From an uncultured cyanobacterium (GTDB taxonomy: Bacteria; Cyanobacteriota; Cyanobacteriia; Cyanobacteriales; Nostocaceae), in the NCBI GenBank assembly GCA_963706595.1, contig OY970166.1, forward strand, positions 1,504,001-1,568,000: 64,000 bases of DNA. The letters run 5' to 3'. Position numbers and translations under genes: made by a program. Under the pieces are notes generated by a model that worked only from the letters and a program-made list of their open reading frames with translations, searched no databases and was not told where the DNA came from. The first letter of the stretch is position 1; each line of letters begins with the position of its first letter. Shown here piece after piece: positions 1 through 64,000 of the stretch.

Positions 1-324
1 GGTTTCAAAGATTTCAAATACTGTATCCATCATTGTCACTTCAAACACAAGTTTTGCTTCTGGATGTACATTACAGATGCGGAAACTGCCGTTGACTTTA
101 TCAGCATCACGCATCCCCGCCACCAAAGACGTGAGACCAGAACTATCAATAAAATTTACCTGACCAAGATTGACCACAACATGGTGACTGAGTTTGGAAA
201 TACATTCCTGTAACTTCAAACGAAACTGCCAAGCTGTGGTGATGTCTAAGCGTCCGGCTGGTGTTAAGACAATAACGGTATTGTCGTCTTGGGTTGTATA
301 AGTGGTTTGTTCTATTTGAATCAC
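1..324 (-). CDS. STAS-domain anti-sigma factor antagonist (3' end runs off the window)
   Basis: Manual translation from GTG at 324 (GGAGG RBS just upstream): MIQIEQTTYTTQDDNTVIVLTPAGRLDITTAWQFR...VNFIDSSGLTSLV...; FIDSSGL is the STAS phosphoacceptor motif. Not in the ORF track because it is truncated. Confidence 0.9.
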   Translation of the reverse strand, partial: MIQIEQTTYTTQDDNTVIVLTPAGRLDITTAWQFRLKLQECISKLSHHVVVNLGQVNFIDSSGLTSLVAGMRDADKVNGSFRICNVHPEAKLVFEVTMMDTVFEIFET

Positions 325-654
325 TAAGCCTCCCTGTGGCACTAATCTAAATTTAGTTTGGGATTGGTGAGCCAAAAAAATTTGTTTTGAGAATTTTTAC
401 TTTCACATCACGAGAAAAATTTCCAGTGAAGTAAGTTAATTGACTCACCAGCCACAAAATTATCCATTCCTGTGACTTGAATTAACAAGATCCAGGTGAT
501 ACCTACTACACTTTTTGCAAGCAATAGAGTGTAGGTTTCTCAGTGACTCCTGCGATTCGCATCGGACATTTCCTGAGTTTTAGCTTTACATCCCCGTCAT
601 GCCTCATCGGTGACATTTAGTAGTTTAACTCACCACAACACTGATGAGTAGCTT

Positions 655-1698
655 TTAAGCGCTGGGTGTCCAATTTACCCAATCTTGAGGTTTTAGAAAA
701 GTTTCATACAACTCGGCTTCTGGAGTATTGGGTTCTGGCTGATAACCGTATTCCCAACGCACCAAGGGGGGTAAAGACATCAAAATAGATTCTGTGCGTC
801 CGTTGGTTTGGAGTCCAAAAATTGTGCCTCGGTCATAAACCAAGTTAAATTCTACATACCGGCCGCGACGATACAGTTGGAAATTCCGTTCGCGATCGCC
901 ATATTCAGTCCCTCGTCGCCGTTCCACAATTGGCTTGTATGCAGGCACAAATGCTTTACCACAATCTTGCACCAAAGCAAATAAATCTTCCCAAGTGCGG
1001 CTGGCTGGTGCGCCCACTGCGTTACTATAAATAGCCGCATGGCCATTGGGGTCAGGACCACGATATAACAGACCCTGGCCATCTTGGTAATCCAAAAACA
1101 GACCACCGACACCTCTGTTTTCGTCCCGATGCTTCAGGAAAAAATATTCATCACACCAGCGCTTAAACACTGGGTAATACTCTGGGTGATGTTGGTCGCA
1201 AGCCTGCTTGAGTGTGTGGTGAAAATGCGCGGCATCTTCAGCAAAGGGGTAATAAGGTGTTAAATCAGCACCGCCACCAAACCACCACACTGGACCAGCT
1301 TCAAAATAGCGATAATTCAGGTGAACTGTAGGCACATAAGGATTTTTTGGGTGTAACACCAGAGAAGTCCCCGTAGCATAAAACCCATGTCCTGCCGCTT
1401 CTGGACGTTGGGCTAAGATCGAGGGGGGTAACTGAGAACCCCAAACTTCAGAAAAATTTACACCAGCTTGTTCAAATACTGCCCCATCACGCAGCACACG
1501 CGATCGCCCGCCACCTCCTTCTGGACGTTCCCAACTGTCTTCGTGAAACTTACCGACACCATCCAGTTCTGCCAGTTGTTCCGTAATTTCATCTTGTAGC
1601 TGTTTCATAAACTGACTGACTCTAGCTTGAGAGTCAGTTCCAGGTAAAAACTTGGATGGTGTTGCTTCTACAGTTGGCGTTTGCGAGTTAGTCAACAT
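655..1698 (-). CDS. hemF: Oxygen-dependent coproporphyrinogen III oxidase
   Basis: Motifs [50 protein letters not shown]. Confidence 0.97.
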
Positions 1699-2057
1699 AG
1701 ATTCCCGAACCTAAATTACAATTTTCAAAAAGCCACAAATTAATTAATTTAAACATTTGTGGGTAATACAAGCGAATAATCAGGCTGAATTGCCTAATTT
1801 ACTTTTTTCTTACTTGTGAGCATTTGTGCCATTGATGGGTATGACTAAAGTTATTTTCCCTCAAATGCGTATAGGCTTGTATATTGACCGAGTTTTGTTT
1901 GTACTTCTTGATATAAACATTCTGGTATCAATACCAAACTCTGGTTAATTAGTCTAGTAAGCGGTCTCTACCTTGAGGCCTAGGTCAGGTCTTGTGATCC
2001 AGGGTTACTCACCATACCAGAGTGATCAGCAAGTGCATAGCGAGGAGGATTAGGCAG

Positions 2058-2564
2058 ATGCGAAGTTGGTTATCCAAATTCATCCACCGCAAACATCGTC
2101 GGTTTTGCGCTTCTCTGGTCAAGACCTATCGAGAAATTAGTTCTGCTTCTGTAGATCAAATGTGGCTGAAGGTAGTTGACTTAACAGACGTTTCCTGGCA
2201 TCCACTGCTCAAAAGTACCAACGTTCCCTACGGATTAGTACCCAAACCCGGATTAATTTACCAAGCAGTCACACGCTTTTCGCCCATTCCCATCCGGATT
2301 TTCGTAGAGCGTGTTAAACCTAACGAAATGTTAAGTATCCGAGTCATGGCCATTCCTGGAATCGAAGAACGGGTGACTTACCGAGTCGAGTCCACAGTGT
2401 GCGGCACTTGTTTATCTTATTCAGTAACCCTCCGGGGTTGGTTATCGCCCCTGATTTGGTCATTATCCCGCCCTTATGCAGATCGCGTGGCCCGTTCCTT
2501 AGTAGAGTATGTAGAAAACACCGCATTGCAAACCTTGTCAGTCCAGAAAAATTCACTGTTTTAG
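2058..2564 (+). CDS. SRPBCC/polyketide cyclase-like protein, conserved cyanobacterial type
   Basis: ATG at 2058 preceded by GAGGAGG; SRPBCC-like pattern (W..V.D...VSWHP, C-terminal helix). Confidence 0.65.
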   Translation: MRSWLSKFIHRKHRRFCASLVKTYREISSASVDQMWLKVVDLTDVSWHPLLKSTNVPYGLVPKPGLIYQAVTRFSPIPIRIFVERVKPNEMLSIRVMAIPGIEERVTYRVESTVCGTCLSYSVTLRGWLSPLIWSLSRPYADRVARSLVEYVENTALQTLSVQKNSLF

Positions 2565-2705
2565 GGAGTGGGGAGTGGGGAGTGGGGAGTGGGGAGTGGG
2601 GAGTGGGGGAAAGAGGCAGGGGGGCAGGGGGCAGGGTGCAGGGGGGAGAAGAGGCTAACTTCCCAATGACCAATGACCAATGACTAATGACTAATGACTA
2701 ATGAC
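2564..2705. repeat. STRR-type heptamer tandem repeats: (GGGAGTG)n then (AATGACC/T)n
   Basis: Directly visible tandem heptamers at about 2564-2608 and 2663-2705; typical of heterocystous cyanobacteria. Confidence 0.95.
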
Positions 2706-2784
2706 GTTCCAAAGAAAGTTAAGATTTGAGGAGATGATAATAAAATTTTCTTAAATTTGTTACGGCAGTAACAGTGAAAACAGT

Positions 2785-3855
2785 ATGTACGATGTTCTCG
2801 ATTCCGGCTCTGTCTTAGATGTTTTGCGACCAGTAGAAGACCCAGAACTCCGCAAGAGTTTGGTGGAACTGAATATGATTCGCAATGTCAAAATTGACGC
2901 TGGCAAGGTTAGCTTCACTTTGGTATTGACTACACCCGCCTGTCCCTTACGGGAATTTATTGTTGAAGATTGTAAAAAAGCTGTTAACAAGCTACCTGGC
3001 GTTACAGAGGTAAAGGTAGATGTAACCGCAGAAACACCCCAACAAAAAAGTTTGCCTGACCGGACTGGGATTACTGGGGTAAAAAATATTTTCGCTGTTT
3101 CCAGTGGTAAAGGCGGTGTAGGGAAAAGCACTGTAGCGGTGAATGTGGCTGTGGCTTTAGCCCAAACCGGGGCTAAGGTGGGTTTACTGGATGCCGATAT
3201 TTACGGTCCTAACGACCCGACTATGCTGGGGCTAGCTGATGCGGAAATTGTGGTGCGTTCCACAGATAAAGGTGACATTCTTGAACCTGCTTTTAATCAC
3301 GGTGTCAAATTAGTGTCAATGGGCTTTTTGATTGACCGAGATCAGCCAGTGGTTTGGCGGGGACCCATGCTGAATGGGGTAATTCGGCAGTTTCTCTATC
3401 AAGTGGAATGGGGCGAACTGGACTATTTAATCGTGGATATGCCACCGGGAACTGGTGATGCTCAATTAACTTTAACTCAATCAGTACCGATGTCAGGGGC
3501 AGTCATTGTGACTACACCGCAAAATGTCGCCCTGTTAGATTCACGTAAAGGTTTGCGGATGTTCCAGCAAATGAATGTGCCTGTTTTGGGAATAGTAGAA
3601 AATATGAGCTACTTTATTCCGCCGGATATGCCAGATAAGCAGTATGACATCTTTGGTTCTGGTGGTGGTTCCAAAACAGCCGCTGAGTTGGGAGTGCCTT
3701 TATTGGGGTGTATTCCTTTAGAGATTTCCACCAGAGTAGGCGGTGATAACGGTGTGCCGATAGTTGTTGCTGATCCTGATTCAGCTTCAGCCAAAGCATT
3801 AAAGGCGATCGCGCTGAATATTGCAGGTAAAATATCAGTTGCGGCTCTGACATAA
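2785..3855 (+). CDS. mrp: Mrp/NBP35 family Fe-S cluster carrier ATPase (ApbC-like) with N-terminal DUF59-like domain
   Basis: SSGKGGVGKST deviant Walker A, LLDADIYGP, WRGPM, DMPPGTGD, VENMS. Confidence 0.95.
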   Translation: MYDVLDSGSVLDVLRPVEDPELRKSLVELNMIRNVKIDAGKVSFTLVLTTPACPLREFIVEDCKKAVNKLPGVTEVKVDVTAETPQQKSLPDRTGITGVKNIFAVSSGKGGVGKSTVAVNVAVALAQTGAKVGLLDADIYGPNDPTMLGLADAEIVVRSTDKGDILEPAFNHGVKLVSMGFLIDRDQPVVWRGPMLNGVIRQFLYQVEWGELDYLIVDMPPGTGDAQLTLTQSVPMSGAVIVTTPQNVALLDSRKGLRMFQQMNVPVLGIVENMSYFIPPDMPDKQYDIFGSGGGSKTAAELGVPLLGCIPLEISTRVGGDNGVPIVVADPDSASAKALKAIALNIAGKISVAALT

Positions 3856-3944
3856 TCAATTGGGAGTTTTTGTCTGATTCCTGGGTCATAGCCTGGGAAT
3901 ACAGATCAAGAATGGGCAATCAAATTCAAGTTTAAAATCACACA

Positions 3945-5258
3945 ATGTTGTTAAACCGTTCGCGCCCCAAAAATGGCTGGAAATATTGGGTTAAGCCCTG
4001 GCAACAAGTAGATTGGCTACTATTTTCCCTGGTAATTAGTACCAGTATGTTTGGTGGTCTGATGATTCTGAGTACGGAACTCAGGCAACCAGTGGCTGAC
4101 TGGTGGTGGCATTGGGGAGTGGCTGGAATCGGCGTTTTGATCGCCTTATTTTTAGCTCGTACCCGGTATGAAAATCTGATTCAGTGGCATTGGGTAACAT
4201 ACGCCCTCACCAACATCAGTCTGATTGCCGTGATGATTATTGGCACTACCGCCAATGGGGCGCAGCGATGGATTACTATTGGTAGTTTCAACGTGCAGCC
4301 TTCGGAATTTGCTAAAATTGGGATAATTATCACCTTAGCGGCTGTATTACACAAACGCACAGCTTCTACTCTCGAAAGTGTATTCCGCGCTTTAGGAATC
4401 ACGGCTATTCCTTGGGCATTAGTATTTTTACAGCCAGATTTGGCAACATCCTTAGTATTTGGGGCTATCGTCTTAGGAATGTTGTATTGGGCAAATGCTC
4501 ATCCTGGCTGGTTGATACTGATGATTTCGCCAATCATTTCTGCCATTCTTTTTAGTATCAGTTGGCCTTTGTCAGCGCCGATAGTTTCATTTCATCAAAT
4601 ATCTTTCGGACTTTTAGGATTAGTTTGGGTAATCGCTATGGGCATTTTGGGTTGGCAAACTCTCCCCTGGCGTAGATTTGGCCTGAATGGTATTGGTGCA
4701 TCAGCCCTCAACTTCTTAGGTGGTGAATTAGGAGTTTTTGCCTGGAACCATATATTGAGAGACTATCAAAAAGACCGCCTGACTGTATTTCTCAAGCCTG
4801 GATACGACATTCTCGGCGTTGGATATCACCAACACCAATCTCGCATTGCTATAGGTGCTGGTGAAGTTTGGGGATGGGGTTTGTTCAAAGGACCAATGAC
4901 GCAATTAAATTTCGTCCCCGAACAACATACAGACTTTATTTTCTCCGCCGTGGGTGAAGAATTTGGTTTTGTGGGTTGTTTAGTACTGCTGTTTATCTTC
5001 TGCTTGATTTGCTTTCGCCTATTGCGTATCGCTGAAACTGCTAAAGATAACTTTGGCTCATTGTTAGCTATTGGTGTTTTATCAATGATTGTGTTTCAGC
5101 TAATTGTGAACGTGGGTATGACCGTTGGTTTAGCACCTGTAGCGGGAATTCCCCTACCTTGGATGAGTTACGGACGTTCAGCGATGCTGACTAATTTCAT
5201 TGCTTTAGGCTTAGTAGAATCAGTAGCAAACTTTCGCCAAAGACAAAAGTATTATTGA
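3945..5258 (+). CDS. rodA: Rod shape-determining SEDS protein RodA
   Basis: GAQRW, QPSEFAK, LQPDL, PEQHTDFIF, GIPLPWMSYG; polytopic membrane protein. Confidence 0.93.
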   Translation: MLLNRSRPKNGWKYWVKPWQQVDWLLFSLVISTSMFGGLMILSTELRQPVADWWWHWGVAGIGVLIALFLARTRYENLIQWHWVTYALTNISLIAVMIIGTTANGAQRWITIGSFNVQPSEFAKIGIIITLAAVLHKRTASTLESVFRALGITAIPWALVFLQPDLATSLVFGAIVLGMLYWANAHPGWLILMISPIISAILFSISWPLSAPIVSFHQISFGLLGLVWVIAMGILGWQTLPWRRFGLNGIGASALNFLGGELGVFAWNHILRDYQKDRLTVFLKPGYDILGVGYHQHQSRIAIGAGEVWGWGLFKGPMTQLNFVPEQHTDFIFSAVGEEFGFVGCLVLLFIFCLICFRLLRIAETAKDNFGSLLAIGVLSMIVFQLIVNVGMTVGLAPVAGIPLPWMSYGRSAMLTNFIALGLVESVANFRQRQKYY

Positions 5259-5269
5259 TTTTATATGTG

Positions 5270-5291
5270 GGGTGGGCATCTTGCCCGCCCT
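5270..5291. terminator. GC-rich hairpin between convergent rodA and mscS-like gene
   Basis: GGGTGGGCA-TCT-TGCCCGCCC inverted repeat. Confidence 0.6.
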
Positions 5292-5306
5292 TATGTACGA
5301 TTGATA

Positions 5307-6353
5307 TTAATTTAAATCAAGCTTTGAACTTTCGGTTTCATTATTCTGCACATAAACATCTCTGACAGGAAAAGGAATTTGGATGCCTTCTTGTTGATAG
5401 CGTTTATGCAATTTCTTAATAAATAAATGCCTAGCAATTTGCTGGTCAAAATATTCATTTACTCGCATATATAATTTAAAATCTATACTAGAATCATTAA
5501 AAGTATGAAATCTAATATTAGGTTCAATATCCATTAAATCTGGGGCAATTTCTTGCATGACATCTTTGGCTACTTCTACAGTCACTCTTTCGACTTGTTC
5601 CAAATCACTATCGTAACCGACACCCACATCCATTGTTAGAGTAATCACCTTAGCTGGGAGATGATAGTTAGTAAAAATCGCCGATCCTAGCCGAGAATTA
5701 GGTACAATGATGATATTGTTTTTAAGTTCTTTAATAGTTGTATTTCGCCAAGTAATATCTGTAACGTATCCTTCATATCCATCATCTAATTTGATATAAT
5801 CGCCTGTTCGGACTTGCTGAGAAACAATTAGATAAAAACCAGAAAATAAATTTGTTAGTGTATCTTGCAGCGCCAAACCAACGGCTAAACCACCAACGCC
5901 TAAAGTTGTGACTATAGGGGTAACTTGTATACCTACAGTTTGTAAAAGGGCAAGTGTTCCTAAGATTAAAACAGCAATCTTTGCTAAGTTAGAAATTAAT
6001 GATGCGGGTACTCCTGCGGTTCTCTGAATGAATAAATTTACAAACCCAGCCGTCAATCTAGCCAAGACTAAAGTAACTGAGTAGAGAAATATGGCTGTAA
6101 TGGTTTTTTGCAGAAGACTTTTCAGATCATCAGTGATATTTATAGCAGAATAAACAATTGCACCGGAAAAACCTGCTAGCAAAAACCACAGAAAGGTCAT
6201 GCGGTGTAAGGCTTGAAATATTATTTCACTACCTGGGATATCTTTTTCAACAACAAATTTTCTCAGTTTTCTGAAGATAACTTTTTCCCCAATTACCCCA
6301 GATAGCAAGCCAATTAGAATAAATGCTATTGGTACAATCCATTGCTGTATCAT
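5307..6353 (-). CDS. Small-conductance mechanosensitive channel (MscS family)
   Basis: LGVGGLAVGLALQDTLTNLFSG, GDYI, IVPNS, IPFP; likely start MIQQW at 6353. Confidence 0.92.
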   Translation of the reverse strand: MIQQWIVPIAFILIGLLSGVIGEKVIFRKLRKFVVEKDIPGSEIIFQALHRMTFLWFLLAGFSGAIVYSAINITDDLKSLLQKTITAIFLYSVTLVLARLTAGFVNLFIQRTAGVPASLISNLAKIAVLILGTLALLQTVGIQVTPIVTTLGVGGLAVGLALQDTLTNLFSGFYLIVSQQVRTGDYIKLDDGYEGYVTDITWRNTTIKELKNNIIIVPNSRLGSAIFTNYHLPAKVITLTMDVGVGYDSDLEQVERVTVEVAKDVMQEIAPDLMDIEPNIRFHTFNDSSIDFKLYMRVNEYFDQQIARHLFIKKLHKRYQQEGIQIPFPVRDVYVQNNETESSKLDLN

Positions 6354-6522
6354 TAATTTTCGAGTTGAGATTTTGACTGAAAAATTTAAGGCATTTATTT
6401 TAGTGATGCCATTATTGCTAGATTTTACCTTGTTTACCCCACTTTTTCCCATCAACTGGTAATTTTGAGGTAGTTGATTAATAAGTATATTTGGAATCAG
6501 CTTATGGTTGATAATAGATATT

Positions 6523-7440
6523 ATGGAATTGCCAATTATTTACCATCCAGATTATATTGCACCATTGCCGGCTGGGCATCGCTTCCCCATGTCCAAGTTC
6601 GGACAACTCTATGAATTGCTTTTAGCTGAGGGTGTGGCGCAAATTGAACAATTTCACACACCAAAACGCCCACTTTCGGAGTTAATCGAGTTGGTACATA
6701 CTCCAGAGTATGTGAAGGCTTACTGTGAGGGAACTTTAGAACCTAAAGTACAGCGTCGAATTGGCTTACCTTGGAGTCCAGCCTTGGTAAATCGTACCTG
6801 TGTAGCGGTTGGTGGTACAATACTGACGGCTCAGATGGCACTCAGTCAAGGTTTAGCTTGTAATACGGCTGGTGGTACTCATCATGCTTTTCCTAGTTAT
6901 GGTTCTGGTTTTTGTATTTTCAACGATTTAGCGATCGCTTGTCGAGTTTTACAAAAATTGGGGCTTATACAGAAGGTTCTGATTGTTGATTTGGATGTGC
7001 ATCAAGGGGATGGTACGGCTTTCATTTTCCAGGGGGATGAGAGTGTGTTTACTTTTTCGATGCACTGTGAGGTGAATTTTCCCGGTACTAAACAAGTTAG
7101 TGATTTGGATGTTCCCCTAACTGTGGGTATGGAGGATGATGCTTATTTGCAAACTTTGGCGAATTATTTACCAGATTTGTTAACTGCTATTCAGCCTGAT
7201 TTAGTATTATACGATGCTGGGGTAGATCCTCATATAGGCGATCGCTTGGGAAAGTTGGCTTTGAGTGATACGGGGATTTTTCGCCGGGAAATGCAGGTTT
7301 TAAGTACCTGTGTGGCTGCTGGCTACCCTGTGGCTTGTGTGATTGGTGGGGGGTACGCTGATGATATGAAGTCTCTGGTTTGGCGACATTCTTTGCTGCA
7401 TCGGGCGGCTAATCAGGTTTATCATCAATATAGATTATGA
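6523..7440 (+). CDS. Histone deacetylase family (AcuC/HDAC-like) protein
   Basis: GHRFPM, GGTHHA, GFCIFND, DLDVHQGDGT, GGGY. Confidence 0.93.
   Translation: MELPIIYHPDYIAPLPAGHRFPMSKFGQLYELLLAEGVAQIEQFHTPKRPLSELIELVHTPEYVKAYCEGTLEPKVQRRIGLPWSPALVNRTCVAVGGTILTAQMALSQGLACNTAGGTHHAFPSYGSGFCIFNDLAIACRVLQKLGLIQKVLIVDLDVHQGDGTAFIFQGDESVFTFSMHCEVNFPGTKQVSDLDVPLTVGMEDDAYLQTLANYLPDLLTAIQPDLVLYDAGVDPHIGDRLGKLALSDTGIFRREMQVLSTCVAAGYPVACVIGGGYADDMKSLVWRHSLLHRAANQVYHQYRL
6931..6938. repeat. HIP1 octamer GCGATCGC (example; dispersed through the window)
   Basis: Many copies, e.g. 6931, 23047, 23176, 23193, 39106, 52216, 62819. Confidence 0.95.
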
Positions 7441-7745
7441 ATTAGTTTCACGCAAAGGCGCAAAGACGCAAAGGAAGAGGGAGGAAGAGATTTCGGCGCA
7501 GTTTTATTCTGTGGTTCTTTATTTGTTCTTTAATGGCTAAACTATATGAGTAACGAACCGCAAAGGACGCAAAGTACACAAAGAAAGAAGGAAAGAAGGA
7601 AGCAAGAATAAATTCAATGTGGTTTTATGATGAAATATTATATATCTTTATATATCTTTATCTGTGTTCATCTGCGTTTCCTTACTTCTTCCTCAACAGC
7701 TAAAGTTGATTATCTCACTCTATATCAGTAATTTTAAGAGTATTT

Positions 7746-10700
7746 ATGCCCACTTTTTCTAACAATCGTAATTTCCAAGACTGGAGCTATAAATGTGTTG
7801 GAGCAGTGGCGAAAAATGAGATAATAGATTTATTGGGTGATCATGTTTGTCTGTTTTATGTGCGTCGTCAAGGTGCGGGTAAACATCAAAATGAGGAAAT
7901 TTGGCAGTTAACAATTGCTACGGATAGAGATGATTTTCCTTTACCTGGAAAGCTGGAAACGCAAGGTAAGACTTTAGGGTTAATTGCTGCTATTCAAGAA
8001 GATGGGCGTGGTGGGTTAAAGGTTTTATCTACTCGTTTATTACAAGTTTCACGGGGAAACGCTGATGGTTATTCTGTTCCTTTTTCTTTGCGTCTCCTAC
8101 CTCATGATAAACATCGTTTAGGTATTCCGAAAGCTGCATTGGCACGTGTAGAAAAGATGCCAGTCTGTGGTGATCATATCCCGACTGAAGAACAATTGCA
8201 AGCTTGGAAGGCATTTTTGCAAGTTGAGGAAAATATCGCTAAGGCGCGTCAGTTTTGTGTGGCTTTTGTGGGGAATGATTATGGCAATAATACCAGACAA
8301 ATTACTTTTGAGGTAGATGTTAATTCGGCTACTCTTGATGGTTCTGAACAAAATTATTTAAATGTCTCTAGTTTCTGGGAACGGGTAAACCGTTCAAAGA
8401 ATCAAGAAGTGAAACTTTCGGAAACTGTTCCTACAGGAAAATTTACTCATAAAATTCCTAAGTTTGGTTCTATTGAAAAAGTTGACCCGAAAAATTGTTT
8501 AATTAAAGTGAAAGTAGAACGGGAATTAGCTGAATATATCGCTACACAACGTTATCAGCCACCCGTGAAAGGATATTTATTTTTTGATGCTGCGGGTGAT
8601 ATTCAACAAGTTCGCCGGAAGAAGGAAGCTTTAGAACAATTAAAGCACGGAAATACTCAAAATCCTTATTTGGGTAACTTTTTATTCGACGCTTCCCAAG
8701 CTAGACGGATGAAGAAAACTGTGGAACTTAAAGCGGATGATTTGTTATTATCTTCTGCTAATGCTGGACAAAAAGCCGCAGTGGAAAAGGTGTTAGGGTC
8801 TGAGGATTTAATTCTGATTCAAGGACCGCCGGGAACTGGTAAAACTACCGTAATTGCTGAAATTTGTTATCAAATAGCTTTGCGGGGTGGGCGTACTCTC
8901 ATCGCTTCTCAAGCTAATTTAGCTGTGGATAATGCTTTGAGTCGATTAGTTCACAACCCAGTTATTCGGGCTGTTCGCAAAGGACGCGCTGAGAGAGTTG
9001 GGGAAGAAGGACAGCCCTTTTTAGAAGACCAAGTTATTGAAACATGGTTGGAAAATACGGCGACTGACTGTGAAAGTAGTCTAGATAAACGTCTGGAAAA
9101 TGTGAGATTTTTGGGAGAATTGTTGGCAGCTTTCCCACAATTTACAGATTATTTTAACTTAGAATTAGAGTTAAATCAGCAACAAATTCAATTAAATCTA
9201 GAAAAGGAAACTTTAGCGGAAGACTGTAAAATTCAAGCAGCAAGTTTTGAGGAAGGTTTAACTCGGAGAAATCAAGTAGAATCAATTCAGTTAGGTTTAG
9301 ATTATCTCCTGAAAAATGCACCGCATATAAATTGGGAAGCGCCTGAAGTTCAAAATTGTTTACCCTATCTTCAGCCTTATACAGAAAATAACATTGTCGT
9401 CCAAGATTTTTTAACCAATGTTCGTCAAGCTATCAAGTGGACTGATGAACTGGGTTTAGTTCGTCCTACTTATGGTGCTTTTGGTTTAGCTGTTTGGTTG
9501 CGTGAAGGTGTAGCTGATAAAATTGCTGATTTTAACATAGCATTCGGTTACGCCCAAGATGCTATTTTAATAATGTCAGAAGTTGCAGAAGTGGTTTCGG
9601 CTATTCCCCAAAATTCTCAAAATCTGCATTCACCGGAAATCGATGAACAGGAATTTATCAGCACACGACAAATTTTACAACAAAAAATTCAAGGTTGGCA
9701 AAATCGTCAACGAGAAATTGACTATGTAATTGCAGCTATTAAGGAATGGAAGTCTACTGCACCTGTGGTATTATATCAAATAGTTAAGGAATCTCAGCTA
9801 TCGGGACAAACATTAACTGAAGATTTGCTACAATTGCCCTTGGGTTTGTTGATGTTTGCTAATCAATTAAAATTAACTATAGTCCCCAAAAAAATTCAGC
9901 TTAATTTACCAGATTTTCCAGCTTTACAAAAAGCCTTAACTTATGAGACTGAGGGCGGCTTTGCTGATAGAATCGGTAAACAATATCATTTTAGTTACTT
10001 TTTAGAGCAAAATTTTAGTCAAATTCCCATTGTGCTATCAGCGAGCGATCGCACTCAATGGCGTAAAATCTATGAAGAGTTCAAAAATTATCAACTCCTC
10101 AACCCAAATCAGCGCCAATTACTGGTAGAAAATACTCAGTTGTTTTTGCTGAGAATGCAAACAGTATATGGTAAAGCTTGGGAATTGAATAATCTCGACG
10201 CTATTGTGAAACAAGTTAGCGAAGACTTACTCGCGAATATCCTCGCAAATGCGCGTCAATGTATCGCACGAGTTAAGACTGAAACTGAACAGCAGCTTAA
10301 GTCTTTCCAGCAGCAATTAATTGAACTTGAGAAACAGAGAACGACTCAAGCACAAATATCTGCTACGTCTTCTCAAATCGAAGCAGCAAATATCAAGCTG
10401 GCACAGATGATCGAAATGTTGCAATTACTCAACCAGCAGCAAAATGTCCCGGATAAATTACGGGCTTTAGTTACAGAGTATCTGACAACGCAATCAAAAA
10501 TTTGGGAACATTCTTCAGAATTTGCAACTCAGGTCAAGGCTGGGGTATCTCATCTCAGCAATTTGGAAAGTTTAATTTCATCAATTGCACCTTTCCCAGT
10601 CTTAGAGAATATCAAAAATTCTTTAGATGAGCAAGTCACAATTATAGAACAAGAAAATACGCTTGCTCAAAAAGAACTCAAAAAAATTCAAGCCCAAATC

Positions 10701-11972
10701 AAGAAATTAGATAAACAACCAGAGATACAGCCAACGGAAGATTTAATTTTATCAAGAAATTGGTGGGAAAATTTCTGGGAAACCATACCGGATAAGTTTC
10801 AGCCAGCAGATATCCATCCAGATTTATTTAATCTGGAATTTCTACTCAGGGTAAAAAACCAGTTTGATGTTTGGCGAAATCAACTCACGGAAGAAGAAAC
10901 TTATCTCAGCCGCTACCAGGATTTTACCAAAGATTGGATTGCTAAAGTTAAAAATCCATCAGAGCGCGATCGCAACGATTTAAGACGTATTTATTTAGAT
11001 AATGCTAACGTCGTCGGAATCACTTGCGTACAAGCTGCAAATTACAACTTTTCCCAAGAGTTCAAAGCCTTTGATGTCGTCATCATCGATGAAGTTAGTA
11101 AATGTACTCCACCAGAGTTACTCATCCCAGCTTTAAAAGGTAAAAAATTAGTCTTAGTCGGCGACCATCGACAATTACCACCGATGCTTGATACTAGCAC
11201 GGTAGAAGAAGTGGCGCAATCACTGGGAAGTACCAAAGCCGAACTGCAATTTTTAGAAGAATCGTTATTTAAAATTCAGTTTGAAGCTGCGGATAAAAGC
11301 GTCAAACAAATGCTGAATACACAATATAGAATGCACCCCTTTATTATGGGGGCGATTAATCAGTTCTATCAGGGTAAACTAGAATGTGGACTTTTGGAAC
11401 CTGACACCCAACGCGCCCATAATTTAACAGGTGAAATTATCCAAAAAAATCACCATCTTGTTTGGGTAAAAATGCCCAGAGAAGATGAATTTCAAGAAGA
11501 ACGGGAAAATACTTCTTATTTTAATCCTCGTGAAATTGATGTGATTGAAAACCTCTGTCAGCAATTCGAGCAGACTTGGGCTGCTAAAATTGCCAATGGG
11601 GAACCTAAAAAAGAAATTGCCGTAATTACATTTTATGGCGCACAATTGAAAAAAATTGAAGAACGTTTACAACCTGAACTTTTTCCTTCCTTGGAAATTC
11701 GCACGGGTACAGTTGATAGATTTCAGGGAATGGAACGCGCTGTGGTAATAGTAAGTATGGTGAGGAATAATCATCAAGGTGATGTTGGTTTTGCCAAGAA
11801 ACCAGAACGAGTAAATGTGGCGTTTTCTCGCGCCCAAGAATTACTGGTAATTGTCGGTTGTCATGATTTATTTACCCGTCAAGGGGGAAAAGTCGGAGGT
11901 ATGTATTTAGAGATTTCTCATACTGTAGATAGTCAAGGAGGTTTCGTTGATGTTTCTCGCTGCTGCGGCTAA
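7746..11972 (+). CDS. Large SF1 (Upf1/DNA2/NAM7-like, AAA_11/AAA_12) helicase with long coiled-coil insertion
   Basis: IQGPPGTGKT, SQANLAVDN, IIDEVS, LVGDHRQLPP, QYRMHP, TVDRFQGME, RVNVAFSRA. Confidence 0.9.
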   Translation: MPTFSNNRNFQDWSYKCVGAVAKNEIIDLLGDHVCLFYVRRQGAGKHQNEEIWQLTIATDRDDFPLPGKLETQGKTLGLIAAIQEDGRGGLKVLSTRLLQVSRGNADGYSVPFSLRLLPHDKHRLGIPKAALARVEKMPVCGDHIPTEEQLQAWKAFLQVEENIAKARQFCVAFVGNDYGNNTRQITFEVDVNSATLDGSEQNYLNVSSFWERVNRSKNQEVKLSETVPTGKFTHKIPKFGSIEKVDPKNCLIKVKVERELAEYIATQRYQPPVKGYLFFDAAGDIQQVRRKKEALEQLKHGNTQNPYLGNFLFDASQARRMKKTVELKADDLLLSSANAGQKAAVEKVLGSEDLILIQGPPGTGKTTVIAEICYQIALRGGRTLIASQANLAVDNALSRLVHNPVIRAVRKGRAERVGEEGQPFLEDQVIETWLENTATDCESSLDKRLENVRFLGELLAAFPQFTDYFNLELELNQQQIQLNLEKETLAEDCKIQAASFEEGLTRRNQVESIQLGLDYLLKNAPHINWEAPEVQNCLPYLQPYTENNIVVQDFLTNVRQAIKWTDELGLVRPTYGAFGLAVWLREGVADKIADFNIAFGYAQDAILIMSEVAEVVSAIPQNSQNLHSPEIDEQEFISTRQILQQKIQGWQNRQREIDYVIAAIKEWKSTAPVVLYQIVKESQLSGQTLTEDLLQLPLGLLMFANQLKLTIVPKKIQLNLPDFPALQKALTYETEGGFADRIGKQYHFSYFLEQNFSQIPIVLSASDRTQWRKIYEEFKNYQLLNPNQRQLLVENTQLFLLRMQTVYGKAWELNNLDAIVKQVSEDLLANILANARQCIARVKTETEQQLKSFQQQLIELEKQRTTQAQISATSSQIEAANIKLAQMIEMLQLLNQQQNVPDKLRALVTEYLTTQSKIWEHSSEFATQVKAGVSHLSNLESLISSIAPFPVLENIKNSLDEQVTIIEQENTLAQKELKKIQAQIKKLDKQPEIQPTEDLILSRNWWENFWETIPDKFQPADIHPDLFNLEFLLRVKNQFDVWRNQLTEEETYLSRYQDFTKDWIAKVKNPSERDRNDLRRIYLDNANVVGITCVQAANYNFSQEFKAFDVVIIDEVSKCTPPELLIPALKGKKLVLVGDHRQLPPMLDTSTVEEVAQSLGSTKAELQFLEESLFKIQFEAADKSVKQMLNTQYRMHPFIMGAINQFYQGKLECGLLEPDTQRAHNLTGEIIQKNHHLVWVKMPREDEFQEERENTSYFNPREIDVIENLCQQFEQTWAAKIANGEPKKEIAVITFYGAQLKKIEERLQPELFPSLEIRTGTVDRFQGMERAVVIVSMVRNNHQGDVGFAKKPERVNVAFSRAQELLVIVGCHDLFTRQGGKVGGMYLEISHTVDSQGGFVDVSRCCG

Positions 11973-13725
11973 ACCTATTGACGACAAACTGATAAATTTA
12001 GCAGAGGAAATTACCGCGCAAAATCCTGACTTATCAGTTTTAGCCGCTAGGGAATTTCGTTATAGTTTGCATCAAACTCCTGTAGAGTTATCTATTAAAG
12101 AACCGCGCGAATTTAATGTCCTCGAAGAATTTATTATCCGGGCTGGAATTGAATTTACACCTCCACCCACAGAGGACGAATTAGCATCTATATTAGGACT
12201 TGATTCTATATTTGTTCGCAGTACAACTGCAAATTTGCAAGCGTTACAAACTCTATCTGCAACCTCGCCGATTACAGTTACAGATGAAGGACGAACTTTT
12301 TACGCCCAAGGTTCTGTACCACAGCTTCCCTATCCTATCCAAATATATGCTGTTTCCGATGCTTTAGATGGCAAGCTCACATTTCATGCTGAAGCATTAA
12401 ATGATGCTCCTTTAAATCTACCTGATTTAGCTGATTTTATCAAGATCGCCCGTAAGATTAATGATATATCTGCTTTATCAATTGAGAAGTTACAAAAATG
12501 TATTCAGTTGTCAGGGTTAGATTTTCATGTCCCCGAAATCGGGAAAATTGTGACTAGCTGTAAGGTTATCGCCCCAGCGCAAATAATTTGGAAAAATATA
12601 TCTTTGTTTGTAATTGGCGATGCAAAGGAAGATAAATTAAGTATCCAAATCAGAAATGGGAAGCAAATTTTAGCATCAGCATCCAAACGCATGGAAGTGT
12701 TGCAAGGTAAAGGTAAAATTCCTTGGCAAGCTTTATGCAAATTGTCCCATGAATCCATTGATTTGGAGCGTGAAGCTACTCTAAAATATAAAAATGCCGA
12801 AATAGAATCTAGGCTGGAAAAACTTAGCCAGGAAGCTCTAAAGTTAGGCGATGCTGAAGTTATTACCGCTTTTGAAGAGGCTTTAAATTCTGCAAAACGT
12901 CAAATTATCATTTACTGTCCTTGGTTAAGTAAAGCTGTTTTTCATAAAGATTTTTTGAAGCTGTTGCAACAGTTAGCCGATAACGGTATCTGGATTTTAA
13001 TTGGATATGCAATTTCACCAGAAGCAGCAGATGTAGAAAAAAAACTCCGCGCTATCAAAACGCCTCATGGTTTACCCTCGTTACAATTTTTCGAGTTAGG
13101 AAAATCCCCTGTTAAAGAAGTTATAATTGACCAAAAAATTCATTTTTATGGATTCTTTAATTCTGTAAACTGTGGTGGTGAATATTTACCAAATGGTGAG
13201 TCTGTTTATCAGGTTACTATTCCCCAACAAGTAGCCGAAGCATATCAATTTATGGCTCATGGTTGCCAAAATCATGCCGAAACCCAATGGAATCTGGCTT
13301 TGGAAAAACGCGATTTTCAATTAGCTGCTGAAGCTTTGTGCGTTTTGGGGGCGTTGAATATGCAAAATATCGCACTTCAGGAAATAGCAGAAAGCAATTG
13401 GTTGGAACTTCTCCCAGTGTGGTTGAATATCGTATTTCACGATTTAATGTCACAAAAAATTATAGATGATTCCATAAATTTCACAAATGCTCTTTCTCTG
13501 CTGAGTCAGCTTTCTGGGGAGTCAGCTTTTATTGATCAGTTACAGCAGGGATGGCGGAAAGTTATTCAGGCGATCGCATCTGTTCAACCTGAATTTGCTT
13601 TAAGCTTACTTAGTGATCAAGTGTGGGCGGATTTTATCCGTCTCAAGATTGCTCAGGAGCATGATTCGCGCGATAAGTTTATTTTACCACAAAGTAAACC
13701 TTTAAGCAAGAGGAAAGGGAAATAG
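11950..13725 (+). CDS. Protein with degenerate PLD (HKD)-fold domain, overlapping the helicase stop
   Basis: AKRQIIIYCPW, ILIGY, (P)VKEVIID and G..N elements in PLD order; start overlaps the helicase 3' end. Confidence 0.65.
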   Translation: MFLAAAAKPIDDKLINLAEEITAQNPDLSVLAAREFRYSLHQTPVELSIKEPREFNVLEEFIIRAGIEFTPPPTEDELASILGLDSIFVRSTTANLQALQTLSATSPITVTDEGRTFYAQGSVPQLPYPIQIYAVSDALDGKLTFHAEALNDAPLNLPDLADFIKIARKINDISALSIEKLQKCIQLSGLDFHVPEIGKIVTSCKVIAPAQIIWKNISLFVIGDAKEDKLSIQIRNGKQILASASKRMEVLQGKGKIPWQALCKLSHESIDLEREATLKYKNAEIESRLEKLSQEALKLGDAEVITAFEEALNSAKRQIIIYCPWLSKAVFHKDFLKLLQQLADNGIWILIGYAISPEAADVEKKLRAIKTPHGLPSLQFFELGKSPVKEVIIDQKIHFYGFFNSVNCGGEYLPNGESVYQVTIPQQVAEAYQFMAHGCQNHAETQWNLALEKRDFQLAAEALCVLGALNMQNIALQEIAESNWLELLPVWLNIVFHDLMSQKIIDDSINFTNALSLLSQLSGESAFIDQLQQGWRKVIQAIASVQPEFALSLLSDQVWADFIRLKIAQEHDSRDKFILPQSKPLSKRKGK

Positions 13726-13931
13726 TGTCACGCAAAGGCGCATCAGCGAAGCGAAGCACGAAGTGCGTTAGGCGCAAAGGAAGAATTAAGCTCTGTGTCC
13801 TCTGTGCCTCTGTGGTTCGTATCAAAAGTTAATTGTTAAATAATTCTAAATTTTAAGTTAATTTAAATGTAGATGCAGAAATTCGTCTAATTCGATACAA
13901 TTCTTAGATTAGGAGAGGCGAGGAGAACAAA

Positions 13932-15071
13932 GTGGTCCTATTAAAAGGCTTCGAGATTGAGATGTATACTGGTACGCCTCAAGGTGAAATAGTCGGTCTC
14001 TCCGACAAAATTGTGGCTTCTTTGGATGGGTTTGTGCGGGAACCGGATAGCCGCAATGTGGAATACATCACAGACCCATTGCATAAATACGAAAACTTAT
14101 TGTGTGCTTTGTTACGTCCTCGGCGTAATTTACGGTCTTTCCTTCAGGGTTTGGGTAATTATACTCTGATTCCTGGTAGCACTTTGTCTTTGGGTGGCAG
14201 CGATCGCTTTTTTCGCTCTAACCCCGATAACCCTTATCATGACTACATTGAACATACCTACGGGACGCAGGTGGTTACTGCCAGTGTTCATATTAATATC
14301 GGTATCAGTGACCCAGAAATATTAATGCGGGCTTGTCGGTTGATTCGGTTAGAAGCCCCTTTATTTCTGGCTTTGAGTGCTTCCTCTCCTTTCCTGGATG
14401 GTAAAGCTACCGGTTATCATTCCAGCCGTTGGGCTGTGTTTCCCCAAACTCCCGCCCATGTACCGTTATTTACTAGCCACGCCCATCATATTCAATGGGT
14501 TGAGGAACAAATAGCGGCGGGAACTATGCAAAATGTCCGCCATTTATGGACATCGGTAAGACCAAATGGCGATCGCCGTCCTCATGACCTGAATCGCCTG
14601 GAATTACGCATTTGTGACTTGGTTGCCGATCCTATTGCTTTACTGGCAATTTCAGCCTTCCTAGAAGCCCGTTTGTTGCAGTTAATCGAAAACCCTGACC
14701 TCGATCCTTTAACTCAAAGCACTTTCTCTCCTGAAGAATTACTTGCTATCACCGCCCAGAATGAAACAGCCGCAGCTACTGCTAGTCTTGATGCTCAATT
14801 GATTCATTGGCAAGACGGTAGAACTATCCTGGCGAGAGATTGGATTTCTGAACTATATGAAGATGTTTGGGCGATCGCTAAACAACATGGTTTTAGCTGT
14901 TTCCTTTCGCCTTTGCAGAAAATTCTCCGCGAAGGTAATGAAGCCCAACAGTGGTTACAACTCCATTCAGTCGGTTTTGATTCCCAGCGTGTGATCACTC
15001 AGGCGATTGTGGCTACTGAAGAACGCGAAGTTGAACTAGAAAACAAATTGTGTTCGCCTCTGGTAGCTTAA
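13932..15071 (+). CDS. gshA: Glutamate--cysteine ligase, cyanobacterial type
   Basis: LLKGFEIEMYTG, EPDSRNVEY, SVHINIG, LWTSVRPNG, RLELRICD. Confidence 0.93.
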   Translation: MVLLKGFEIEMYTGTPQGEIVGLSDKIVASLDGFVREPDSRNVEYITDPLHKYENLLCALLRPRRNLRSFLQGLGNYTLIPGSTLSLGGSDRFFRSNPDNPYHDYIEHTYGTQVVTASVHINIGISDPEILMRACRLIRLEAPLFLALSASSPFLDGKATGYHSSRWAVFPQTPAHVPLFTSHAHHIQWVEEQIAAGTMQNVRHLWTSVRPNGDRRPHDLNRLELRICDLVADPIALLAISAFLEARLLQLIENPDLDPLTQSTFSPEELLAITAQNETAAATASLDAQLIHWQDGRTILARDWISELYEDVWAIAKQHGFSCFLSPLQKILREGNEAQQWLQLHSVGFDSQRVITQAIVATEEREVELENKLCSPLVA

Positions 15072-15331
15072 CTGTTCTGTCTTCATTCTCAAGATAGATT
15101 TTGCGAGAGAAACCCCAAAAATCTTTTCTCTCCCAAAAATTCTTGATGTCTCATATCAGCCAAAATATTTCCATCAGCAGGTTTTGAGAGAATTTACCTT
15201 TAGTTTAAAAAATTTAATCTTTAGGTATTATTTGATATTTATTAAAAAAACCTATCAATGGACTCTATCATTAGATAGAGTTAGACTATTTTTAGTATAC
15301 ACTTATACAAGCACAGTAATTTCACCGAACA

Positions 15332-15793
15332 ATGCCCCAGGTCGTTTTAGTTTATCCGCAAATCCCCCCAAACACAGGCAATATTGCGCGTACTTGTGCC
15401 GCTACGGGTACAGAATTACATTTAGTAGCACCTTTGGGGTTTGAAATCAGCGATCGCTACCTCAAAAGAGCCGGTTTAGATTACTGGCCTTATGTTAAAC
15501 TGCACCATCACGAATCCCTAGAAGCCTTTAAAGCCACGTATCAAGAACGTGGCGGAAGATGCTTAGGCTTCACTGTCAGAGGCAATTTTAATTACACCAG
15601 CTTTCAATTTCAAGCCGATGATTGGTTGCTTTTTGGCAGCGAAACCACAGGCTTACCATCCACAATTTTGTCAGATTGTGATGCTACACTCTATATTCCA
15701 ATGGCAGAGCCTCATGTTCGCAGCTTGAATCTTTCAGTTAGTGTAGCCGTAAGTTTGTTTGAAGCCCGTCGTCAATTGGGTTATTTACTATAA
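15332..15793 (+). CDS. trmL: tRNA (cytidine/uridine-34 2'-O)-methyltransferase, SPOUT family
   Basis: PQIPPNTGNIARTCA, RAGLDYW, FGSETTGL, RSLNLS. Confidence 0.95.
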   Translation: MPQVVLVYPQIPPNTGNIARTCAATGTELHLVAPLGFEISDRYLKRAGLDYWPYVKLHHHESLEAFKATYQERGGRCLGFTVRGNFNYTSFQFQADDWLLFGSETTGLPSTILSDCDATLYIPMAEPHVRSLNLSVSVAVSLFEARRQLGYLL

Positions 15794-16584
15794 CCATAAT
15801 TTTATTCAGTAAATTTACTTAATCAAGTAAAATATCAATCCTAGAGTGTGATTTATGCCAGCAAAATACACTCTGGGTCAAAAAAAAGATAGTTATAACT
15901 TATACAAAAGATGTGTTGATCGTACTTTTAGTGATAAATACTCACCAAAACCAGCAGGTTAATATAAGAAATTTGTATATCAAATTCGAGACTATACCGA
16001 ATTTACATGATAAATTTTGATGAACTTAAATCGGCATCATCAGCAGAATAAAAATGATAGAACCTTTTCTTGTCATGTATTTGAGCTATTTTTGTCGAAT
16101 AGGTAATTTCCAGGACGACAAAAGTAGTTAGAAGTTTGTACGGTTGATTTTTAGGGATGAATCAACGTAAAGTCTCCTCTTGGGAAGGCGGATCAAGTAG
16201 AAAAACCTTGAAGATATCTACAACAGAGGGCATAGCTTTTCCAGAAGTGGGATTCACTATATTGCTGACAGCCGCAATGGACTTGGTGAATATATAATAA
16301 TTATTCTTCAGTCCTAGCAAGCGTTGCACAAGAAGTGAAGACAACAAATGGTCAAAAGCAAAAGTTCTATGGTGTGTAGGAGTGAGTGGACAAGTAAGCA
16401 CAGCAATTTCTGAGTTTTGCTAACAAGTGTGAACTTGTCTAAATCAGAGAAGCAAGTTAATCTTGCGTAAGTATCTCTGGTGAAAGTGATCTTGATCTAT
16501 CGTTCGATGCGATCTAAATCATAGAGTAGTATCCCACTGAAAAATCGAGATCAGTTAAGCGCTAGTGATCATAGGAGGTCGTCT

Positions 16585-19288
16585 TTGAAACGAGCATTGA
16601 AAAAAAGAGAAAAGGCTGTGCTGAAAAATACCCCCAGCAATGATGATGCCCCAGTGGAACACCTAGAACACCTAAAAATTGTAGTAAGTCCCAAGGTTAA
16701 CCGCCGGGTGCGGACAAAAGCCGCCATGATTGGTCTGGCTATCTCAATGGGAGCTACCAGCCTTTTGGTGACTCGACAAAGCGATCAAGCCCAAGCAGCA
16801 GCGCCTGTAGGTAGCCAAAAGGCAGCCTCAACAATTCCTGCTGCTTCTGACACTACAGCGAAATTTGCTCCCACAACGCTGAAGACTCAAACAGTCTTAT
16901 TAGCCAGCGTGCCAGAAAATCCTGTCATCGTGGAACCAACAGCAATTTCGCAGTTACCGGGGCTTGAAGCTAAATGGCAAGTTGCGGCCAGTGGACTGTC
17001 TGTGCAAGTTCCTGTTCTGACATCAGAATCTCACAAAACAGCATCTGACAAAACTTCCTTAAATTTACAAGAACCAGTATCACAGGGATTGTCAACCCCA
17101 ATGCCACCCAATGAGACAGTACAAGAACTGTCCAATGGCGATCGCATTACTGACGAACCAACTGCAAACCTAACAGGCGAGCCACAAACACAGGCACTCA
17201 ACAACACAGAGGCCAGTGATGAAATTAATGCTCAACTGAAGGCGCAGCAAGAATTTGCCATAAATCGCTTACAAGCAAAATCGAACCGTTTAAGAAACAG
17301 TCTGGCGGAGTTGCGGTCTGAGGAGACCCTCGTTTTATCAAAAAATGACAATGCTTTAACACAGCCGAAAACCACAGAAAAAGCGCTCTTAATCAGCGCT
17401 AGTGAAACGGCAGTAGAAAAGCCATCAACTTTCAACAATGAGAAGGACAGCACAGAAAGTTTAGTATCAGGGTTAAAAGAAACAAGAGAAACCAGTGCAT
17501 CGAACCGGCAAGCCGTCACAATACCCGTACCAGCAATACGGCAAGCTGTGGAATTATCGGGTAACTCAGGTTATGAAGTTAAACCTGGAGACACATTAGC
17601 CGCGATCGCTAGTAGATACAATATTTCAGTTTCCGAACTAATCAGGGCAAATGGTCTTAGCAATCCGGATCAACTGAAAATTAGCCAAATACTGATTATT
17701 CCTGTTAATCATCAGGTTAACCCCTCTAAAACGATTCAGATACCAGTCGTAGTTAACTCCAATAGCGCCTATTCCAGTAATACGCGTCAGGTGAACTACA
17801 CAGCAAACACTACTAGTATCCGCCCCAATCTACCTGTTGCTTCATCATCTGCGAATAACAACAGTGTGACTATCCCCGTACCAGTAATCGCCAATAACCA
17901 GATACAGGTAAATGGTGTTGTAGCGGCAGAGACAGAACCTAGTAGTTCTAATGCTCTCGGACTAGGTGGTGATACACCAGTACCAACAATTTTTGCCGAA
18001 ATACAGCAGTCTCGAAAATCGACTGAGCCAGCGGCAAGCACAAAAGATCATCAAGGTCTGCGCGTCTTACGTGCCGACATCCAAAGATTACGGGAGAAAC
18101 ACAGCAACCAGAAGTCTGGGAATGCAATCAGGCCAGCCGCTACTGAACGTGAGAGAGCTGCCGTGCCGATTCCTGTTGCTCAAACAAGCAGCCTACAAAC
18201 GGAAATCCAAAGATTACAGGAGAAATACCGCAGCCAACAGTCTGGAAATGCCACCAGTCCAGCCGCTACTGAACGTGAGCAAGCTACCGTACCAGTCTCT
18301 TTTCGCTCAAACAAGTAGCCCAGAAGCGGAAATCCAAAGATTACGCGAGCAATACCGCATCCAACAGTCTGGGAATGCAGTCAGGCCAGTTGTGATTGAA
18401 CGTCAGCAAGCAGCCGTGCCGACTCCCGTTGCTCAAACAAGTAGCCCAGAAGCGGAAATCCAAAGATTACGCGAGCAATACCGCATCCAACAGTCTGGGA
18501 ATACAACCAGCCCAGCCGCTACTGAACGTGAAAAATCTCCTATAGCAATTCCTGTTGTTAAACCGAATCGCACCACGGCTTCTCAACCCGCTTCAGCCCA
18601 AAAGAATGCGTCGATTCCCATTCATGTTCCCAGCCTGAATTTACCAGGCTATGGTCAATCTGCTAGTTCCCAAATCCGAACTCGTCGTCCCAACGAGGCC
18701 ATCAATCCAGAGTTCTCCGCTAGTATCAATGGATCTACTAGAAGAACAATTCCTAGTGGTGCTGATATCTCAGATACTCTGGGAAACTTGCGGGGAAGCA
18801 GAGTTACTCCACAATTACGGCCACAGTTACCGCCTTTGGCAGCAGTGGAACAATACTTACCCAGACCAATTGACGCAACTACACCTCCCCCTTCAACCGC
18901 TTCAACAACCTATATTTGGCCAGCAAAAGGTGTACTCACCTCTGGCTATGGTAGACGCTGGGGAAGAATGCACAGGGGTATTGATATTGCTAACGCTACT
19001 GGCACGCCAATTTACGCAGCCGCTGACGGTGTGGTGGCAAAATCTGGCTGGAACAGAGGTGGTTTCGGTATCCTCGTGGAGATTCGCCACCCAGATGGCA
19101 CTATGACTCGCTATGCTCACAATAGCCGGACTTTGGTGCGAGCAGGTCAACAAGTGACCCAAGGGCAACACATTGCTAACATGGGTAGCACTGGTTTCAG
19201 CACTGGGCCACACACTCACTTTGAAATTCACCCAACAGGTAAGGGAGCAATCGATCCTATTGCCTTATTACCAAAAGACCGTCTGTAA
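16585..19288 (+). pseudogene. LysM + M23 peptidase (NlpD-like) gene split by one frameshift at about 18300-18303 (true lesion or sequencing error)
   Basis: ORF 16585-18318 carries the N-terminal hydrophobic segment and LysM (YEVKPGDTLAAIASRY); the overlapping frame to 19288 carries M23 (HRGIDIA, YAH, STGPHTHFE). Comparing internal repeat copies shows one extra base. Confidence 0.85.
18070..18530 (+). repeat. Four ~126-bp intragenic repeats encoding (E/D)IQRL(R/Q)E..(R/S)..QSGN
   Basis: ATCCAAAGATTAC...TCTGG(G/A)AAT recurs four times. Confidence 0.85.
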
Positions 19289-19319
19289 TTCTTTACCTAC
19301 GATAATTATCTTATTTGTT

Positions 19320-19342
19320 GAGGGAGCCAAACTCCCTCTTTT
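19320..19342 (+). terminator. Intrinsic terminator after the M23 gene
   Basis: GAGGGAG-CCAAA-CTCCCTC-TTTT. Confidence 0.75.
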
Positions 19343-19359
19343 GCTGTCTATACTCAGCA

Positions 19360-19794
19360 CTAGCTGTCAAATATTTCTGCCTTTGTCCAAAACTGCTTGA
19401 GAATTTCTCCTGGCTGACGATCCCAAGTATCGATATGCTCGTATATTAAAGTGTCTTGGTTGAGTTTATATGTCGAATAGCCATTGAAAAATAGCCGGGC
19501 TTTCCAGGGAACACGCAAAACTCCGCGAACTGTCCACTTGGCTAAAATAGTATCCTTGGCTGGCTGTGATACTTCATGCAAGTCAAAATAAATTTGCGTA
19601 AAAAATAGCCGGGCGTGAAATCGCAAAGTCCAAAATATAATACGATAGTTGAATTTCCATTTAAATTTATTTACAGGGTCTTGAAAGTAGATATCCTGGG
19701 TATAAATATCATAAGAAATATCTTTGTCAAAAAGTGTTGGTAAATCCTCTTGAAGTGTTTTAATTACTTGTTCAATCTGCAATTGAGATTCCAC
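19360..19794 (-). CDS. DUF2358 (NTF2-like) protein
   Basis: YDIYTQDIYFQDPVNKF, G.STY, HIDTWD. Confidence 0.85.
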   Translation of the reverse strand: MESQLQIEQVIKTLQEDLPTLFDKDISYDIYTQDIYFQDPVNKFKWKFNYRIIFWTLRFHARLFFTQIYFDLHEVSQPAKDTILAKWTVRGVLRVPWKARLFFNGYSTYKLNQDTLIYEHIDTWDRQPGEILKQFWTKAEIFDS

Positions 19795-19914
19795 GCATCT
19801 TGTCCTTTATCAAAAATTATTTAACACAAAACTATCTCTTAACGGATACCTGGGCGAGAAAAATAATACATAATTTGTTATACACACAGGTCATATCTGG
19901 AAAAATACAAAATT

Positions 19915-20778
19915 ATGTCTGTAATCCAGAATTCGTGGAAACATGAATATATAGTCACCAATGGCGTTAAACTGCATTACGTCACCCAAGGATCAGGTCC
20001 ATTAATGCTGATGTTACATGGGTTTCCGGAGTTTTGGTATTCTTGGCGGCATCAAATCCCAGAATTTGCCCAAGATTTTCAAGTTGTCGCCCTGGATTTA
20101 CGTGGCTACAACGATAGCGATAAACCCAAAGACCAATCAGCTTATGTGATGGATGAATTGGTTAAAGATGTGGCGGGGGTAATTCAAGGTTTAGGATACG
20201 ACAAGTGTATCTTAGTTGGACATGATTGGGGTGGTGCGATCGCTTGGTCTTTTGCCTATGCTCACCCCGAAATGGTAGAGCGATTAATTATCCTCAACCT
20301 ACCTCACCCTGCCAAATTTACCCAAGGCTTAGGCACTTATCAGCAGTTACTACGCAGCTGGTATATATTCTTATTTCAGCTACCTTGGCTACCAGAATTA
20401 CTTCTACAATTGTCAGACTACGAAGCCATTGAAAAAGCTATTCAAGGCACAGCATTTAATAAAAGCGCTTTCACCGCAGCAGATATTGATGCTTATAAAA
20501 ACGCTGCTGCAAAACGTGGTGCGACCACAGCCATGTTGAACTATTATCGTAATATTTTTCAAAGCTTATTCCGCCAGAAAACTTGGGGAATTTTAGCTGT
20601 CCCTACACTGATGATTTGGGGTGAAAACGATACTGCCCTGGGAAAAGAACTCACCTACGACACTGCCGCCTATGTCAATGACTTCCAAATTAAGTATATT
20701 CCCCATTGCGGACATTGGGTACAGCAAGAAAAACCTGATTTAGTCAATCAGTATATGCGGGATTTTCTAGTGCTTTAA
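19915..20778 (+). CDS. Alpha/beta hydrolase, epoxide hydrolase-like
   Basis: HGFPEFWYSWRHQ, GHDWGG nucleophile motif, GHWVQQE. Confidence 0.92.
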   Translation: MSVIQNSWKHEYIVTNGVKLHYVTQGSGPLMLMLHGFPEFWYSWRHQIPEFAQDFQVVALDLRGYNDSDKPKDQSAYVMDELVKDVAGVIQGLGYDKCILVGHDWGGAIAWSFAYAHPEMVERLIILNLPHPAKFTQGLGTYQQLLRSWYIFLFQLPWLPELLLQLSDYEAIEKAIQGTAFNKSAFTAADIDAYKNAAAKRGATTAMLNYYRNIFQSLFRQKTWGILAVPTLMIWGENDTALGKELTYDTAAYVNDFQIKYIPHCGHWVQQEKPDLVNQYMRDFLVL

Positions 20779-21090
20779 ATCACTAAATATTTTTATAAAT
20801 AGTGCCATTTTGTATTAGGAAAATACTGATTAATATCTCTGATCCAACTATGCAAAGTGGCACAACTTCTTCAAAATATTTAACATTAGTTTAATAGTCC
20901 GATTTGCGCTGATTTGACTGGTCGCTAATAGCCCAAAACCATAGTCAATACTACTTTCCACATTACCAGAGCATTGGTTGCAGATCACAATTGGCTTGTG
21001 TGTTCCCGCAATAACTTTCGGCAATTTAGTGAGATAATACAATCGTGAGGAAAAGAACGGATGTAGTTTAATCACGAAGGGGAAAATAAT

Positions 21091-21549
21091 ATGAAACTCC
21101 AGCTATTCGCGGCTTTAGCCTTAGCGACTCCCCTAATTTTTAGTAGCATAGTTAAAGCTGGCAATTCCCAGGACTTACAAAAGCTAAATTTGACTAGAGA
21201 ATGTGTCCAGTGCGATTTATCAGGAGTTAACCTCAGAGGCGCGCATTTAATTGGTGCTGACTTACGAGGAGCAAATCTCTCTGGAGCTAACCTCGAAGGA
21301 GTCAATCTCGAAGGCGCAGACTTAACTAATGCGAATTTGAAAGGTGCAAATTTAACTTCAGCTATGCTGACTAACGTTAATTTCAAACAAGCCAATCTCG
21401 ACGGAGCAAATCTGACTCGCGCTCAAATTTACGACTCTAATGTATACGGAGCATCAATGGATCAGATGATCATCACTGATGCCGAAATCTATCACACTGG
21501 CATCGGTATTGGTGGAGATGAAGCTAAGATGTTACCCGATTGGGACTAG
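21091..21549 (+). CDS. Secreted pentapeptide repeat protein
   Basis: Signal peptide, CVQCDL and A(N/D)Lxx repeats. Confidence 0.92.
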   Translation: MKLQLFAALALATPLIFSSIVKAGNSQDLQKLNLTRECVQCDLSGVNLRGAHLIGADLRGANLSGANLEGVNLEGADLTNANLKGANLTSAMLTNVNFKQANLDGANLTRAQIYDSNVYGASMDQMIITDAEIYHTGIGIGGDEAKMLPDWD

Positions 21550-21770
21550 TACCGCAAGGCGGAAGTCAAAAGTTTACCATGAGCGCAGCCGAAGGGTCAA
21601 AAGTCTAAAGTCAAAAAAATTATTCGGTGGTAGTTTGATTTTCGCCGTGTTGGACTAGGCTGAAGTCTAAAAAAATATAAATTAAGTTGGGCATAGGGAT
21701 AAAAGAAATTGCTATTGGCAAGCAATATCCCTAAGTTCGCCCTTGTTAAGAATATTTGACTTAAAAGAAA

Positions 21771-21875
21771 TATAGCAATCGCCAAGGAGGTTAAGACATA
21801 AACGGATAATCAAACTTAGACACCACTCGGTTTTTAACCCACTCCCAACTCCCTACTCCCTACTCCCCAGCTATA
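21771..21875. mobile_element. MITE-like element (TATAGC...GCTATA), copy 1
   Basis: Shares TATAGCAA(T/C)CGCCAAGGAGGTTAAGACATAA and the CCCTACT-rich 3' part with 47237-47319. Confidence 0.7.
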
Positions 21876-22473
21876 GCTACTTGTCTTCATTTAGACAAAT
21901 CGAAATATAACCAGACATCAATATCATAAAACAAGTACATTTTTTAGTATAGAGGAATACATAAAAAGTTTTATTACGGATTAATATTAATTATCAATGA
22001 GTTAATTGACGAAGACGGCTTAAGATAGCTTTAATATCAGATAAAATCGGCTTTTAAGCTTGTATAAATGTGAGGTAGTCTGATTTTGGCCTTATTTGTG
22101 CTTGAATGAGTACGACTGTCAGAACCCCGTTGTCAAGATAGGTGGCTATGGGCGGAGTGCAGGCTACGCCAATGTGGCTCACCTTGAGATAGCTGATCTG
22201 ACACGGTAATGCGTCTGTGTAGATTCACAAAATCCCGCACTCAGAAAGCTGATTTTCAAATATCTGGACGCTTTCTGACTTCTCTCCTCATACTGTCTGT
22301 CTACCTTGTAGTTGATGCAGTAGAGTCTGATGAGGCAATTATGGTTATAGGAAACTAAAACCTTTTGTGGATCAAACACAAGTTGTACTAATGCCCTCGT
22401 GCATTGCCTAATCAACAGCCTTCTGGTGGTAATTGTCACAGATTAGATAAACTCAACTGTTAAATTTATAGGA

Positions 22474-22917
22474 GTGAAAATGCAAGAATCAGAATTCACA
22501 GAAACCAAATCTCAAGAGACAGCAGTGCCAAATATCAATAACCAAACAGGAACCATTACCAAACTCCAGCCTCCTGTGCAGTCTCAAGAACAATGGCAAC
22601 AATACGGCGAACAAATTTCTGGTTTTTTAGCAACACTCCCTGAATACCTGGGAAGCTTCTTTAACCAATATAAGCAGCCCCTGGTTAGTGTCGGTTTAAT
22701 TGTGGCCGCAATTGTTTCGGTGAAAGTACTCTTGGCAGTATTAGACTCTTTGAATGATGTTCCTTTAGTCGCACCGACTTTTGAATTGATTGGTATTGGC
22801 TACTCGGCTTGGTTTGTTTACCGCTATTTGCTCAAAGCCTCAACCCGCAAAGAGCTAACTAGTGAAATCACCACGCTGAAATCGCAAGTTGTCGGTAAAA
22901 ATAATCCAGAAGCTTAA
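22474..22917 (+). CDS. CAAD-domain thylakoid curvature protein (CurT-like)
   Basis: LDSLNDVPLVAPTFELIGIGYSAWFVYRYLL..STRKEL CAAD signature. Confidence 0.88.
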   Translation: MKMQESEFTETKSQETAVPNINNQTGTITKLQPPVQSQEQWQQYGEQISGFLATLPEYLGSFFNQYKQPLVSVGLIVAAIVSVKVLLAVLDSLNDVPLVAPTFELIGIGYSAWFVYRYLLKASTRKELTSEITTLKSQVVGKNNPEA

Positions 22918-23003
22918 TATCTTCTTTGTCGCTATCCTTTACTGTACTAGGGTAGCCATTCTCTAAATGTAGCTGTTGACAAAAACTACAATTTATGCAT
23001 ATT

Positions 23004-23029
23004 AAGGCGCTCTTTGAGCGTCTTTTTTT
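23004..23029 (+). terminator. Intrinsic terminator
   Basis: AAGGCGCTC-TTT-GAGCGTCTT followed by a T run. Confidence 0.75.
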
Positions 23030-23271
23030 ATCGGTGATAAATTCAGGCGATCGCTCTCTCGCTTTTTTGTGATTCAGTCATATAGCAAAGTTCTGATTTC
23101 TGAGTATAAACCTAGTCTCTGTAAGGTTTTGAGATATCAACACTGTTATAACCGATATGGCTAAGGCTATATATTGCGATCGCCTTGCTGCTGCGATCGC
23201 CTCCGGCGGGGCGAGCTTATCGCACTGGCTCAGGAACTTGTAGAATATAGGCGATCGCCCGATCTAATCCT

Positions 23272-25698
23272 TTAATTACGAATTATTTTCTTAGCGAATT
23301 GCCAAAGTAAATAAAACGGTAAAGTTACAATACCCAGTAAAATTTGTAGAAACTGATTGAGCCGTCGTTTCCAAATAGCAATGGGAGTTAACTTTTTTCG
23401 CAGAATTGCCAAGTTTTCTCTAATTGTCGCTGTAGTGGGATGATTAACCCCTAATACCCGTTGACACATCTCCAAGGCTTGAATGTAGAGGGGTTCGGCA
23501 TCACTGTAGCGCCCTTGACTATAGTAGAGTAAGGCTAAATTGTTCAAGCTAGTAGCCAGATCAGGATGGTCGCCGACAAACAAGCGCTGTCTCATCTCCA
23601 AGGCTTGAATGAAACGGGGTTCGGCTTCACTGTACCGCCCTTGACTGTTGTAGAGAAGAGCTAAATTGTTCAAGCTAGTAGCCAGATCAGGATGGTCGTC
23701 GGCAAACAAGCGCTGTCTCATCTCCAAGGCTTGAATGAAACGGGGTTCGGCATCACTATACCGCCCTTGAATATCGTAGAGTGCAGCTAAATTGTTCAAG
23801 CTAGTAGCGACATCAGGATTGTCGCCGCCAAACAAACGCTGTCTCATCTCCAAGGCTTGAATGAAACAGGGTTCGGCATCACTGTACCGCCCTTGACTGT
23901 TGTAGAGTGCAGCTAAATTGTTCAAGCTATTAGCCAGATCAGGATGGTCGCCGACAAACAAGCGCTGTCTCATCTCCAAGGCTTGAATGAAACGGGGTTC
24001 GGCATCACTGTACCGCCCTTGATTGTTGTAGAGTGCAGCTAAATTGTTCAAGCTAGTAGCGACATCAGGATTGTCGCCGCCAAACAAGCGCTGTCTCATC
24101 TCCAAGGCTTGAATGAAGAGGGGTTCGGCTTCACTGTAACGCCCTTGATTGTTGTAGAGTGCAGCTAAATTGTTTAAGCTAGTAGCGACATTAGGATGGT
24201 CGCCGACAAATAAAGCTTGGCAAACATTGACACATTTCTCATACCAAGGTTCTGCTAATTGATATAGTCCTTGTCCTTTATAAAATCTTGTTACTCCTAC
24301 AAATATCCCAATTACTTGATTATTGGGAACTGATGCTGGGGAATTTATCTGTGTTTCACCTGCTTGCTTAATCTCAGCAATTATCCTATTTCCCAAGTCT
24401 TCAATATGGGGAACAACATCCTTGATGCGTTCGATATCCTCAGAAGTGGGTGATTGGGGAAGGCTTTGAGCTACCGTTATCATGGCAGAAGCAAAGGTTG
24501 TTTCTAAAACTGATTTTATTTCCCCAGAATTAGTTAACTGTTCTTGCAAGAACCATTGCACCAAAGCATGAATTTTATAATATTCTCCTTCTGTAGCTTC
24601 TACCAGTTGCAGCAAGTTACGTGCGTAAAGTTGCTTTTTGGCTGCGTTTATTTCCTCTTGTGACCAAGTTAGTTGTGTTGCTGCTGCATCTTCTGCTTTC
24701 CCGCCATCTGTCGCCACCCAATTCACCAAATCCCAAAGAATCTGTTGGGGAGCAAATAAACTCAAAAATTTTCCTAATTGTTGTGTGAGGGGGTCAAGTT
24801 TTTCCCAAGTTAAGGTAAACGCTGCTTTGACTCCCAGTTGCGCTTGACCAATGGTAGAATCTGGCTCTCTTTGTAAAGATATTTCAGCTAATTTTTGGGT
24901 TTTTAACCTCTCAAACATTGTATTCAGAGATAGTCCTGGGTCACGGACTAAATAACCTCCGACTAACTCTATCCCCAAAGGTAAATATTCCAGACATTTA
25001 CATATTGCAGTTGCAGCTTCTAATTGATTTTCAACTCGCTTGTCTTTGTTCCCTAACAATCGTTTTAACAGTTCTAATGCTTGTCCTGGTTCTTTTTCTG
25101 GAGAAAGAACATCTAAAGAAATCTCTTGAATAAAATTCGGGTCTAAATTTCGTTGTATGGTTGTCACCAAAACGCGAAAGCGTTGATCTTCGGGTAAGAC
25201 TTGGCGGAGGTTGGCTAAGTCTGTGACATCATCGAAGACTATTAATATAGGCAAGGTAGAGTCAGGATATCTAGACCAACACCAAGCAACTTGTTCTTTT
25301 AGGCTTAACAGTTTGCCCCCTAGTTCTTGGGGAATCTTGAAACCAAGATTGATAAAAAATTCCAAGATTTCAGCAGCAAGATTACTGTTGCGATCATTGA
25401 ACCAAGCAATACCGCCATAATTATCTTGATATCTTTTGGCGTATTGGGTAACTAATTCGGTTTTACCTACGCCTCCCATCCCTGAAATTGCCACATAATT
25501 TCCACGCTGCAAGTCTTCATGCACTCGTGTCAGTTCCTGTTCACGTCCGACGAAATGAACAGAACCACGATCAGGAATATATTTTGTGGGAGTTAACTGT
25601 TTCTGACCCTGAATAATTTGAGTATCAATGTTAACTTGACTACCAGGAGCAGCATAAGCACCAATTTTGTCCGCAAGCTTCCCAGAGTCGTTAAACAT
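23272..25698 (-). CDS. NLR-like STAND protein: short N-terminal motif, NB-ARC, TPR array, C-terminal hydrophobic tail
   Basis: FVGRE, GMGGVGKT (Walker A), LIVFDDV (Walker B), VLVTT, YLPLGI, IHALVQ; six near-identical 42-aa TPRs (TSLNNLAALY..QGRYSEAEP). Confidence 0.92.
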   Translation of the reverse strand: MFNDSGKLADKIGAYAAPGSQVNIDTQIIQGQKQLTPTKYIPDRGSVHFVGREQELTRVHEDLQRGNYVAISGMGGVGKTELVTQYAKRYQDNYGGIAWFNDRNSNLAAEILEFFINLGFKIPQELGGKLLSLKEQVAWCWSRYPDSTLPILIVFDDVTDLANLRQVLPEDQRFRVLVTTIQRNLDPNFIQEISLDVLSPEKEPGQALELLKRLLGNKDKRVENQLEAATAICKCLEYLPLGIELVGGYLVRDPGLSLNTMFERLKTQKLAEISLQREPDSTIGQAQLGVKAAFTLTWEKLDPLTQQLGKFLSLFAPQQILWDLVNWVATDGGKAEDAAATQLTWSQEEINAAKKQLYARNLLQLVEATEGEYYKIHALVQWFLQEQLTNSGEIKSVLETTFASAMITVAQSLPQSPTSEDIERIKDVVPHIEDLGNRIIAEIKQAGETQINSPASVPNNQVIGIFVGVTRFYKGQGLYQLAEPWYEKCVNVCQALFVGDHPNVATSLNNLAALYNNQGRYSEAEPLFIQALEMRQRLFGGDNPDVATSLNNLAALYNNQGRYSDAEPRFIQALEMRQRLFVGDHPDLANSLNNLAALYNSQGRYSDAEPCFIQALEMRQRLFGGDNPDVATSLNNLAALYDIQGRYSDAEPRFIQALEMRQRLFADDHPDLATSLNNLALLYNSQGRYSEAEPRFIQALEMRQRLFVGDHPDLATSLNNLALLYYSQGRYSDAEPLYIQALEMCQRVLGVNHPTTATIRENLAILRKKLTPIAIWKRRLNQFLQILLGIVTLPFYLLWQFAKKIIRN
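23450..24215. repeat. Six near-identical 126-bp tandem repeats encoding the TPRs
   Basis: CATCTCCAAGGCTTGAATG recurs every 126 bp. Confidence 0.9.
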
Positions 25699-25719
25699 AA
25701 ATATTTCAGATAAAAATAA

Positions 25720-26015
25720 TCATTGTGGGGTGGGTGTCCTCACCTCACTTTTCACATCATCTGGAAAAACCAAAGCGAAACCTAACCCCCTAGCCCCCTT
25801 CCCTACCAGGGAAGGGGGAAAATTCAAAGCCTCTCCAATATCAAAGTTTTTCCTTTTCCCTCTCCTCGTAGGAGAGGGCTAGGGAGAGGTAGGGGAGCGG
25901 TTTGGAGAGAGGTTTTCCAAATCCTGTCCTCACCCGCCCAAAACAGGCAAGACTTGTACTGAGCTTGTCGTTCGCGTAGCGTGGCGTTAGCCATAGTATG
26001 CCTGTTCCACAAGAA
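25720..26015. repeat. Cluster of nested palindromic and short dispersed repeats
   Basis: CCCCCTTCCCT-ACC-AGGGAAGGGGG and CCCTCTCCT-CGT-AGGAGAGGG hairpins; GC-rich inserts within AGGCAAGA^TGCCTG. Confidence 0.7.
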
Positions 26016-26036
26016 AATTGAAGACAATACTTCAGC

Positions 26037-26435
26037 TTAAAAAGACTGATTTTGAATATTTCCTGTCCCTCCAGGCATGACTACCTGACCAATTTTGTCA
26101 GCCAACTTTTGCAGATTAGGCATAGCCAGAATTTCTGCAAACTTGGGATTGGGTTCTGCTTTTGCGGCTGCTGCCAATTCCTGTGCAGCTTGTGCCACTT
26201 CCGGATCAGCCTGCGCCGCAGATTCCACCTCAATAACAGCTTTGCCATAATCTAGGGGTTGTTCTGGTGCTTTCTCAATTGCAACGACAGTTTGAGGAGA
26301 GTGTTTTCTCAGCTTGACAAGAAATTGACCAGTTTTATCCCATAAAACATCGCATACCTTTTCGCCCGTTTTTTCTAAGGCTTTGGTGGCGACTACAGAC
26401 CCAATGGCGATCGCAGCAGTAGTTAAAGGTTCCAT
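26037..26435 (-). CDS. Small alpha-helical protein, putative NLR effector (Bell/HeLo-like N-terminus) with a C-terminal motif matching the NLR N-terminus
   Basis: N-terminal hydrophobic helix MEPLTTAAIAIGSVVATKALEK; C-terminus KLADKIGQVVMPGGTGNIQNQSF. Confidence 0.75.
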   Translation of the reverse strand: MEPLTTAAIAIGSVVATKALEKTGEKVCDVLWDKTGQFLVKLRKHSPQTVVAIEKAPEQPLDYGKAVIEVESAAQADPEVAQAAQELAAAAKAEPNPKFAEILAMPNLQKLADKIGQVVMPGGTGNIQNQSF

Positions 26436-26615
26436 CTTCTTGAGGTAGAGGCTATTCTTTATAATACATAGCTTTTATGTATAATTTCGTAATTAAAGGG
26501 ATGTGGGCAAGTTGGGAAGAAGAGGGAGAAGATTATCGCACTCGCCCAAAGTCTTCCCCCTGAAACCTGCACTTGATGCCGTTTTACCTTGTCTGCTGGC
26601 AATTTCTGAGCCTAT

Positions 26616-27902
26616 TTACAAGACGCGCAGTAAACTGGGAATACTATCGATCGCCTCTAAATTCTGAATTTCTGCCAAGGCTTGTCGGAAATCGCCTTCT
26701 CGCACATCGTGAGTGACAACCACAATTTCTGCTAGTCCTCCCTGAAAGCCTGTTTGGACTACTGACTCTAAACTCACGCCATAGTTACCAAAGCAAGTAC
26801 CCAATTTACCAATGACTCCGGGTTGGTCTTTAGTCAGGAACCGGGCATAAAATCGCGTTACAAGTTCGGTGATGGGTGCAATTTCACAGTAATCTTGGTG
26901 TCCACAAGTTAATAGTGGATTGGGGTTAGTTGTACTGGTTTTGAGAACAGCAACTAAATTCAAGATATCCGAGGTGACGGCACTAGCTGTCGCACCCGCA
27001 CCTGCACCGGGGCCAAAAAACATTACCTGCCCTATGGGTTCTCCTTCTACGAGAATGGCATTATAAACACCATTAATACTGGCTAACGGATGTGTTTTGG
27101 CTACTAAAGTGGGATGCACTCTGACGGAGAGGGGAGATGAAGGTGTGTATTGTTTAGCGATCGCTAACAATTTAATCACAAATCCCAATTTTTCGGCGTA
27201 GGTAATATCTGTCTTACTAACTTGCCGAATGCCTTCACAATAAACATCTTCTAAATTGATGCGTCCATCAAAGCCTAATGATGCCAGAATAGCAATTTTA
27301 TCGGCTGCGTCTAAACCGTCTACATCTGCCGTGGGATCAGCTTCGGCATAACCTAATCTTTGAGCATCAGCTAAGACATCACTGAAGTTGCTGCCTTCGG
27401 TTTGCATCCTGGTGAGGATGTAGTTAGTTGTACCGTTAACGATGCCTGTAATAGTATTAATACGGTTAACGCTTAAGGACTGCTTGAGGGGTTGAATCAC
27501 TGGGATTCCGCCGCCTACAGCCGCTTCTAACATCACATATACCCCGGCTTGGTTGGCAGTTGTAAAGATTTCTGCCCCAAAACGCGCGATCGCGGCTTTA
27601 TTGGCGGTGACGACGTGTTTACCATTTTTTAAAGCTTGGAGAATGAGCGATCGCGCTGGTTCCAGTCCCCCAATCAACTCCACAACAATATCTACCGCCG
27701 GGTCATTGACAATAGACTCTAAATCTGTAGTTAAGACATCGGCTGGTAATTCTACATCCCGAATTTTAGCAAGCGATCGCACACCCACGCGATATATTTC
27801 TACTTCCTGCAATAACGGGTTGCGTCCCACCACATCTTGCAGTAACTGCACCGTACCTGTGCCGACAGTGCCTAAACCTAATATTCCTAGTTTCACTCCC
27901 AC
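26616..27902 (-). CDS. hom: Homoserine dehydrogenase with C-terminal ACT domain
   Basis: GLGTVG, VVTANK, EAAVGGGIP, NGTTNYIL, GYAEADP, GPGAG. Confidence 0.96.
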   Translation of the reverse strand: MGVKLGILGLGTVGTGTVQLLQDVVGRNPLLQEVEIYRVGVRSLAKIRDVELPADVLTTDLESIVNDPAVDIVVELIGGLEPARSLILQALKNGKHVVTANKAAIARFGAEIFTTANQAGVYVMLEAAVGGGIPVIQPLKQSLSVNRINTITGIVNGTTNYILTRMQTEGSNFSDVLADAQRLGYAEADPTADVDGLDAADKIAILASLGFDGRINLEDVYCEGIRQVSKTDITYAEKLGFVIKLLAIAKQYTPSSPLSVRVHPTLVAKTHPLASINGVYNAILVEGEPIGQVMFFGPGAGAGATASAVTSDILNLVAVLKTSTTNPNPLLTCGHQDYCEIAPITELVTRFYARFLTKDQPGVIGKLGTCFGNYGVSLESVVQTGFQGGLAEIVVVTHDVREGDFRQALAEIQNLEAIDSIPSLLRVL

Positions 27903-28073
27903 AAATTTTGCACCCTATTTTTTGAGTTCTGAGAGCAACATTCTGAGTGCTTCCTGATTTATACTAATTAGCCTGCTAATCACGGCTTTGTTGGTATAAG
28001 CCCCAGAAATTGCTTCCTGTGGGTAAATCCAGCACTGAGAATTCTGTTCTCAGTCTGTCTATATAAAACAATT

Positions 28074-28103
28074 GTAGGGTGAGTCAAGAATAACCCACCC
28101 TAC
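28074..28103 (-). terminator. Hairpin downstream of petH
   Basis: GTAGGGTGAGT...ACCCACCCTAC inverted repeat. Confidence 0.55.
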
Positions 28104-28162
28104 TTATTAATGATTATCCTTTGTTAATCGCCGCCGTCTAATAACTAAAGCTATAGACTAAC

Positions 28163-29527
<1,365 letters not shown>

Positions 29528-29695
29528 TTAACCGTTTCTCAAAAAAAAATTCTTTCCTTTTACCAGTTTTAGTGTACCGAATTTTCGGATACCAAAACTA
29601 GCTCTCCGGGAAAGCGGCATCATGAGCTAATGCCGTGCTAGGTTCACTCACCAAAGACATACAAGGATAGCAAAAAACACACCTGTTCCCCTTCT

Positions 29696-29737
29696 AAGGT
29701 AAAGGATAAGCCTTTGGCAGAATGTTAATAATGAGTC
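29696..29737 (-). promoter_or_regulatory. Putative NtcA-type class II promoter of petH
   Basis: On the minus strand GAC-N8-AAC (29737-29724, imperfect GTA-N8-TAC), 22-nt spacer, then TACCTT -10 box (29701-29696). Confidence 0.5.
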
Positions 29738-30530
29738 AATTTAATCTTTTTTTCGTGAACTGCTATTCCTATCAAGGAGATAGCTTTCAACCACCCAAAG
29801 GGCAAGACCCAATGACCTATAGCTTGGCAGTTTCCTTTTATACGACTATTAAAATAGACTTACCTTTCGGTAACACTGGCTGAAACTCCTATATCCTGCT
29901 GGAAAAAAAACAGGGTTTTGGGCTTCTAGTCTTAACTCAGAAACACCTACAATCAGTTTCACTTGATGTGAAACATCTGTCAACCTCTATGAGTGCCTTG
30001 CTCAAATGAGCGCCTGAAACTCTGATGATGCGGATTGTGTAACCTGATCATTCTGAGGTTGAATCTGTCGAGCATTGCCATAGCGCTCAGGCAAATTTTC
30101 CCCTGATCAGAATAAGTTTGCTACTCAAATAAATTATACTTGATCAACTTGACGCATTTAGGACAAAACTCAGTAGACGAAGTTGACACATCACTTTTAG
30201 GGGTGATCACAGGTGGCTGAAAATTGATAATTTAATCATTAGTGATGCTTGGAAAAGCAGGAGATTGTTTATGACAGCAAATCTTGTTATAGAATACCCC
30301 CTTCTGTTAAAATCAAATACACCACTAGGATTAAATACTTACCAGCCAGCAAGGAATTAAGTATAAGTCGGATGAGAGACAACTATAGTTTAGTTGTATG
30401 CCCATCTAGATATTCCATAGCCCTGCTGAGTAGCAAAAACACAGGATCAACCAATGGGGTAAACTCCTGGTTTAAAAATCTTCTGTGTGAAAAAATATTG
30501 ATTGACACATTTAGTATTTAGAGGAAATTT

Positions 30531-31535
30531 ATGACAACTAAGCCGGAACGCGTGGTATTGATTGGAGTAGCCGGAGACTCTGGATGCGGTAAATCTACCT
30601 TTTTACGTCGTTTAATAGATTTATTTGGTGAAGAGTTCATGACGGTTATCTGCTTAGATGACTATCATTCCCTAGACCGCAAACAGCGCAAAGAGACTGG
30701 GATAACTGCACTTGACCCCAGAGCGAATAATTTTGACCTGATGTATGAGCAAATCAAAGCGCTTAAAGAAGGTCAAGTGATTTCAAAACCGATTTATAAC
30801 CACGAAACCGGGATGATTGATCCACCGGAGCGTGTGGAACCAAATCACATCATCGTTGTGGAAGGTCTCCATCCTTTATATGATGAGCGCGTGCGATCGC
30901 TACTTGATTTCAGTGTCTATTTCGATATTAGTGATGAAGTCAAAATTGCCTGGAAAATCCAACGCGATATGGCAGAAAGAGGACATCGTTACGAAGATGT
31001 CTTAGCTCAAATCAATTCTCGTAAACCCGATTTTGAAAAATTCATTGAGCCACAAAGAGAATACGCTGATGTAGTGCTTCAGGTATTACCTACAAACCTG
31101 ATTAAGAATGATACAGAACGTAAGGTGCTGCGGGTACGTATGCTCCAACGTGAAGGCAAAGAAGGCTTCGAGCCAACCTACCTATTTGATGAAGGGTCAA
31201 CAATTAACTGGACTCCCTGCGGACGTAAACTAACTTGTTCATACCCCGGTATGCAAGTATATTATGGTTCTGATGTCTACTACGGTCGCTACGTCTCAGT
31301 ATTAGAAGTAGACGGTCAATTCGACAACCTAGATGAAGTTATTTATATCGAAACCCATCTAAGTAAGACATCCACAAAATATGAAGGTGAGATGACTCAC
31401 TTGCTACTTCAACACCGCGAGTATCCAGGTTCCAATAACGGAACTGGGTTGTTCCAAGTGCTGACAGGGTTGAAAATGCGCGCCGCCTACGAGCGCTTGA
31501 CAGCAAAAGAAGCCAAACTAGCAGTTCAAGTTTAA
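30531..31535 (+). CDS. prk: Phosphoribulokinase (class II)
   Basis: GVAGDSGCGKSTF, CLDDYHSLDR, EGLHP, WKIQRDMAERGH, CGRKLTCSYPG. Confidence 0.97.
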   Translation: MTTKPERVVLIGVAGDSGCGKSTFLRRLIDLFGEEFMTVICLDDYHSLDRKQRKETGITALDPRANNFDLMYEQIKALKEGQVISKPIYNHETGMIDPPERVEPNHIIVVEGLHPLYDERVRSLLDFSVYFDISDEVKIAWKIQRDMAERGHRYEDVLAQINSRKPDFEKFIEPQREYADVVLQVLPTNLIKNDTERKVLRVRMLQREGKEGFEPTYLFDEGSTINWTPCGRKLTCSYPGMQVYYGSDVYYGRYVSVLEVDGQFDNLDEVIYIETHLSKTSTKYEGEMTHLLLQHREYPGSNNGTGLFQVLTGLKMRAAYERLTAKEAKLAVQV

Positions 31536-31865
31536 GTCAGCAGTGCTTGTGGCGCAGATTTCGGGGGTACTTCTGGGTTTCCCCCTTTCTTAGATAAAAA
31601 AATAATATTTACTGCTAATCACCTATCTCTCACCATTTGCCATACTACAAGTTTTGTCATCAGAGCATTGAAAATGCTGATAGATACCAGTAATAAAATC
31701 TGATTCTATTCGCCAAATACTTAATCTAAATGTGTAACTTTTAAAAAATAAAGTAAATACTAACTGCTGAGTGCGTAAATCTTGTTATGATTTCATAAAT
31801 TAGCTGCTGAACTAAATATTAACCAAATTTAGCCAGCAACAATCTTTGAAAAGGAGGAATCCTCT

Positions 31866-33128
31866 TTGTCTAAACGCTATTTATTTACCTCCGAATCGGT
31901 TACCGAAGGTCATCCAGATAAGATTTGCGATCAGATTTCTGATACTATTCTCGATGCCTTACTAACAGAAGATTCTAGCAGTCGTGTGGCGGCCGAGGTA
32001 GTAGTTAACACGGGGTTAGTGCTAATTACTGGTGAAATTACCAGTAAGGCTAATGCGAATTATGTCAATATCGCCCGCCAGAAAATAGCCGAAATTGGCT
32101 ACCTAGATGCTGTGAATGGCTTTTCTGCGAGCAGCGCTAGCGTTCTAGTGGCTTTAGATGAACAATCGCCCGATATAGCTCAAGGCGTGAATACCGCCCA
32201 GGAAACACGCCAGCAGGATAGTGATCAACTATTCGACAAAATCGGCGCGGGTGATCAAGGTATAATGTTTGGCTTCGCCTGCAACGAAACGCCGGAACTG
32301 ATGCCCTTACCCATCAGTCTGGCTCATCGCATTGCTCGCCGACTGGCAACAGTTCGCAAAACAGGCAAATTGCCTTACCTGCGCCCCGACGGTAAAACAC
32401 AGGTAACTGTGGCCTACGAAGACGGCTATCCAGTCGGTATTGATACGATTCTGATTTCTACTCAGCATACAGAAAGTATCGGGGAAATAACTGATGAAGC
32501 AGCCGTACAAGCCAAGATTAAACAAGACCTCTGGTCGGCAGTAGTAGAACCTGTTTTTGGTGATATTGAGATTAAACCAAATCAAGAAACACGTTTCTTA
32601 GTTAATCCCACTGGCAAATTTGTGATTGGTGGCCCGCAAGGAGATTCTGGTCTGACAGGTCGGAAAATTATTGTTGATACCTACGGTGGTTATTCCCGAC
32701 ATGGCGGCGGCGCTTTTTCCGGTAAAGACCCCACAAAGGTAGACCGTTCTGCGGCTTATGCGGCTCGGTATATGGCGAAAAATATTGTCGCGGCTGGGTT
32801 GGCTCAAAAGTGTGAGGTTCAACTTAGTTATGCCATTGGTGTAGCGCGCCCCGTGAGCATTTTTCTGGAAACTTTTGGGACTGGCAAATTGGATGATGAA
32901 ACCTTACTGGATTTAGTCAAAGACCAATTTGAACTCCGTCCAGCCGGGATTATCCATACTTTCAATTTACGTAACTTACCAAGTGAACGAGGCGGACGTT
33001 TTTATCAGGACATCGCGGCTTACGGTCACTTTGGGCGCAACGATTTAGATTTGCCTTGGGAGCGCACCGATAAGGTGGAATTGTTGCAGCAACTAGTAAC
33101 ACAGTCGCTGGCAGCAGCGATCGCTTAG
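31866..33128 (+). CDS. metK: S-adenosylmethionine synthetase
   Basis: [37 protein letters not shown] start after AGGAGG. Confidence 0.97.
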
Positions 33129-33579
33129 AGTGTCAACAGTCGGTAAAATTTAAGTAGCAGGGGCAGAGGCAAAGGAGCGTATCCTCATCCTCTTGCCCCT
33201 GATATAGCAACGGACAGCCCAGTTAAGATGCTCAAAAAAAGTAGAGACGTGAAAAGCTGACCTATTTACCCTGCGGGCAGCTACTCCGTGTCTACATCTA
33301 TAATTAATTAATTTTTAGGTGTACCTTACTCAGCACATAACTGTTATAGTAGTTACGAAGTTTGACTATTCAGGAATTTTTTTGCTTCTACTAAGTATCT
33401 TTGTAAATATTCATATCAAAAGCCATTAAAGACTAGTCTAATCGTGAGGATTATCTAGTCAGCAATTCTTTGAGCTTTTTCAGGCAAAAGATCATGTTAA
33501 ATGCTAATTATCAATGAATGTGATCGTACAAACAAGACTGATGCGGTCATATTTGCGTGAGGGTAAGGAGGTTTGAGGA

Positions 33580-35304
33580 ATGCAAACTCAAAAACCAATC
33601 CCTGTTGACAGCAGTTCAGAAAGCAAAAAAGTGCCAGAAGTAGAGCCTTCAACAAACGAACTCCCGACTATAGAATTTCCTTCGCGCGGGAAACTCAAAG
33701 CTAGTTCATGGCGCATACATCAAAAAATTGGTTATGGTTATTTTGTTGCCATTGGCATCGGCTTTTTCGGCTCACTGACTGGGTTAGTCATTGCCAATTA
33801 CTACCGAGGAAGAGAAATTAGGCAATTCAATCAAGCCCAAGAGCAAAGAGAACTACTGACAAATTATCAAGATGCTGTATTAGAGGCGCAATTGTATAGC
33901 TCCAATTTAGTTGCAGTCTTGGAAAATTCACAACGATTAACACATAAACAAAAGCAATTTCTTCAGAGTGTTAACACAGCTAAAACTTTAGAGCAAGACA
34001 TTGGTGAATATATAGATACAAAGCCTGATAGGTTAGCCGCAACAAGTGCTAATTTACAAGCTTTATTAGAGGATTATGGCATTAGCTTAAAATTATACCT
34101 TGAAGAAATAGAGACTGTTTTAGAGGAAATTGACTCTCAGCAAGTACAGCCAGAACAAACTGGACTTGTCCGAGAGCAGTTACTTAAAATTATGCGTGGT
34201 GAAACAGCCATGCAGTTAGAGCAACTTTCGCAAAGATTAACTAATATCCTGAAAATTGCCGAAAAACAAGAAAAAGGCCGGCAACAAGATGTAGAACAGG
34301 CTAAAAAGGTTGAGAGATTTATCGTGATGATGAGTATGCTGGTATCAGTGGCTATAGCTGCTATTGTCGCATGGCGCACGAGCCGTGCGATCGCGGAACC
34401 AGTCATCACTGTCACTCAAGTGGCTGAACAAGTAGCGAGAAAATCTAATTTTGATTTACGCGCTCCTGTCACCACTGAAGATGAAATTGGCTTATTAGCC
34501 AAATCGCTAAATCGATTGATTGAACGTGTCTCTGAACGCACAAAAGAACTAGAACAAGCGAAGGAATTAGCTGAAGCTGCAAGTAAAGCCAAAAGCGTAT
34601 TTTTAGCCAACGTCAGCCACGAATTACGTACGCCATTAAATGCTGTGATTGGTTTAAGTCAACTGTTGCAAGACGACGCTACCGATTTAGAGTTATCGGC
34701 AGATTTCATCACTGACTTAGAAACAATCAATTCTGCTGGTAGACACCTGCTGGAACTGATTAATGACATTCTTGATTTGTCCAAAATTGAAGCTGGGAAA
34801 ATGACTCTTTACCCAGAAACATTTGAGATTGCGACGTTGATTAATAATGTGGTGATGACAGTTAAATCGGCTATTGACAAAAATAATAATATCCTAGAAG
34901 TGTATTGTGACCAGCAACTTGGGACTATGTACGCAGACCAAACTCGGATGCGGCAAGTGTTATTAAATTTACTTAGCAATGCCGCCAAGTTTACCACCAA
35001 TGGCAAGGTAACTTTAACAGTTAAGAACGAAAAGACAAACTTACTACCAGAGACTCCTTTTGGTGTGATTACTTTCAGCGTGGCTGATACTGGAATTGGG
35101 ATGACTCATAGTCAACAGCAACAATTATTTAAGCCTTTTACACAAGGAGATACATCTACCACAAAAAGGTATGGTGGGACTGGATTGGGTTTAGCAATTA
35201 GCCGTCATTTTTGCCGAATGATGGGTGGTGAAGTTTTGGTGAAAAGTCAGCCGGGGGTGGGATCTATTTTCACTGTTCATCTACCTCTGACTATCCAAGA
35301 TTAA
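33580..35304 (+). CDS. Membrane sensor histidine kinase (2 TM, HAMP, HisKA, HATPase)
   Basis: [46 protein letters not shown]. Confidence 0.93.
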
Positions 35305-35397
35305 TGGCGCATGAATTTAGACGCGATGAATCGCGTCTCTACAAGGCGTTCAAAGTTTATTACCCAGAGGTATACTCTGCTAATATGCAAGTGGTCG

Positions 35398-36697
35398 GTA
35401 AGCAACTCAGGTCTAAAGACACTGAGCTTTAGCCCAGATCGAACATACCAAACAAAGACATTTTTCCAAGTAATTGGCACGTCAGCCCCGGACTTTCGGG
35501 CTGGATTACAGACAACCCCAAAGCAGCAATATTCTTAGCCGCGTTTATATCAGCATCATGTTCAAATCCGCAATGCCCACACTTAAAAACTTTCCCGTTA
35601 CGATACGATTTACCTTTGATTGGGTGAACGTGTCCGCATCGGGAACAGGTCTGACTAGTGTAAGCAGGTGGGACAAATATCACTTTCACGCCAGCAATAT
35701 TTGCTTTGTACCCAACAAACAAACGCAATTGATAGAACGCCCAATTATTAGTTCTGCGACGCTCTATTTTACTTCTAGGTTTGGTATTGAGCGACTGTCT
35801 AATATTAGTCAAATCCTCAAAAGCCAAACTAGCGTTCATTCGTTTAGATTCTTGAACAAGTTGCTTAGAGATATTGTGATTCACCCATTCTTGAAACTTC
35901 CGTTCTCTCCCAGAGAGCCTTCTCAAAAGTCGCCTAGACGACCGAGTGCGTTTGGATTGAACATTAGCTCTGACCTTGCTATAACGGTCACGAACAGATT
36001 GAATCTGTTTACCACTCCACGATTCACCCGTAGAAGTGGTGGTGATATCACGACGAACCAAATCGACCCCAATCACTCTGGGAGTCTTGCCAGTTGGCTG
36101 AGTTGGGATATCAACAACAAAGTTAATAAAGTAGTCATCCTTCTTGGTTTTATTCAGAGTTGCACTGGTCGGGGTTTGACCCCTAAGCAATGCAATCTGG
36201 TATCCACCAATGGACAACTTGAATTCAACCCGTCCACACATCAAAGTCACCCCTACCGATTGGGATTCTTCCTTATAAGAAAAGGTGCGAACGTCCAAAC
36301 TGATAGAGGCAGGTCTAAATTTGTGGATCTGTTTAACAGCCTTAGCGTTACCAATAACTCGACGGATAGCTTGACAAACATGGTTTGCTTTCAATCCCGT
36401 CGCTTCACGGACTGGTTTATAAACCAAGTGGTGAAGTTTGGTAGTGTTCCAGCAATTCTCGCGTTTGGCTACTTCCAAAATCTGATTGCAAGCATCAGCA
36501 AAGCCTTCCATCGTGCGATCAATTTCGCCCCGAAAGTCAGAGGGTACTATAAGCTTGCATTTAACAGATATGTGTTGAGTCATAAGACTATTATAACTCA
36601 TCCAGTGCGATTTTAATGCTGACTGCGGTTAAAACCGCACGAGCAGTTTCCCTCTCAGGGCTAAAGCCTCTGAGTTTCCCACATCCCGCGAGGTTCT
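35398..36697 (-). mobile_element. Non-autonomous IS200/IS605-family (tnpB-only) element
   Basis: Related subterminal hairpins at both ends (CTCAGGTC-TAAA-GACACTGAG at about 35406-35426; CTCAGGGC-TAAA-GCCTCTGAG at about 36654-36674); no tnpA. Ends inferred from TTAC at the right end and TCAT next to the left end. Confidence 0.75.
35429..36583 (-). CDS. tnpB: RNA-guided endonuclease TnpB
   Basis: RuvC-I IGVD, RuvC-II AFEDL, TSQTCSRCG...CGHC zinc ribbon, RuvC-III DADINAAKNI. Confidence 0.93.
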   Translation of the reverse strand: MTQHISVKCKLIVPSDFRGEIDRTMEGFADACNQILEVAKRENCWNTTKLHHLVYKPVREATGLKANHVCQAIRRVIGNAKAVKQIHKFRPASISLDVRTFSYKEESQSVGVTLMCGRVEFKLSIGGYQIALLRGQTPTSATLNKTKKDDYFINFVVDIPTQPTGKTPRVIGVDLVRRDITTTSTGESWSGKQIQSVRDRYSKVRANVQSKRTRSSRRLLRRLSGRERKFQEWVNHNISKQLVQESKRMNASLAFEDLTNIRQSLNTKPRSKIERRRTNNWAFYQLRLFVGYKANIAGVKVIFVPPAYTSQTCSRCGHVHPIKGKSYRNGKVFKCGHCGFEHDADINAAKNIAALGLSVIQPESPGLTCQLLGKMSLFGMFDLG

Positions 36698-36716
36698 ATG
36701 ATCTACCTAAGCCGCT

Positions 36717-39041
36717 ATGACAACAACTATTGATTTTCTCAGCCATCTTAACCCCAGCCAACGTCAAGCTGTGGAACATTATTGCGGTCCTTTGTTAGTT
36801 GTGGCTGGCGCTGGTTCGGGTAAAACACGAGCGCTGACTTATCGTATTGCTAATTTGATTCTTAAACACCGTGTAGATCCTGAGCATATCCTGGCTGTCA
36901 CCTTCACGAATAAAGCCGCACGGGAAATGAAGGAACGCATTCAAAGGCTATTCGCTGACGATTTGGCGATGAAAAAACATGGTCAAAAATTTGATTTGTT
37001 GACAGAATACCAACAAATGCAGTTGCGATCGCAAGTTTATAAAAATACGATCAAAGACTTGTGGTGTGGGACTTTTCACAGTTTATTCTCCCGAATTCTC
37101 CGTTCTGATATCGAAAAATACCAAGACGAAAAAGGCAGACGTTGGACTCGCAATTTCTCAATTTTTGATGAATCCGATGTCATGAGTCTGATGAAAGAAA
37201 TTATTCAGAAACAGCTAAATTTAGACGATAGAACATTTAATGCTCGTTCTGTGCGCTACGCCATCAGTAACGCGAAAAACCAAGGTTTTTCACCGCAGGA
37301 ATTTGAGCGGGAACAACCCAATGCTCGCGGGCGGGAAATAGCCAAAGTTTATAATTGCTATCAGGAAAAATTAGCCGAAAATAATGCTCTCGATTTTGAT
37401 GATTTAATTCTAGTACCTACAAGATTATTTCAGCAAAACGAGCAAGTTCTAGATTATTGGCATCGCAAGTTTGAACATATCCTTGTAGATGAATATCAAG
37501 ATACTAACCGCACTCAGTATGATTTGATTCGGCTGTTAGTGACTAATGGCGAAGAAAGCAACAGTGCATGGGAATGGCAAAATCGCTCTGTGTTTGTGGT
37601 AGGTGATGCGGATCAGTCGATTTACAGCTTCAGAATGGCTGACTTTACAATCTTGTTGGAATTTCAGCAAGAGTTTGGCGATGGTTTAGCTGATGACGAC
37701 ACCCGCTCGATGGTCAAGTTAGAGGAAAATTATCGCTCTTGTGAGAATATTCTGCAAGCGGCTAATGAATTAATTGAAAATAATACTCAACGGATTGATA
37801 AAGTTCTCAAGCCGACGCGGGGAACAGGTGAGCTGATTTATTGCCATAAAGCAGATAATGAAATGGAAGAAGCCGAGTTTGTGATTGGGCAAATTCGCAC
37901 TTTAGAACAGCAAAATCCTGAGTTAGATTGGGGTAGTTTTGCCATCCTTTATCGTACTAACGCCCAATCACGACCTTTTGAAGAATTGTTAATGAGAAAT
38001 CAAATTCCTTATACAGTCGTGGGAGGAATGAAGTTTTACGATCGCAAAGAAATTAAAGATGTCATAGCTTATTTAAGAGTGATCGCGAATCCTGCTGATA
38101 GAGTCAGTTTACTCCGAGTTATCAATACTCCCCGGCGTGGTATTGGTAAAGCCACTATTGAAAGCTTAGTTAACGCCTCCAATGAATTAGGGACGACCCT
38201 GTGGGAAATTCTCAGTGATGAAACATCTGTTAATACATTAGCTGGACGTTCGGCGAAAGCTGTGAATAACTTTGCTAAAATGATCAGCACCTGCAAAGAA
38301 CAAGCCGCAACGGTTCCAGTTTCGGAACTTTTGAAAGAACTTCTAGACGAGTCTGGTTATATTAAAGACTTGCACAACCAAGGTACAGATGAAGCCGAAA
38401 ATAGAATCGAAAACGTCCAAGAACTTTACAACGCCGTATCACAATTTCAAGAAGAAAATGAAGATGTTTCTTTGACAGATTTTCTACAAAGTAGCGCCCT
38501 GAGTTCTGATTTCGATAACTTAAAGGAAGGACAAAAAGAAGTAACTTTGATGACTTTGCACGCTTCCAAAGGTCTGGAATTTCCCGTAGTCTTTTTGGTA
38601 GGGTTAGAACAGGGACTATTTCCTAGTAACCGTTCCATAGACGATCCAAAATCTTTAGAGGAAGAACGCCGCCTGTGTTATGTGGGGATTACTCGCGCCC
38701 AAGAACGGTTATATTTGTCACACGCTCGTGAACGCCGCTTGTATGGTTCTCGTGAACCGGCAATGCGATCGCAATTTCTCAACGAATTACCAGAAGAACT
38801 ATTAAATACGCGTAATAAAGGCCGTCATACGCAGACGAAAACTGCTGCTAAGGCTGGCGGTAAGCCTTATACACCCCAAACTTGGCAAGTAGGCGATCGC
38901 GTCTTACATAAATCTTTTGGTATAGGTGAAATTACGCACGTTTTCGGACAAGATGATAAAGTGTCTGTGGCGGTTAAATTCGCCAGTTTGGGACAAAAAA
39001 TTGTTGACCCCAGAATAGCGCAGTTGCAAAAAGTGGAGTAA
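36717..39041 (+). CDS. pcrA: ATP-dependent DNA helicase PcrA/UvrD
   Basis: AGAGSGKT, TFTNKAA, LVDEYQDTN, GDADQSIYSFR, LEENYRS, HASKGLEF, EEERRLCYVGITRA. Confidence 0.97.
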   Translation: MTTTIDFLSHLNPSQRQAVEHYCGPLLVVAGAGSGKTRALTYRIANLILKHRVDPEHILAVTFTNKAAREMKERIQRLFADDLAMKKHGQKFDLLTEYQQMQLRSQVYKNTIKDLWCGTFHSLFSRILRSDIEKYQDEKGRRWTRNFSIFDESDVMSLMKEIIQKQLNLDDRTFNARSVRYAISNAKNQGFSPQEFEREQPNARGREIAKVYNCYQEKLAENNALDFDDLILVPTRLFQQNEQVLDYWHRKFEHILVDEYQDTNRTQYDLIRLLVTNGEESNSAWEWQNRSVFVVGDADQSIYSFRMADFTILLEFQQEFGDGLADDDTRSMVKLEENYRSCENILQAANELIENNTQRIDKVLKPTRGTGELIYCHKADNEMEEAEFVIGQIRTLEQQNPELDWGSFAILYRTNAQSRPFEELLMRNQIPYTVVGGMKFYDRKEIKDVIAYLRVIANPADRVSLLRVINTPRRGIGKATIESLVNASNELGTTLWEILSDETSVNTLAGRSAKAVNNFAKMISTCKEQAATVPVSELLKELLDESGYIKDLHNQGTDEAENRIENVQELYNAVSQFQEENEDVSLTDFLQSSALSSDFDNLKEGQKEVTLMTLHASKGLEFPVVFLVGLEQGLFPSNRSIDDPKSLEEERRLCYVGITRAQERLYLSHARERRLYGSREPAMRSQFLNELPEELLNTRNKGRHTQTKTAAKAGGKPYTPQTWQVGDRVLHKSFGIGEITHVFGQDDKVSVAVKFASLGQKIVDPRIAQLQKVE

Positions 39042-39129
39042 TGAATTAATTTCACGCACCAGGCGCAGAGTCGCAGAGAGTCCAGTTGATGTGATTTAGT
39101 GTAGTGCGATCGCTGACATCTTAACTCAA

Positions 39130-39780
39130 TTAAAAATAATTATTGAGTAAATAGATAATTGCCGCACAAAACGGCGTATATTGCCCATTAGAATCCATTT
39201 GCTCATAACCTTGAGCAAGTTGCTGGATTTCTGCATCAGTCAAATCTTCAATACCTAATAATGCAGCATCAATTGCAACTTTTCGCATATTTTGCAGTTT
39301 GCTAATGTTAAGTTCAAGCTTCTCAATTGTTGTTTCAGCAGCAGCTTTTTTACCTGAATCATCTGTTGGCAAAATTTCCCCAGAAGCAGGGTAGCGAAAA
39401 AAATCAGCACAGTTGATTTCCAGAGGCGAAACCATTAAACGCTCATCGTACCAATATTTTTTCTGATGTCCACAATGTACTGGAATAGGAGGAGGTTCTT
39501 CACTTTCTCCTTGACATGAAGCAATAAAATTTGTGTACTCCAGCGCCAAATCTGGATAAGCGCTGCGAGGCTGGAGATGTTCTATATGGCTATTTTTTCT
39601 AGTGATACGCATTCCACAATAGCAACAGATATAACCCTGTTCTTGTAGCAAAGCATCATGTACAATCGGTTTTTCTGGCGCTTGAAAATTATCATCCCAG
39701 CTAGGTTTCCAATGATCATTTTCTAAAGCTTTCCAACTAGAAAACTTTTCTGGTTCCTGATTTTTTTTGATATACTTCAT
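39130..39780 (-). CDS. HNH endonuclease, PtuB / retron-effector type
   Basis: EQGYICCYCG, HIEHLQP, YTNFIASC, HCGHQK; 4-bp ATGA overlap with the upstream ATPase. Confidence 0.85.
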   Translation of the reverse strand: MKYIKKNQEPEKFSSWKALENDHWKPSWDDNFQAPEKPIVHDALLQEQGYICCYCGMRITRKNSHIEHLQPRSAYPDLALEYTNFIASCQGESEEPPPIPVHCGHQKKYWYDERLMVSPLEINCADFFRYPASGEILPTDDSGKKAAAETTIEKLELNISKLQNMRKVAIDAALLGIEDLTDAEIQQLAQGYEQMDSNGQYTPFCAAIIYLLNNYF

Positions 39781-41033
39781 CGATTGAGAATTTCCTTGCG
39801 TCGGATGAGTACATCTGCTTTCACAAACTCTGGTTCATCTATTCCAATTTCATTCGCTAACTGTTGACGTAAATTCCTAGCACTTTCTAAATTTCCGGCA
39901 TCAATAAGTCTAAACAGTTCTAAAAGTCTTTCTTTGATTTTCTGTGGACGTTCAGGAACATCCATCAAGTCTTCTAAAATACGATTGCTATCTCTCCCAA
40001 AGGAACTTTCTGGTCGTTTAGCGATAACACCTTTATCTGTTTTTTCTAAAATATAAATTCCTTCTGGTTTCACATTGCTAATTACTTGGGGGGAATGAGT
40101 AGTAACAATAAATTGACAATTAGGAAATGTTCTTGTCAAATCTGGAATAATTCCTCTTTGCCATTTCGGGTGTAAGTGCAGTTCAATTTCATCAATTAAA
40201 ATAATACCACTACCTTGCAGAGGGTCTGATAAACCTGGATTAGCAATTGCCAAACGTCTGGCTAAATCTCCCACCATTGCCAGCAAGCATTTCTCACCAT
40301 CAGATAGCTGATTAACTATAAGTTCTTCACCTTGTTTTTGTAAAGTCATTCTTAACGGAGAACGCCGTACCCGTAAGTTAGAAAAATCTGGAATCAGTGA
40401 AGATATGGCTTGTCTCACTGCTTCTAATTGCACATCTTGGTAATCACGTTTATCTCGTAAAAATTCACTCTCTAAATCTTCTCTATTTCTAAACCATTGA
40501 AAAAAACTCGAAAAATTATATCTGCTACCTATAAGGGCTTTTTCATAAGCCTCTATTTGTTTAAACTGAGTTTTGTTTTGAATCTCTAAACTAATATCAA
40601 TAACAGCGCGATTTACAGGATAGTAAACTGCTAATGGTAGATTGTATTCAGGCTCATTTTGCCAATGTCGCCAAATTGCATTAGCAGCGGCTTTGATCTT
40701 TTCATGACCTGAATCTTTAGATTCTTGATTATGACCTCGGTAAATTTCCCAATTATTTTCACCACCACGAGATGAAACAGTAGTAATATTTAGTCTTGTT
40801 AATGAGTCCTTATTAGAAATATCCTGTTCACTAAATGCTCTTACTTTTTCCGTGGAAGAAATGCCTCCAATCCATTCCAAAAAACGAGAAAGTAAGAGAG
40901 AAAGTGCATCAAGAATACTTGATTTACCTACGCCGTTAATACCTATAAGTACCGTTGGTTCATTTTGATTAAAATCCAACGTCAAATCGCCGATTCCACG
41001 GAAGGATTGCATTTTTAGGCGCTTGACTTTCAT
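39777..41033 (-). CDS. ABC/AAA_21-type ATPase, PtuA-like
   Basis: GINGVGKS, LSDGEK signature, ILIDEIELHLHPKWQ, TTHSPQV. Confidence 0.88.
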   Translation of the reverse strand: MKVKRLKMQSFRGIGDLTLDFNQNEPTVLIGINGVGKSSILDALSLLLSRFLEWIGGISSTEKVRAFSEQDISNKDSLTRLNITTVSSRGGENNWEIYRGHNQESKDSGHEKIKAAANAIWRHWQNEPEYNLPLAVYYPVNRAVIDISLEIQNKTQFKQIEAYEKALIGSRYNFSSFFQWFRNREDLESEFLRDKRDYQDVQLEAVRQAISSLIPDFSNLRVRRSPLRMTLQKQGEELIVNQLSDGEKCLLAMVGDLARRLAIANPGLSDPLQGSGIILIDEIELHLHPKWQRGIIPDLTRTFPNCQFIVTTHSPQVISNVKPEGIYILEKTDKGVIAKRPESSFGRDSNRILEDLMDVPERPQKIKERLLELFRLIDAGNLESARNLRQQLANEIGIDEPEFVKADVLIRRKEILNR

Positions 41034-41138
41034 AGTTTTAACTCAACAGAATACAGTTTATTTGCTAGTCCCCTCCTCGCTTGCGGGGAGGGGGTTGGGG
41101 GTGGGGTTCAAGTACCTACTCAACTGAGAAACGCTATA

Positions 41139-42053
41139 TTAAGCAGACTGAAACTTAATAACACCATAATCAAAAACCCGTTTATCAGTACCCATAGCAC
41201 TCACTTCAATTCTATCTGGATACACGTCATAGGCAGCAAAAGCCAATCTGTCAGCAGAACGTTGTGTCCACTTAGAACGCCCTACAGCACGAACACCTGC
41301 ACCACTCCCAGTAGTTAAATAAGTTGTGCCATCAATAGCATGAGTACGCTCATAATGGTGGTCGTGACCATTGATGTAAAGTTGCACATTGTACTGTTTA
41401 AACAAAGGCGTGAAACGTTTAATCAGTGTTTGACTAACTCCATAGTGTCCTGATGAATAAAAGGGATTATGCCCAAATACCACTTTCCAAGGTGCATCAC
41501 TAAGGCTTAATTCTTCCTCTAACCAAACTACTTGTTTTTCCCAATCAGCATTACCGTTAGTATCTAAAGCGAAAAACTGCACAGCGTCACGGCGAAATGT
41601 GTAATAACGCCCCTTCATATTAAAACCGGGATATTTAATTTGTGGATCACCGTTCTCGGTGCGAATATCGTGATTACCTAAACAAGCATGAAATTTTACG
41701 CCCTGAGATAATAATTCTTTGTAGGGACGTTCAAAAACTGCACCGATTTTTTCAATTTCGCCATTGTTGTAAATGTTGTCTCCTGCTAAAACCACTAAAT
41801 CATAAGGCTTTTGCTGGTGATAATAATTCATCGCCCCAGCTACAGCATATTGACCTCTAGCGCCCGTTCCTGTGTCTGCAACGGAGGTAAAACGCAATAG
41901 TAAGTTCTTTTTGGGTGGGGTGGCGGCTATCACTGCTGAACTTGAAAGATCAGCAATTTGGCTATTTTGACGAGCTAGCTTCCAGCCTACAAGTCCTGTT
42001 CCCATAGTGCCAAGAGTACCTAAAAATAAGAATTGACGGCGTTTCAGGTTCAT
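41139..42053 (-). CDS. Tat-exported calcineurin-like metallophosphoesterase (acid phosphatase-like)
   Basis: KRRQFL Tat motif; ADTG, GDNIY, GNHD, GHDH metal ligands. Confidence 0.9.
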   Translation of the reverse strand: MNLKRRQFLFLGTLGTMGTGLVGWKLARQNSQIADLSSSAVIAATPPKKNLLLRFTSVADTGTGARGQYAVAGAMNYYHQQKPYDLVVLAGDNIYNNGEIEKIGAVFERPYKELLSQGVKFHACLGNHDIRTENGDPQIKYPGFNMKGRYYTFRRDAVQFFALDTNGNADWEKQVVWLEEELSLSDAPWKVVFGHNPFYSSGHYGVSQTLIKRFTPLFKQYNVQLYINGHDHHYERTHAIDGTTYLTTGSGAGVRAVGRSKWTQRSADRLAFAAYDVYPDRIEVSAMGTDKRVFDYGVIKFQSA

Positions 42054-42179
42054 AAACTTACCAAACTCAATATTTAGTCAGTTTAGCAGCACTTTTTTGG
42101 TGATACATTAAGGCAACAGGCCGCAGGATTAATAATGCCAGTTATTTGTGTTTGAGTCGCTGCTTTTGGGAAAAGTTCC

Positions 42180-43067
42180 ATGTCACAAGACAATCAAAAT
42201 CCACAACCTGATTCTTCGCCCCAACTACCGATTTGGAAAGTTAAAATCATCCAAATTCTCAGGGGGACGATGGGAATTTTAGAAACGGCGGTAGTCAAAC
42301 TGGAAACTTCACCTCCCCCAGGGACGGAAGCAACTCCCGGTTTTTGGCAAGGTCTGGAAACACAATGGAATAGATTTTTACGACAAGTTCGTTTGTTTAT
42401 ACCTTCAAGTGTATCTAACAATCTGTCAGATACAGTGTTGACGGGAATTATTGCGGTAATTACTGTGGTGGTATTTTGGTCAACTGCAACGGTTTTTACT
42501 CAGAAGCCGACTGAAGTCGCAACGGTTCCCCCAGTTGAGGAAGTTCCCGCACCTACTCCGACAATAACTATTCCACCGGAGTTAACAGTACCGGAACCAA
42601 TTCCCACGCCGGAAGCAATACCAAAAGCTACACCCGAACCAATTCCAGAACCAATTTCAGAACCGGAACCAATTCCAGAACCAATTCCAGAACCAATTCC
42701 AGAAGCTACACCCGAACCGGAACCGGAACCAACGCCGATTATAAAATTGACACCAGAAGAATCTTTGATTGCAGCTATTGAAAATCAAGTAGCCGAAATT
42801 AGCGATCGCTTTGCATCTGGTCTGATACAGTCAATACAAGCTAACTTCCGTACCAGTAATTTGACTATCAAAATTAATGATGATTGGTACACCCTCCCAG
42901 AATCGCAACAAAAGCAACTAGCGGCGGAAATATTACAACGCGCTCAAGAACTTGATTTTACTCATTTAGAAATTCTCGACTCCCAAGATAAGCTGATAGC
43001 CCGTAACCCAGTTGTTGGTAATGAGATGATTATTTTTCAACAGTACAGAAACCAACCATCAAATTAG
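42180..43067 (+). CDS. Hypothetical membrane-anchored protein with Pro/Glu-rich repeat linker
   Basis: One TM helix, (PEPI)n repeats, C-terminal LIARNPVVGNEMII. Confidence 0.75.
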   Translation: MSQDNQNPQPDSSPQLPIWKVKIIQILRGTMGILETAVVKLETSPPPGTEATPGFWQGLETQWNRFLRQVRLFIPSSVSNNLSDTVLTGIIAVITVVVFWSTATVFTQKPTEVATVPPVEEVPAPTPTITIPPELTVPEPIPTPEAIPKATPEPIPEPISEPEPIPEPIPEPIPEATPEPEPEPTPIIKLTPEESLIAAIENQVAEISDRFASGLIQSIQANFRTSNLTIKINDDWYTLPESQQKQLAAEILQRAQELDFTHLEILDSQDKLIARNPVVGNEMIIFQQYRNQPSN

Positions 43068-43084
43068 CACAATAGGACTTCGAT

Positions 43085-44848
43085 ATGTTTAGAGACTGGT
43101 TTGCCAACAACTTGGGAGTAGGTCAAGCTCGGAAAGAGCAAGTGTACCTAGAAATATGCAGTTCCCTTAGTCTGGATGATGCTAGTTATTGGATTCAAGT
43201 TCTGTTTGCGGCTGGTATTGCTACCCTGGGGCTAGTTCTAAATAGCCCAGCTGTAATCATTGGCGCGATGCTGATTTCTCCGTTAATGGGGGGGATTTTA
43301 GCCAATGGACTCGCATTAGCTGCGGGTGATGTAATTTTAGCGATGCGCTCACTGCTGAATTTGTTATTGAGTTGTCTGGTGGCTATTTCCTTTGCTGTGT
43401 TATTGGTGACATTGCTGCCATTTAAGGAAATTACCAGTGAGATTTTAGCCAGAACTCGACCTAATATTCTGGATTTAGTCATCGCCCTGTTTTCTGGTGC
43501 GGTGGGGTCGGTGGCCATTTGTAAAGAACCCAGAGGCGTGGCGACTTCTATTCCTGGTGTGGCGATCGCAGTAGCTTTGATGCCACCATTATGTGTTGTG
43601 GGGTATGGTATCGGTGTCGCTATTAGCCTCAATAGCGCCCAAGGATTACAGGTAGCTAGTGGTGGGGGCTTACTATTTTTTACCAACTTGGTAGCGATTA
43701 CCTTCACTGCGATGCTGGTGTTTCTGGGACTGCATATTGATAATGATCAGGTCAGAGAAAAAGTTAGGGAATGGCGAAACACACATCCTGAGAGTGTCTG
43801 GGTTCAGACTTTATTGGAAAAACTACCTGCTTATGGCAAATTGCGGAAAATTGGCTCGCTTCCAGGGAGATTATTATTAATTTTTATTACCATTGTCGCG
43901 ATTATTTTCCCCCTCAATCGCTCTCTGCGTCAACTTGGACGGGAAATTGCGCTCCAGCAACAGGATAATCGTAACCGAAGTTTGGCTACGGATGTCTGGC
44001 AGAAAAACTTTGCTCAATTACCCGATGGTGAGACACGTTCTTTTATCAGCAATATTTCGACATCAGAAAAAAATGACAAGCTGACAATTCAACTTCAGGT
44101 GTTTACGAGTCAGCAATATTCATCAGATGAACAGGATAGTTATATTGAACAGCTAGCCGCCCGTTTGGGAAGACCTCCAGAATTATTAGCCCTGAAGTTG
44201 GTAGAAATTCCCACCGCTTCCAACGAACTGTTACGCCCAGCACCTACAGAACAGCCCCCGGAACCAGTTTTAACCATCGCTCAATTACAATCAACTTTTG
44301 TGCAAGAAGTTCAATTTGCTTTGCGTAATTTGAGACTTCCCCCGCCAGCAGAAATGGTTAATTACGAGTTAGTTAATAGTCCAGTTGCACCTTTAAGTAT
44401 CAGGGTAATCTATCTGAGTGAACGTGATATTGATGGAGATGCTCAAACTTTAGTCGCTGATAGTATCAGAAGTCTGTTAAATTACGAGTCGGCTATAGTG
44501 AGTATGCAAAGAATAGCCAGCAATCTAGGAGCTATATCCTTTGAAAATGAGCAATCAGAACTTAAGCCAGAAAATACTCAATTATTAGACCGGGTTGGGC
44601 AAATTTTACAGCAACAGCCTAGTTTAAACCTGGAAATGATTGTCAATCAGGAAGAGGGCGAGTTAGCAGAAATTCTCCCCAGGCGATCGCAAGCTATTAC
44701 AGAATATCTGGAATCACAGTGGCAAATTAGTAGCGATGACCGCATCGACTGGCAAACTGGAACAGAGTCTCAACGTAGCGCAATACTCAAACTTACGGTA
44801 AAATCACGGACAAAGCCCCCAGTGTCAACTCAGCCCGAATCGCGCTAA
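43085..44848 (+). CDS. DUF389 multi-pass membrane protein with soluble C-terminal region
   Basis: IATLGLVLNSPAVIIGAMLISPLM, EILART.P..LDL, PGVAIAVALMPPL. Confidence 0.87.
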   Translation: MFRDWFANNLGVGQARKEQVYLEICSSLSLDDASYWIQVLFAAGIATLGLVLNSPAVIIGAMLISPLMGGILANGLALAAGDVILAMRSLLNLLLSCLVAISFAVLLVTLLPFKEITSEILARTRPNILDLVIALFSGAVGSVAICKEPRGVATSIPGVAIAVALMPPLCVVGYGIGVAISLNSAQGLQVASGGGLLFFTNLVAITFTAMLVFLGLHIDNDQVREKVREWRNTHPESVWVQTLLEKLPAYGKLRKIGSLPGRLLLIFITIVAIIFPLNRSLRQLGREIALQQQDNRNRSLATDVWQKNFAQLPDGETRSFISNISTSEKNDKLTIQLQVFTSQQYSSDEQDSYIEQLAARLGRPPELLALKLVEIPTASNELLRPAPTEQPPEPVLTIAQLQSTFVQEVQFALRNLRLPPPAEMVNYELVNSPVAPLSIRVIYLSERDIDGDAQTLVADSIRSLLNYESAIVSMQRIASNLGAISFENEQSELKPENTQLLDRVGQILQQQPSLNLEMIVNQEEGELAEILPRRSQAITEYLESQWQISSDDRIDWQTGTESQRSAILKLTVKSRTKPPVSTQPESR

Positions 44849-44872
44849 TTGCACACACACAGAACATTAGTT

Positions 44873-45772
44873 ATGCCAAAGACTCGTTTTTTCAGTTTCT
44901 TTCGTCACGTCAATGGGCGCACCCTGAAAAAAACTTTTGCCAGGACAAATGAAAGGCGACTTTTAGGACTTGGCTCGGAAATTGCCTTCAATGCCATGTT
45001 ATCTTTGTTTCCGGCAATTCTCGCTGTGCTGACAGCTATCGGCTTATTTGAAGAATCCTTCCAAAATACTTTTAAACAGTTCGCTGCTCAATTCAGTCAA
45101 GTTGCACCTGAAGAAGTGCTAGTCTTAGTTCGTGATTTTACCACCAGAGAAATTACCAACTCCAGAAACGGTGGTTTGTTTTCTCTGAGCTTTGCGATCG
45201 CCATTTGGACTGCTTCTGGGGCGATAAGTACGGCGATGGCTGCCTTTGACCAAATTCATCAAATTCCCTCCGAGAAAAAGCGCCCTTTTTGGAAAGCCAA
45301 ACTTATCTCACTCGGATTAACAATCGGTACTATTTTACTGTTTGTTTTGGCCTCTTTCCTCGTGTTTATCAGTGATTTCCTCTTAGGAATAGCGGTGAAT
45401 GAAAGTAGTTATTTGATTTTCTTGCTGCATATTTGGCAACTGTTACGCTGGCCTTTAGCACTGGGTATTATTGCTACCGCCTTTAGCTTTGTCTATCGCT
45501 ATGGTCCGAGCGTCTGGAATTCCGGCACACCAATGATGCCGGGGGCTATATCCGCAGCCGTTTTCTGGGCAATTCTATCGGCCTTATTTCGGACTTATGT
45601 AGCCAATTTCGGTAACTATAACAAAGTTTATGGTGCTGTGGGTGCTGTGATAGTTTTAATGCTGTGGCTCTGGATGAGTGCGGCGGTGATGCTGATCGGC
45701 GACCAATTAAATGTAACTGTCGGTGAACAGATGCAGTTAAAATCCAATCAAAACTTAATGGACAACCAATAA
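44873..45772 (+). CDS. YihY/virulence factor BrkB family membrane protein
   Basis: AF..MLSLFP, WTAS, YNKVYGAVGAVIVLMLWLW. Confidence 0.88.
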   Translation: MPKTRFFSFFRHVNGRTLKKTFARTNERRLLGLGSEIAFNAMLSLFPAILAVLTAIGLFEESFQNTFKQFAAQFSQVAPEEVLVLVRDFTTREITNSRNGGLFSLSFAIAIWTASGAISTAMAAFDQIHQIPSEKKRPFWKAKLISLGLTIGTILLFVLASFLVFISDFLLGIAVNESSYLIFLLHIWQLLRWPLALGIIATAFSFVYRYGPSVWNSGTPMMPGAISAAVFWAILSALFRTYVANFGNYNKVYGAVGAVIVLMLWLWMSAAVMLIGDQLNVTVGEQMQLKSNQNLMDNQ

Positions 45773-45828
45773 GAAAGTCAATAAAGTAGTAAGGTATTTA
45801 ATCTAACCTCAAATAAGCGATCGCCTTC

Positions 45829-46221
45829 ATGCCTGATTCTTATCCACGGGTTTCCTATATTGATTCTGACGCTCAAGCAGTCACATTGAAACGCCTGCGT
45901 CGGCTGAGTCGTATCCTCGATAAAGTTGTGACTATTCCCGGAACACCAATTCATATTGGTTTAGATCCCCTTGTGGGATTTATACCTATTGGTGGCGATG
46001 TTGTGGGAATTATCCTTGCTAGCTACATTGTGATAGAAGCCGCCAAACTAGGTGTTCCTAAAGCTACTTTGAGGAAAATGGTCTTGAATGTGATCATCGA
46101 TGGCTTGGTAGGCAGTGTCCCAGTCATCGGAGACTTATTTGATTTCGCTTGGACAGCCAATGAGTATAATATCAAACTATTAGAAGAACATTTACAGTTA
46201 CCTCTGAGAAGAAAAGTATAA
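45829..46221 (+). CDS. DUF4112 protein
   Basis: IPGT...GLDPLVGFIP.GGD, VPVIGDLFD..W.AN..N. Confidence 0.88.
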   Translation: MPDSYPRVSYIDSDAQAVTLKRLRRLSRILDKVVTIPGTPIHIGLDPLVGFIPIGGDVVGIILASYIVIEAAKLGVPKATLRKMVLNVIIDGLVGSVPVIGDLFDFAWTANEYNIKLLEEHLQLPLRRKV

Positions 46222-46303
46222 ACCCTGAATTTATTTTGCCATTGTCTTCATAGCATTCTCGTGATAGTAATTAGAATGCTTCAAATAAGTTATTTATAAA
46301 GGA

Positions 46304-47260
46304 ATGAAAGATTGGTGGCAGGCTACGTTTCCCCAAGGAAGGCAAAGTCTAATTATTACTGATATAAATGGTTATCCTGTAAAAATTGCTTATGGTGAAG
46401 TAGGTACAGGTAAACCCTTAGTATTATTACATGGAATGGGTAGCTGGAGCTACAATTGGCGGCACAGCATCGCGCCATTATCGCAATATTTTCGGGTCAT
46501 TTGCTTTGATGCTAAAGGCTACGGTTTTTCGGAAAAACCTGGGTTGCGGAGAGAACAAAACGGGCATCAACTTATTGAGTTAGAACGCATTCTTCAGGCA
46601 TTATGTGATCAACCTGCTGTGATTGTCGCCGAATCTTTAGGGGGTTTAGTCGCCCTAGCTCTAGCAGAACATAATCCTGAATTAATCGCCCGTTTAATAG
46701 TTATAAATGTGCCTGTGTTCACAGAAAACTTACCCCATTGGGCAATGTGGATACTTGCCAAAACACCCATAGAAATATTACAAACAATTGATACTTGGCG
46801 TTTAGCATATTTATTTGCGCCTCTAGTCAGAGAAATTATGGCCATAGAAAGGCGTAAGGTGCTGTTCGATCCATCAATTCTGACACCTGAAGATGTGTAT
46901 TGGATAACTTATCCATTTATTGAGCTTCCGGGGACTATTGTCAAAGTTGCTGAAGAGTTACAAATAGCAGCGCAGGAAATAGAGAATTGGCAAGTCAATA
47001 AACCGAATATGCTCAGTAAAATTCAAAATAATCTGGGTAATATTAAATGTCCCACACTCATTATGTGGGGAGATCAAGATAGTTGGTTTCCCGCCAGTCA
47101 TGGAGAAAAATTACATCAACTCATCCCCCTATCCCAGTTAAAAATTTTAGATAACTGCTGTCATGATGCTTCGGCTGGTTCATCTGAAGTCGTGAATGGG
47201 GCTATTATTGAGTTTTTGCACAAGACAAATTTTATATATAGCAACCGCCAAGGAGGTTAA
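46304..47260 (+). CDS. Alpha/beta hydrolase; last 7 codons and stop supplied by an inserted repeat
   Basis: LLHGMGSWSYNW, DAKGYGFS, AESLGG, WGDQD, CCH. Confidence 0.88.
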   Translation: MKDWWQATFPQGRQSLIITDINGYPVKIAYGEVGTGKPLVLLHGMGSWSYNWRHSIAPLSQYFRVICFDAKGYGFSEKPGLRREQNGHQLIELERILQALCDQPAVIVAESLGGLVALALAEHNPELIARLIVINVPVFTENLPHWAMWILAKTPIEILQTIDTWRLAYLFAPLVREIMAIERRKVLFDPSILTPEDVYWITYPFIELPGTIVKVAEELQIAAQEIENWQVNKPNMLSKIQNNLGNIKCPTLIMWGDQDSWFPASHGEKLHQLIPLSQLKILDNCCHDASAGSSEVVNGAIIEFLHKTNFIYSNRQGG

Positions 47261-47319
47261 GACATAACCCACTCCCTACTCCCTACTCCCCACTCCCCAC
47301 TCCCTACTCCCCAGCTATA
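47237..47319. mobile_element. MITE-like element, copy 2 (internally shorter), flanked by a TA duplication
   Basis: TA-TAGC...GCTA-TA; homologous to 21771-21875. Confidence 0.7.
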
Positions 47320-47321
47320 AA

Positions 47322-47490
47322 TAAAAAAAGAGTGAGAGGAGGCATACCAAGCGCCTCTAACCTCTCACTCTGGTATTTGCCACTGTAGTGTTCAGGAATA
47401 TGTACAAACGCTGCCCTTTTTTTAGGGGGCTAATATGTATATCAATGACAACGCTCATATACATATAATATTCCTGGTGCGACAAATACT
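47322..47490 (-). ncRNA. Candidate structured small RNA with intrinsic terminator
   Basis: Nested inverted repeats at 47373-47489, terminator hairpin at 47329-47371 followed by a U-tract on the minus strand, TAGACT -10-like box immediately upstream. Confidence 0.4.
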
Positions 47491-47669
47491 AAGTCTAATT
47501 ATTAAAACAGTTATCACTTAACATGGTAAATTAGTTCTTGATTATCTCTGTTAACAAAATCCGGTTTGTTTTTTGTCTTCTACAATTTAACTCAGTTCAT
47601 CTGAACATGGTTGCCATTTTGGCAGGTTTTTAGATTTTTCTCAATTGTTCGTAGATCATCCCTTGATGA

Positions 47670-48320
47670 TTAATATTTCTGTAAAATTGTAGGCAAAGAA
47701 TTTTGTTTACGAATATCCATCAAGTCTGCCAAAGTTTCTTTCCTTTTATCCAGTGGATGCTGATGTTCTGATGGTAGAACAGTCACCAATGACTGCGATT
47801 TAGCTGGCTTTGAGATGATATGCTTCAGTGGTTGCCGTGGTACAAACACTGGCGGACTCTTGAAAGTCGTTGGTTCCGATTTTGGTCGATGGCTTGATGT
47901 TAAGGGTCTTGAGGCGCGTTTGATGGGTTTACGGACTTGTTGACTCTTATTCGGTCCGTTGACTAACCGGACAATCATGAAGCAACCACTGGCACAACTG
48001 AGGGCGATCGCACCAACCATCCATAAAGGTGTAGGATTGCTATGATCGGAGGATGTTGTGATTGGTTTTGCCACCACACCAGGGATTTCTTCTACTTTTA
48101 CATTGTCTGCACTACCGGCGTAACCCAAGATATACAAAGCTAAGGACGCAGTGACCATGAGCATTGTGAACAACCCAGTTAACAATAACCCTGGATGACG
48201 TGTCAGCACATAGATAAAAACATTTAAGCTACCGATTAATCCCGATTTACTTTTAGTCTGCCTTCTGGCTTGGGTTGGCTCATCTTGTACGTTCTGAGTA
48301 TGTTCCATGATGACTTTCAC
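47670..48320 (-). CDS. Hypothetical 2-TM membrane protein
   Basis: Two hydrophobic helices; C-terminal LADLMDIRKQNSL. Confidence 0.7.
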   Translation of the reverse strand: MKVIMEHTQNVQDEPTQARRQTKSKSGLIGSLNVFIYVLTRHPGLLLTGLFTMLMVTASLALYILGYAGSADNVKVEEIPGVVAKPITTSSDHSNPTPLWMVGAIALSCASGCFMIVRLVNGPNKSQQVRKPIKRASRPLTSSHRPKSEPTTFKSPPVFVPRQPLKHIISKPAKSQSLVTVLPSEHQHPLDKRKETLADLMDIRKQNSLPTILQKY

Positions 48321-48474
48321 ATTGATCCCCTCTAGTCAATGATTGTACCGGAGGAGTCAGACATCAGGTATCCGTAACCAAATTTGGGAATTCAGTAGCT
48401 TTTTTTTGGAAATATAGACTACCAAATCCCAGATTTTTACTAATTTTAGCGGTTTTAGCGAATTGTTAATTTAG

Positions 48475-49542
48475 CTATGACTGCGATTCGTTACCAGAAT
48501 ATCTTTCGAGCGCTAATTGAATTAACCGATCAACTAATTCTGGAAATGGTATACCACTATCAGCCCAGAGTTGGGGATACATACTGGTAGCAGTAAAGCC
48601 TGGGAAGGTGTTGATTTCGTTAATCAATATTTCGCCGGTAGCTTCTACAAAGAAAAAATCTACTCTTGCTAACCCCGCAGCGTCAACAGCTGCAAAGGCT
48701 TGTAATGCCATATCTTGGATTTGGCGGCTCACAGCATCTGGAATTGGTGCGGGAATCAGTAAATCTGCTTGTCCTGCGGTATATTTAGTTTCATAATCAT
48801 AGAAGTCACTATTGAAGGAAATCTCTCCGACGATAGAGGCTTTGGTTTGATCATTACCTAATACGGCACATTCTACTTCTCTGGCTACTACTCCTGCTTC
48901 GACGATGATCCGTCTGTCGTAAGTCGCAGCATTATCTAAGGCGGCTTCTAATTCTGGACGCGATCGCACTTTGGCAATACCCACTGATGAACCTAAGTTA
49001 GCAGGTTTGACAAAACAAGGATAGTCCAAAGCTGCTTCAATTTCATCGCAGAGTTTGGGAAACACACAAGGATTTGACCAAACTTGCGCTCTGGTTAAGG
49101 CTTTGTATTTCACCTGGGGTAATCCGGCTTGCTCAAAGGCCATTTTCATGGCAATCTTATCCATACCCAAAGCTGAACCTAACACCCCAGAACCGACAAA
49201 GGGGACTTGCATTAATGTCAGTAATCCCTGAATCGTACCGTCTTCACCGTTGGGACCGTGGAGAATGGGAAACCACACATCCACGTCTGTGACTTGCTCT
49301 GGTAATGTCCAGGGACTCAGGTTTTTGTCTTCTATGTGGGGAATATCAGAGTCTAGAATCTGTTGCGGTATTTCTCCCGCTAACCAGCATCCGTCTTTCT
49401 GGATGTAAAAAGGCAGGATTTCGTACTTATTAGCATTTTCCTCTGCACTTAAGGCATTAGCGATCGCTCTTGCTGAACTAATTGAAACTTCATGTTCCCC
49501 GGAACGACCCCCAAACAGCAGTCCCACCCGCAGTTTAGTCAT
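48475..49542 (-). CDS. ddl: D-alanine--D-alanine ligase
   Basis: [52 protein letters not shown]. Confidence 0.96.
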
Positions 49543-49748
49543 TTTTAGTACCTTTATCTGTTATCTCGCAGATAGCGTATCACAACCTGCTCTGGTTACT
49601 ATATTTTTTTCTCGCGACTATAAATTTAGCTTGGGTCGCAAGAAACATACCAGAAGCCGAGCAAAACCACTTAAAGACTCTTCCCCACTCCCCAGAAATC
49701 AAACGGGGTTACAATAACATATTAGATAATGAAACAAACCAGCAGTAA

Positions 49749-50189
49749 ATGACAATGGATAATTTTTTGTTTTTAAGCAGTGTGTTCCCATCAGTTGATA
49801 TTTTTATAGGATTCAAACCTGCTTTAAAAAGAAATACAAAAGGCAAAACGATTTTTAGTTGTTTTGATGTTGATGACAATTTAGTAGCGAGTCGGGTATT
49901 AAAAGAAGCCAGAGGTCTAAAAAAACTCGCAATTCCTTCAATAACGCATAAACTACATATTAAATCATTCAATGAAGATTACTATCTTGTTGATGTCAAA
50001 TCTATGATTGAAGACTGCATTCAAGATAAAATTGCCTACGTTAAAAGGGATTATGGTTTAACACCTGAAGAATATTATCAAGAAATACTAGAAGCTCGTG
50101 CAAAAGCAAGTGTAATTAAAGATGTCGCTTTAAAAATTGATGAACTAGATTTTTCAGAGCTTGAGGCAATTGAAGTTAAGGTTGAGTAG
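49749..50189 (+). CDS. Hypothetical protein (AT-rich, no recognisable family)
   Basis: 146-codon ORF filling the gap and followed directly by a terminator. Confidence 0.55.
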   Translation: MTMDNFLFLSSVFPSVDIFIGFKPALKRNTKGKTIFSCFDVDDNLVASRVLKEARGLKKLAIPSITHKLHIKSFNEDYYLVDVKSMIEDCIQDKIAYVKRDYGLTPEEYYQEILEARAKASVIKDVALKIDELDFSELEAIEVKVE

Positions 50190-50191
50190 AT

Positions 50192-50230
50192 AAAAAAAGC
50201 TTCTACATTTAGTTATAGAAGCTTTTTTTT
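50192..50230. terminator. Bidirectional-type terminator hairpin
   Basis: AAAAAAAGCTTCTA...TAGAAGCTTTTTTTT. Confidence 0.75.
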
Positions 50231-50437
50231 GTCTATTGCTTAATATCCCGTGAAAATTTACCACAAATAGAACATTTCAACCGATGCTTTTAGCCTGTCT
50301 TAACATTTTTGTGACGTTTCCTGACCTACACTGAATAAAGGTAATTTCAGTTTCTGGCGTTGCTGAATCGGGATATGAAAGTCAAAAAATCCATCTCCCC
50401 AATTTTTACTCTCTGTGCTTAATGCGTATATGCTGGG

Positions 50438-52153
50438 TTATTTCAATTTAAATTCATCAAATTTTACCACATCTGAATTGGGTTTACGAGTATCAAAATA
50501 ATAGCTAGTTACTATTCCTTTGCCTGTGTCAAAGATGCTAAAAACTGTGATGTCGTTACTCGCTATGTAAGGAAGCGGTTGATTATCTTCGCCTAACAAT
50601 GGTGCTATTGTCGGGATAACTGGTTGCAATCCGTAAGGATCACCCAGTGCAGTATAATCTTCTTGATATCCAATTGGTATTTCTCGTTTTTTGTTCCCCC
50701 AAGCCGCACCATAAGAGTTACCCACATTTGATGTTTCGAGAAAGTGCATTCCACTAGGACTAACAAAGCGGTTCCATAAATGAGAATGTCCATATAATAA
50801 GAATTGCACCTCAGCCGCTTCTAGTAAGGGGACAACATCACGATTAATGTAATCTGCGTCTTTGGGGTATTCGTAACGAACTGCGGTGATTTTACCGTTT
50901 TGCTCACGTTCAATTGTCTGCACTGGATTCGTATAAGCAGGAACGATATTATCACCCAGAGTATGAGGTGGATGATGGAACATCACAACTTTGTATTTGG
51001 CTTGTTGAAATTCTGGACTGTTCAGTTCTGCTTCTAACCAATTATATTGCTGACTACCTTTAGTAATGGGTTCAAAAATTAACTGTCCATAACCCCAATT
51101 TTCAGGATTTTCTAAATCCTGTGGGGCTTCTTTATATCTACCTTTATATTTTGTATTTAAGTTGGGAGTCCGCCACGTATTGGTGATGTAAAGTACCACC
51201 AAACGCACATCACCAAAGCTAACTGCATAATATTTTTTACCACCTGTTTTACTTTGAGGTAGGCTGAAAATCTCTTCATAAGTATAAGTATTAAAAGAAT
51301 TATCTATTAAAGGTTTCCCACTATATAATCTTTGAGCAACGTCACGAGGAATAGGATCATTAAATTCATTATTTAAACTGTCTGTTCTCTCAAACCGCCC
51401 CATCACTTCATGATTACCAATGGCTGTAAACATGGGCGCGTGTTGAATGATTTCACCCCCTGTATAAATGGTTTTCACGCCATTGTGTGACATTTCATAG
51501 TTCGCCCGACCTTGTAAAGCCGGAAATAATGCACCACCCCGACTATCATCAAACCATTCCGAGGCGCGATCGCTCACATTAATTAAATCACCCGCGAACC
51601 ACACCCCATCAACTTGTCCCACGGTTTCCACCACCTTTTGCAGATTTGCGGCTGTCATTGGTTTTAACTGATGGTCTGAAGTCAATAGAATCTTAAGTGG
51701 TTGTCCTGGTTCTGGAGTCGGTGCGAGGGTAAAAACATCACTGCTGACACTTGCGCCATCTTCGCGCATACTCATCACACGATAGGGAACACGCACCCCA
51801 GGAGTTAACCCAGTCACCTCAGCTTCGTGTCGCCAAATGTCACGTTTTCCAGGTTGATTTATCGTTTGATTTGCTACTTTTGATTGTTGGTCTTCTCGTG
51901 TGCGGCTGAGTTTAGTTGTTATAGCAAAGCTTGATTTATCCAGATTTTCCCCGTAGGTAACTAAGTGGTTTTTACCAGAAAACTCTGTAAACCAAACTAC
52001 TTGTACAGAGTTAGCAGTTGGTAGTTGTAAAAATGGGTCAGTCAGCAGATGCGGTGCTGATATCATAATTGTTTGCCCATAAGAACGCACGCTTACCAGG
52101 GTAAGGCATAGAACAAAGAGAATTATAAACGTTAACAGTTTAGTTTTCGCCAT
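50438..52153 (-). CDS. Secreted metallophosphoesterase with FN3-like N-terminal domain (purple acid phosphatase-like)
   Basis: Signal peptide; TSDHQ, AGDL, GNHE, FHHP, GHSH. Confidence 0.87.
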   Translation of the reverse strand: MAKTKLLTFIILFVLCLTLVSVRSYGQTIMISAPHLLTDPFLQLPTANSVQVVWFTEFSGKNHLVTYGENLDKSSFAITTKLSRTREDQQSKVANQTINQPGKRDIWRHEAEVTGLTPGVRVPYRVMSMREDGASVSSDVFTLAPTPEPGQPLKILLTSDHQLKPMTAANLQKVVETVGQVDGVWFAGDLINVSDRASEWFDDSRGGALFPALQGRANYEMSHNGVKTIYTGGEIIQHAPMFTAIGNHEVMGRFERTDSLNNEFNDPIPRDVAQRLYSGKPLIDNSFNTYTYEEIFSLPQSKTGGKKYYAVSFGDVRLVVLYITNTWRTPNLNTKYKGRYKEAPQDLENPENWGYGQLIFEPITKGSQQYNWLEAELNSPEFQQAKYKVVMFHHPPHTLGDNIVPAYTNPVQTIEREQNGKITAVRYEYPKDADYINRDVVPLLEAAEVQFLLYGHSHLWNRFVSPSGMHFLETSNVGNSYGAAWGNKKREIPIGYQEDYTALGDPYGLQPVIPTIAPLLGEDNQPLPYIASNDITVFSIFDTGKGIVTSYYFDTRKPNSDVVKFDEFKLK

Positions 52154-52210
52154 AATTACCCGGAGAGTTACAGGCTTTTGGCATTATACATGGGCAAGTT
52201 TAAAGGGCGG

Positions 52211-52246
52211 TTAAGGCGATCGCTTATTATATTCAACTTTCCACAT
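52211..52246 (-). pseudogene. 5' stub of a RelE/ParE-like toxin gene cut at a HIP1 site
   Basis: ATG TGG AAA GTT GAA TAT AAT AAG CGA TCG CCT TAA (MWKVEYNKRSP*), overlapping the antitoxin stop; HIP1 at 52216-52223. Confidence 0.55.
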
Positions 52247-52445
52247 TTGCACCCATCACTGATTCATAATACTTTAGTGCATCTTCTTTCGAGAGTGGTG
52301 TTTCATCCTCTACTTCCTCCATCAGTTTAGCCAAACCGTAATCTTCAAGGATTTCTTCAATTTTTTCAAACTCAGCAATGGGAATTTGGACAGCAATAGG
52401 TTGCTGATTTTCGTCAAATATATAATTTTTGTGCAGTTTAAGCAT
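52233..52445 (-). CDS. Small acidic antitoxin-like protein (RelB/StbD-like)
   Basis: YIFDENQQPIAVQIPIAEFEKIEEILED...LSKEDA pattern. Confidence 0.7.
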   Translation of the reverse strand: MLKLHKNYIFDENQQPIAVQIPIAEFEKIEEILEDYGLAKLMEEVEDETPLSKEDALKYYESVMGANVES

Positions 52446-52560
52446 TTTGGTAACTTCTAGTTTGAATTAGCTATTACTCTAGTTGTATTTATATTAAAGC
52501 CATATTTTCTGAAAAAGGTGATTTATTCACCTTAAAAGGTAAAATTTATTAAGTTTATCA

Positions 52561-53712
52561 TTAGTCTTCTTCAGGTTGGAGATCACGGAAAGAATACCTT
52601 TTTTCTGGCGTTCTATCAAGTCTTTCAACAACATCTACAACAACTTGACGATTCACCATAGATCCAATTACATCGTCAATTTCCTCTTTAACATCATAAA
52701 TTTTCTTATTTTCACCATTTACCTTAACTTCAATCCAATCATTATCTAGTTGTAAGCCACGTAATGTACCACGCAATTGAATAATCTGCTGGTCAGAAAA
52801 AATTGGAGAGATTAAGTCCGTCTTTTTCAACACGCTAGTAATAACTTTGCGAGTATCAGGAATAATAACTACGGGAGGTTCTACAAGATTATTCGCTGAC
52901 TTAATCTCAATTTGACTAAACGATTTTCCTGTTGCTGGTGGTGCGAGTTTTCGAGTTAATTTCAAAAATGTATCTCGATATTCTTTGTCAGGTACTATCT
53001 CTACTAGTTTACCTTCTGGATCTTGTGTAGCCCCTCCAACAACTTCCAAGAATTTTTTAGTTATTTGTTCTACCTGCAATTCCATATCCTTCATAAAAGG
53101 AAAGCTTAATTGCTCTTGAGGTTTACGAACACGTACAGCAAATTGATAACTCCCTGGAGGAGCTTGCAAAAGCCAGGGGTTACATAGCTTCTTAACTTCG
53201 GTAGATGGAGCGCCACCCTTACGAAATTCCATATCCAGAAGCATTTCTGTTGTTCGGTAAAAAATATTGCTGATATCTTTTACTTTATCTAAAATAAGAT
53301 CCAGAGGCGCACCACCATAAATAACTTCACCACCACTTACTGAAACTAGCACCTCACCTTCAAGAAATTCAATACCCGATTTTGCAAGAGACTCCTCGAA
53401 ACGGATAACCTGAATAAGCTCTTCTAGCTGTTCTACTGCAAAAGATGGTAACAATTCAGTAGCCAAAAATTTATGAGCAATTCGTTTTGCTTGTTTAAAT
53501 TCACGAGCCTTAAAGTAAAGAGATGCACTACTAACTACCGTTATACCAATTGTTCTGGTCTTATTAGGAGCAAGATCCTCTAACGCACACACCTCTGCAT
53601 CAGCCGCAAGACAGTATAATTCAGCAGCACGGTCAAAGTCTCCCCTTCTAGCTAAATCTTGTGCTTGACTTGCGTACTCTTGACTACGAATGTGATGCTC
53701 TAACCAACTCAT
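52561..53712 (-). CDS. Hypothetical protein with TPR-like helical N-terminus
   Basis: 383 aa; ATGA overlap with the upstream 187-aa gene. Confidence 0.8.
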   Translation of the reverse strand: MSWLEHHIRSQEYASQAQDLARRGDFDRAAELYCLAADAEVCALEDLAPNKTRTIGITVVSSASLYFKAREFKQAKRIAHKFLATELLPSFAVEQLEELIQVIRFEESLAKSGIEFLEGEVLVSVSGGEVIYGGAPLDLILDKVKDISNIFYRTTEMLLDMEFRKGGAPSTEVKKLCNPWLLQAPPGSYQFAVRVRKPQEQLSFPFMKDMELQVEQITKKFLEVVGGATQDPEGKLVEIVPDKEYRDTFLKLTRKLAPPATGKSFSQIEIKSANNLVEPPVVIIPDTRKVITSVLKKTDLISPIFSDQQIIQLRGTLRGLQLDNDWIEVKVNGENKKIYDVKEEIDDVIGSMVNRQVVVDVVERLDRTPEKRYSFRDLQPEED

Positions 53713-54272
53713 GATGATTCATCGACCGTTTGAAGTAAAATTAACTGTGTGCGAAATCCAACTACGGCTGCTATGGCGGGTTTATTACTGTTGCCTTGTT
53801 TTGTTTGCTCAACCTTTTGTTTAAGGCGATTTTTAACGTCATATTTTTTATCACTCTGTGTTCCTGACACCTCAAGTCGGAAACAATCCTCTAAATCTTC
53901 CAAATCTTCCATATCTTCACCAATTGGAGCGATATAATAATCAGCACCAGTGAGTCTTTCTGCTCGTTGTATGGCAAACATACCTCTTAAAAGTTCTGTA
54001 GCTGCAAGTGCTAAAGCATAAGCTCCATCTCTAGTTGCATCATCGGTGTTAGCCCATGTTGCCTTGACTCTATTATCTGCTGAATCCCACTCCACCTTTG
54101 CCACGGATTCTGCTTTATCGTTCTCCAAAGTAAATTCCTTGGGCGAAATGTGATGTTTATCAAGAGAGACTCTTGCAGCTTGCAGATAACTACCGGCAAG
54201 TTCGGATGTAAGTGCGTAATGTCGATTAGCCATGTCTTGTAGAGGTAACAAGGGCAGATTGTTGTCAGTCAA
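53709..54272 (-). CDS. Hypothetical protein, possible divergent PD-(D/E)xK-fold nuclease
   Basis: TTG start; GADYY...RLEVSG motif spacing. Confidence 0.65.
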   Translation of the reverse strand: MTDNNLPLLPLQDMANRHYALTSELAGSYLQAARVSLDKHHISPKEFTLENDKAESVAKVEWDSADNRVKATWANTDDATRDGAYALALAATELLRGMFAIQRAERLTGADYYIAPIGEDMEDLEDLEDCFRLEVSGTQSDKKYDVKNRLKQKVEQTKQGNSNKPAIAAVVGFRTQLILLQTVDESS

Positions 54273-54363
54273 GGTTTTCCCCCATATAAATGAAGTATTT
54301 TTGTATTAAAGTAGTCTATTACACTTATTTAATATGATCAGGTAGGCAATATGCAAGAGGCGA

Positions 54364-54645
54364 TCACATTTTTCCTGTTAATTTACCCCACTGCGGTGCT
54401 TGACTCTTTAAAAGAGATAATTCCCACAGTTGAAGTTTAAGCTCAATCTCCTCATCAGTAAAACCAAATTGCCGAAAAATCCGTAAAACATAACCCGGTG
54501 ACATTTCCCTTGCACCCATATCTATAGGAACTACTCTCCTTTTACCTTCAACTTCACGAGTATATAAACAATGATCACCTTTTCCCTCTCTATGAAATGT
54601 GCAACCTGCTTGTTCTAATAACTTAATTAATTCCTTGGGTTTCAA
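54364..54645 (-). CDS. hicA: HicA family toxin (native start codon possibly mutated)
   Basis: KPKELIKLLEQAGC...GKGDH...VVPI; downstream of hicB. Confidence 0.8.
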   Translation of the reverse strand: MKPKELIKLLEQAGCTFHREGKGDHCLYTREVEGKRRVVPIDMGAREMSPGYVLRIFRQFGFTDEEIELKLQLWELSLLKSQAPQWGKLTGKM

Positions 54646-54658
54646 AAAAGGTATATTT

Positions 54659-54922
54659 TTACGCAGAAACCTTCCTCAATTCATAGATTTCTGATTGTTT
54701 TTTTTCTTCAACTAACAAAAATTCATGTAATTCATCTATAGAAATAGGAGATTTATAAATATTATCTTCTGATTCATAAACAACTTCAAAAGATTCGATT
54801 GCTTCCTTTAATTTATTAACTGCATCTTCTTGAGTATCTCCCTGTCCAACAACACCATTTTCTAAACATAAACCCACCCAAGAACCGAAGCTTTGTCTGA
54901 GGATAACGGTGTAAAAGTTCAT
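54659..54922 (-). CDS. hicB: HicB family antitoxin (short form)
   Basis: WVGLCLENGVVGQGDTQEDAVNKLKEAI. Confidence 0.85.
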   Translation of the reverse strand: MNFYTVILRQSFGSWVGLCLENGVVGQGDTQEDAVNKLKEAIESFEVVYESEDNIYKSPISIDELHEFLLVEEKKQSEIYELRKVSA

Positions 54923-54971
54923 TTTTGTTTCCCTATTGATTAAATTTAGGATTAAGAGAAAGTATTAATCT

Positions 54972-55063
54972 ACAGCAAACTCAGTCAATTTACGAGTTTC
55001 AGGATCATGAAAAGCTAAAACAATATCCTCTTTGGGTACACCTTCCCTTAATAACTCAGTTGC
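54972..55063 (-). pseudogene. 92-bp duplicate of the xisI 3' end
   Basis: Near-identical direct repeat of 55831-55922 with 3 mismatches seen. Confidence 0.9.
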
Positions 55064-55079
55064 TTTGATAGAGTTAAAA

Positions 55080-55460
55080 TTATTCCTTTTCCAATCTATC
55101 AAAAGGATTAAGTAATTTTAATTCATTAATCCAACGGAAATCATCAATATTTCTAGTTACAACAGTTAAATTATAAACTAATGCTGTTCCGGCAATAATA
55201 GCATCTCCTAAAGAAATTTTTTTAATTTGTTTTAGTTTCACAGCTTGCTCAATTACTGCTTGAGAAACTGGTAAAATTTGAGAAGCATTAAAAAATTCTT
55301 CAAAATAGGTTTTATCCTCATCATTTAGTTGATGATAACCCAAGACTTCGAGATAGGAAAGAGCAGATACATAAGGAGAATTTTCTGCAATAAACTCCCT
55401 TAAAAACTCATTTTCTACTTGTGCTGCATAGATAATAATATTGCTATCAACTAACATCAT
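55080..55460 (-). CDS. vapC: VapC PIN-domain toxin
   Basis: LVDSNIIIY, SYLEVLG, DAIIAGTA, VTRNIDDF. Confidence 0.92.
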   Translation of the reverse strand: MMLVDSNIIIYAAQVENEFLREFIAENSPYVSALSYLEVLGYHQLNDEDKTYFEEFFNASQILPVSQAVIEQAVKLKQIKKISLGDAIIAGTALVYNLTVVTRNIDDFRWINELKLLNPFDRLEKE

Positions 55461-55733
55461 TTAATCACGATTAGGAAGAGATTGATCTTGACGAATTTCT
55501 TGTTGCCATTTCTGCGGATCAATTTCGGCGAAAATATTCTTTTTTGAGATTTTCCTTAACGCTTCTGCCATTTTTTGACCATCAGACTTGGTTTTAGCTG
55601 TTGCTGTTTCTTCTAATAAAGTAATATGCACCTTCATTGAACTATTTAATTCTATTTCAGGAGTTTCATCAACCCATTGAATAGAGTTGTTTTTCAAAAT
55701 AGCGTTAAAAGTTTTTAACATGATCTTGTTCAC
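55461..55733 (-). CDS. Cognate antitoxin-like protein
   Basis: Abuts vapC; IDPQKWQQEIRQDQSLPNRD C-terminus. Confidence 0.75.
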   Translation of the reverse strand: MNKIMLKTFNAILKNNSIQWVDETPEIELNSSMKVHITLLEETATAKTKSDGQKMAEALRKISKKNIFAEIDPQKWQQEIRQDQSLPNRD

Positions 55734-55754
55734 CTATTAATAATTGGCTAATCA

Positions 55755-55799
55755 AGGTAAGCCATCAAGACTCACCCTCACTCACATTATACTAACAAA
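55755..55799. repeat. Duplicate of the acnB last codons plus downstream hairpin
   Basis: AGGTAAGCCATCAAGACTCACCC...ACATTATACTAACAAA matches 56595-56638. Confidence 0.85.
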
Positions 55800-55823
55800 A
55801 CTTACTACTGTTGATAAACTTCT

Positions 55824-56168
55824 TTAAGCCACAGCAAACTCAGTCAATTTACGAGTTTCTGGATCATGAAAAGCTAAAACAATATCCTCTTTTGGTACAC
55901 CTTCTCTTAATAACTCAGTTGCAATTCCTTCCTCAGTCCAATCTTCCTCAATGTAAATCTTCTCATTTTTAATCCGAACATAAACAGTAATTGCTGTAAT
56001 CTTTTTCTCATCATGCCAACCAACTTGAAACCAAATATATTGATCTCTTTTTTCATCCAAAGCTAAGACGCTATCAACTCCAGAAGGATTAGGCGTTTGT
56101 GATGCTAATTGTTCATATTCTGTCAGAATTTTTTTAATTAAGTTGCGATAAATTGTTAGTTTATCCAT
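55824..56168 (-). CDS. xisI: XisI family protein
   Basis: MDKL..YRNLIKKIL, KIYIEEDWTEEGIATELLREGVPKEDIVLAFH. Confidence 0.93.
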   Translation of the reverse strand: MDKLTIYRNLIKKILTEYEQLASQTPNPSGVDSVLALDEKRDQYIWFQVGWHDEKKITAITVYVRIKNEKIYIEEDWTEEGIATELLREGVPKEDIVLAFHDPETRKLTEFAVA

Positions 56169-56572
56169 TGAACAATTTCCTCCTTTTTCAAATCAACAAC
56201 AATTAAGAGTAAATTACTTTCTTCAATTACCATTGAAATCGCGTTTTGTTGAAAAAATGATTGATAAATAGCCTTACCAATCCCTAAGTAAATTTTAGTT
56301 TCCGGTAAAATAGCTTTTAATAAAGTACGATAAATAATATATTGACCTAAAGCTGTTTCAAATTCACGCATCGGTGAACGACTAATAAAACTTTTAATTT
56401 CTACAATAATTTGCTGTCCATTCCGTTCAATTTCTAAAGTTCTATCAGCAAGTAAATCAGCAAATAACTGAATTTTTTCATATTTAATGGTATAAGGATC
56501 AGCCGTAATTGTCCAACCATCTTTAATTAAAGCATTTTTAACCGCATCATGGTAAGTATCTTTTGCTGGCAT
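56156..56572 (-). CDS. xisH: XisH family protein (restriction endonuclease-like fold)
   Basis: MPAKDTYHDAVKNALIKDGWTITADP, VEIKSF, ALGQYIIY. Confidence 0.93.
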   Translation of the reverse strand: MPAKDTYHDAVKNALIKDGWTITADPYTIKYEKIQLFADLLADRTLEIERNGQQIIVEIKSFISRSPMREFETALGQYIIYRTLLKAILPETKIYLGIGKAIYQSFFQQNAISMVIEESNLLLIVVDLKKEEIVQWIN

Positions 56573-56625
56573 TGTCACGCTGTTAATAACGTTCAGGTGA
56601 GCCATCAAGACTCACCCCAATTACA

Positions 56626-59253
56626 TTATACTAACAAAGCCTGTTCCTCCTGACTAATCACCCTACCTTCATCCTCAAAACCGGCGATTTGATCAAAGTT
56701 CAAATACCGATACAAATCATCAGCAAAAGGATGAATCTTTTCTGCTACAATATCCAAGTATTCCTGCACTGTGGGAATGCGTCCCAACAACGCACAAACT
56801 GCGGCTAATTCTGCCGAACCAAGGTAAACTCGCGCGTCTTTACCCATGCGATTGTTGAAGTTACGCGTTGAGGTAGAAAACACAGTTGTACCATCTTCAA
56901 CTCGCGCCTGATTACCCATACATAAACTACATCCAGGCATTTCTGTACGCGCATTCGCAGCTTCAAAGGTTTCATACACACCTTCTTGCTTTAATTGATA
57001 TTCATCCATGCGGGTGGGTGGACAAATCCACAAACGGGCTTGCACTGCACCAGCACCTTCTAATACTTTACCAGTGGCGCGATAATGACCGATATTGGTC
57101 ATACAAGAACCTACAAATACTTCTTGTACTGGGTCATTAGCAACTTCCGATAATAATTTCACGTTATCAGGGTCATTGGGTGCAGCTACAATTGGTTCTG
57201 TGATTTCGTTCAAATCAATTTCAATGATTTCTGCATATTCCGCATCTGCATCAGCTTCCATTAGCGTGGGGTTGGCTAACCATTCTTCCATTTTCGCTAC
57301 ACGGCGCATAATGGTACGTGCATCTGTGTAACCCCTAGCTACCATGTTCTTTAACAGACTGACATTGGAACGCAGATATTCAGAAACTGTCTCAATACTC
57401 AGCTTAATTGTACAACCTGCACAAGAACGTTCTGCGGAAGCGTCGGTAAGTTCAAAGGCTTGTTCTACTTTCAAATCTGGTAAACCTTCCAATTCCAAAA
57501 TTCGCCCTGAGTAGATATTTTTCTTATTTTTCTTCTCTACTGTCAGCAAACCTTTTTGAATCGCAACGTAGGGAATGGCGTTGACAATATCTCGTAAGGT
57601 GATGCCGGGTTGCAATTCTCCTTTGAAGCGGACTAATACTGATTCTGGCATATCTAAGGGCATGACACCCAATGCACCGGCAAAGGCTACTAACCCCGAA
57701 CCAGCAGGAAAGGATATACCCAAGGGGAAGCGGGTGTGGGAATCGCCACCTGTTCCCACAGTATCGGGTAACAGCATCCGGTTTAGCCAAGAGTGAATAA
57801 TACCATCTCCAGGACGTAAGGCGACACCTGCGCGTTGGGCAAAGAAATCTGGTAATTCTTGGTGAGTTTTAATGTCTACTGGTTTGGGATAAGCCGCAGT
57901 GTGACAGAAACTCTGCATTACTAAGTCTGCACTGAAACCAAGACAGGCGAGTTCTTTTAATTCGTCGCGGGTCATGGGACCTGTGGTATCTTGGGAACCA
58001 ATGGTAGTCATTAGGGGTTCGCATGATGTCCCCGGACGAACACCGGCTAAACCGCAAGCTTTACCCACCATTTTCTGGGCGAGGGTGTAACCTTTGCCTG
58101 TATCGTTGGGTTGTTGAGGACGAATAAATATATTGCTGGGTTCTAAACCCAATGCTTCGCGGGTTTTGTCGGTGAGGGTACGTCCAACCAGTAGGGGAAT
58201 GCGTCCACCTGCGCGGACTTCATCAAAGATGGTTTCGGGTTTGAGGGTGAAGGTGGAAATGACTTCGCCGGCTTCGTTGGTGATTTCGCCTTTGTAGGGA
58301 TGTATGGTAATTACCATACCGGTTTCTAAGTTGCTGACATCGCATTCAATGGGCAAAGCACCGGCATCTTCGGCAGTGTTGAAGAAAATTGGCGCGATCG
58401 CACTACCTAAAATATAACCCCCCGCGCGTTTGTTTGGTACATAGGGTATATCATTTCCTAAATGCCACAATACTGAGTTAATGGCAGATTTGCGCGAGGA
58501 ACCAGTACCGACAACATCGCCGACGTAAGCTAGTGGATGTCCTTTTTGCTTTAACTCGGCAATGGTTTCTAAACTTCCCGGTTGCCGTGACTCTAGCATG
58601 GCTAAGGCGTGTAAGGGAATATCCGGGCGGGTGGTAGCGTGGGTAGCTGGGGATAAGTCATCGGTGTTGGTTTCCCCAGGGACTTTAAACACGGTGACAG
58701 TAATTGCTTCTGGTACTGTGGGGCGAATAGTAAACCATTCCGCATTCGCCCAAGAGTCAACTACTCGCTTGGCGAAAGGATTTGTTTGGGATAATTCCAA
58801 AACATCATGAAAGGCATCATACACCAAAAGGATTTTACTCAGGGCGGCTGCGGCGTAAGCGGCGATGGGTTCTCTACCTTCACCCTTCATGACTAAAGGT
58901 GTTTCTCCGTCTTCTGATTCTCCACTGGAAACTTGCAGCAAATCAATGAGAGATTGCACGTTGTATCCGCCTACCATTGTTCCCAATAATTCTACTGCGG
59001 CGATGGGAGAAACTAAAGGACTGGTAATTTCCCTTTTAGCAATGGCGGTGAGAAATCCCGCTTTCACATAAGCTGCTTCATCTACACCGGGGGGTACGCG
59101 ATCGCACAATAAATGTAATAATGTATCTTCTTCACCCTCTGGTGGATTTTGCAGCAATTCGCACAGTTCTGAGGTCTGCTTCGCATCCAATGGTAAAGGG
59201 GGAATACCGAGTTGGGCGCGTTCCGCAACATGATGACGGTATTGTTCTAGCAT
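56626..59253 (-). CDS. acnB: Aconitate hydratase B
   Basis: [47 protein letters not shown]. Confidence 0.98.
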
Positions 59254-59478
59254 TTTGTGTTCTCCATTGGGATGTTCTCCCCTTAATTATGAAATATTTT
59301 TAGGCAAATCTTGGCTATAAAAGTTTACCTGATTTTTATAGCTGAAAGCCTTACGGGTAATTGATTATTAGGAATTTGGTTTTATACTGAAAGTATAGTT
59401 TTTGTTAATTCAATATCTTTCACCTCTGATATAAAATTATCAACTCAGTTTAGTGTTGTTTTATAATCAGACTTGGGT

Positions 59479-59583
59479 TATGGCAATTCCCATTCCAGTG
59501 AAGTACAAGCAGTAATAATTAAACGCAGATAAACGCAGATAAACGCAGATAATTTGGTACGTCAATAGAACAGGAAATGCTAT
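59479..59583. mobile_element. MITE-like element with ~27-bp imperfect terminal inverted repeats and internal (AAACGCAGAT)x3
   Basis: ATGGCAATTCCCATTCCAGTGAAGTAC versus the reverse complement of GTACGTCAATAGAACAGGAAATGCTAT, 20/27 matches by eye. Confidence 0.6.
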
Positions 59584-59590
59584 TGATAAT

Positions 59591-60511
59591 TTATTCTGAT
59601 TGTGGGTTTAACCAAGCTTCTAAATCAGCAACACTAGAAAAGTCTAATAACGCCTCTCCTAAGTTCTCTAATTGTTCAATCGATAATCCTGCGATTCGCT
59701 CAATTAATAACGCATCAATTTCACCGATACGGCGATGGAGTAGACGCATTATTAAGTCTTTTTCTCCCTGTTGTATTCCCTGTTGTATTCCCTGTTGTAT
59801 TCCTTCTTCTTTAGCTTTTTCTCTATCTCTTTGATAAAGTGGTTCTAATCGCATAATTAACTCCCTATCATCTGCTTCTAGTTCTTGATTTACTTTCAAG
59901 TTTTCACGCAAGTTGTAAACTAATTCCAGGGTCGCTTTCTGGTATGGATGATCTAATGGTAACGCTTGCAACTCGATAATTGCTTGTGATTGTACGCTTC
60001 CCCTACCCAAAAGTCTCAACCATAAAGTTTCCGGTGTTTGCGGTAGTTGGTGTATCGCCACAATTACTGTCCGCAAGGCATCTGCTAGAAAATGTACTCC
60101 CGATAACCAACCTTGTTTTTGAACTGTTCCAAAGCTAGATAACCGAGTTTCAGATATGGTGGGGGTTAAAATCCACAACTTAGGAATTTCCGACTCCTGA
60201 ACTTTGATTTTATTGGCTTTGGCTTCTCGTCGCAATAAAGCCTTGATTTCTAATAATTTCAGAATACAGTCGCAGATTTCATCGCTAGAAGCTGGATTGC
60301 GGTATGGTTCTATTATTGCAGGATGTTCGGCAAGTCTTCCTAGTAACCCCAGTATTTGTAAATTAGCACTTTTTTGTTTAGCAGGTGTGAATAAAACATC
60401 TATTTCTTTAATCTCTCCTGAGACTTTTTCTGATGCTTTGACTTCTCCGTAATCTTTTAATAATTCTTCTAGATAGTCTTTAGCGAATTTATCATGTATA
60501 AACCTAGTCAT
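59591..60511 (-). CDS. Rpn-like/PD-(D/E)xK-type protein with C-terminal DUF4351
   Basis: HDKFAKDYLEELL, EIDVLF, IIEPYRN; (GIQQ)3; LSIEQLENLGEALLDFSSVADLEAWL. Confidence 0.8.
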   Translation of the reverse strand: MTRFIHDKFAKDYLEELLKDYGEVKASEKVSGEIKEIDVLFTPAKQKSANLQILGLLGRLAEHPAIIEPYRNPASSDEICDCILKLLEIKALLRREAKANKIKVQESEIPKLWILTPTISETRLSSFGTVQKQGWLSGVHFLADALRTVIVAIHQLPQTPETLWLRLLGRGSVQSQAIIELQALPLDHPYQKATLELVYNLRENLKVNQELEADDRELIMRLEPLYQRDREKAKEEGIQQGIQQGIQQGEKDLIMRLLHRRIGEIDALLIERIAGLSIEQLENLGEALLDFSSVADLEAWLNPQSE

Positions 60512-60743
60512 TAAATTTTGATATTGTGTAAAATTCGGGTTAATTCAAAGTTTTATTATATACCAGTTTTGAATTATCCGTAAGAGGATGTCTGAAAAAA
60601 TATTAGTGTTGTATTCAATTGAAAGTAATAGCGATTTTATCAGCTTTCGAGATTTAACCTAAATTTTTTTTGTGAAATTTGAATATCTTTAATTAATTCA
60701 GATACAATAATATGTTTGTCTGTTGCATCACCTGATTTTATAT

Positions 60744-61064
60744 ATGTCCAACATTTACACCGTTGAAATTAACCACCAAGGTAAAATTTATACTTTACAA
60801 GTTCCTGAAAATGAGACTATCTTATCAGTGGCTGAAGCTGCTGGTCTAGGTTTTCCCAATTCTTGTAATGCAGGCGTTTGTACAACTTGCGCTGGTCTAA
60901 TTACTGAGGGAACTGTAGACCAATCTGATTGTATGGGTGTTAGTTCCGAACTGCAAAAACAAGGTTATGCTTTGCTTTGTGTTTCTTATCCCCGTTCTGA
61001 TTTGAAAATTGAGACGGAAAAGGAAGACGTAGTTTATCAATTGCAGTTTGGTAAAAACCAATAA
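60744..61064 (+). CDS. Plant-type 2Fe-2S ferredoxin
   Basis: PNSCNAGVCTTC...ALLCVSYPRSD. Confidence 0.93.
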   Translation: MSNIYTVEINHQGKIYTLQVPENETILSVAEAAGLGFPNSCNAGVCTTCAGLITEGTVDQSDCMGVSSELQKQGYALLCVSYPRSDLKIETEKEDVVYQLQFGKNQ

Positions 61065-61212
61065 TCAGTTATCAGTTATCAGTTATCAGTTATCAGTTAT
61101 TTGATGACTGGTAACTGATTAGAAAGATGAATGAACCGCCTTCTCTTACGAGACGCTACGCGAACGCGTAGCGTATGCCCCCAGGGCGTTAGTCGCCAAG
61201 TTCGCCAAGGAA
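61065..61212. repeat. (ATCAGTT)n heptamer tract followed by nested short dispersed repeats
   Basis: Five tandem ATCAGTT; GACGCTACGCGAACGCGTAGCGT palindrome within a CGCCAAG repeat. Confidence 0.8.
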
Positions 61213-61293
61213 AGAGTGGGAAGATTTTAGGAGTGATTTATAACTGCTATATTAAGTTATTCTAGAAACTGGACATATAAAGGACTTACCTCT

Positions 61294-61476
61294 ATGACAA
61301 CTCATTTTATTACCGCAGAAGTTGATTTGCAAGAAACTCCGACTGAGTTGGAAAAGGCAATTGAGGCTGAGTTGCAAAAGCAGGGTGAACCTCTACGTTG
61401 GGCGATTACTTCTGTGGATGAATCACAGCAAAAGGCTACTGTTGAAGCTGTTGTGACTACAGCAGATTCCGAGTAA
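61294..61476 (+). CDS. Small conserved cyanobacterial hypothetical protein
   Basis: AAGGA RBS; GEPLRWAIT...VEAVVT. Confidence 0.75.
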   Translation: MTTHFITAEVDLQETPTELEKAIEAELQKQGEPLRWAITSVDESQQKATVEAVVTTADSE

Positions 61477-61506
61477 TCAGTTATGAGTGATGAGTGCAGA
61501 AAATTC

Positions 61507-61790
61507 TCACTCATCATCCTCAATAAAAAAATCATCTTCTTCTGCATAAGTTACTTTAATTAAATCTGTGTCAGAATAAAAAAGTTTTTTTATTAATGAT
61601 TCACAAAGTTTTATTCTGTAGTCATCAAATCCATCACCTCCAAATAAGTGAATCCTGGTAATTAGTTGTTTATTTACTGAATTAGGATATTCTGAAAAGT
61701 AGTACCAGTAAGCAAAGACTTGTCCTACAGCGTGTTTCCAGTTTTTGATATCTTTTACTTCAATCACTTCTTTATCTGTGATTAACAAAA
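61507..61790 (-). pseudogene. 5'-truncated PD-(D/E)xK-like nuclease domain fragment
   Basis: LITDKEVIEVKDIKNWKHAVGQV..Y...RIHLFG; no room for an N-terminus before the divergent gene at 61798. Confidence 0.5.
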
Positions 61791-61797
61791 GAGAATT

Positions 61798-61944
61798 ATG
61801 CAACGTCCTTATACAGCGATTTTAATTATACCTACTGGAGTGGGTGCTGCCATTGGCGGTTATGCGGGTGATGCTTTGCCTGTAGCTAAGGTTATATCAC
61901 AGGTGTGCGGTAAGCGCAGCTATGCCGCCCTTGCTTATCGCTTA
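61798..61944 (+). pseudogene. N-terminal fragment of a DUF3326-like gene truncated at a HIP1-derived site
   Basis: LIIPTGVGAAIGGYAGDALPVA; similarity ends where ...VC(DR)LITHPN would be expected. Confidence 0.7.
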
Positions 61945-62814
61945 GTTTATGCGGTAGGCTTTGGGAGTTATTCCTGTGATTTGTCGAAATTGCCTAGTAA
62001 AGTGACTATGGCTATCGAACCCGCAAGCCAAAGCGATTTCCACTAAAGACTGGTTTGTGTGTTTCAAGAGTTGCTTTGCCCGTTCAACTCGCTGTTGTAG
62101 CAGATATTGGTGGGGCGATAATCCCATCGATTGTTTAAATAAACGGCTGAAATGAGATTGGCTCATTTTAGCTAACTGAGCCAAATCGGCAAGTTTAAGA
62201 TTCTGATCTAAAGCTTCATCAATATAATGTGTGATCTGGAGCAGTTTGTGATCCCCCAATCCCTGGTTGAACTGAGTAATACGGGGGTGAATAGCAGAGT
62301 AATCCTGAAGCAAGTTTACTACCAGGGCATTTGCTAATGACTCAAGGTATAGTCGCCCCATCCGACCACCCTGGTGTAATTCGGTTTGCAGTAACCGCAA
62401 AAGTTGCTCTAGTTGAGGATTGCGAACCTGAAATGCAGGCATCACGTCTACTCGGTTGGGATTTAGTTCGAGAGCCTCTTCAGCAACCTGTTGAAGAAAC
62501 GATGAGGAAATTTGCACATACAGATAGTGATGATGATCTTCAGCGTAGTAGCTGCTGGGGATGCCAGATGGGGTAATGCAAAGATCACCTTGGCGATACA
62601 GACCGATATGGTGGTAATTACCCACACTCTCATAAGTTCGATGAGGTTGAGTCGTGAGGATCAAAATAATTACGGGATCGACTTCTGCTGGAAACTCCAT
62701 GCCACCAGATGGCTGCTGATACTCTTGAACTAAAACAGACTTCCAGCCTAGATTCTGACTGGAAACAATCGGTAATCTTGGATTCTGGTTGATTTCGGAA
62801 TGAGAGACTTTCAT
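61942..62814 (-). CDS. AraC family transcriptional regulator
   Basis: LADLAQLAKMSQSHFSRLFKQSMGLSPHQY...IALACGFDSHSHFTRQFRQITGITPKAYR. Confidence 0.95.
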   Translation of the reverse strand: MKVSHSEINQNPRLPIVSSQNLGWKSVLVQEYQQPSGGMEFPAEVDPVIILILTTQPHRTYESVGNYHHIGLYRQGDLCITPSGIPSSYYAEDHHHYLYVQISSSFLQQVAEEALELNPNRVDVMPAFQVRNPQLEQLLRLLQTELHQGGRMGRLYLESLANALVVNLLQDYSAIHPRITQFNQGLGDHKLLQITHYIDEALDQNLKLADLAQLAKMSQSHFSRLFKQSMGLSPHQYLLQQRVERAKQLLKHTNQSLVEIALACGFDSHSHFTRQFRQITGITPKAYRIN

Positions 62815-62865
62815 CAGTGCGATCGCCTACGGCGGGGCGTAGCCCATCGCCCTTTGCAGAACTGA

Positions 62866-62901
62866 GAGCAGAATTTTGAAAATTTGAGAAGATTTTGATA
62901 G
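62866..62901. promoter_or_regulatory. Possible AraC-type direct-repeat operator between divergent araC and MATE genes
   Basis: GAGCAGAATTTTGAAA / GAGAAGATTTTGATAG imperfect direct repeat, about 20 bp period. Confidence 0.3.
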
Positions 62902-62979
62902 TTCAGACCTTTAAGCTTCCCTAATCTGTGATTATAGCCGATTGAATTACAGATTATAACGCTGGAGATTGTCTTGAGC

Positions 62980-64000
62980 ATGATCACCCCAAATACTCAT
63001 CAGTTGAACATTCATACAGAACTTAAAGCATTTCTAAAATTGGCAATTCCCTTAGCCAGCGCTCAAGTTGCCCAAATTGCAACGGGATTTGCCGATACCG
63101 TGATGATGGGACATTTGGGACGAGAAACCCTAGCGGCTGGAGCATTAGCCTCGATTACCTTCTTCTCACTCCTGGTGACGGCAAGTGGCGTGGTGATGGG
63201 TGTCAGCCCATTGGTGGCAGAAGCCTATGGAGCAGGTAACAAAACTCGTATTGAACAAGTTACCCAACAAGGGTTGTGGTTATCGTTGCTATTAGCAATT
63301 CCAATCATGATTGCGATCGCTCATCTCGATATGTTAATGAGTCGGCTGGGACAAGCTGCAACCACGGTGGAGTTAGCAACAAGTTATCTTGATATCATGC
63401 TGTGGGGATTGTTTCCTGCTTTGGGCTTCGCCATGTTGCGAGGCGTGGTTTCAGGTTTATGTCAGGCTCGTCCCATTTTGGTGATTGTAATTACAGGAAC
63501 AGGCTTTAATATTTTAGGCAACTATATCCTGGGCTTTGGCAAATTCGGATTGCCCCGATTAGAGTTGGTAGGGCTAGCTTTAGCCAGTGCTTTGACGTGG
63601 TGGGGAATGTTTGGGGTACTGATTCTTTACCTGTTGAGACACAAACAATTTCAAGCTTACCAATTCTTCTGGTGCTTGCCTCAATTCCAGCCTCAGATAC
63701 TTTGGCAATTGCTCAAACTAGGGCTGCCAATTGGGGTATTTTCTGCTCTAGAAATTGGTGTGTACACAGTGATTAGCTACTTGATGGCTACCTGGGGAAC
63801 GGATGCGTTAGCTGCACACCAAATTGTATTTCAAACGATCAATCTGATCTATATGGTGCCATTGGGAATGTCATTTGCGGCAACCGCTCGAATTGGTCAG
63901 TGGCTTGGACAGCAAAATGTGGCAGGAATCCGACAAGCTGGTTTCATTAGTCTTGCTGTTGGAAGTGCATGGACAACCATGATTGTAATCGCACTTTTGC
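62980..64000 (+). CDS. MATE (NorM-like) efflux transporter, runs off the window
   Basis: Manual translation: MITPNTHQLNIHTELKAFLKLAIPLASAQVAQIATGFADTVMMGHLGRETLAAGALAS...LAAHQI; GGAG RBS. Confidence 0.92.
   Translation, partial: MITPNTHQLNIHTELKAFLKLAIPLASAQVAQIATGFADTVMMGHLGRETLAAGALASITFFSLLVTASGVVMGVSPLVAEAYGAGNKTRIEQVTQQGLWLSLLLAIPIMIAIAHLDMLMSRLGQAATTVELATSYLDIMLWGLFPALGFAMLRGVVSGLCQARPILVIVITGTGFNILGNYILGFGKFGLPRLELVGLALASALTWWGMFGVLILYLLRHKQFQAYQFFWCLPQFQPQILWQLLKLGLPIGVFSALEIGVYTVISYLMATWGTDALAAHQIVFQTINLIYMVPLGMSFAATARIGQWLGQQNVAGIRQAGFISLAVGSAWTTMIVIALL

Follow-up and report, generated by a model that had tools for sequence, protein, structure and literature searches.

The locus at positions 23272-26435 of the window (by which we mean the whole 64,000-nucleotide stretch of DNA analysed, from an uncultured cyanobacterium of the Nostocaceae) raises the question of why a small protein and a neighbouring NLR-type protein should carry the same peptide, the one at its C-terminus and the other at its N-terminus. 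We consider it probable that the two genes form a module of sensor and effector which belongs to the published Bell/NLR class and carries the BASS5 motif. Below we set out the evidence for this, weigh other explanations of the shared peptide, and compare the locus with a one-frame form found in relatives.

The shared terminal motif and the layout of the locus

The translations of both ORFs agree with the preliminary description of this DNA, both in the place of the shared motif and in its pattern. The 132-aa protein (N-terminus MEPLTTAAIAIGSVVA) terminates ...NLQKLADKIGQVVMPGGTGNIQNQSF, with K110 at 26108, and the 808-aa protein begins MFNDSGKLADKIGAYAAPGSQVNIDTQ, with K7-Q27 at 25680-25618 (Table 1); the pattern common to the two termini is KLADKIG-x4-PG-x3-NI-x2-Q, with 12 of 21 positions identical. 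The synonymous codon differences that had been listed between the motif copies (TTG/CTT, GCT/GCG, GGA/GGT, AAT/AAC and CAG/CAA) are likewise present in the sequence. When the last 40 residues of the 132-aa protein were aligned locally to residues 1-60 of the NLR, the score was 55 (z = 8.0, from 200 shuffles), and the terminal motifs of other type-A pairs reached z values of 3.5-13.1 against shuffles.

Sixty-four pairs, from 80 loci plus the window, were examined, and both motifs were present in the same layout in 44 of them; the Bell/NLR pairing is conserved across the Nostocales, in many genera. This recurrence bears out the resemblance to BASS/Bell and NWD2/HET-S layouts to which the preliminary description had pointed. 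The motifs are short, as they might be if the likeness of the two termini were due to chance or low complexity; but the z values above, the recurrence at 44 loci and the membership of a curated motif class (see below) leave that explanation with practically no weight.

The NLR gene lies 338 bp downstream of the 132-aa gene, on a common strand. The genes are co-oriented neighbours, as first described, but they do not abut; the spacer is mostly made up of dispersed repeats (at spacer positions of about 10-94, 110-148 and 201-294), with 51 further matches elsewhere in the window's own genome. The spacer of orthologous pairs measures from 30 to 608 bp. Two observations on the setting are counted against a BASS5 module: the neighbours are housekeeping genes (hom, petH) and not a defence island; and PADLOC has no model for the Bell-type/NLR pair.

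Table 1. Features of the two-gene locus, in window coordinates
Feature	Position	Strand	Basis or remark
Bell-type effector gene, 132 aa	26037..26435	-	ORF; stop TAA 26037-26039; C-terminal BASS5 motif
Bell-like helical domain, residues 1-103	26127..26435	-	Hydrophobic first helix, Glu at position 2 (MEPLTTAAIAIGSVVATKALEK)
Bell-side BASS5 motif, K110-F132, KLADKIGQVVMPGGTGNIQNQSF	26040..26108	-	ORF translation; orthologous tail identical to C07_s037
Spacer between Bell-type and NLR genes, 338 bp	25699..26036	-	Mainly three short dispersed repeat elements
NLR-type sensor gene, 808 aa	23272..25698	-	N-terminal BASS5 motif, NB-ARC, helical linker, TPR array, conserved C-terminal tail
NLR-side BASS5 motif, K7-Q27, KLADKIGAYAAPGSQVNIDTQ	25618..25680	-	Near-identical to C07_s030 and C07_s033 of the BASS5 set
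NB-ARC domain, residues 54-281	24856..25539	-	Pfam PF00931, E 1.6e-12; P-loop GMGGVGKT
TPR sensor array, about residues 439-762	23413..24384	-	Near-identical 42-aa units
Hydrophobic/amphipathic NLR C-terminal tail (IAIWKRRLNQFLQILLGIVTLPFYLLWQFAKKIIRN)	23275..23385	-	Kept in 35-NLR consensus and in L071

The two proteins and the class of their motif

The 808-aa protein is an NB-ARC/TPR STAND ATPase, the sole N-terminal feature of which is the second copy of BASS5. Pfam finds nothing in it upstream of residue 47, in keeping with the earlier view that this NLR has no N-terminal effector domain. The TPR array matches Pfam TPR_12 (E 1.6e-120) and TPR_10, in seven stretches each, and its internal DNA repeats are 85-88% identical.

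For the 132-aa protein, 732 homologs were found at E<=1e-3, mostly of 131-132 aa and mostly from Nostocales; a representative search matched 250 proteins, mainly to residues 1-104. Scans against Pfam, NCBIfam and PADLOC returned no family. None of these three collections holds a Bell model (the published Bell family was seeded from ONI86675.1), and the putative Bell homology of the 132-aa protein is drawn indirectly, via the BASS5 set, which was cut from author-classed Bell homologs and includes its orthologs. The Bell domain as published is a helical bundle of ~100 aa within a protein of 120-140 aa, its N-terminal helix being hydrophobic and residue 2 or 3 acidic; the 132-aa protein has the length, the acidic residue 2, the hydrophobic first helix and, as modelled, the helical bundle.

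In the AF2 model of this protein (mean pLDDT 75) helices occupy residues 3-23, 29-45, 47-54, 63-76 and 78-93, with block pLDDT values of 73-89 for the helices as far as residue 103; the model predicts a Bell-type helical domain of ~100 residues, which opens with a hydrophobic helix and is followed by a disordered BASS5 tail at the C-terminus. Residues 106-118 are modelled as a low-confidence helix and the remaining tail, 118-132, as disordered, which we count against a BASS5 module. Foldseek searches of the PDB with the model gave no match at E<=1e-3 (best E 0.7; Rx-CC E 1.8), and the highest Z from VIA-align wide was 5.1, with generic helical proteins alone matched; such generic helical matches give no fold assignment. 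Of the structural comparison with HeLo, MLKL or Bell that had been suggested at the outset, the Bell-like helical features stand; neither HeLo, MLKL, Rx-CC nor Bab was matched specifically in the fold searches, and this too is counted against a BASS5 module.

The preliminary description had supposed that the motif might be a new family. However, supplement 1 of Dyrka et al. 2021 (PMC8086366) contains the sequences C07_s037, C07_s033 and C07_s030, and its README states 'C07 == BASS5'. The terminus of C07_s037, ...LAMPNLEKLADKIGQVVMPGGTGNIENMSF, is identical to the tails of three of our loci (L013, L016 and L017), and the Bell tail of the window departs from the C-terminal 30 residues of C07_s037 at 3 positions. 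Since both sides of the pair are identical or nearly so to C07 sequences, the motif is not a new family; the assignment to BASS5 is made here from near-identity to sequences of the class and not from a profile score.

A Bell/NLR BASS pair is defined by a motif at the effector C-terminus and at the N-terminus of an NB-ARC or NACHT protein, with the genes at most 5 kb apart and usually collinear. In the window, the genes are on one strand and 338 bp apart, the motif is at residues 110-132 of 132 and 7-27 of 808, and the larger protein has NB-ARC and TPR. The window pair is a Bell/NLR BASS5 pair as described by Dyrka et al., and as such already known. Published BASS5 pairs similarly consist of a 132-aa Bell-type effector and a collinear NB-ARC/TPR NLR with the same motif, in filamentous cyanobacteria, and we see no essential difference between them and the window pair; the repeat-filled spacer of the window is, however, long against the published norm, by which 57% of collinear pairs are <=10 bp apart. 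This genome's own copy may be absent from the published BASS5 set.

Proposed amyloid templating, with docking as the alternative

Within the 44 pairs, the partner motifs are identical at 8-15 of 21 positions. For cross-seeding BASS pairs 43-56% identity is reported (bioRxiv 10.1101/2020.01.06.895854), and that our values fall in this range is counted in favour of a BASS5 module. Bell motifs score slightly higher with their own NLR partner (46.05) than with permuted partners (45.20 +/- 0.31, p 0.006). At L044 both partner motifs have changed N to H, and at L004, L033 and L037 the partner motifs are near-identical. The same Bell domain is found elsewhere with other BASS5 variants or, at other loci, with BASS9-like tails.

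From the NWD2/HET-S, BASS1/BASS3 and Bab/Agp systems we infer, by analogy, that BASS5 acts by amyloid templating. Binding of a ligand by the TPR array would cause NB-ARC oligomerisation; the N-terminal motifs of the NLR, so clustered, would take up a cross-beta fold, and the tails of the Bell protein, which would be the more abundant partner, would be templated into that fold. The hydrophobic helix of the Bell domain, once freed, would attack the membrane, so that the cell dies or is arrested. Such a module might serve for abortive infection, or for regulated cell death of some other kind within the filament.

The fungal NWD2/HET-S system (and also HELLP and HELLF) has a layout like that of the window, with a templating motif at the NLR N-terminus and an adjacent helical membrane-targeting protein bearing a C-terminal motif. 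HET-S, however, has two pseudorepeats where the Bell side of the window has a single motif copy, and no detectable sequence homology is reported between Bell and HeLo. Bab/Agp (BASS11) is an abortive-infection system of E. coli (bioRxiv 10.1101/2024.11.07.622273) which has a gene layout like that of the window: a small Bell-related helical protein with a C-terminal amyloid motif, in Bab/Agp the killer, is activated by a neighbouring TPR-containing sensor with an N-terminal motif. It differs from the window pair in motif class and host and is prophage-borne; it is the only bacterial case with a demonstrated phenotype among the systems that we compared.

Alternatively, the shared peptide could be a docking motif, by which NLR and Bell would bind 1:1 or as small oligomers without any prion-like templating; either helix-helix contact or beta-augmentation might serve, with the effector held or released by the NLR. 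The Pro in the middle of the motif and its charged K/D residues count against an amyloid, and AF2 places a weak helix over KLADKIG. The paper on general amyloid-motif grammars found BASS5 'not modeled properly', as the worst-fitting class, its symbols being mostly common to disordered, non-amyloid regions, which BASS5 most resembles. Tests are reported for BASS1 and BASS3 (bioRxiv 10.1101/2020.01.06.895854) and elsewhere for BASS11; the BASS papers examined, the 2020 study in its preprint form, yielded no fibril experiment on BASS5. Against docking, the layout and motif length (about 21-25 aa) are those of the tested BASS pairs, which the window pair also matches in partner identity and in the G/N/Q content of the second half of the motif (GTGNIQNQ, QVNIDTQ); and the attachment of varied BASS5 or BASS9-like tails to the Bell domain is as expected of exchangeable templating modules. 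We therefore regard docking as unlikely, though worth bearing in mind, and prefer templating.

One-frame relatives with a stop codon and hairpin

The window pair is one more copy of the described class BASS5, and its value lies in the comparison that it opened. In a Nodularia genome the syntenic ortholog of the locus (L071; flanks 92-93% identical, NLR 87% identical) has no spacer, no NLR start codon and no NLR-side motif; instead the Bell-BASS5 frame continues into the NLR frame across one UGA, which is followed by a conserved, covarying hairpin. The preliminary description had held that the pairing would fall if, in relatives, the two ORFs proved to be pieces of a gene that was once fused. 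In L071 a single frame, interrupted by UGA, is indeed found; it ties the Bell and NLR parts together functionally and leaves the pairing standing, and we count this linkage in favour of a BASS5 module. In close relatives the same site, between flanking parts 87-93% identical, carries either the two-gene or the one-frame form, a natural swap experiment which argues, at the level of sequence, for a common function of the two forms.

The one-frame form in L071, together with the dispersed repeats that fill the window spacer and the existence of deletion variants (e.g. L042, in which Bell-BASS5 is fused to the NLR middle), could be taken to mean that the window's two genes descend, by decay or as a transitional stage, from a single recoded gene; the NLR-side motif would then be the vestige of a duplication, and the pair would no longer signal. 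However, both window ORFs are intact, and the two-gene form with both motifs is present at 44 loci in many genera. Comparison of the window with L001 gives dN/dS values of 0.08 (Bell) and 0.55 (NLR), which we take as evidence of selection; the NLR value is not above those of comparisons involving L071. Decay is in our judgement very improbable, and we continue to treat the window pair as a signalling module.

Stop-plus-hairpin junctions of this kind were found 43 times in cyanobacteria, and 42 of them were tabulated; the stop is UGA in 37, UAG in five and UAA in none, and 38 have C at +4. The next codon is CUA/CUG, so that the context of the stop looks leaky; the hairpin, which covaries, has 5 bp and a G-rich loop of 8 nt and begins 8 nt beyond the stop. 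In this form the NLR part lacks a start codon and a motif of its own. The junctions join Bell, PNP_UDP and alpha/beta-hydrolase effectors to NB-ARC, NACHT and other STAND ATPases. Programmed readthrough is our best, though tentative, reading of these sequences. Most ribosomes would halt at the junction stop, to give a free effector-BASS protein, and a few would read through it, to give an all-in-one effector-BASS-NLR sensor; a readthrough gene alone would supply both partners of the amyloid pair and fix their ratio. If this is readthrough, the occurrence of the same junction between varied effectors and STAND ATPases would make it a general modular recoding device of cyanobacterial NLR systems, and on balance we favour the idea that the window pair and the readthrough form are two junction cassettes which can stand in for each other at this locus.

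Selenocysteine insertion at the junction UGA was considered and rejected: neither selA (TIGR00474) nor a tRNA-Sec above cut-off was present in any of five genomes (0/5 for each), five junctions have UAG, where such recoding uses UGA only, and the junction element matched no Rfam family. A pseudoknot between the GGG of the hairpin loop and a downstream CCC is not proposed, being paired in only 70.9%; the CCC, moreover, encodes a conserved Pro. In a search for sense-codon Bell-BASS-NLR fusions (with region 60-200 of L071, TGA being read as W, against proteins of 511-1628 aa), 0 of 101 matches spanned the Bell part. The long Bell-containing proteins from the representative search have the Bell part joined to HEAT repeats, dynamin-like GTPases or other partners, and lack the linker. 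We found no description of readthrough in BASS, NLR or cyanobacterial contexts in the literature, and the words 'stop codon' and 'readthrough' have 0 occurrences in the main texts of the BASS papers examined.

Readthrough in coliphage Q-beta takes place at the coat/A1 UGA. Among the signals named in PMC7026636 are those of Q-beta, the MuLV gag-pol UAG with its 8-nt spacer and pseudoknot, and UGA-CUA contexts. The comparison with these concerns the related one-frame loci, not the window. The one-frame loci are like such signals in having UGA or UAG but never UAA, C at +4, CUA/CUG, and a structure 8 nt on; as there, a short abundant and a long rare product are predicted from one frame. They differ in being chromosomal bacterial immune-type genes, in having a hairpin of only 5 bp, and in being known here from sequence. 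To our knowledge there is no cellular bacterial precedent for readthrough with a structured stimulator. If readthrough does occur, these junctions would give cellular bacterial genes a rare example of programmed readthrough with a structured signal, and would explain how the levels of sensor and effector are set; many cyanobacterial NLRs now annotated from just after a stop would then be the C-terminal parts of recoded proteins.

A known kind of gene pair with a BASS5 motif

The window holds a BASS5 Bell/NLR pair, a kind of feature already known, in which a small effector (Bell) and an NB-ARC/TPR protein (NLR) carry related motifs at the end of one and the start of the other. The shared terminal motif noticed in the preliminary description is borne out: the two copies are identical at 12 of 21 positions, the local alignment of Bell tail with NLR head scores 55 (z = 8.0, 200 shuffles), and the synonymous codon differences are present as listed there. 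Its view that the NLR has no N-terminal effector domain also holds, Pfam placing NB-ARC at residues 54-281 with seven TPR_12/TPR_10 stretches C-terminal to it and matching no family in residues 1-46.

Its suggestion of a possibly new motif family fails, because class C07 has entries that match these sequences exactly or nearly so, and BASS5 is published for Cyanobacteria. In the part of supplement 1 of Dyrka et al. 2021 (PMC8086366) used here, the relevant entries are C07_s037 (...LAMPNLEKLADKIGQVVMPGGTGNIENMSF), whose final 30 residues are identical to the Bell tails of three of the collected loci (L013, L016 and L017), C07_s033 (MPEDSGKFAEKIGAFAAPGAQVNIGTQIIEGQK) and C07_s030 (MNDNFSKLADKIGAVALPGGTVQVNTQNIDGQK); the README excerpt from the archive with that paper equates C07 with BASS5, and the cited passage of the Dyrka et al. 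2020 preprint places BASS5 in Actinobacteria and Cyanobacteria. Judged by near-identity to members of that class, the window motif is BASS5, which is published.

The Bell protein matched no family in Pfam, NCBIfam or PADLOC. A word-indexed search gave 732 relatives at E<=1e-3, and among the 120 matches listed of these the length is 131-132 aa and those with a name come almost entirely from Nostocales; an exhaustive representative search gave 250 relatives, mostly matching Bell residues 1-104 only. The AF2 model (90 sequences, mean pLDDT 75) predicts helices to residue 103, a weak helix at 106-118 and disorder at 118-132, and fold searches with it gave generic helical matches alone, none of them specific for HeLo, MLKL, CC domains or Bab (Foldseek best E 0.7, VIA best Z 5.1). 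The N-terminus (MEPLTTAAIAIGSVVA), with an acidic residue at position 2 and a hydrophobic helix, and the length of 132 aa all agree with the published Bell as the cited part of the Dyrka et al. preprint has it (early acidic residue, hydrophobic helix, 120-140 aa). The window's own genome has one Bell gene, the one in this pair.

A genome-collection scan returned 80 loci (81 sources with the window), from which a script examined the 64 pairs that combine a usable Bell ORF with a P-loop ORF downstream of it; 17 sources, with no NLR or an odd Bell length, were left out. The KLADKIG-type motif stands on both sides in 44 of the 64 (the two-gene form, type A), and so does co-occur at NLR N-termini and neighbouring C-termini. 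Type-A NLRs start M[PS]EDSGKFA[DE]K[IV]G..., with the P-loop about 67 residues past the motif start, and motif identity within pairs is 8-15 of 21. Partner copies also fit each other a little better than permuted ones: the Bell motif gives 46.05 against its own partner and 45.20 +/- 0.31 against permuted partners, a slight excess (p 0.006) that kinship among loci inflates. L044 has N->H in both copies, and partner motifs are nearly identical in L004, L033 and L037. For the window against L001, dN/dS comes to 0.08 in Bell and 0.55 in the NLR; the window pair is under purifying selection.

With architecture, shared conserved motif, class membership and purifying selection established for the window pair, its mechanism may be read by analogy with NWD2/HET-S, with BASS1 and BASS3, the classes to which the published accounts drawn on here assign prion and fibril data, and with Bab/Agp, described in the cited passages of bioRxiv 10.1101/2024.11.07.622273 for abortive infection. 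A ligand sensed by the TPR would cause NB-ARC oligomerisation; the N-terminal BASS5 motifs of the NLR would next nucleate a fold on which the tails of Bell are templated, and the membrane would then come under attack by the Bell helix. It is improbable that BASS5 is instead a non-amyloid docking motif; we keep this reading because BASS5 is, in the published passages used, badly modelled by general amyloid-motif grammars and the class most like disordered regions, because the motif has a central Pro, and because BASS5 is read by analogy.

In most orthologues the first NLR residues (MP, five residues before K) resemble the Bell A-M-P-N-L-Q-K preceding the motif, which hints that the NLR head may derive from duplication of the Bell tail, beginning at an internal Met. 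Near-identical 42-aa units make up the TPR array, and their DNA cross-matches at 85-88% in several registers, suggesting that the repeats are shuffled as they are in the sensor domains of other NLRs. Behind the array lies a conserved tail, hydrophobic or amphipathic in character (IWKRRL..LPF.LLW....IRN), which 35 aligned NLRs and L071 share; it could serve as a membrane anchor or as an autoinhibitory helix.

Elsewhere in the window's own genome the spacer repeats match 51 more times; the spacers of other pairs measure 30-608 bp. Consensus scans of the coding strand found no clear promoter or terminator between Bell and NLR. The flanking genes, as named from their translations, are of the housekeeping type; their order is common to the window, L001, L002 and L071, and the locus has the look of a site long resident in the chromosome rather than of a mobile defence island.

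Coordinates of features in the window and in the collected loci
Feature	Position	Strand	Remarks
Bell ORF	26037-26435	-	132 aa; C-terminal end ...AMPNLQKLADKIGQVVMPGGTGNIQNQSF
NLR ORF	23272-25698	-	808 aa; N-terminal start MFNDSGKLADKIGAYAAPGSQVNIDTQ
Bell-NLR spacer	25699-26036		338 bp; mostly three short dispersed repeat elements, MITE-like
Bell pre-motif vs NLR head	26104-26123 vs 25681-25698		compared stretches
TPR array	23413-24384
NLR C-terminal tail	23275-23385
Flanking gene	26616-27902		presumably homoserine dehydrogenase, from translation
Flanking gene	28163-29515		presumably ferredoxin-NADP reductase-like petH, from translation
Stop-plus-hairpin	L071:5433-5463		syntenic to window 25699-26127
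Non-Bell effector	L082:559-1500		PNP_UDP_1
Non-Bell effector	L102:359-1195		PGAP1/DUF676-like alpha/beta-hydrolase
Non-Bell effector	L110:525-1490		PGAP1/DUF676-like alpha/beta-hydrolase
Joined ORF	L042:4953-8162		1069 aa
NLR with own start	L107 (G025:C35), ~1440-1560		BASS7-like N-terminus
TPP riboswitch	L060:2765-2861		RF00059, 60.1 bits

The same locus in a one-frame form

L071, a Nodularia record, has the same neighbours as the window and 92-93% DNA identity to it in two stretches, one running from upstream to Bell codon ~103, the other from NLR codon 34 to the end; the NLRs are 87% identical over 776 residues, C-terminal tail included. The junction is the sole part that differs, the window having 529 bp (motif, TAA, spacer, ATG, second motif) and L071 155 bp (a different BASS5 variant, TGA, hairpin), a form with one frame and a motifless NLR (type B). 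NLR dN/dS is 0.46 between window and L071 against 0.55 between window and L001, so that in its evolution the type-B NLR resembles a gene that is translated.

In 25 loci (L056-L080) the Bell domains show, in the segment matched, 59-93% identity to that of the window, and the tails are other BASS5 variants (...NVFQGNTFNAPVTFN; ...AQRDINVETQNINI; ...AQNQTIDQRGSTFNI), likewise found in C07. In 23 of them (exceptions L062 and L065) the Bell ORF ends in TGA with the NLR directly behind in the same frame, and the 30 nt after the stop are conserved (TGA cta aag tcg tcY gaM SGG gaa cgg aca aag). RNAalifold found, unaided, a 5-bp hairpin 8 nt past the stop (GUCCG, 8-nt loop, CGGAC), with pairing in 98.5% of the cells of a 42-sequence alignment vs 8-39% in slid controls. 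Pair 28-43 is U-A in 24 sequences and C-G in 15, with two exceptions, and the covariation score was reached by 0 of 500 shuffles, for an alignment of which 19 of the 42 rows were found by a pattern that fixed part of the stem and left Y28 and R43 free (a 23-sequence version was also run). Among 301 genomes of the order, pattern scans turned up stop-plus-hairpin at 15 sites in 14 genomes and the hairpin alone at 18 sites in 15 (reversed-pattern control 0; hairpin control 0), 18 genomes combined; TAG replaces TGA at five hairpin-only sites. These scans found neither element in the window's own genome.

In L071 and at 42 further junctions (L056-L112), a UGA or UAG in frame, together with the hairpin, joins an effector-BASS ORF to a start-less NLR. 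In a tally of 42 distinct junctions the stop is TGA in 37, TAG in five and TAA in none; the +4 base is C (38), G (3) or A (1), never U; the next codon is CTA (17), CTG (14) or another (11); and ATG, GTG and TTG are absent from stop to NB-ARC start in 36. Ten downstream frames do not run off the locus and yet fall short of 400 aa, being decayed, misassembled or of some other type. Among the upstream partners are Bell, PNP_UDP_1 (L082) and alpha/beta-hydrolase-like domains (L102, L110), among the downstream ones NB-ARC-TPR, NACHT-HEAT (L077), NB-ARC/APAF1_C (L076) and AAA-TPR (L080). The three non-Bell effectors named each end in a short BASS-like tail; PNP_UDP_1 and alpha/beta-hydrolases are effector types at fungal NLR N-termini. 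The L095 tail contains BASS9 entry Ccya03_s002.

Readings of the stop-plus-hairpin junction

Selenocysteine at the type-B UGA is ruled out: selA, and tRNA-Sec above cut-off, were each found in 0 of 5 genomes, the UAG junctions also contradict it, and no Rfam family matches the element. A sense-codon fused Bell-NLR was absent from the search, 0 of 101 hits spanning the Bell part, which suggests that the stop is needed. The cited part of a recoding review (PMC7026636) ranks UGA as the most leaky of the stop codons and UAA as the least, lists +4 C and the UGA-CUA context as readthrough features, and describes for MuLV a structure after an 8-nt spacer; the type-B junction has UGA, +4 C and UGA-CUA in common with these signals and the 8-nt spacer in common with MuLV. 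Because selenocysteine is excluded, no sense-codon fusion is seen and the signal fits known features, we favour, at slightly better than even confidence, programmed readthrough, which would yield free effector-BASS and a rare effector-BASS-NLR fusion.

Re-initiation at the codon following the stop would fit the annotated NLR starts placed there (e.g. P0276, P0277, P0288), but none of CUA, CCA, GAA and AAG is a start codon, and a re-initiated NLR would lack the motif. If the junction were a DNA-level site at which cassettes are exchanged by recombination, the strict frame and the choice of stop codon would stay unexplained; widespread pseudogenes are at odds with the long frames, which are intact, and with the dN/dS values. 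Neither searches of the literature nor searches of BASS papers for terms, with preprint supplements outside their scope, turned up an account of the stop-plus-hairpin junction. The window pair is ordinary; the stop-plus-hairpin lead is testable and could be new.

L107, one of the hairpin-only sites, links the two-gene and one-frame forms: the NLR there starts on its own, with a BASS7-like N-terminus (ENWQGINLKGGNPTI), and retains the SSERERVK linker that encodes the hairpin, with no stop codon. In L042 Bell-BASS5 is joined directly to mid-NLR with NB-ARC deleted, either a natural deletion variant or a metagenome-assembled-genome error. The TPP riboswitch upstream of the L060 Bell locus is unrelated to the finding.
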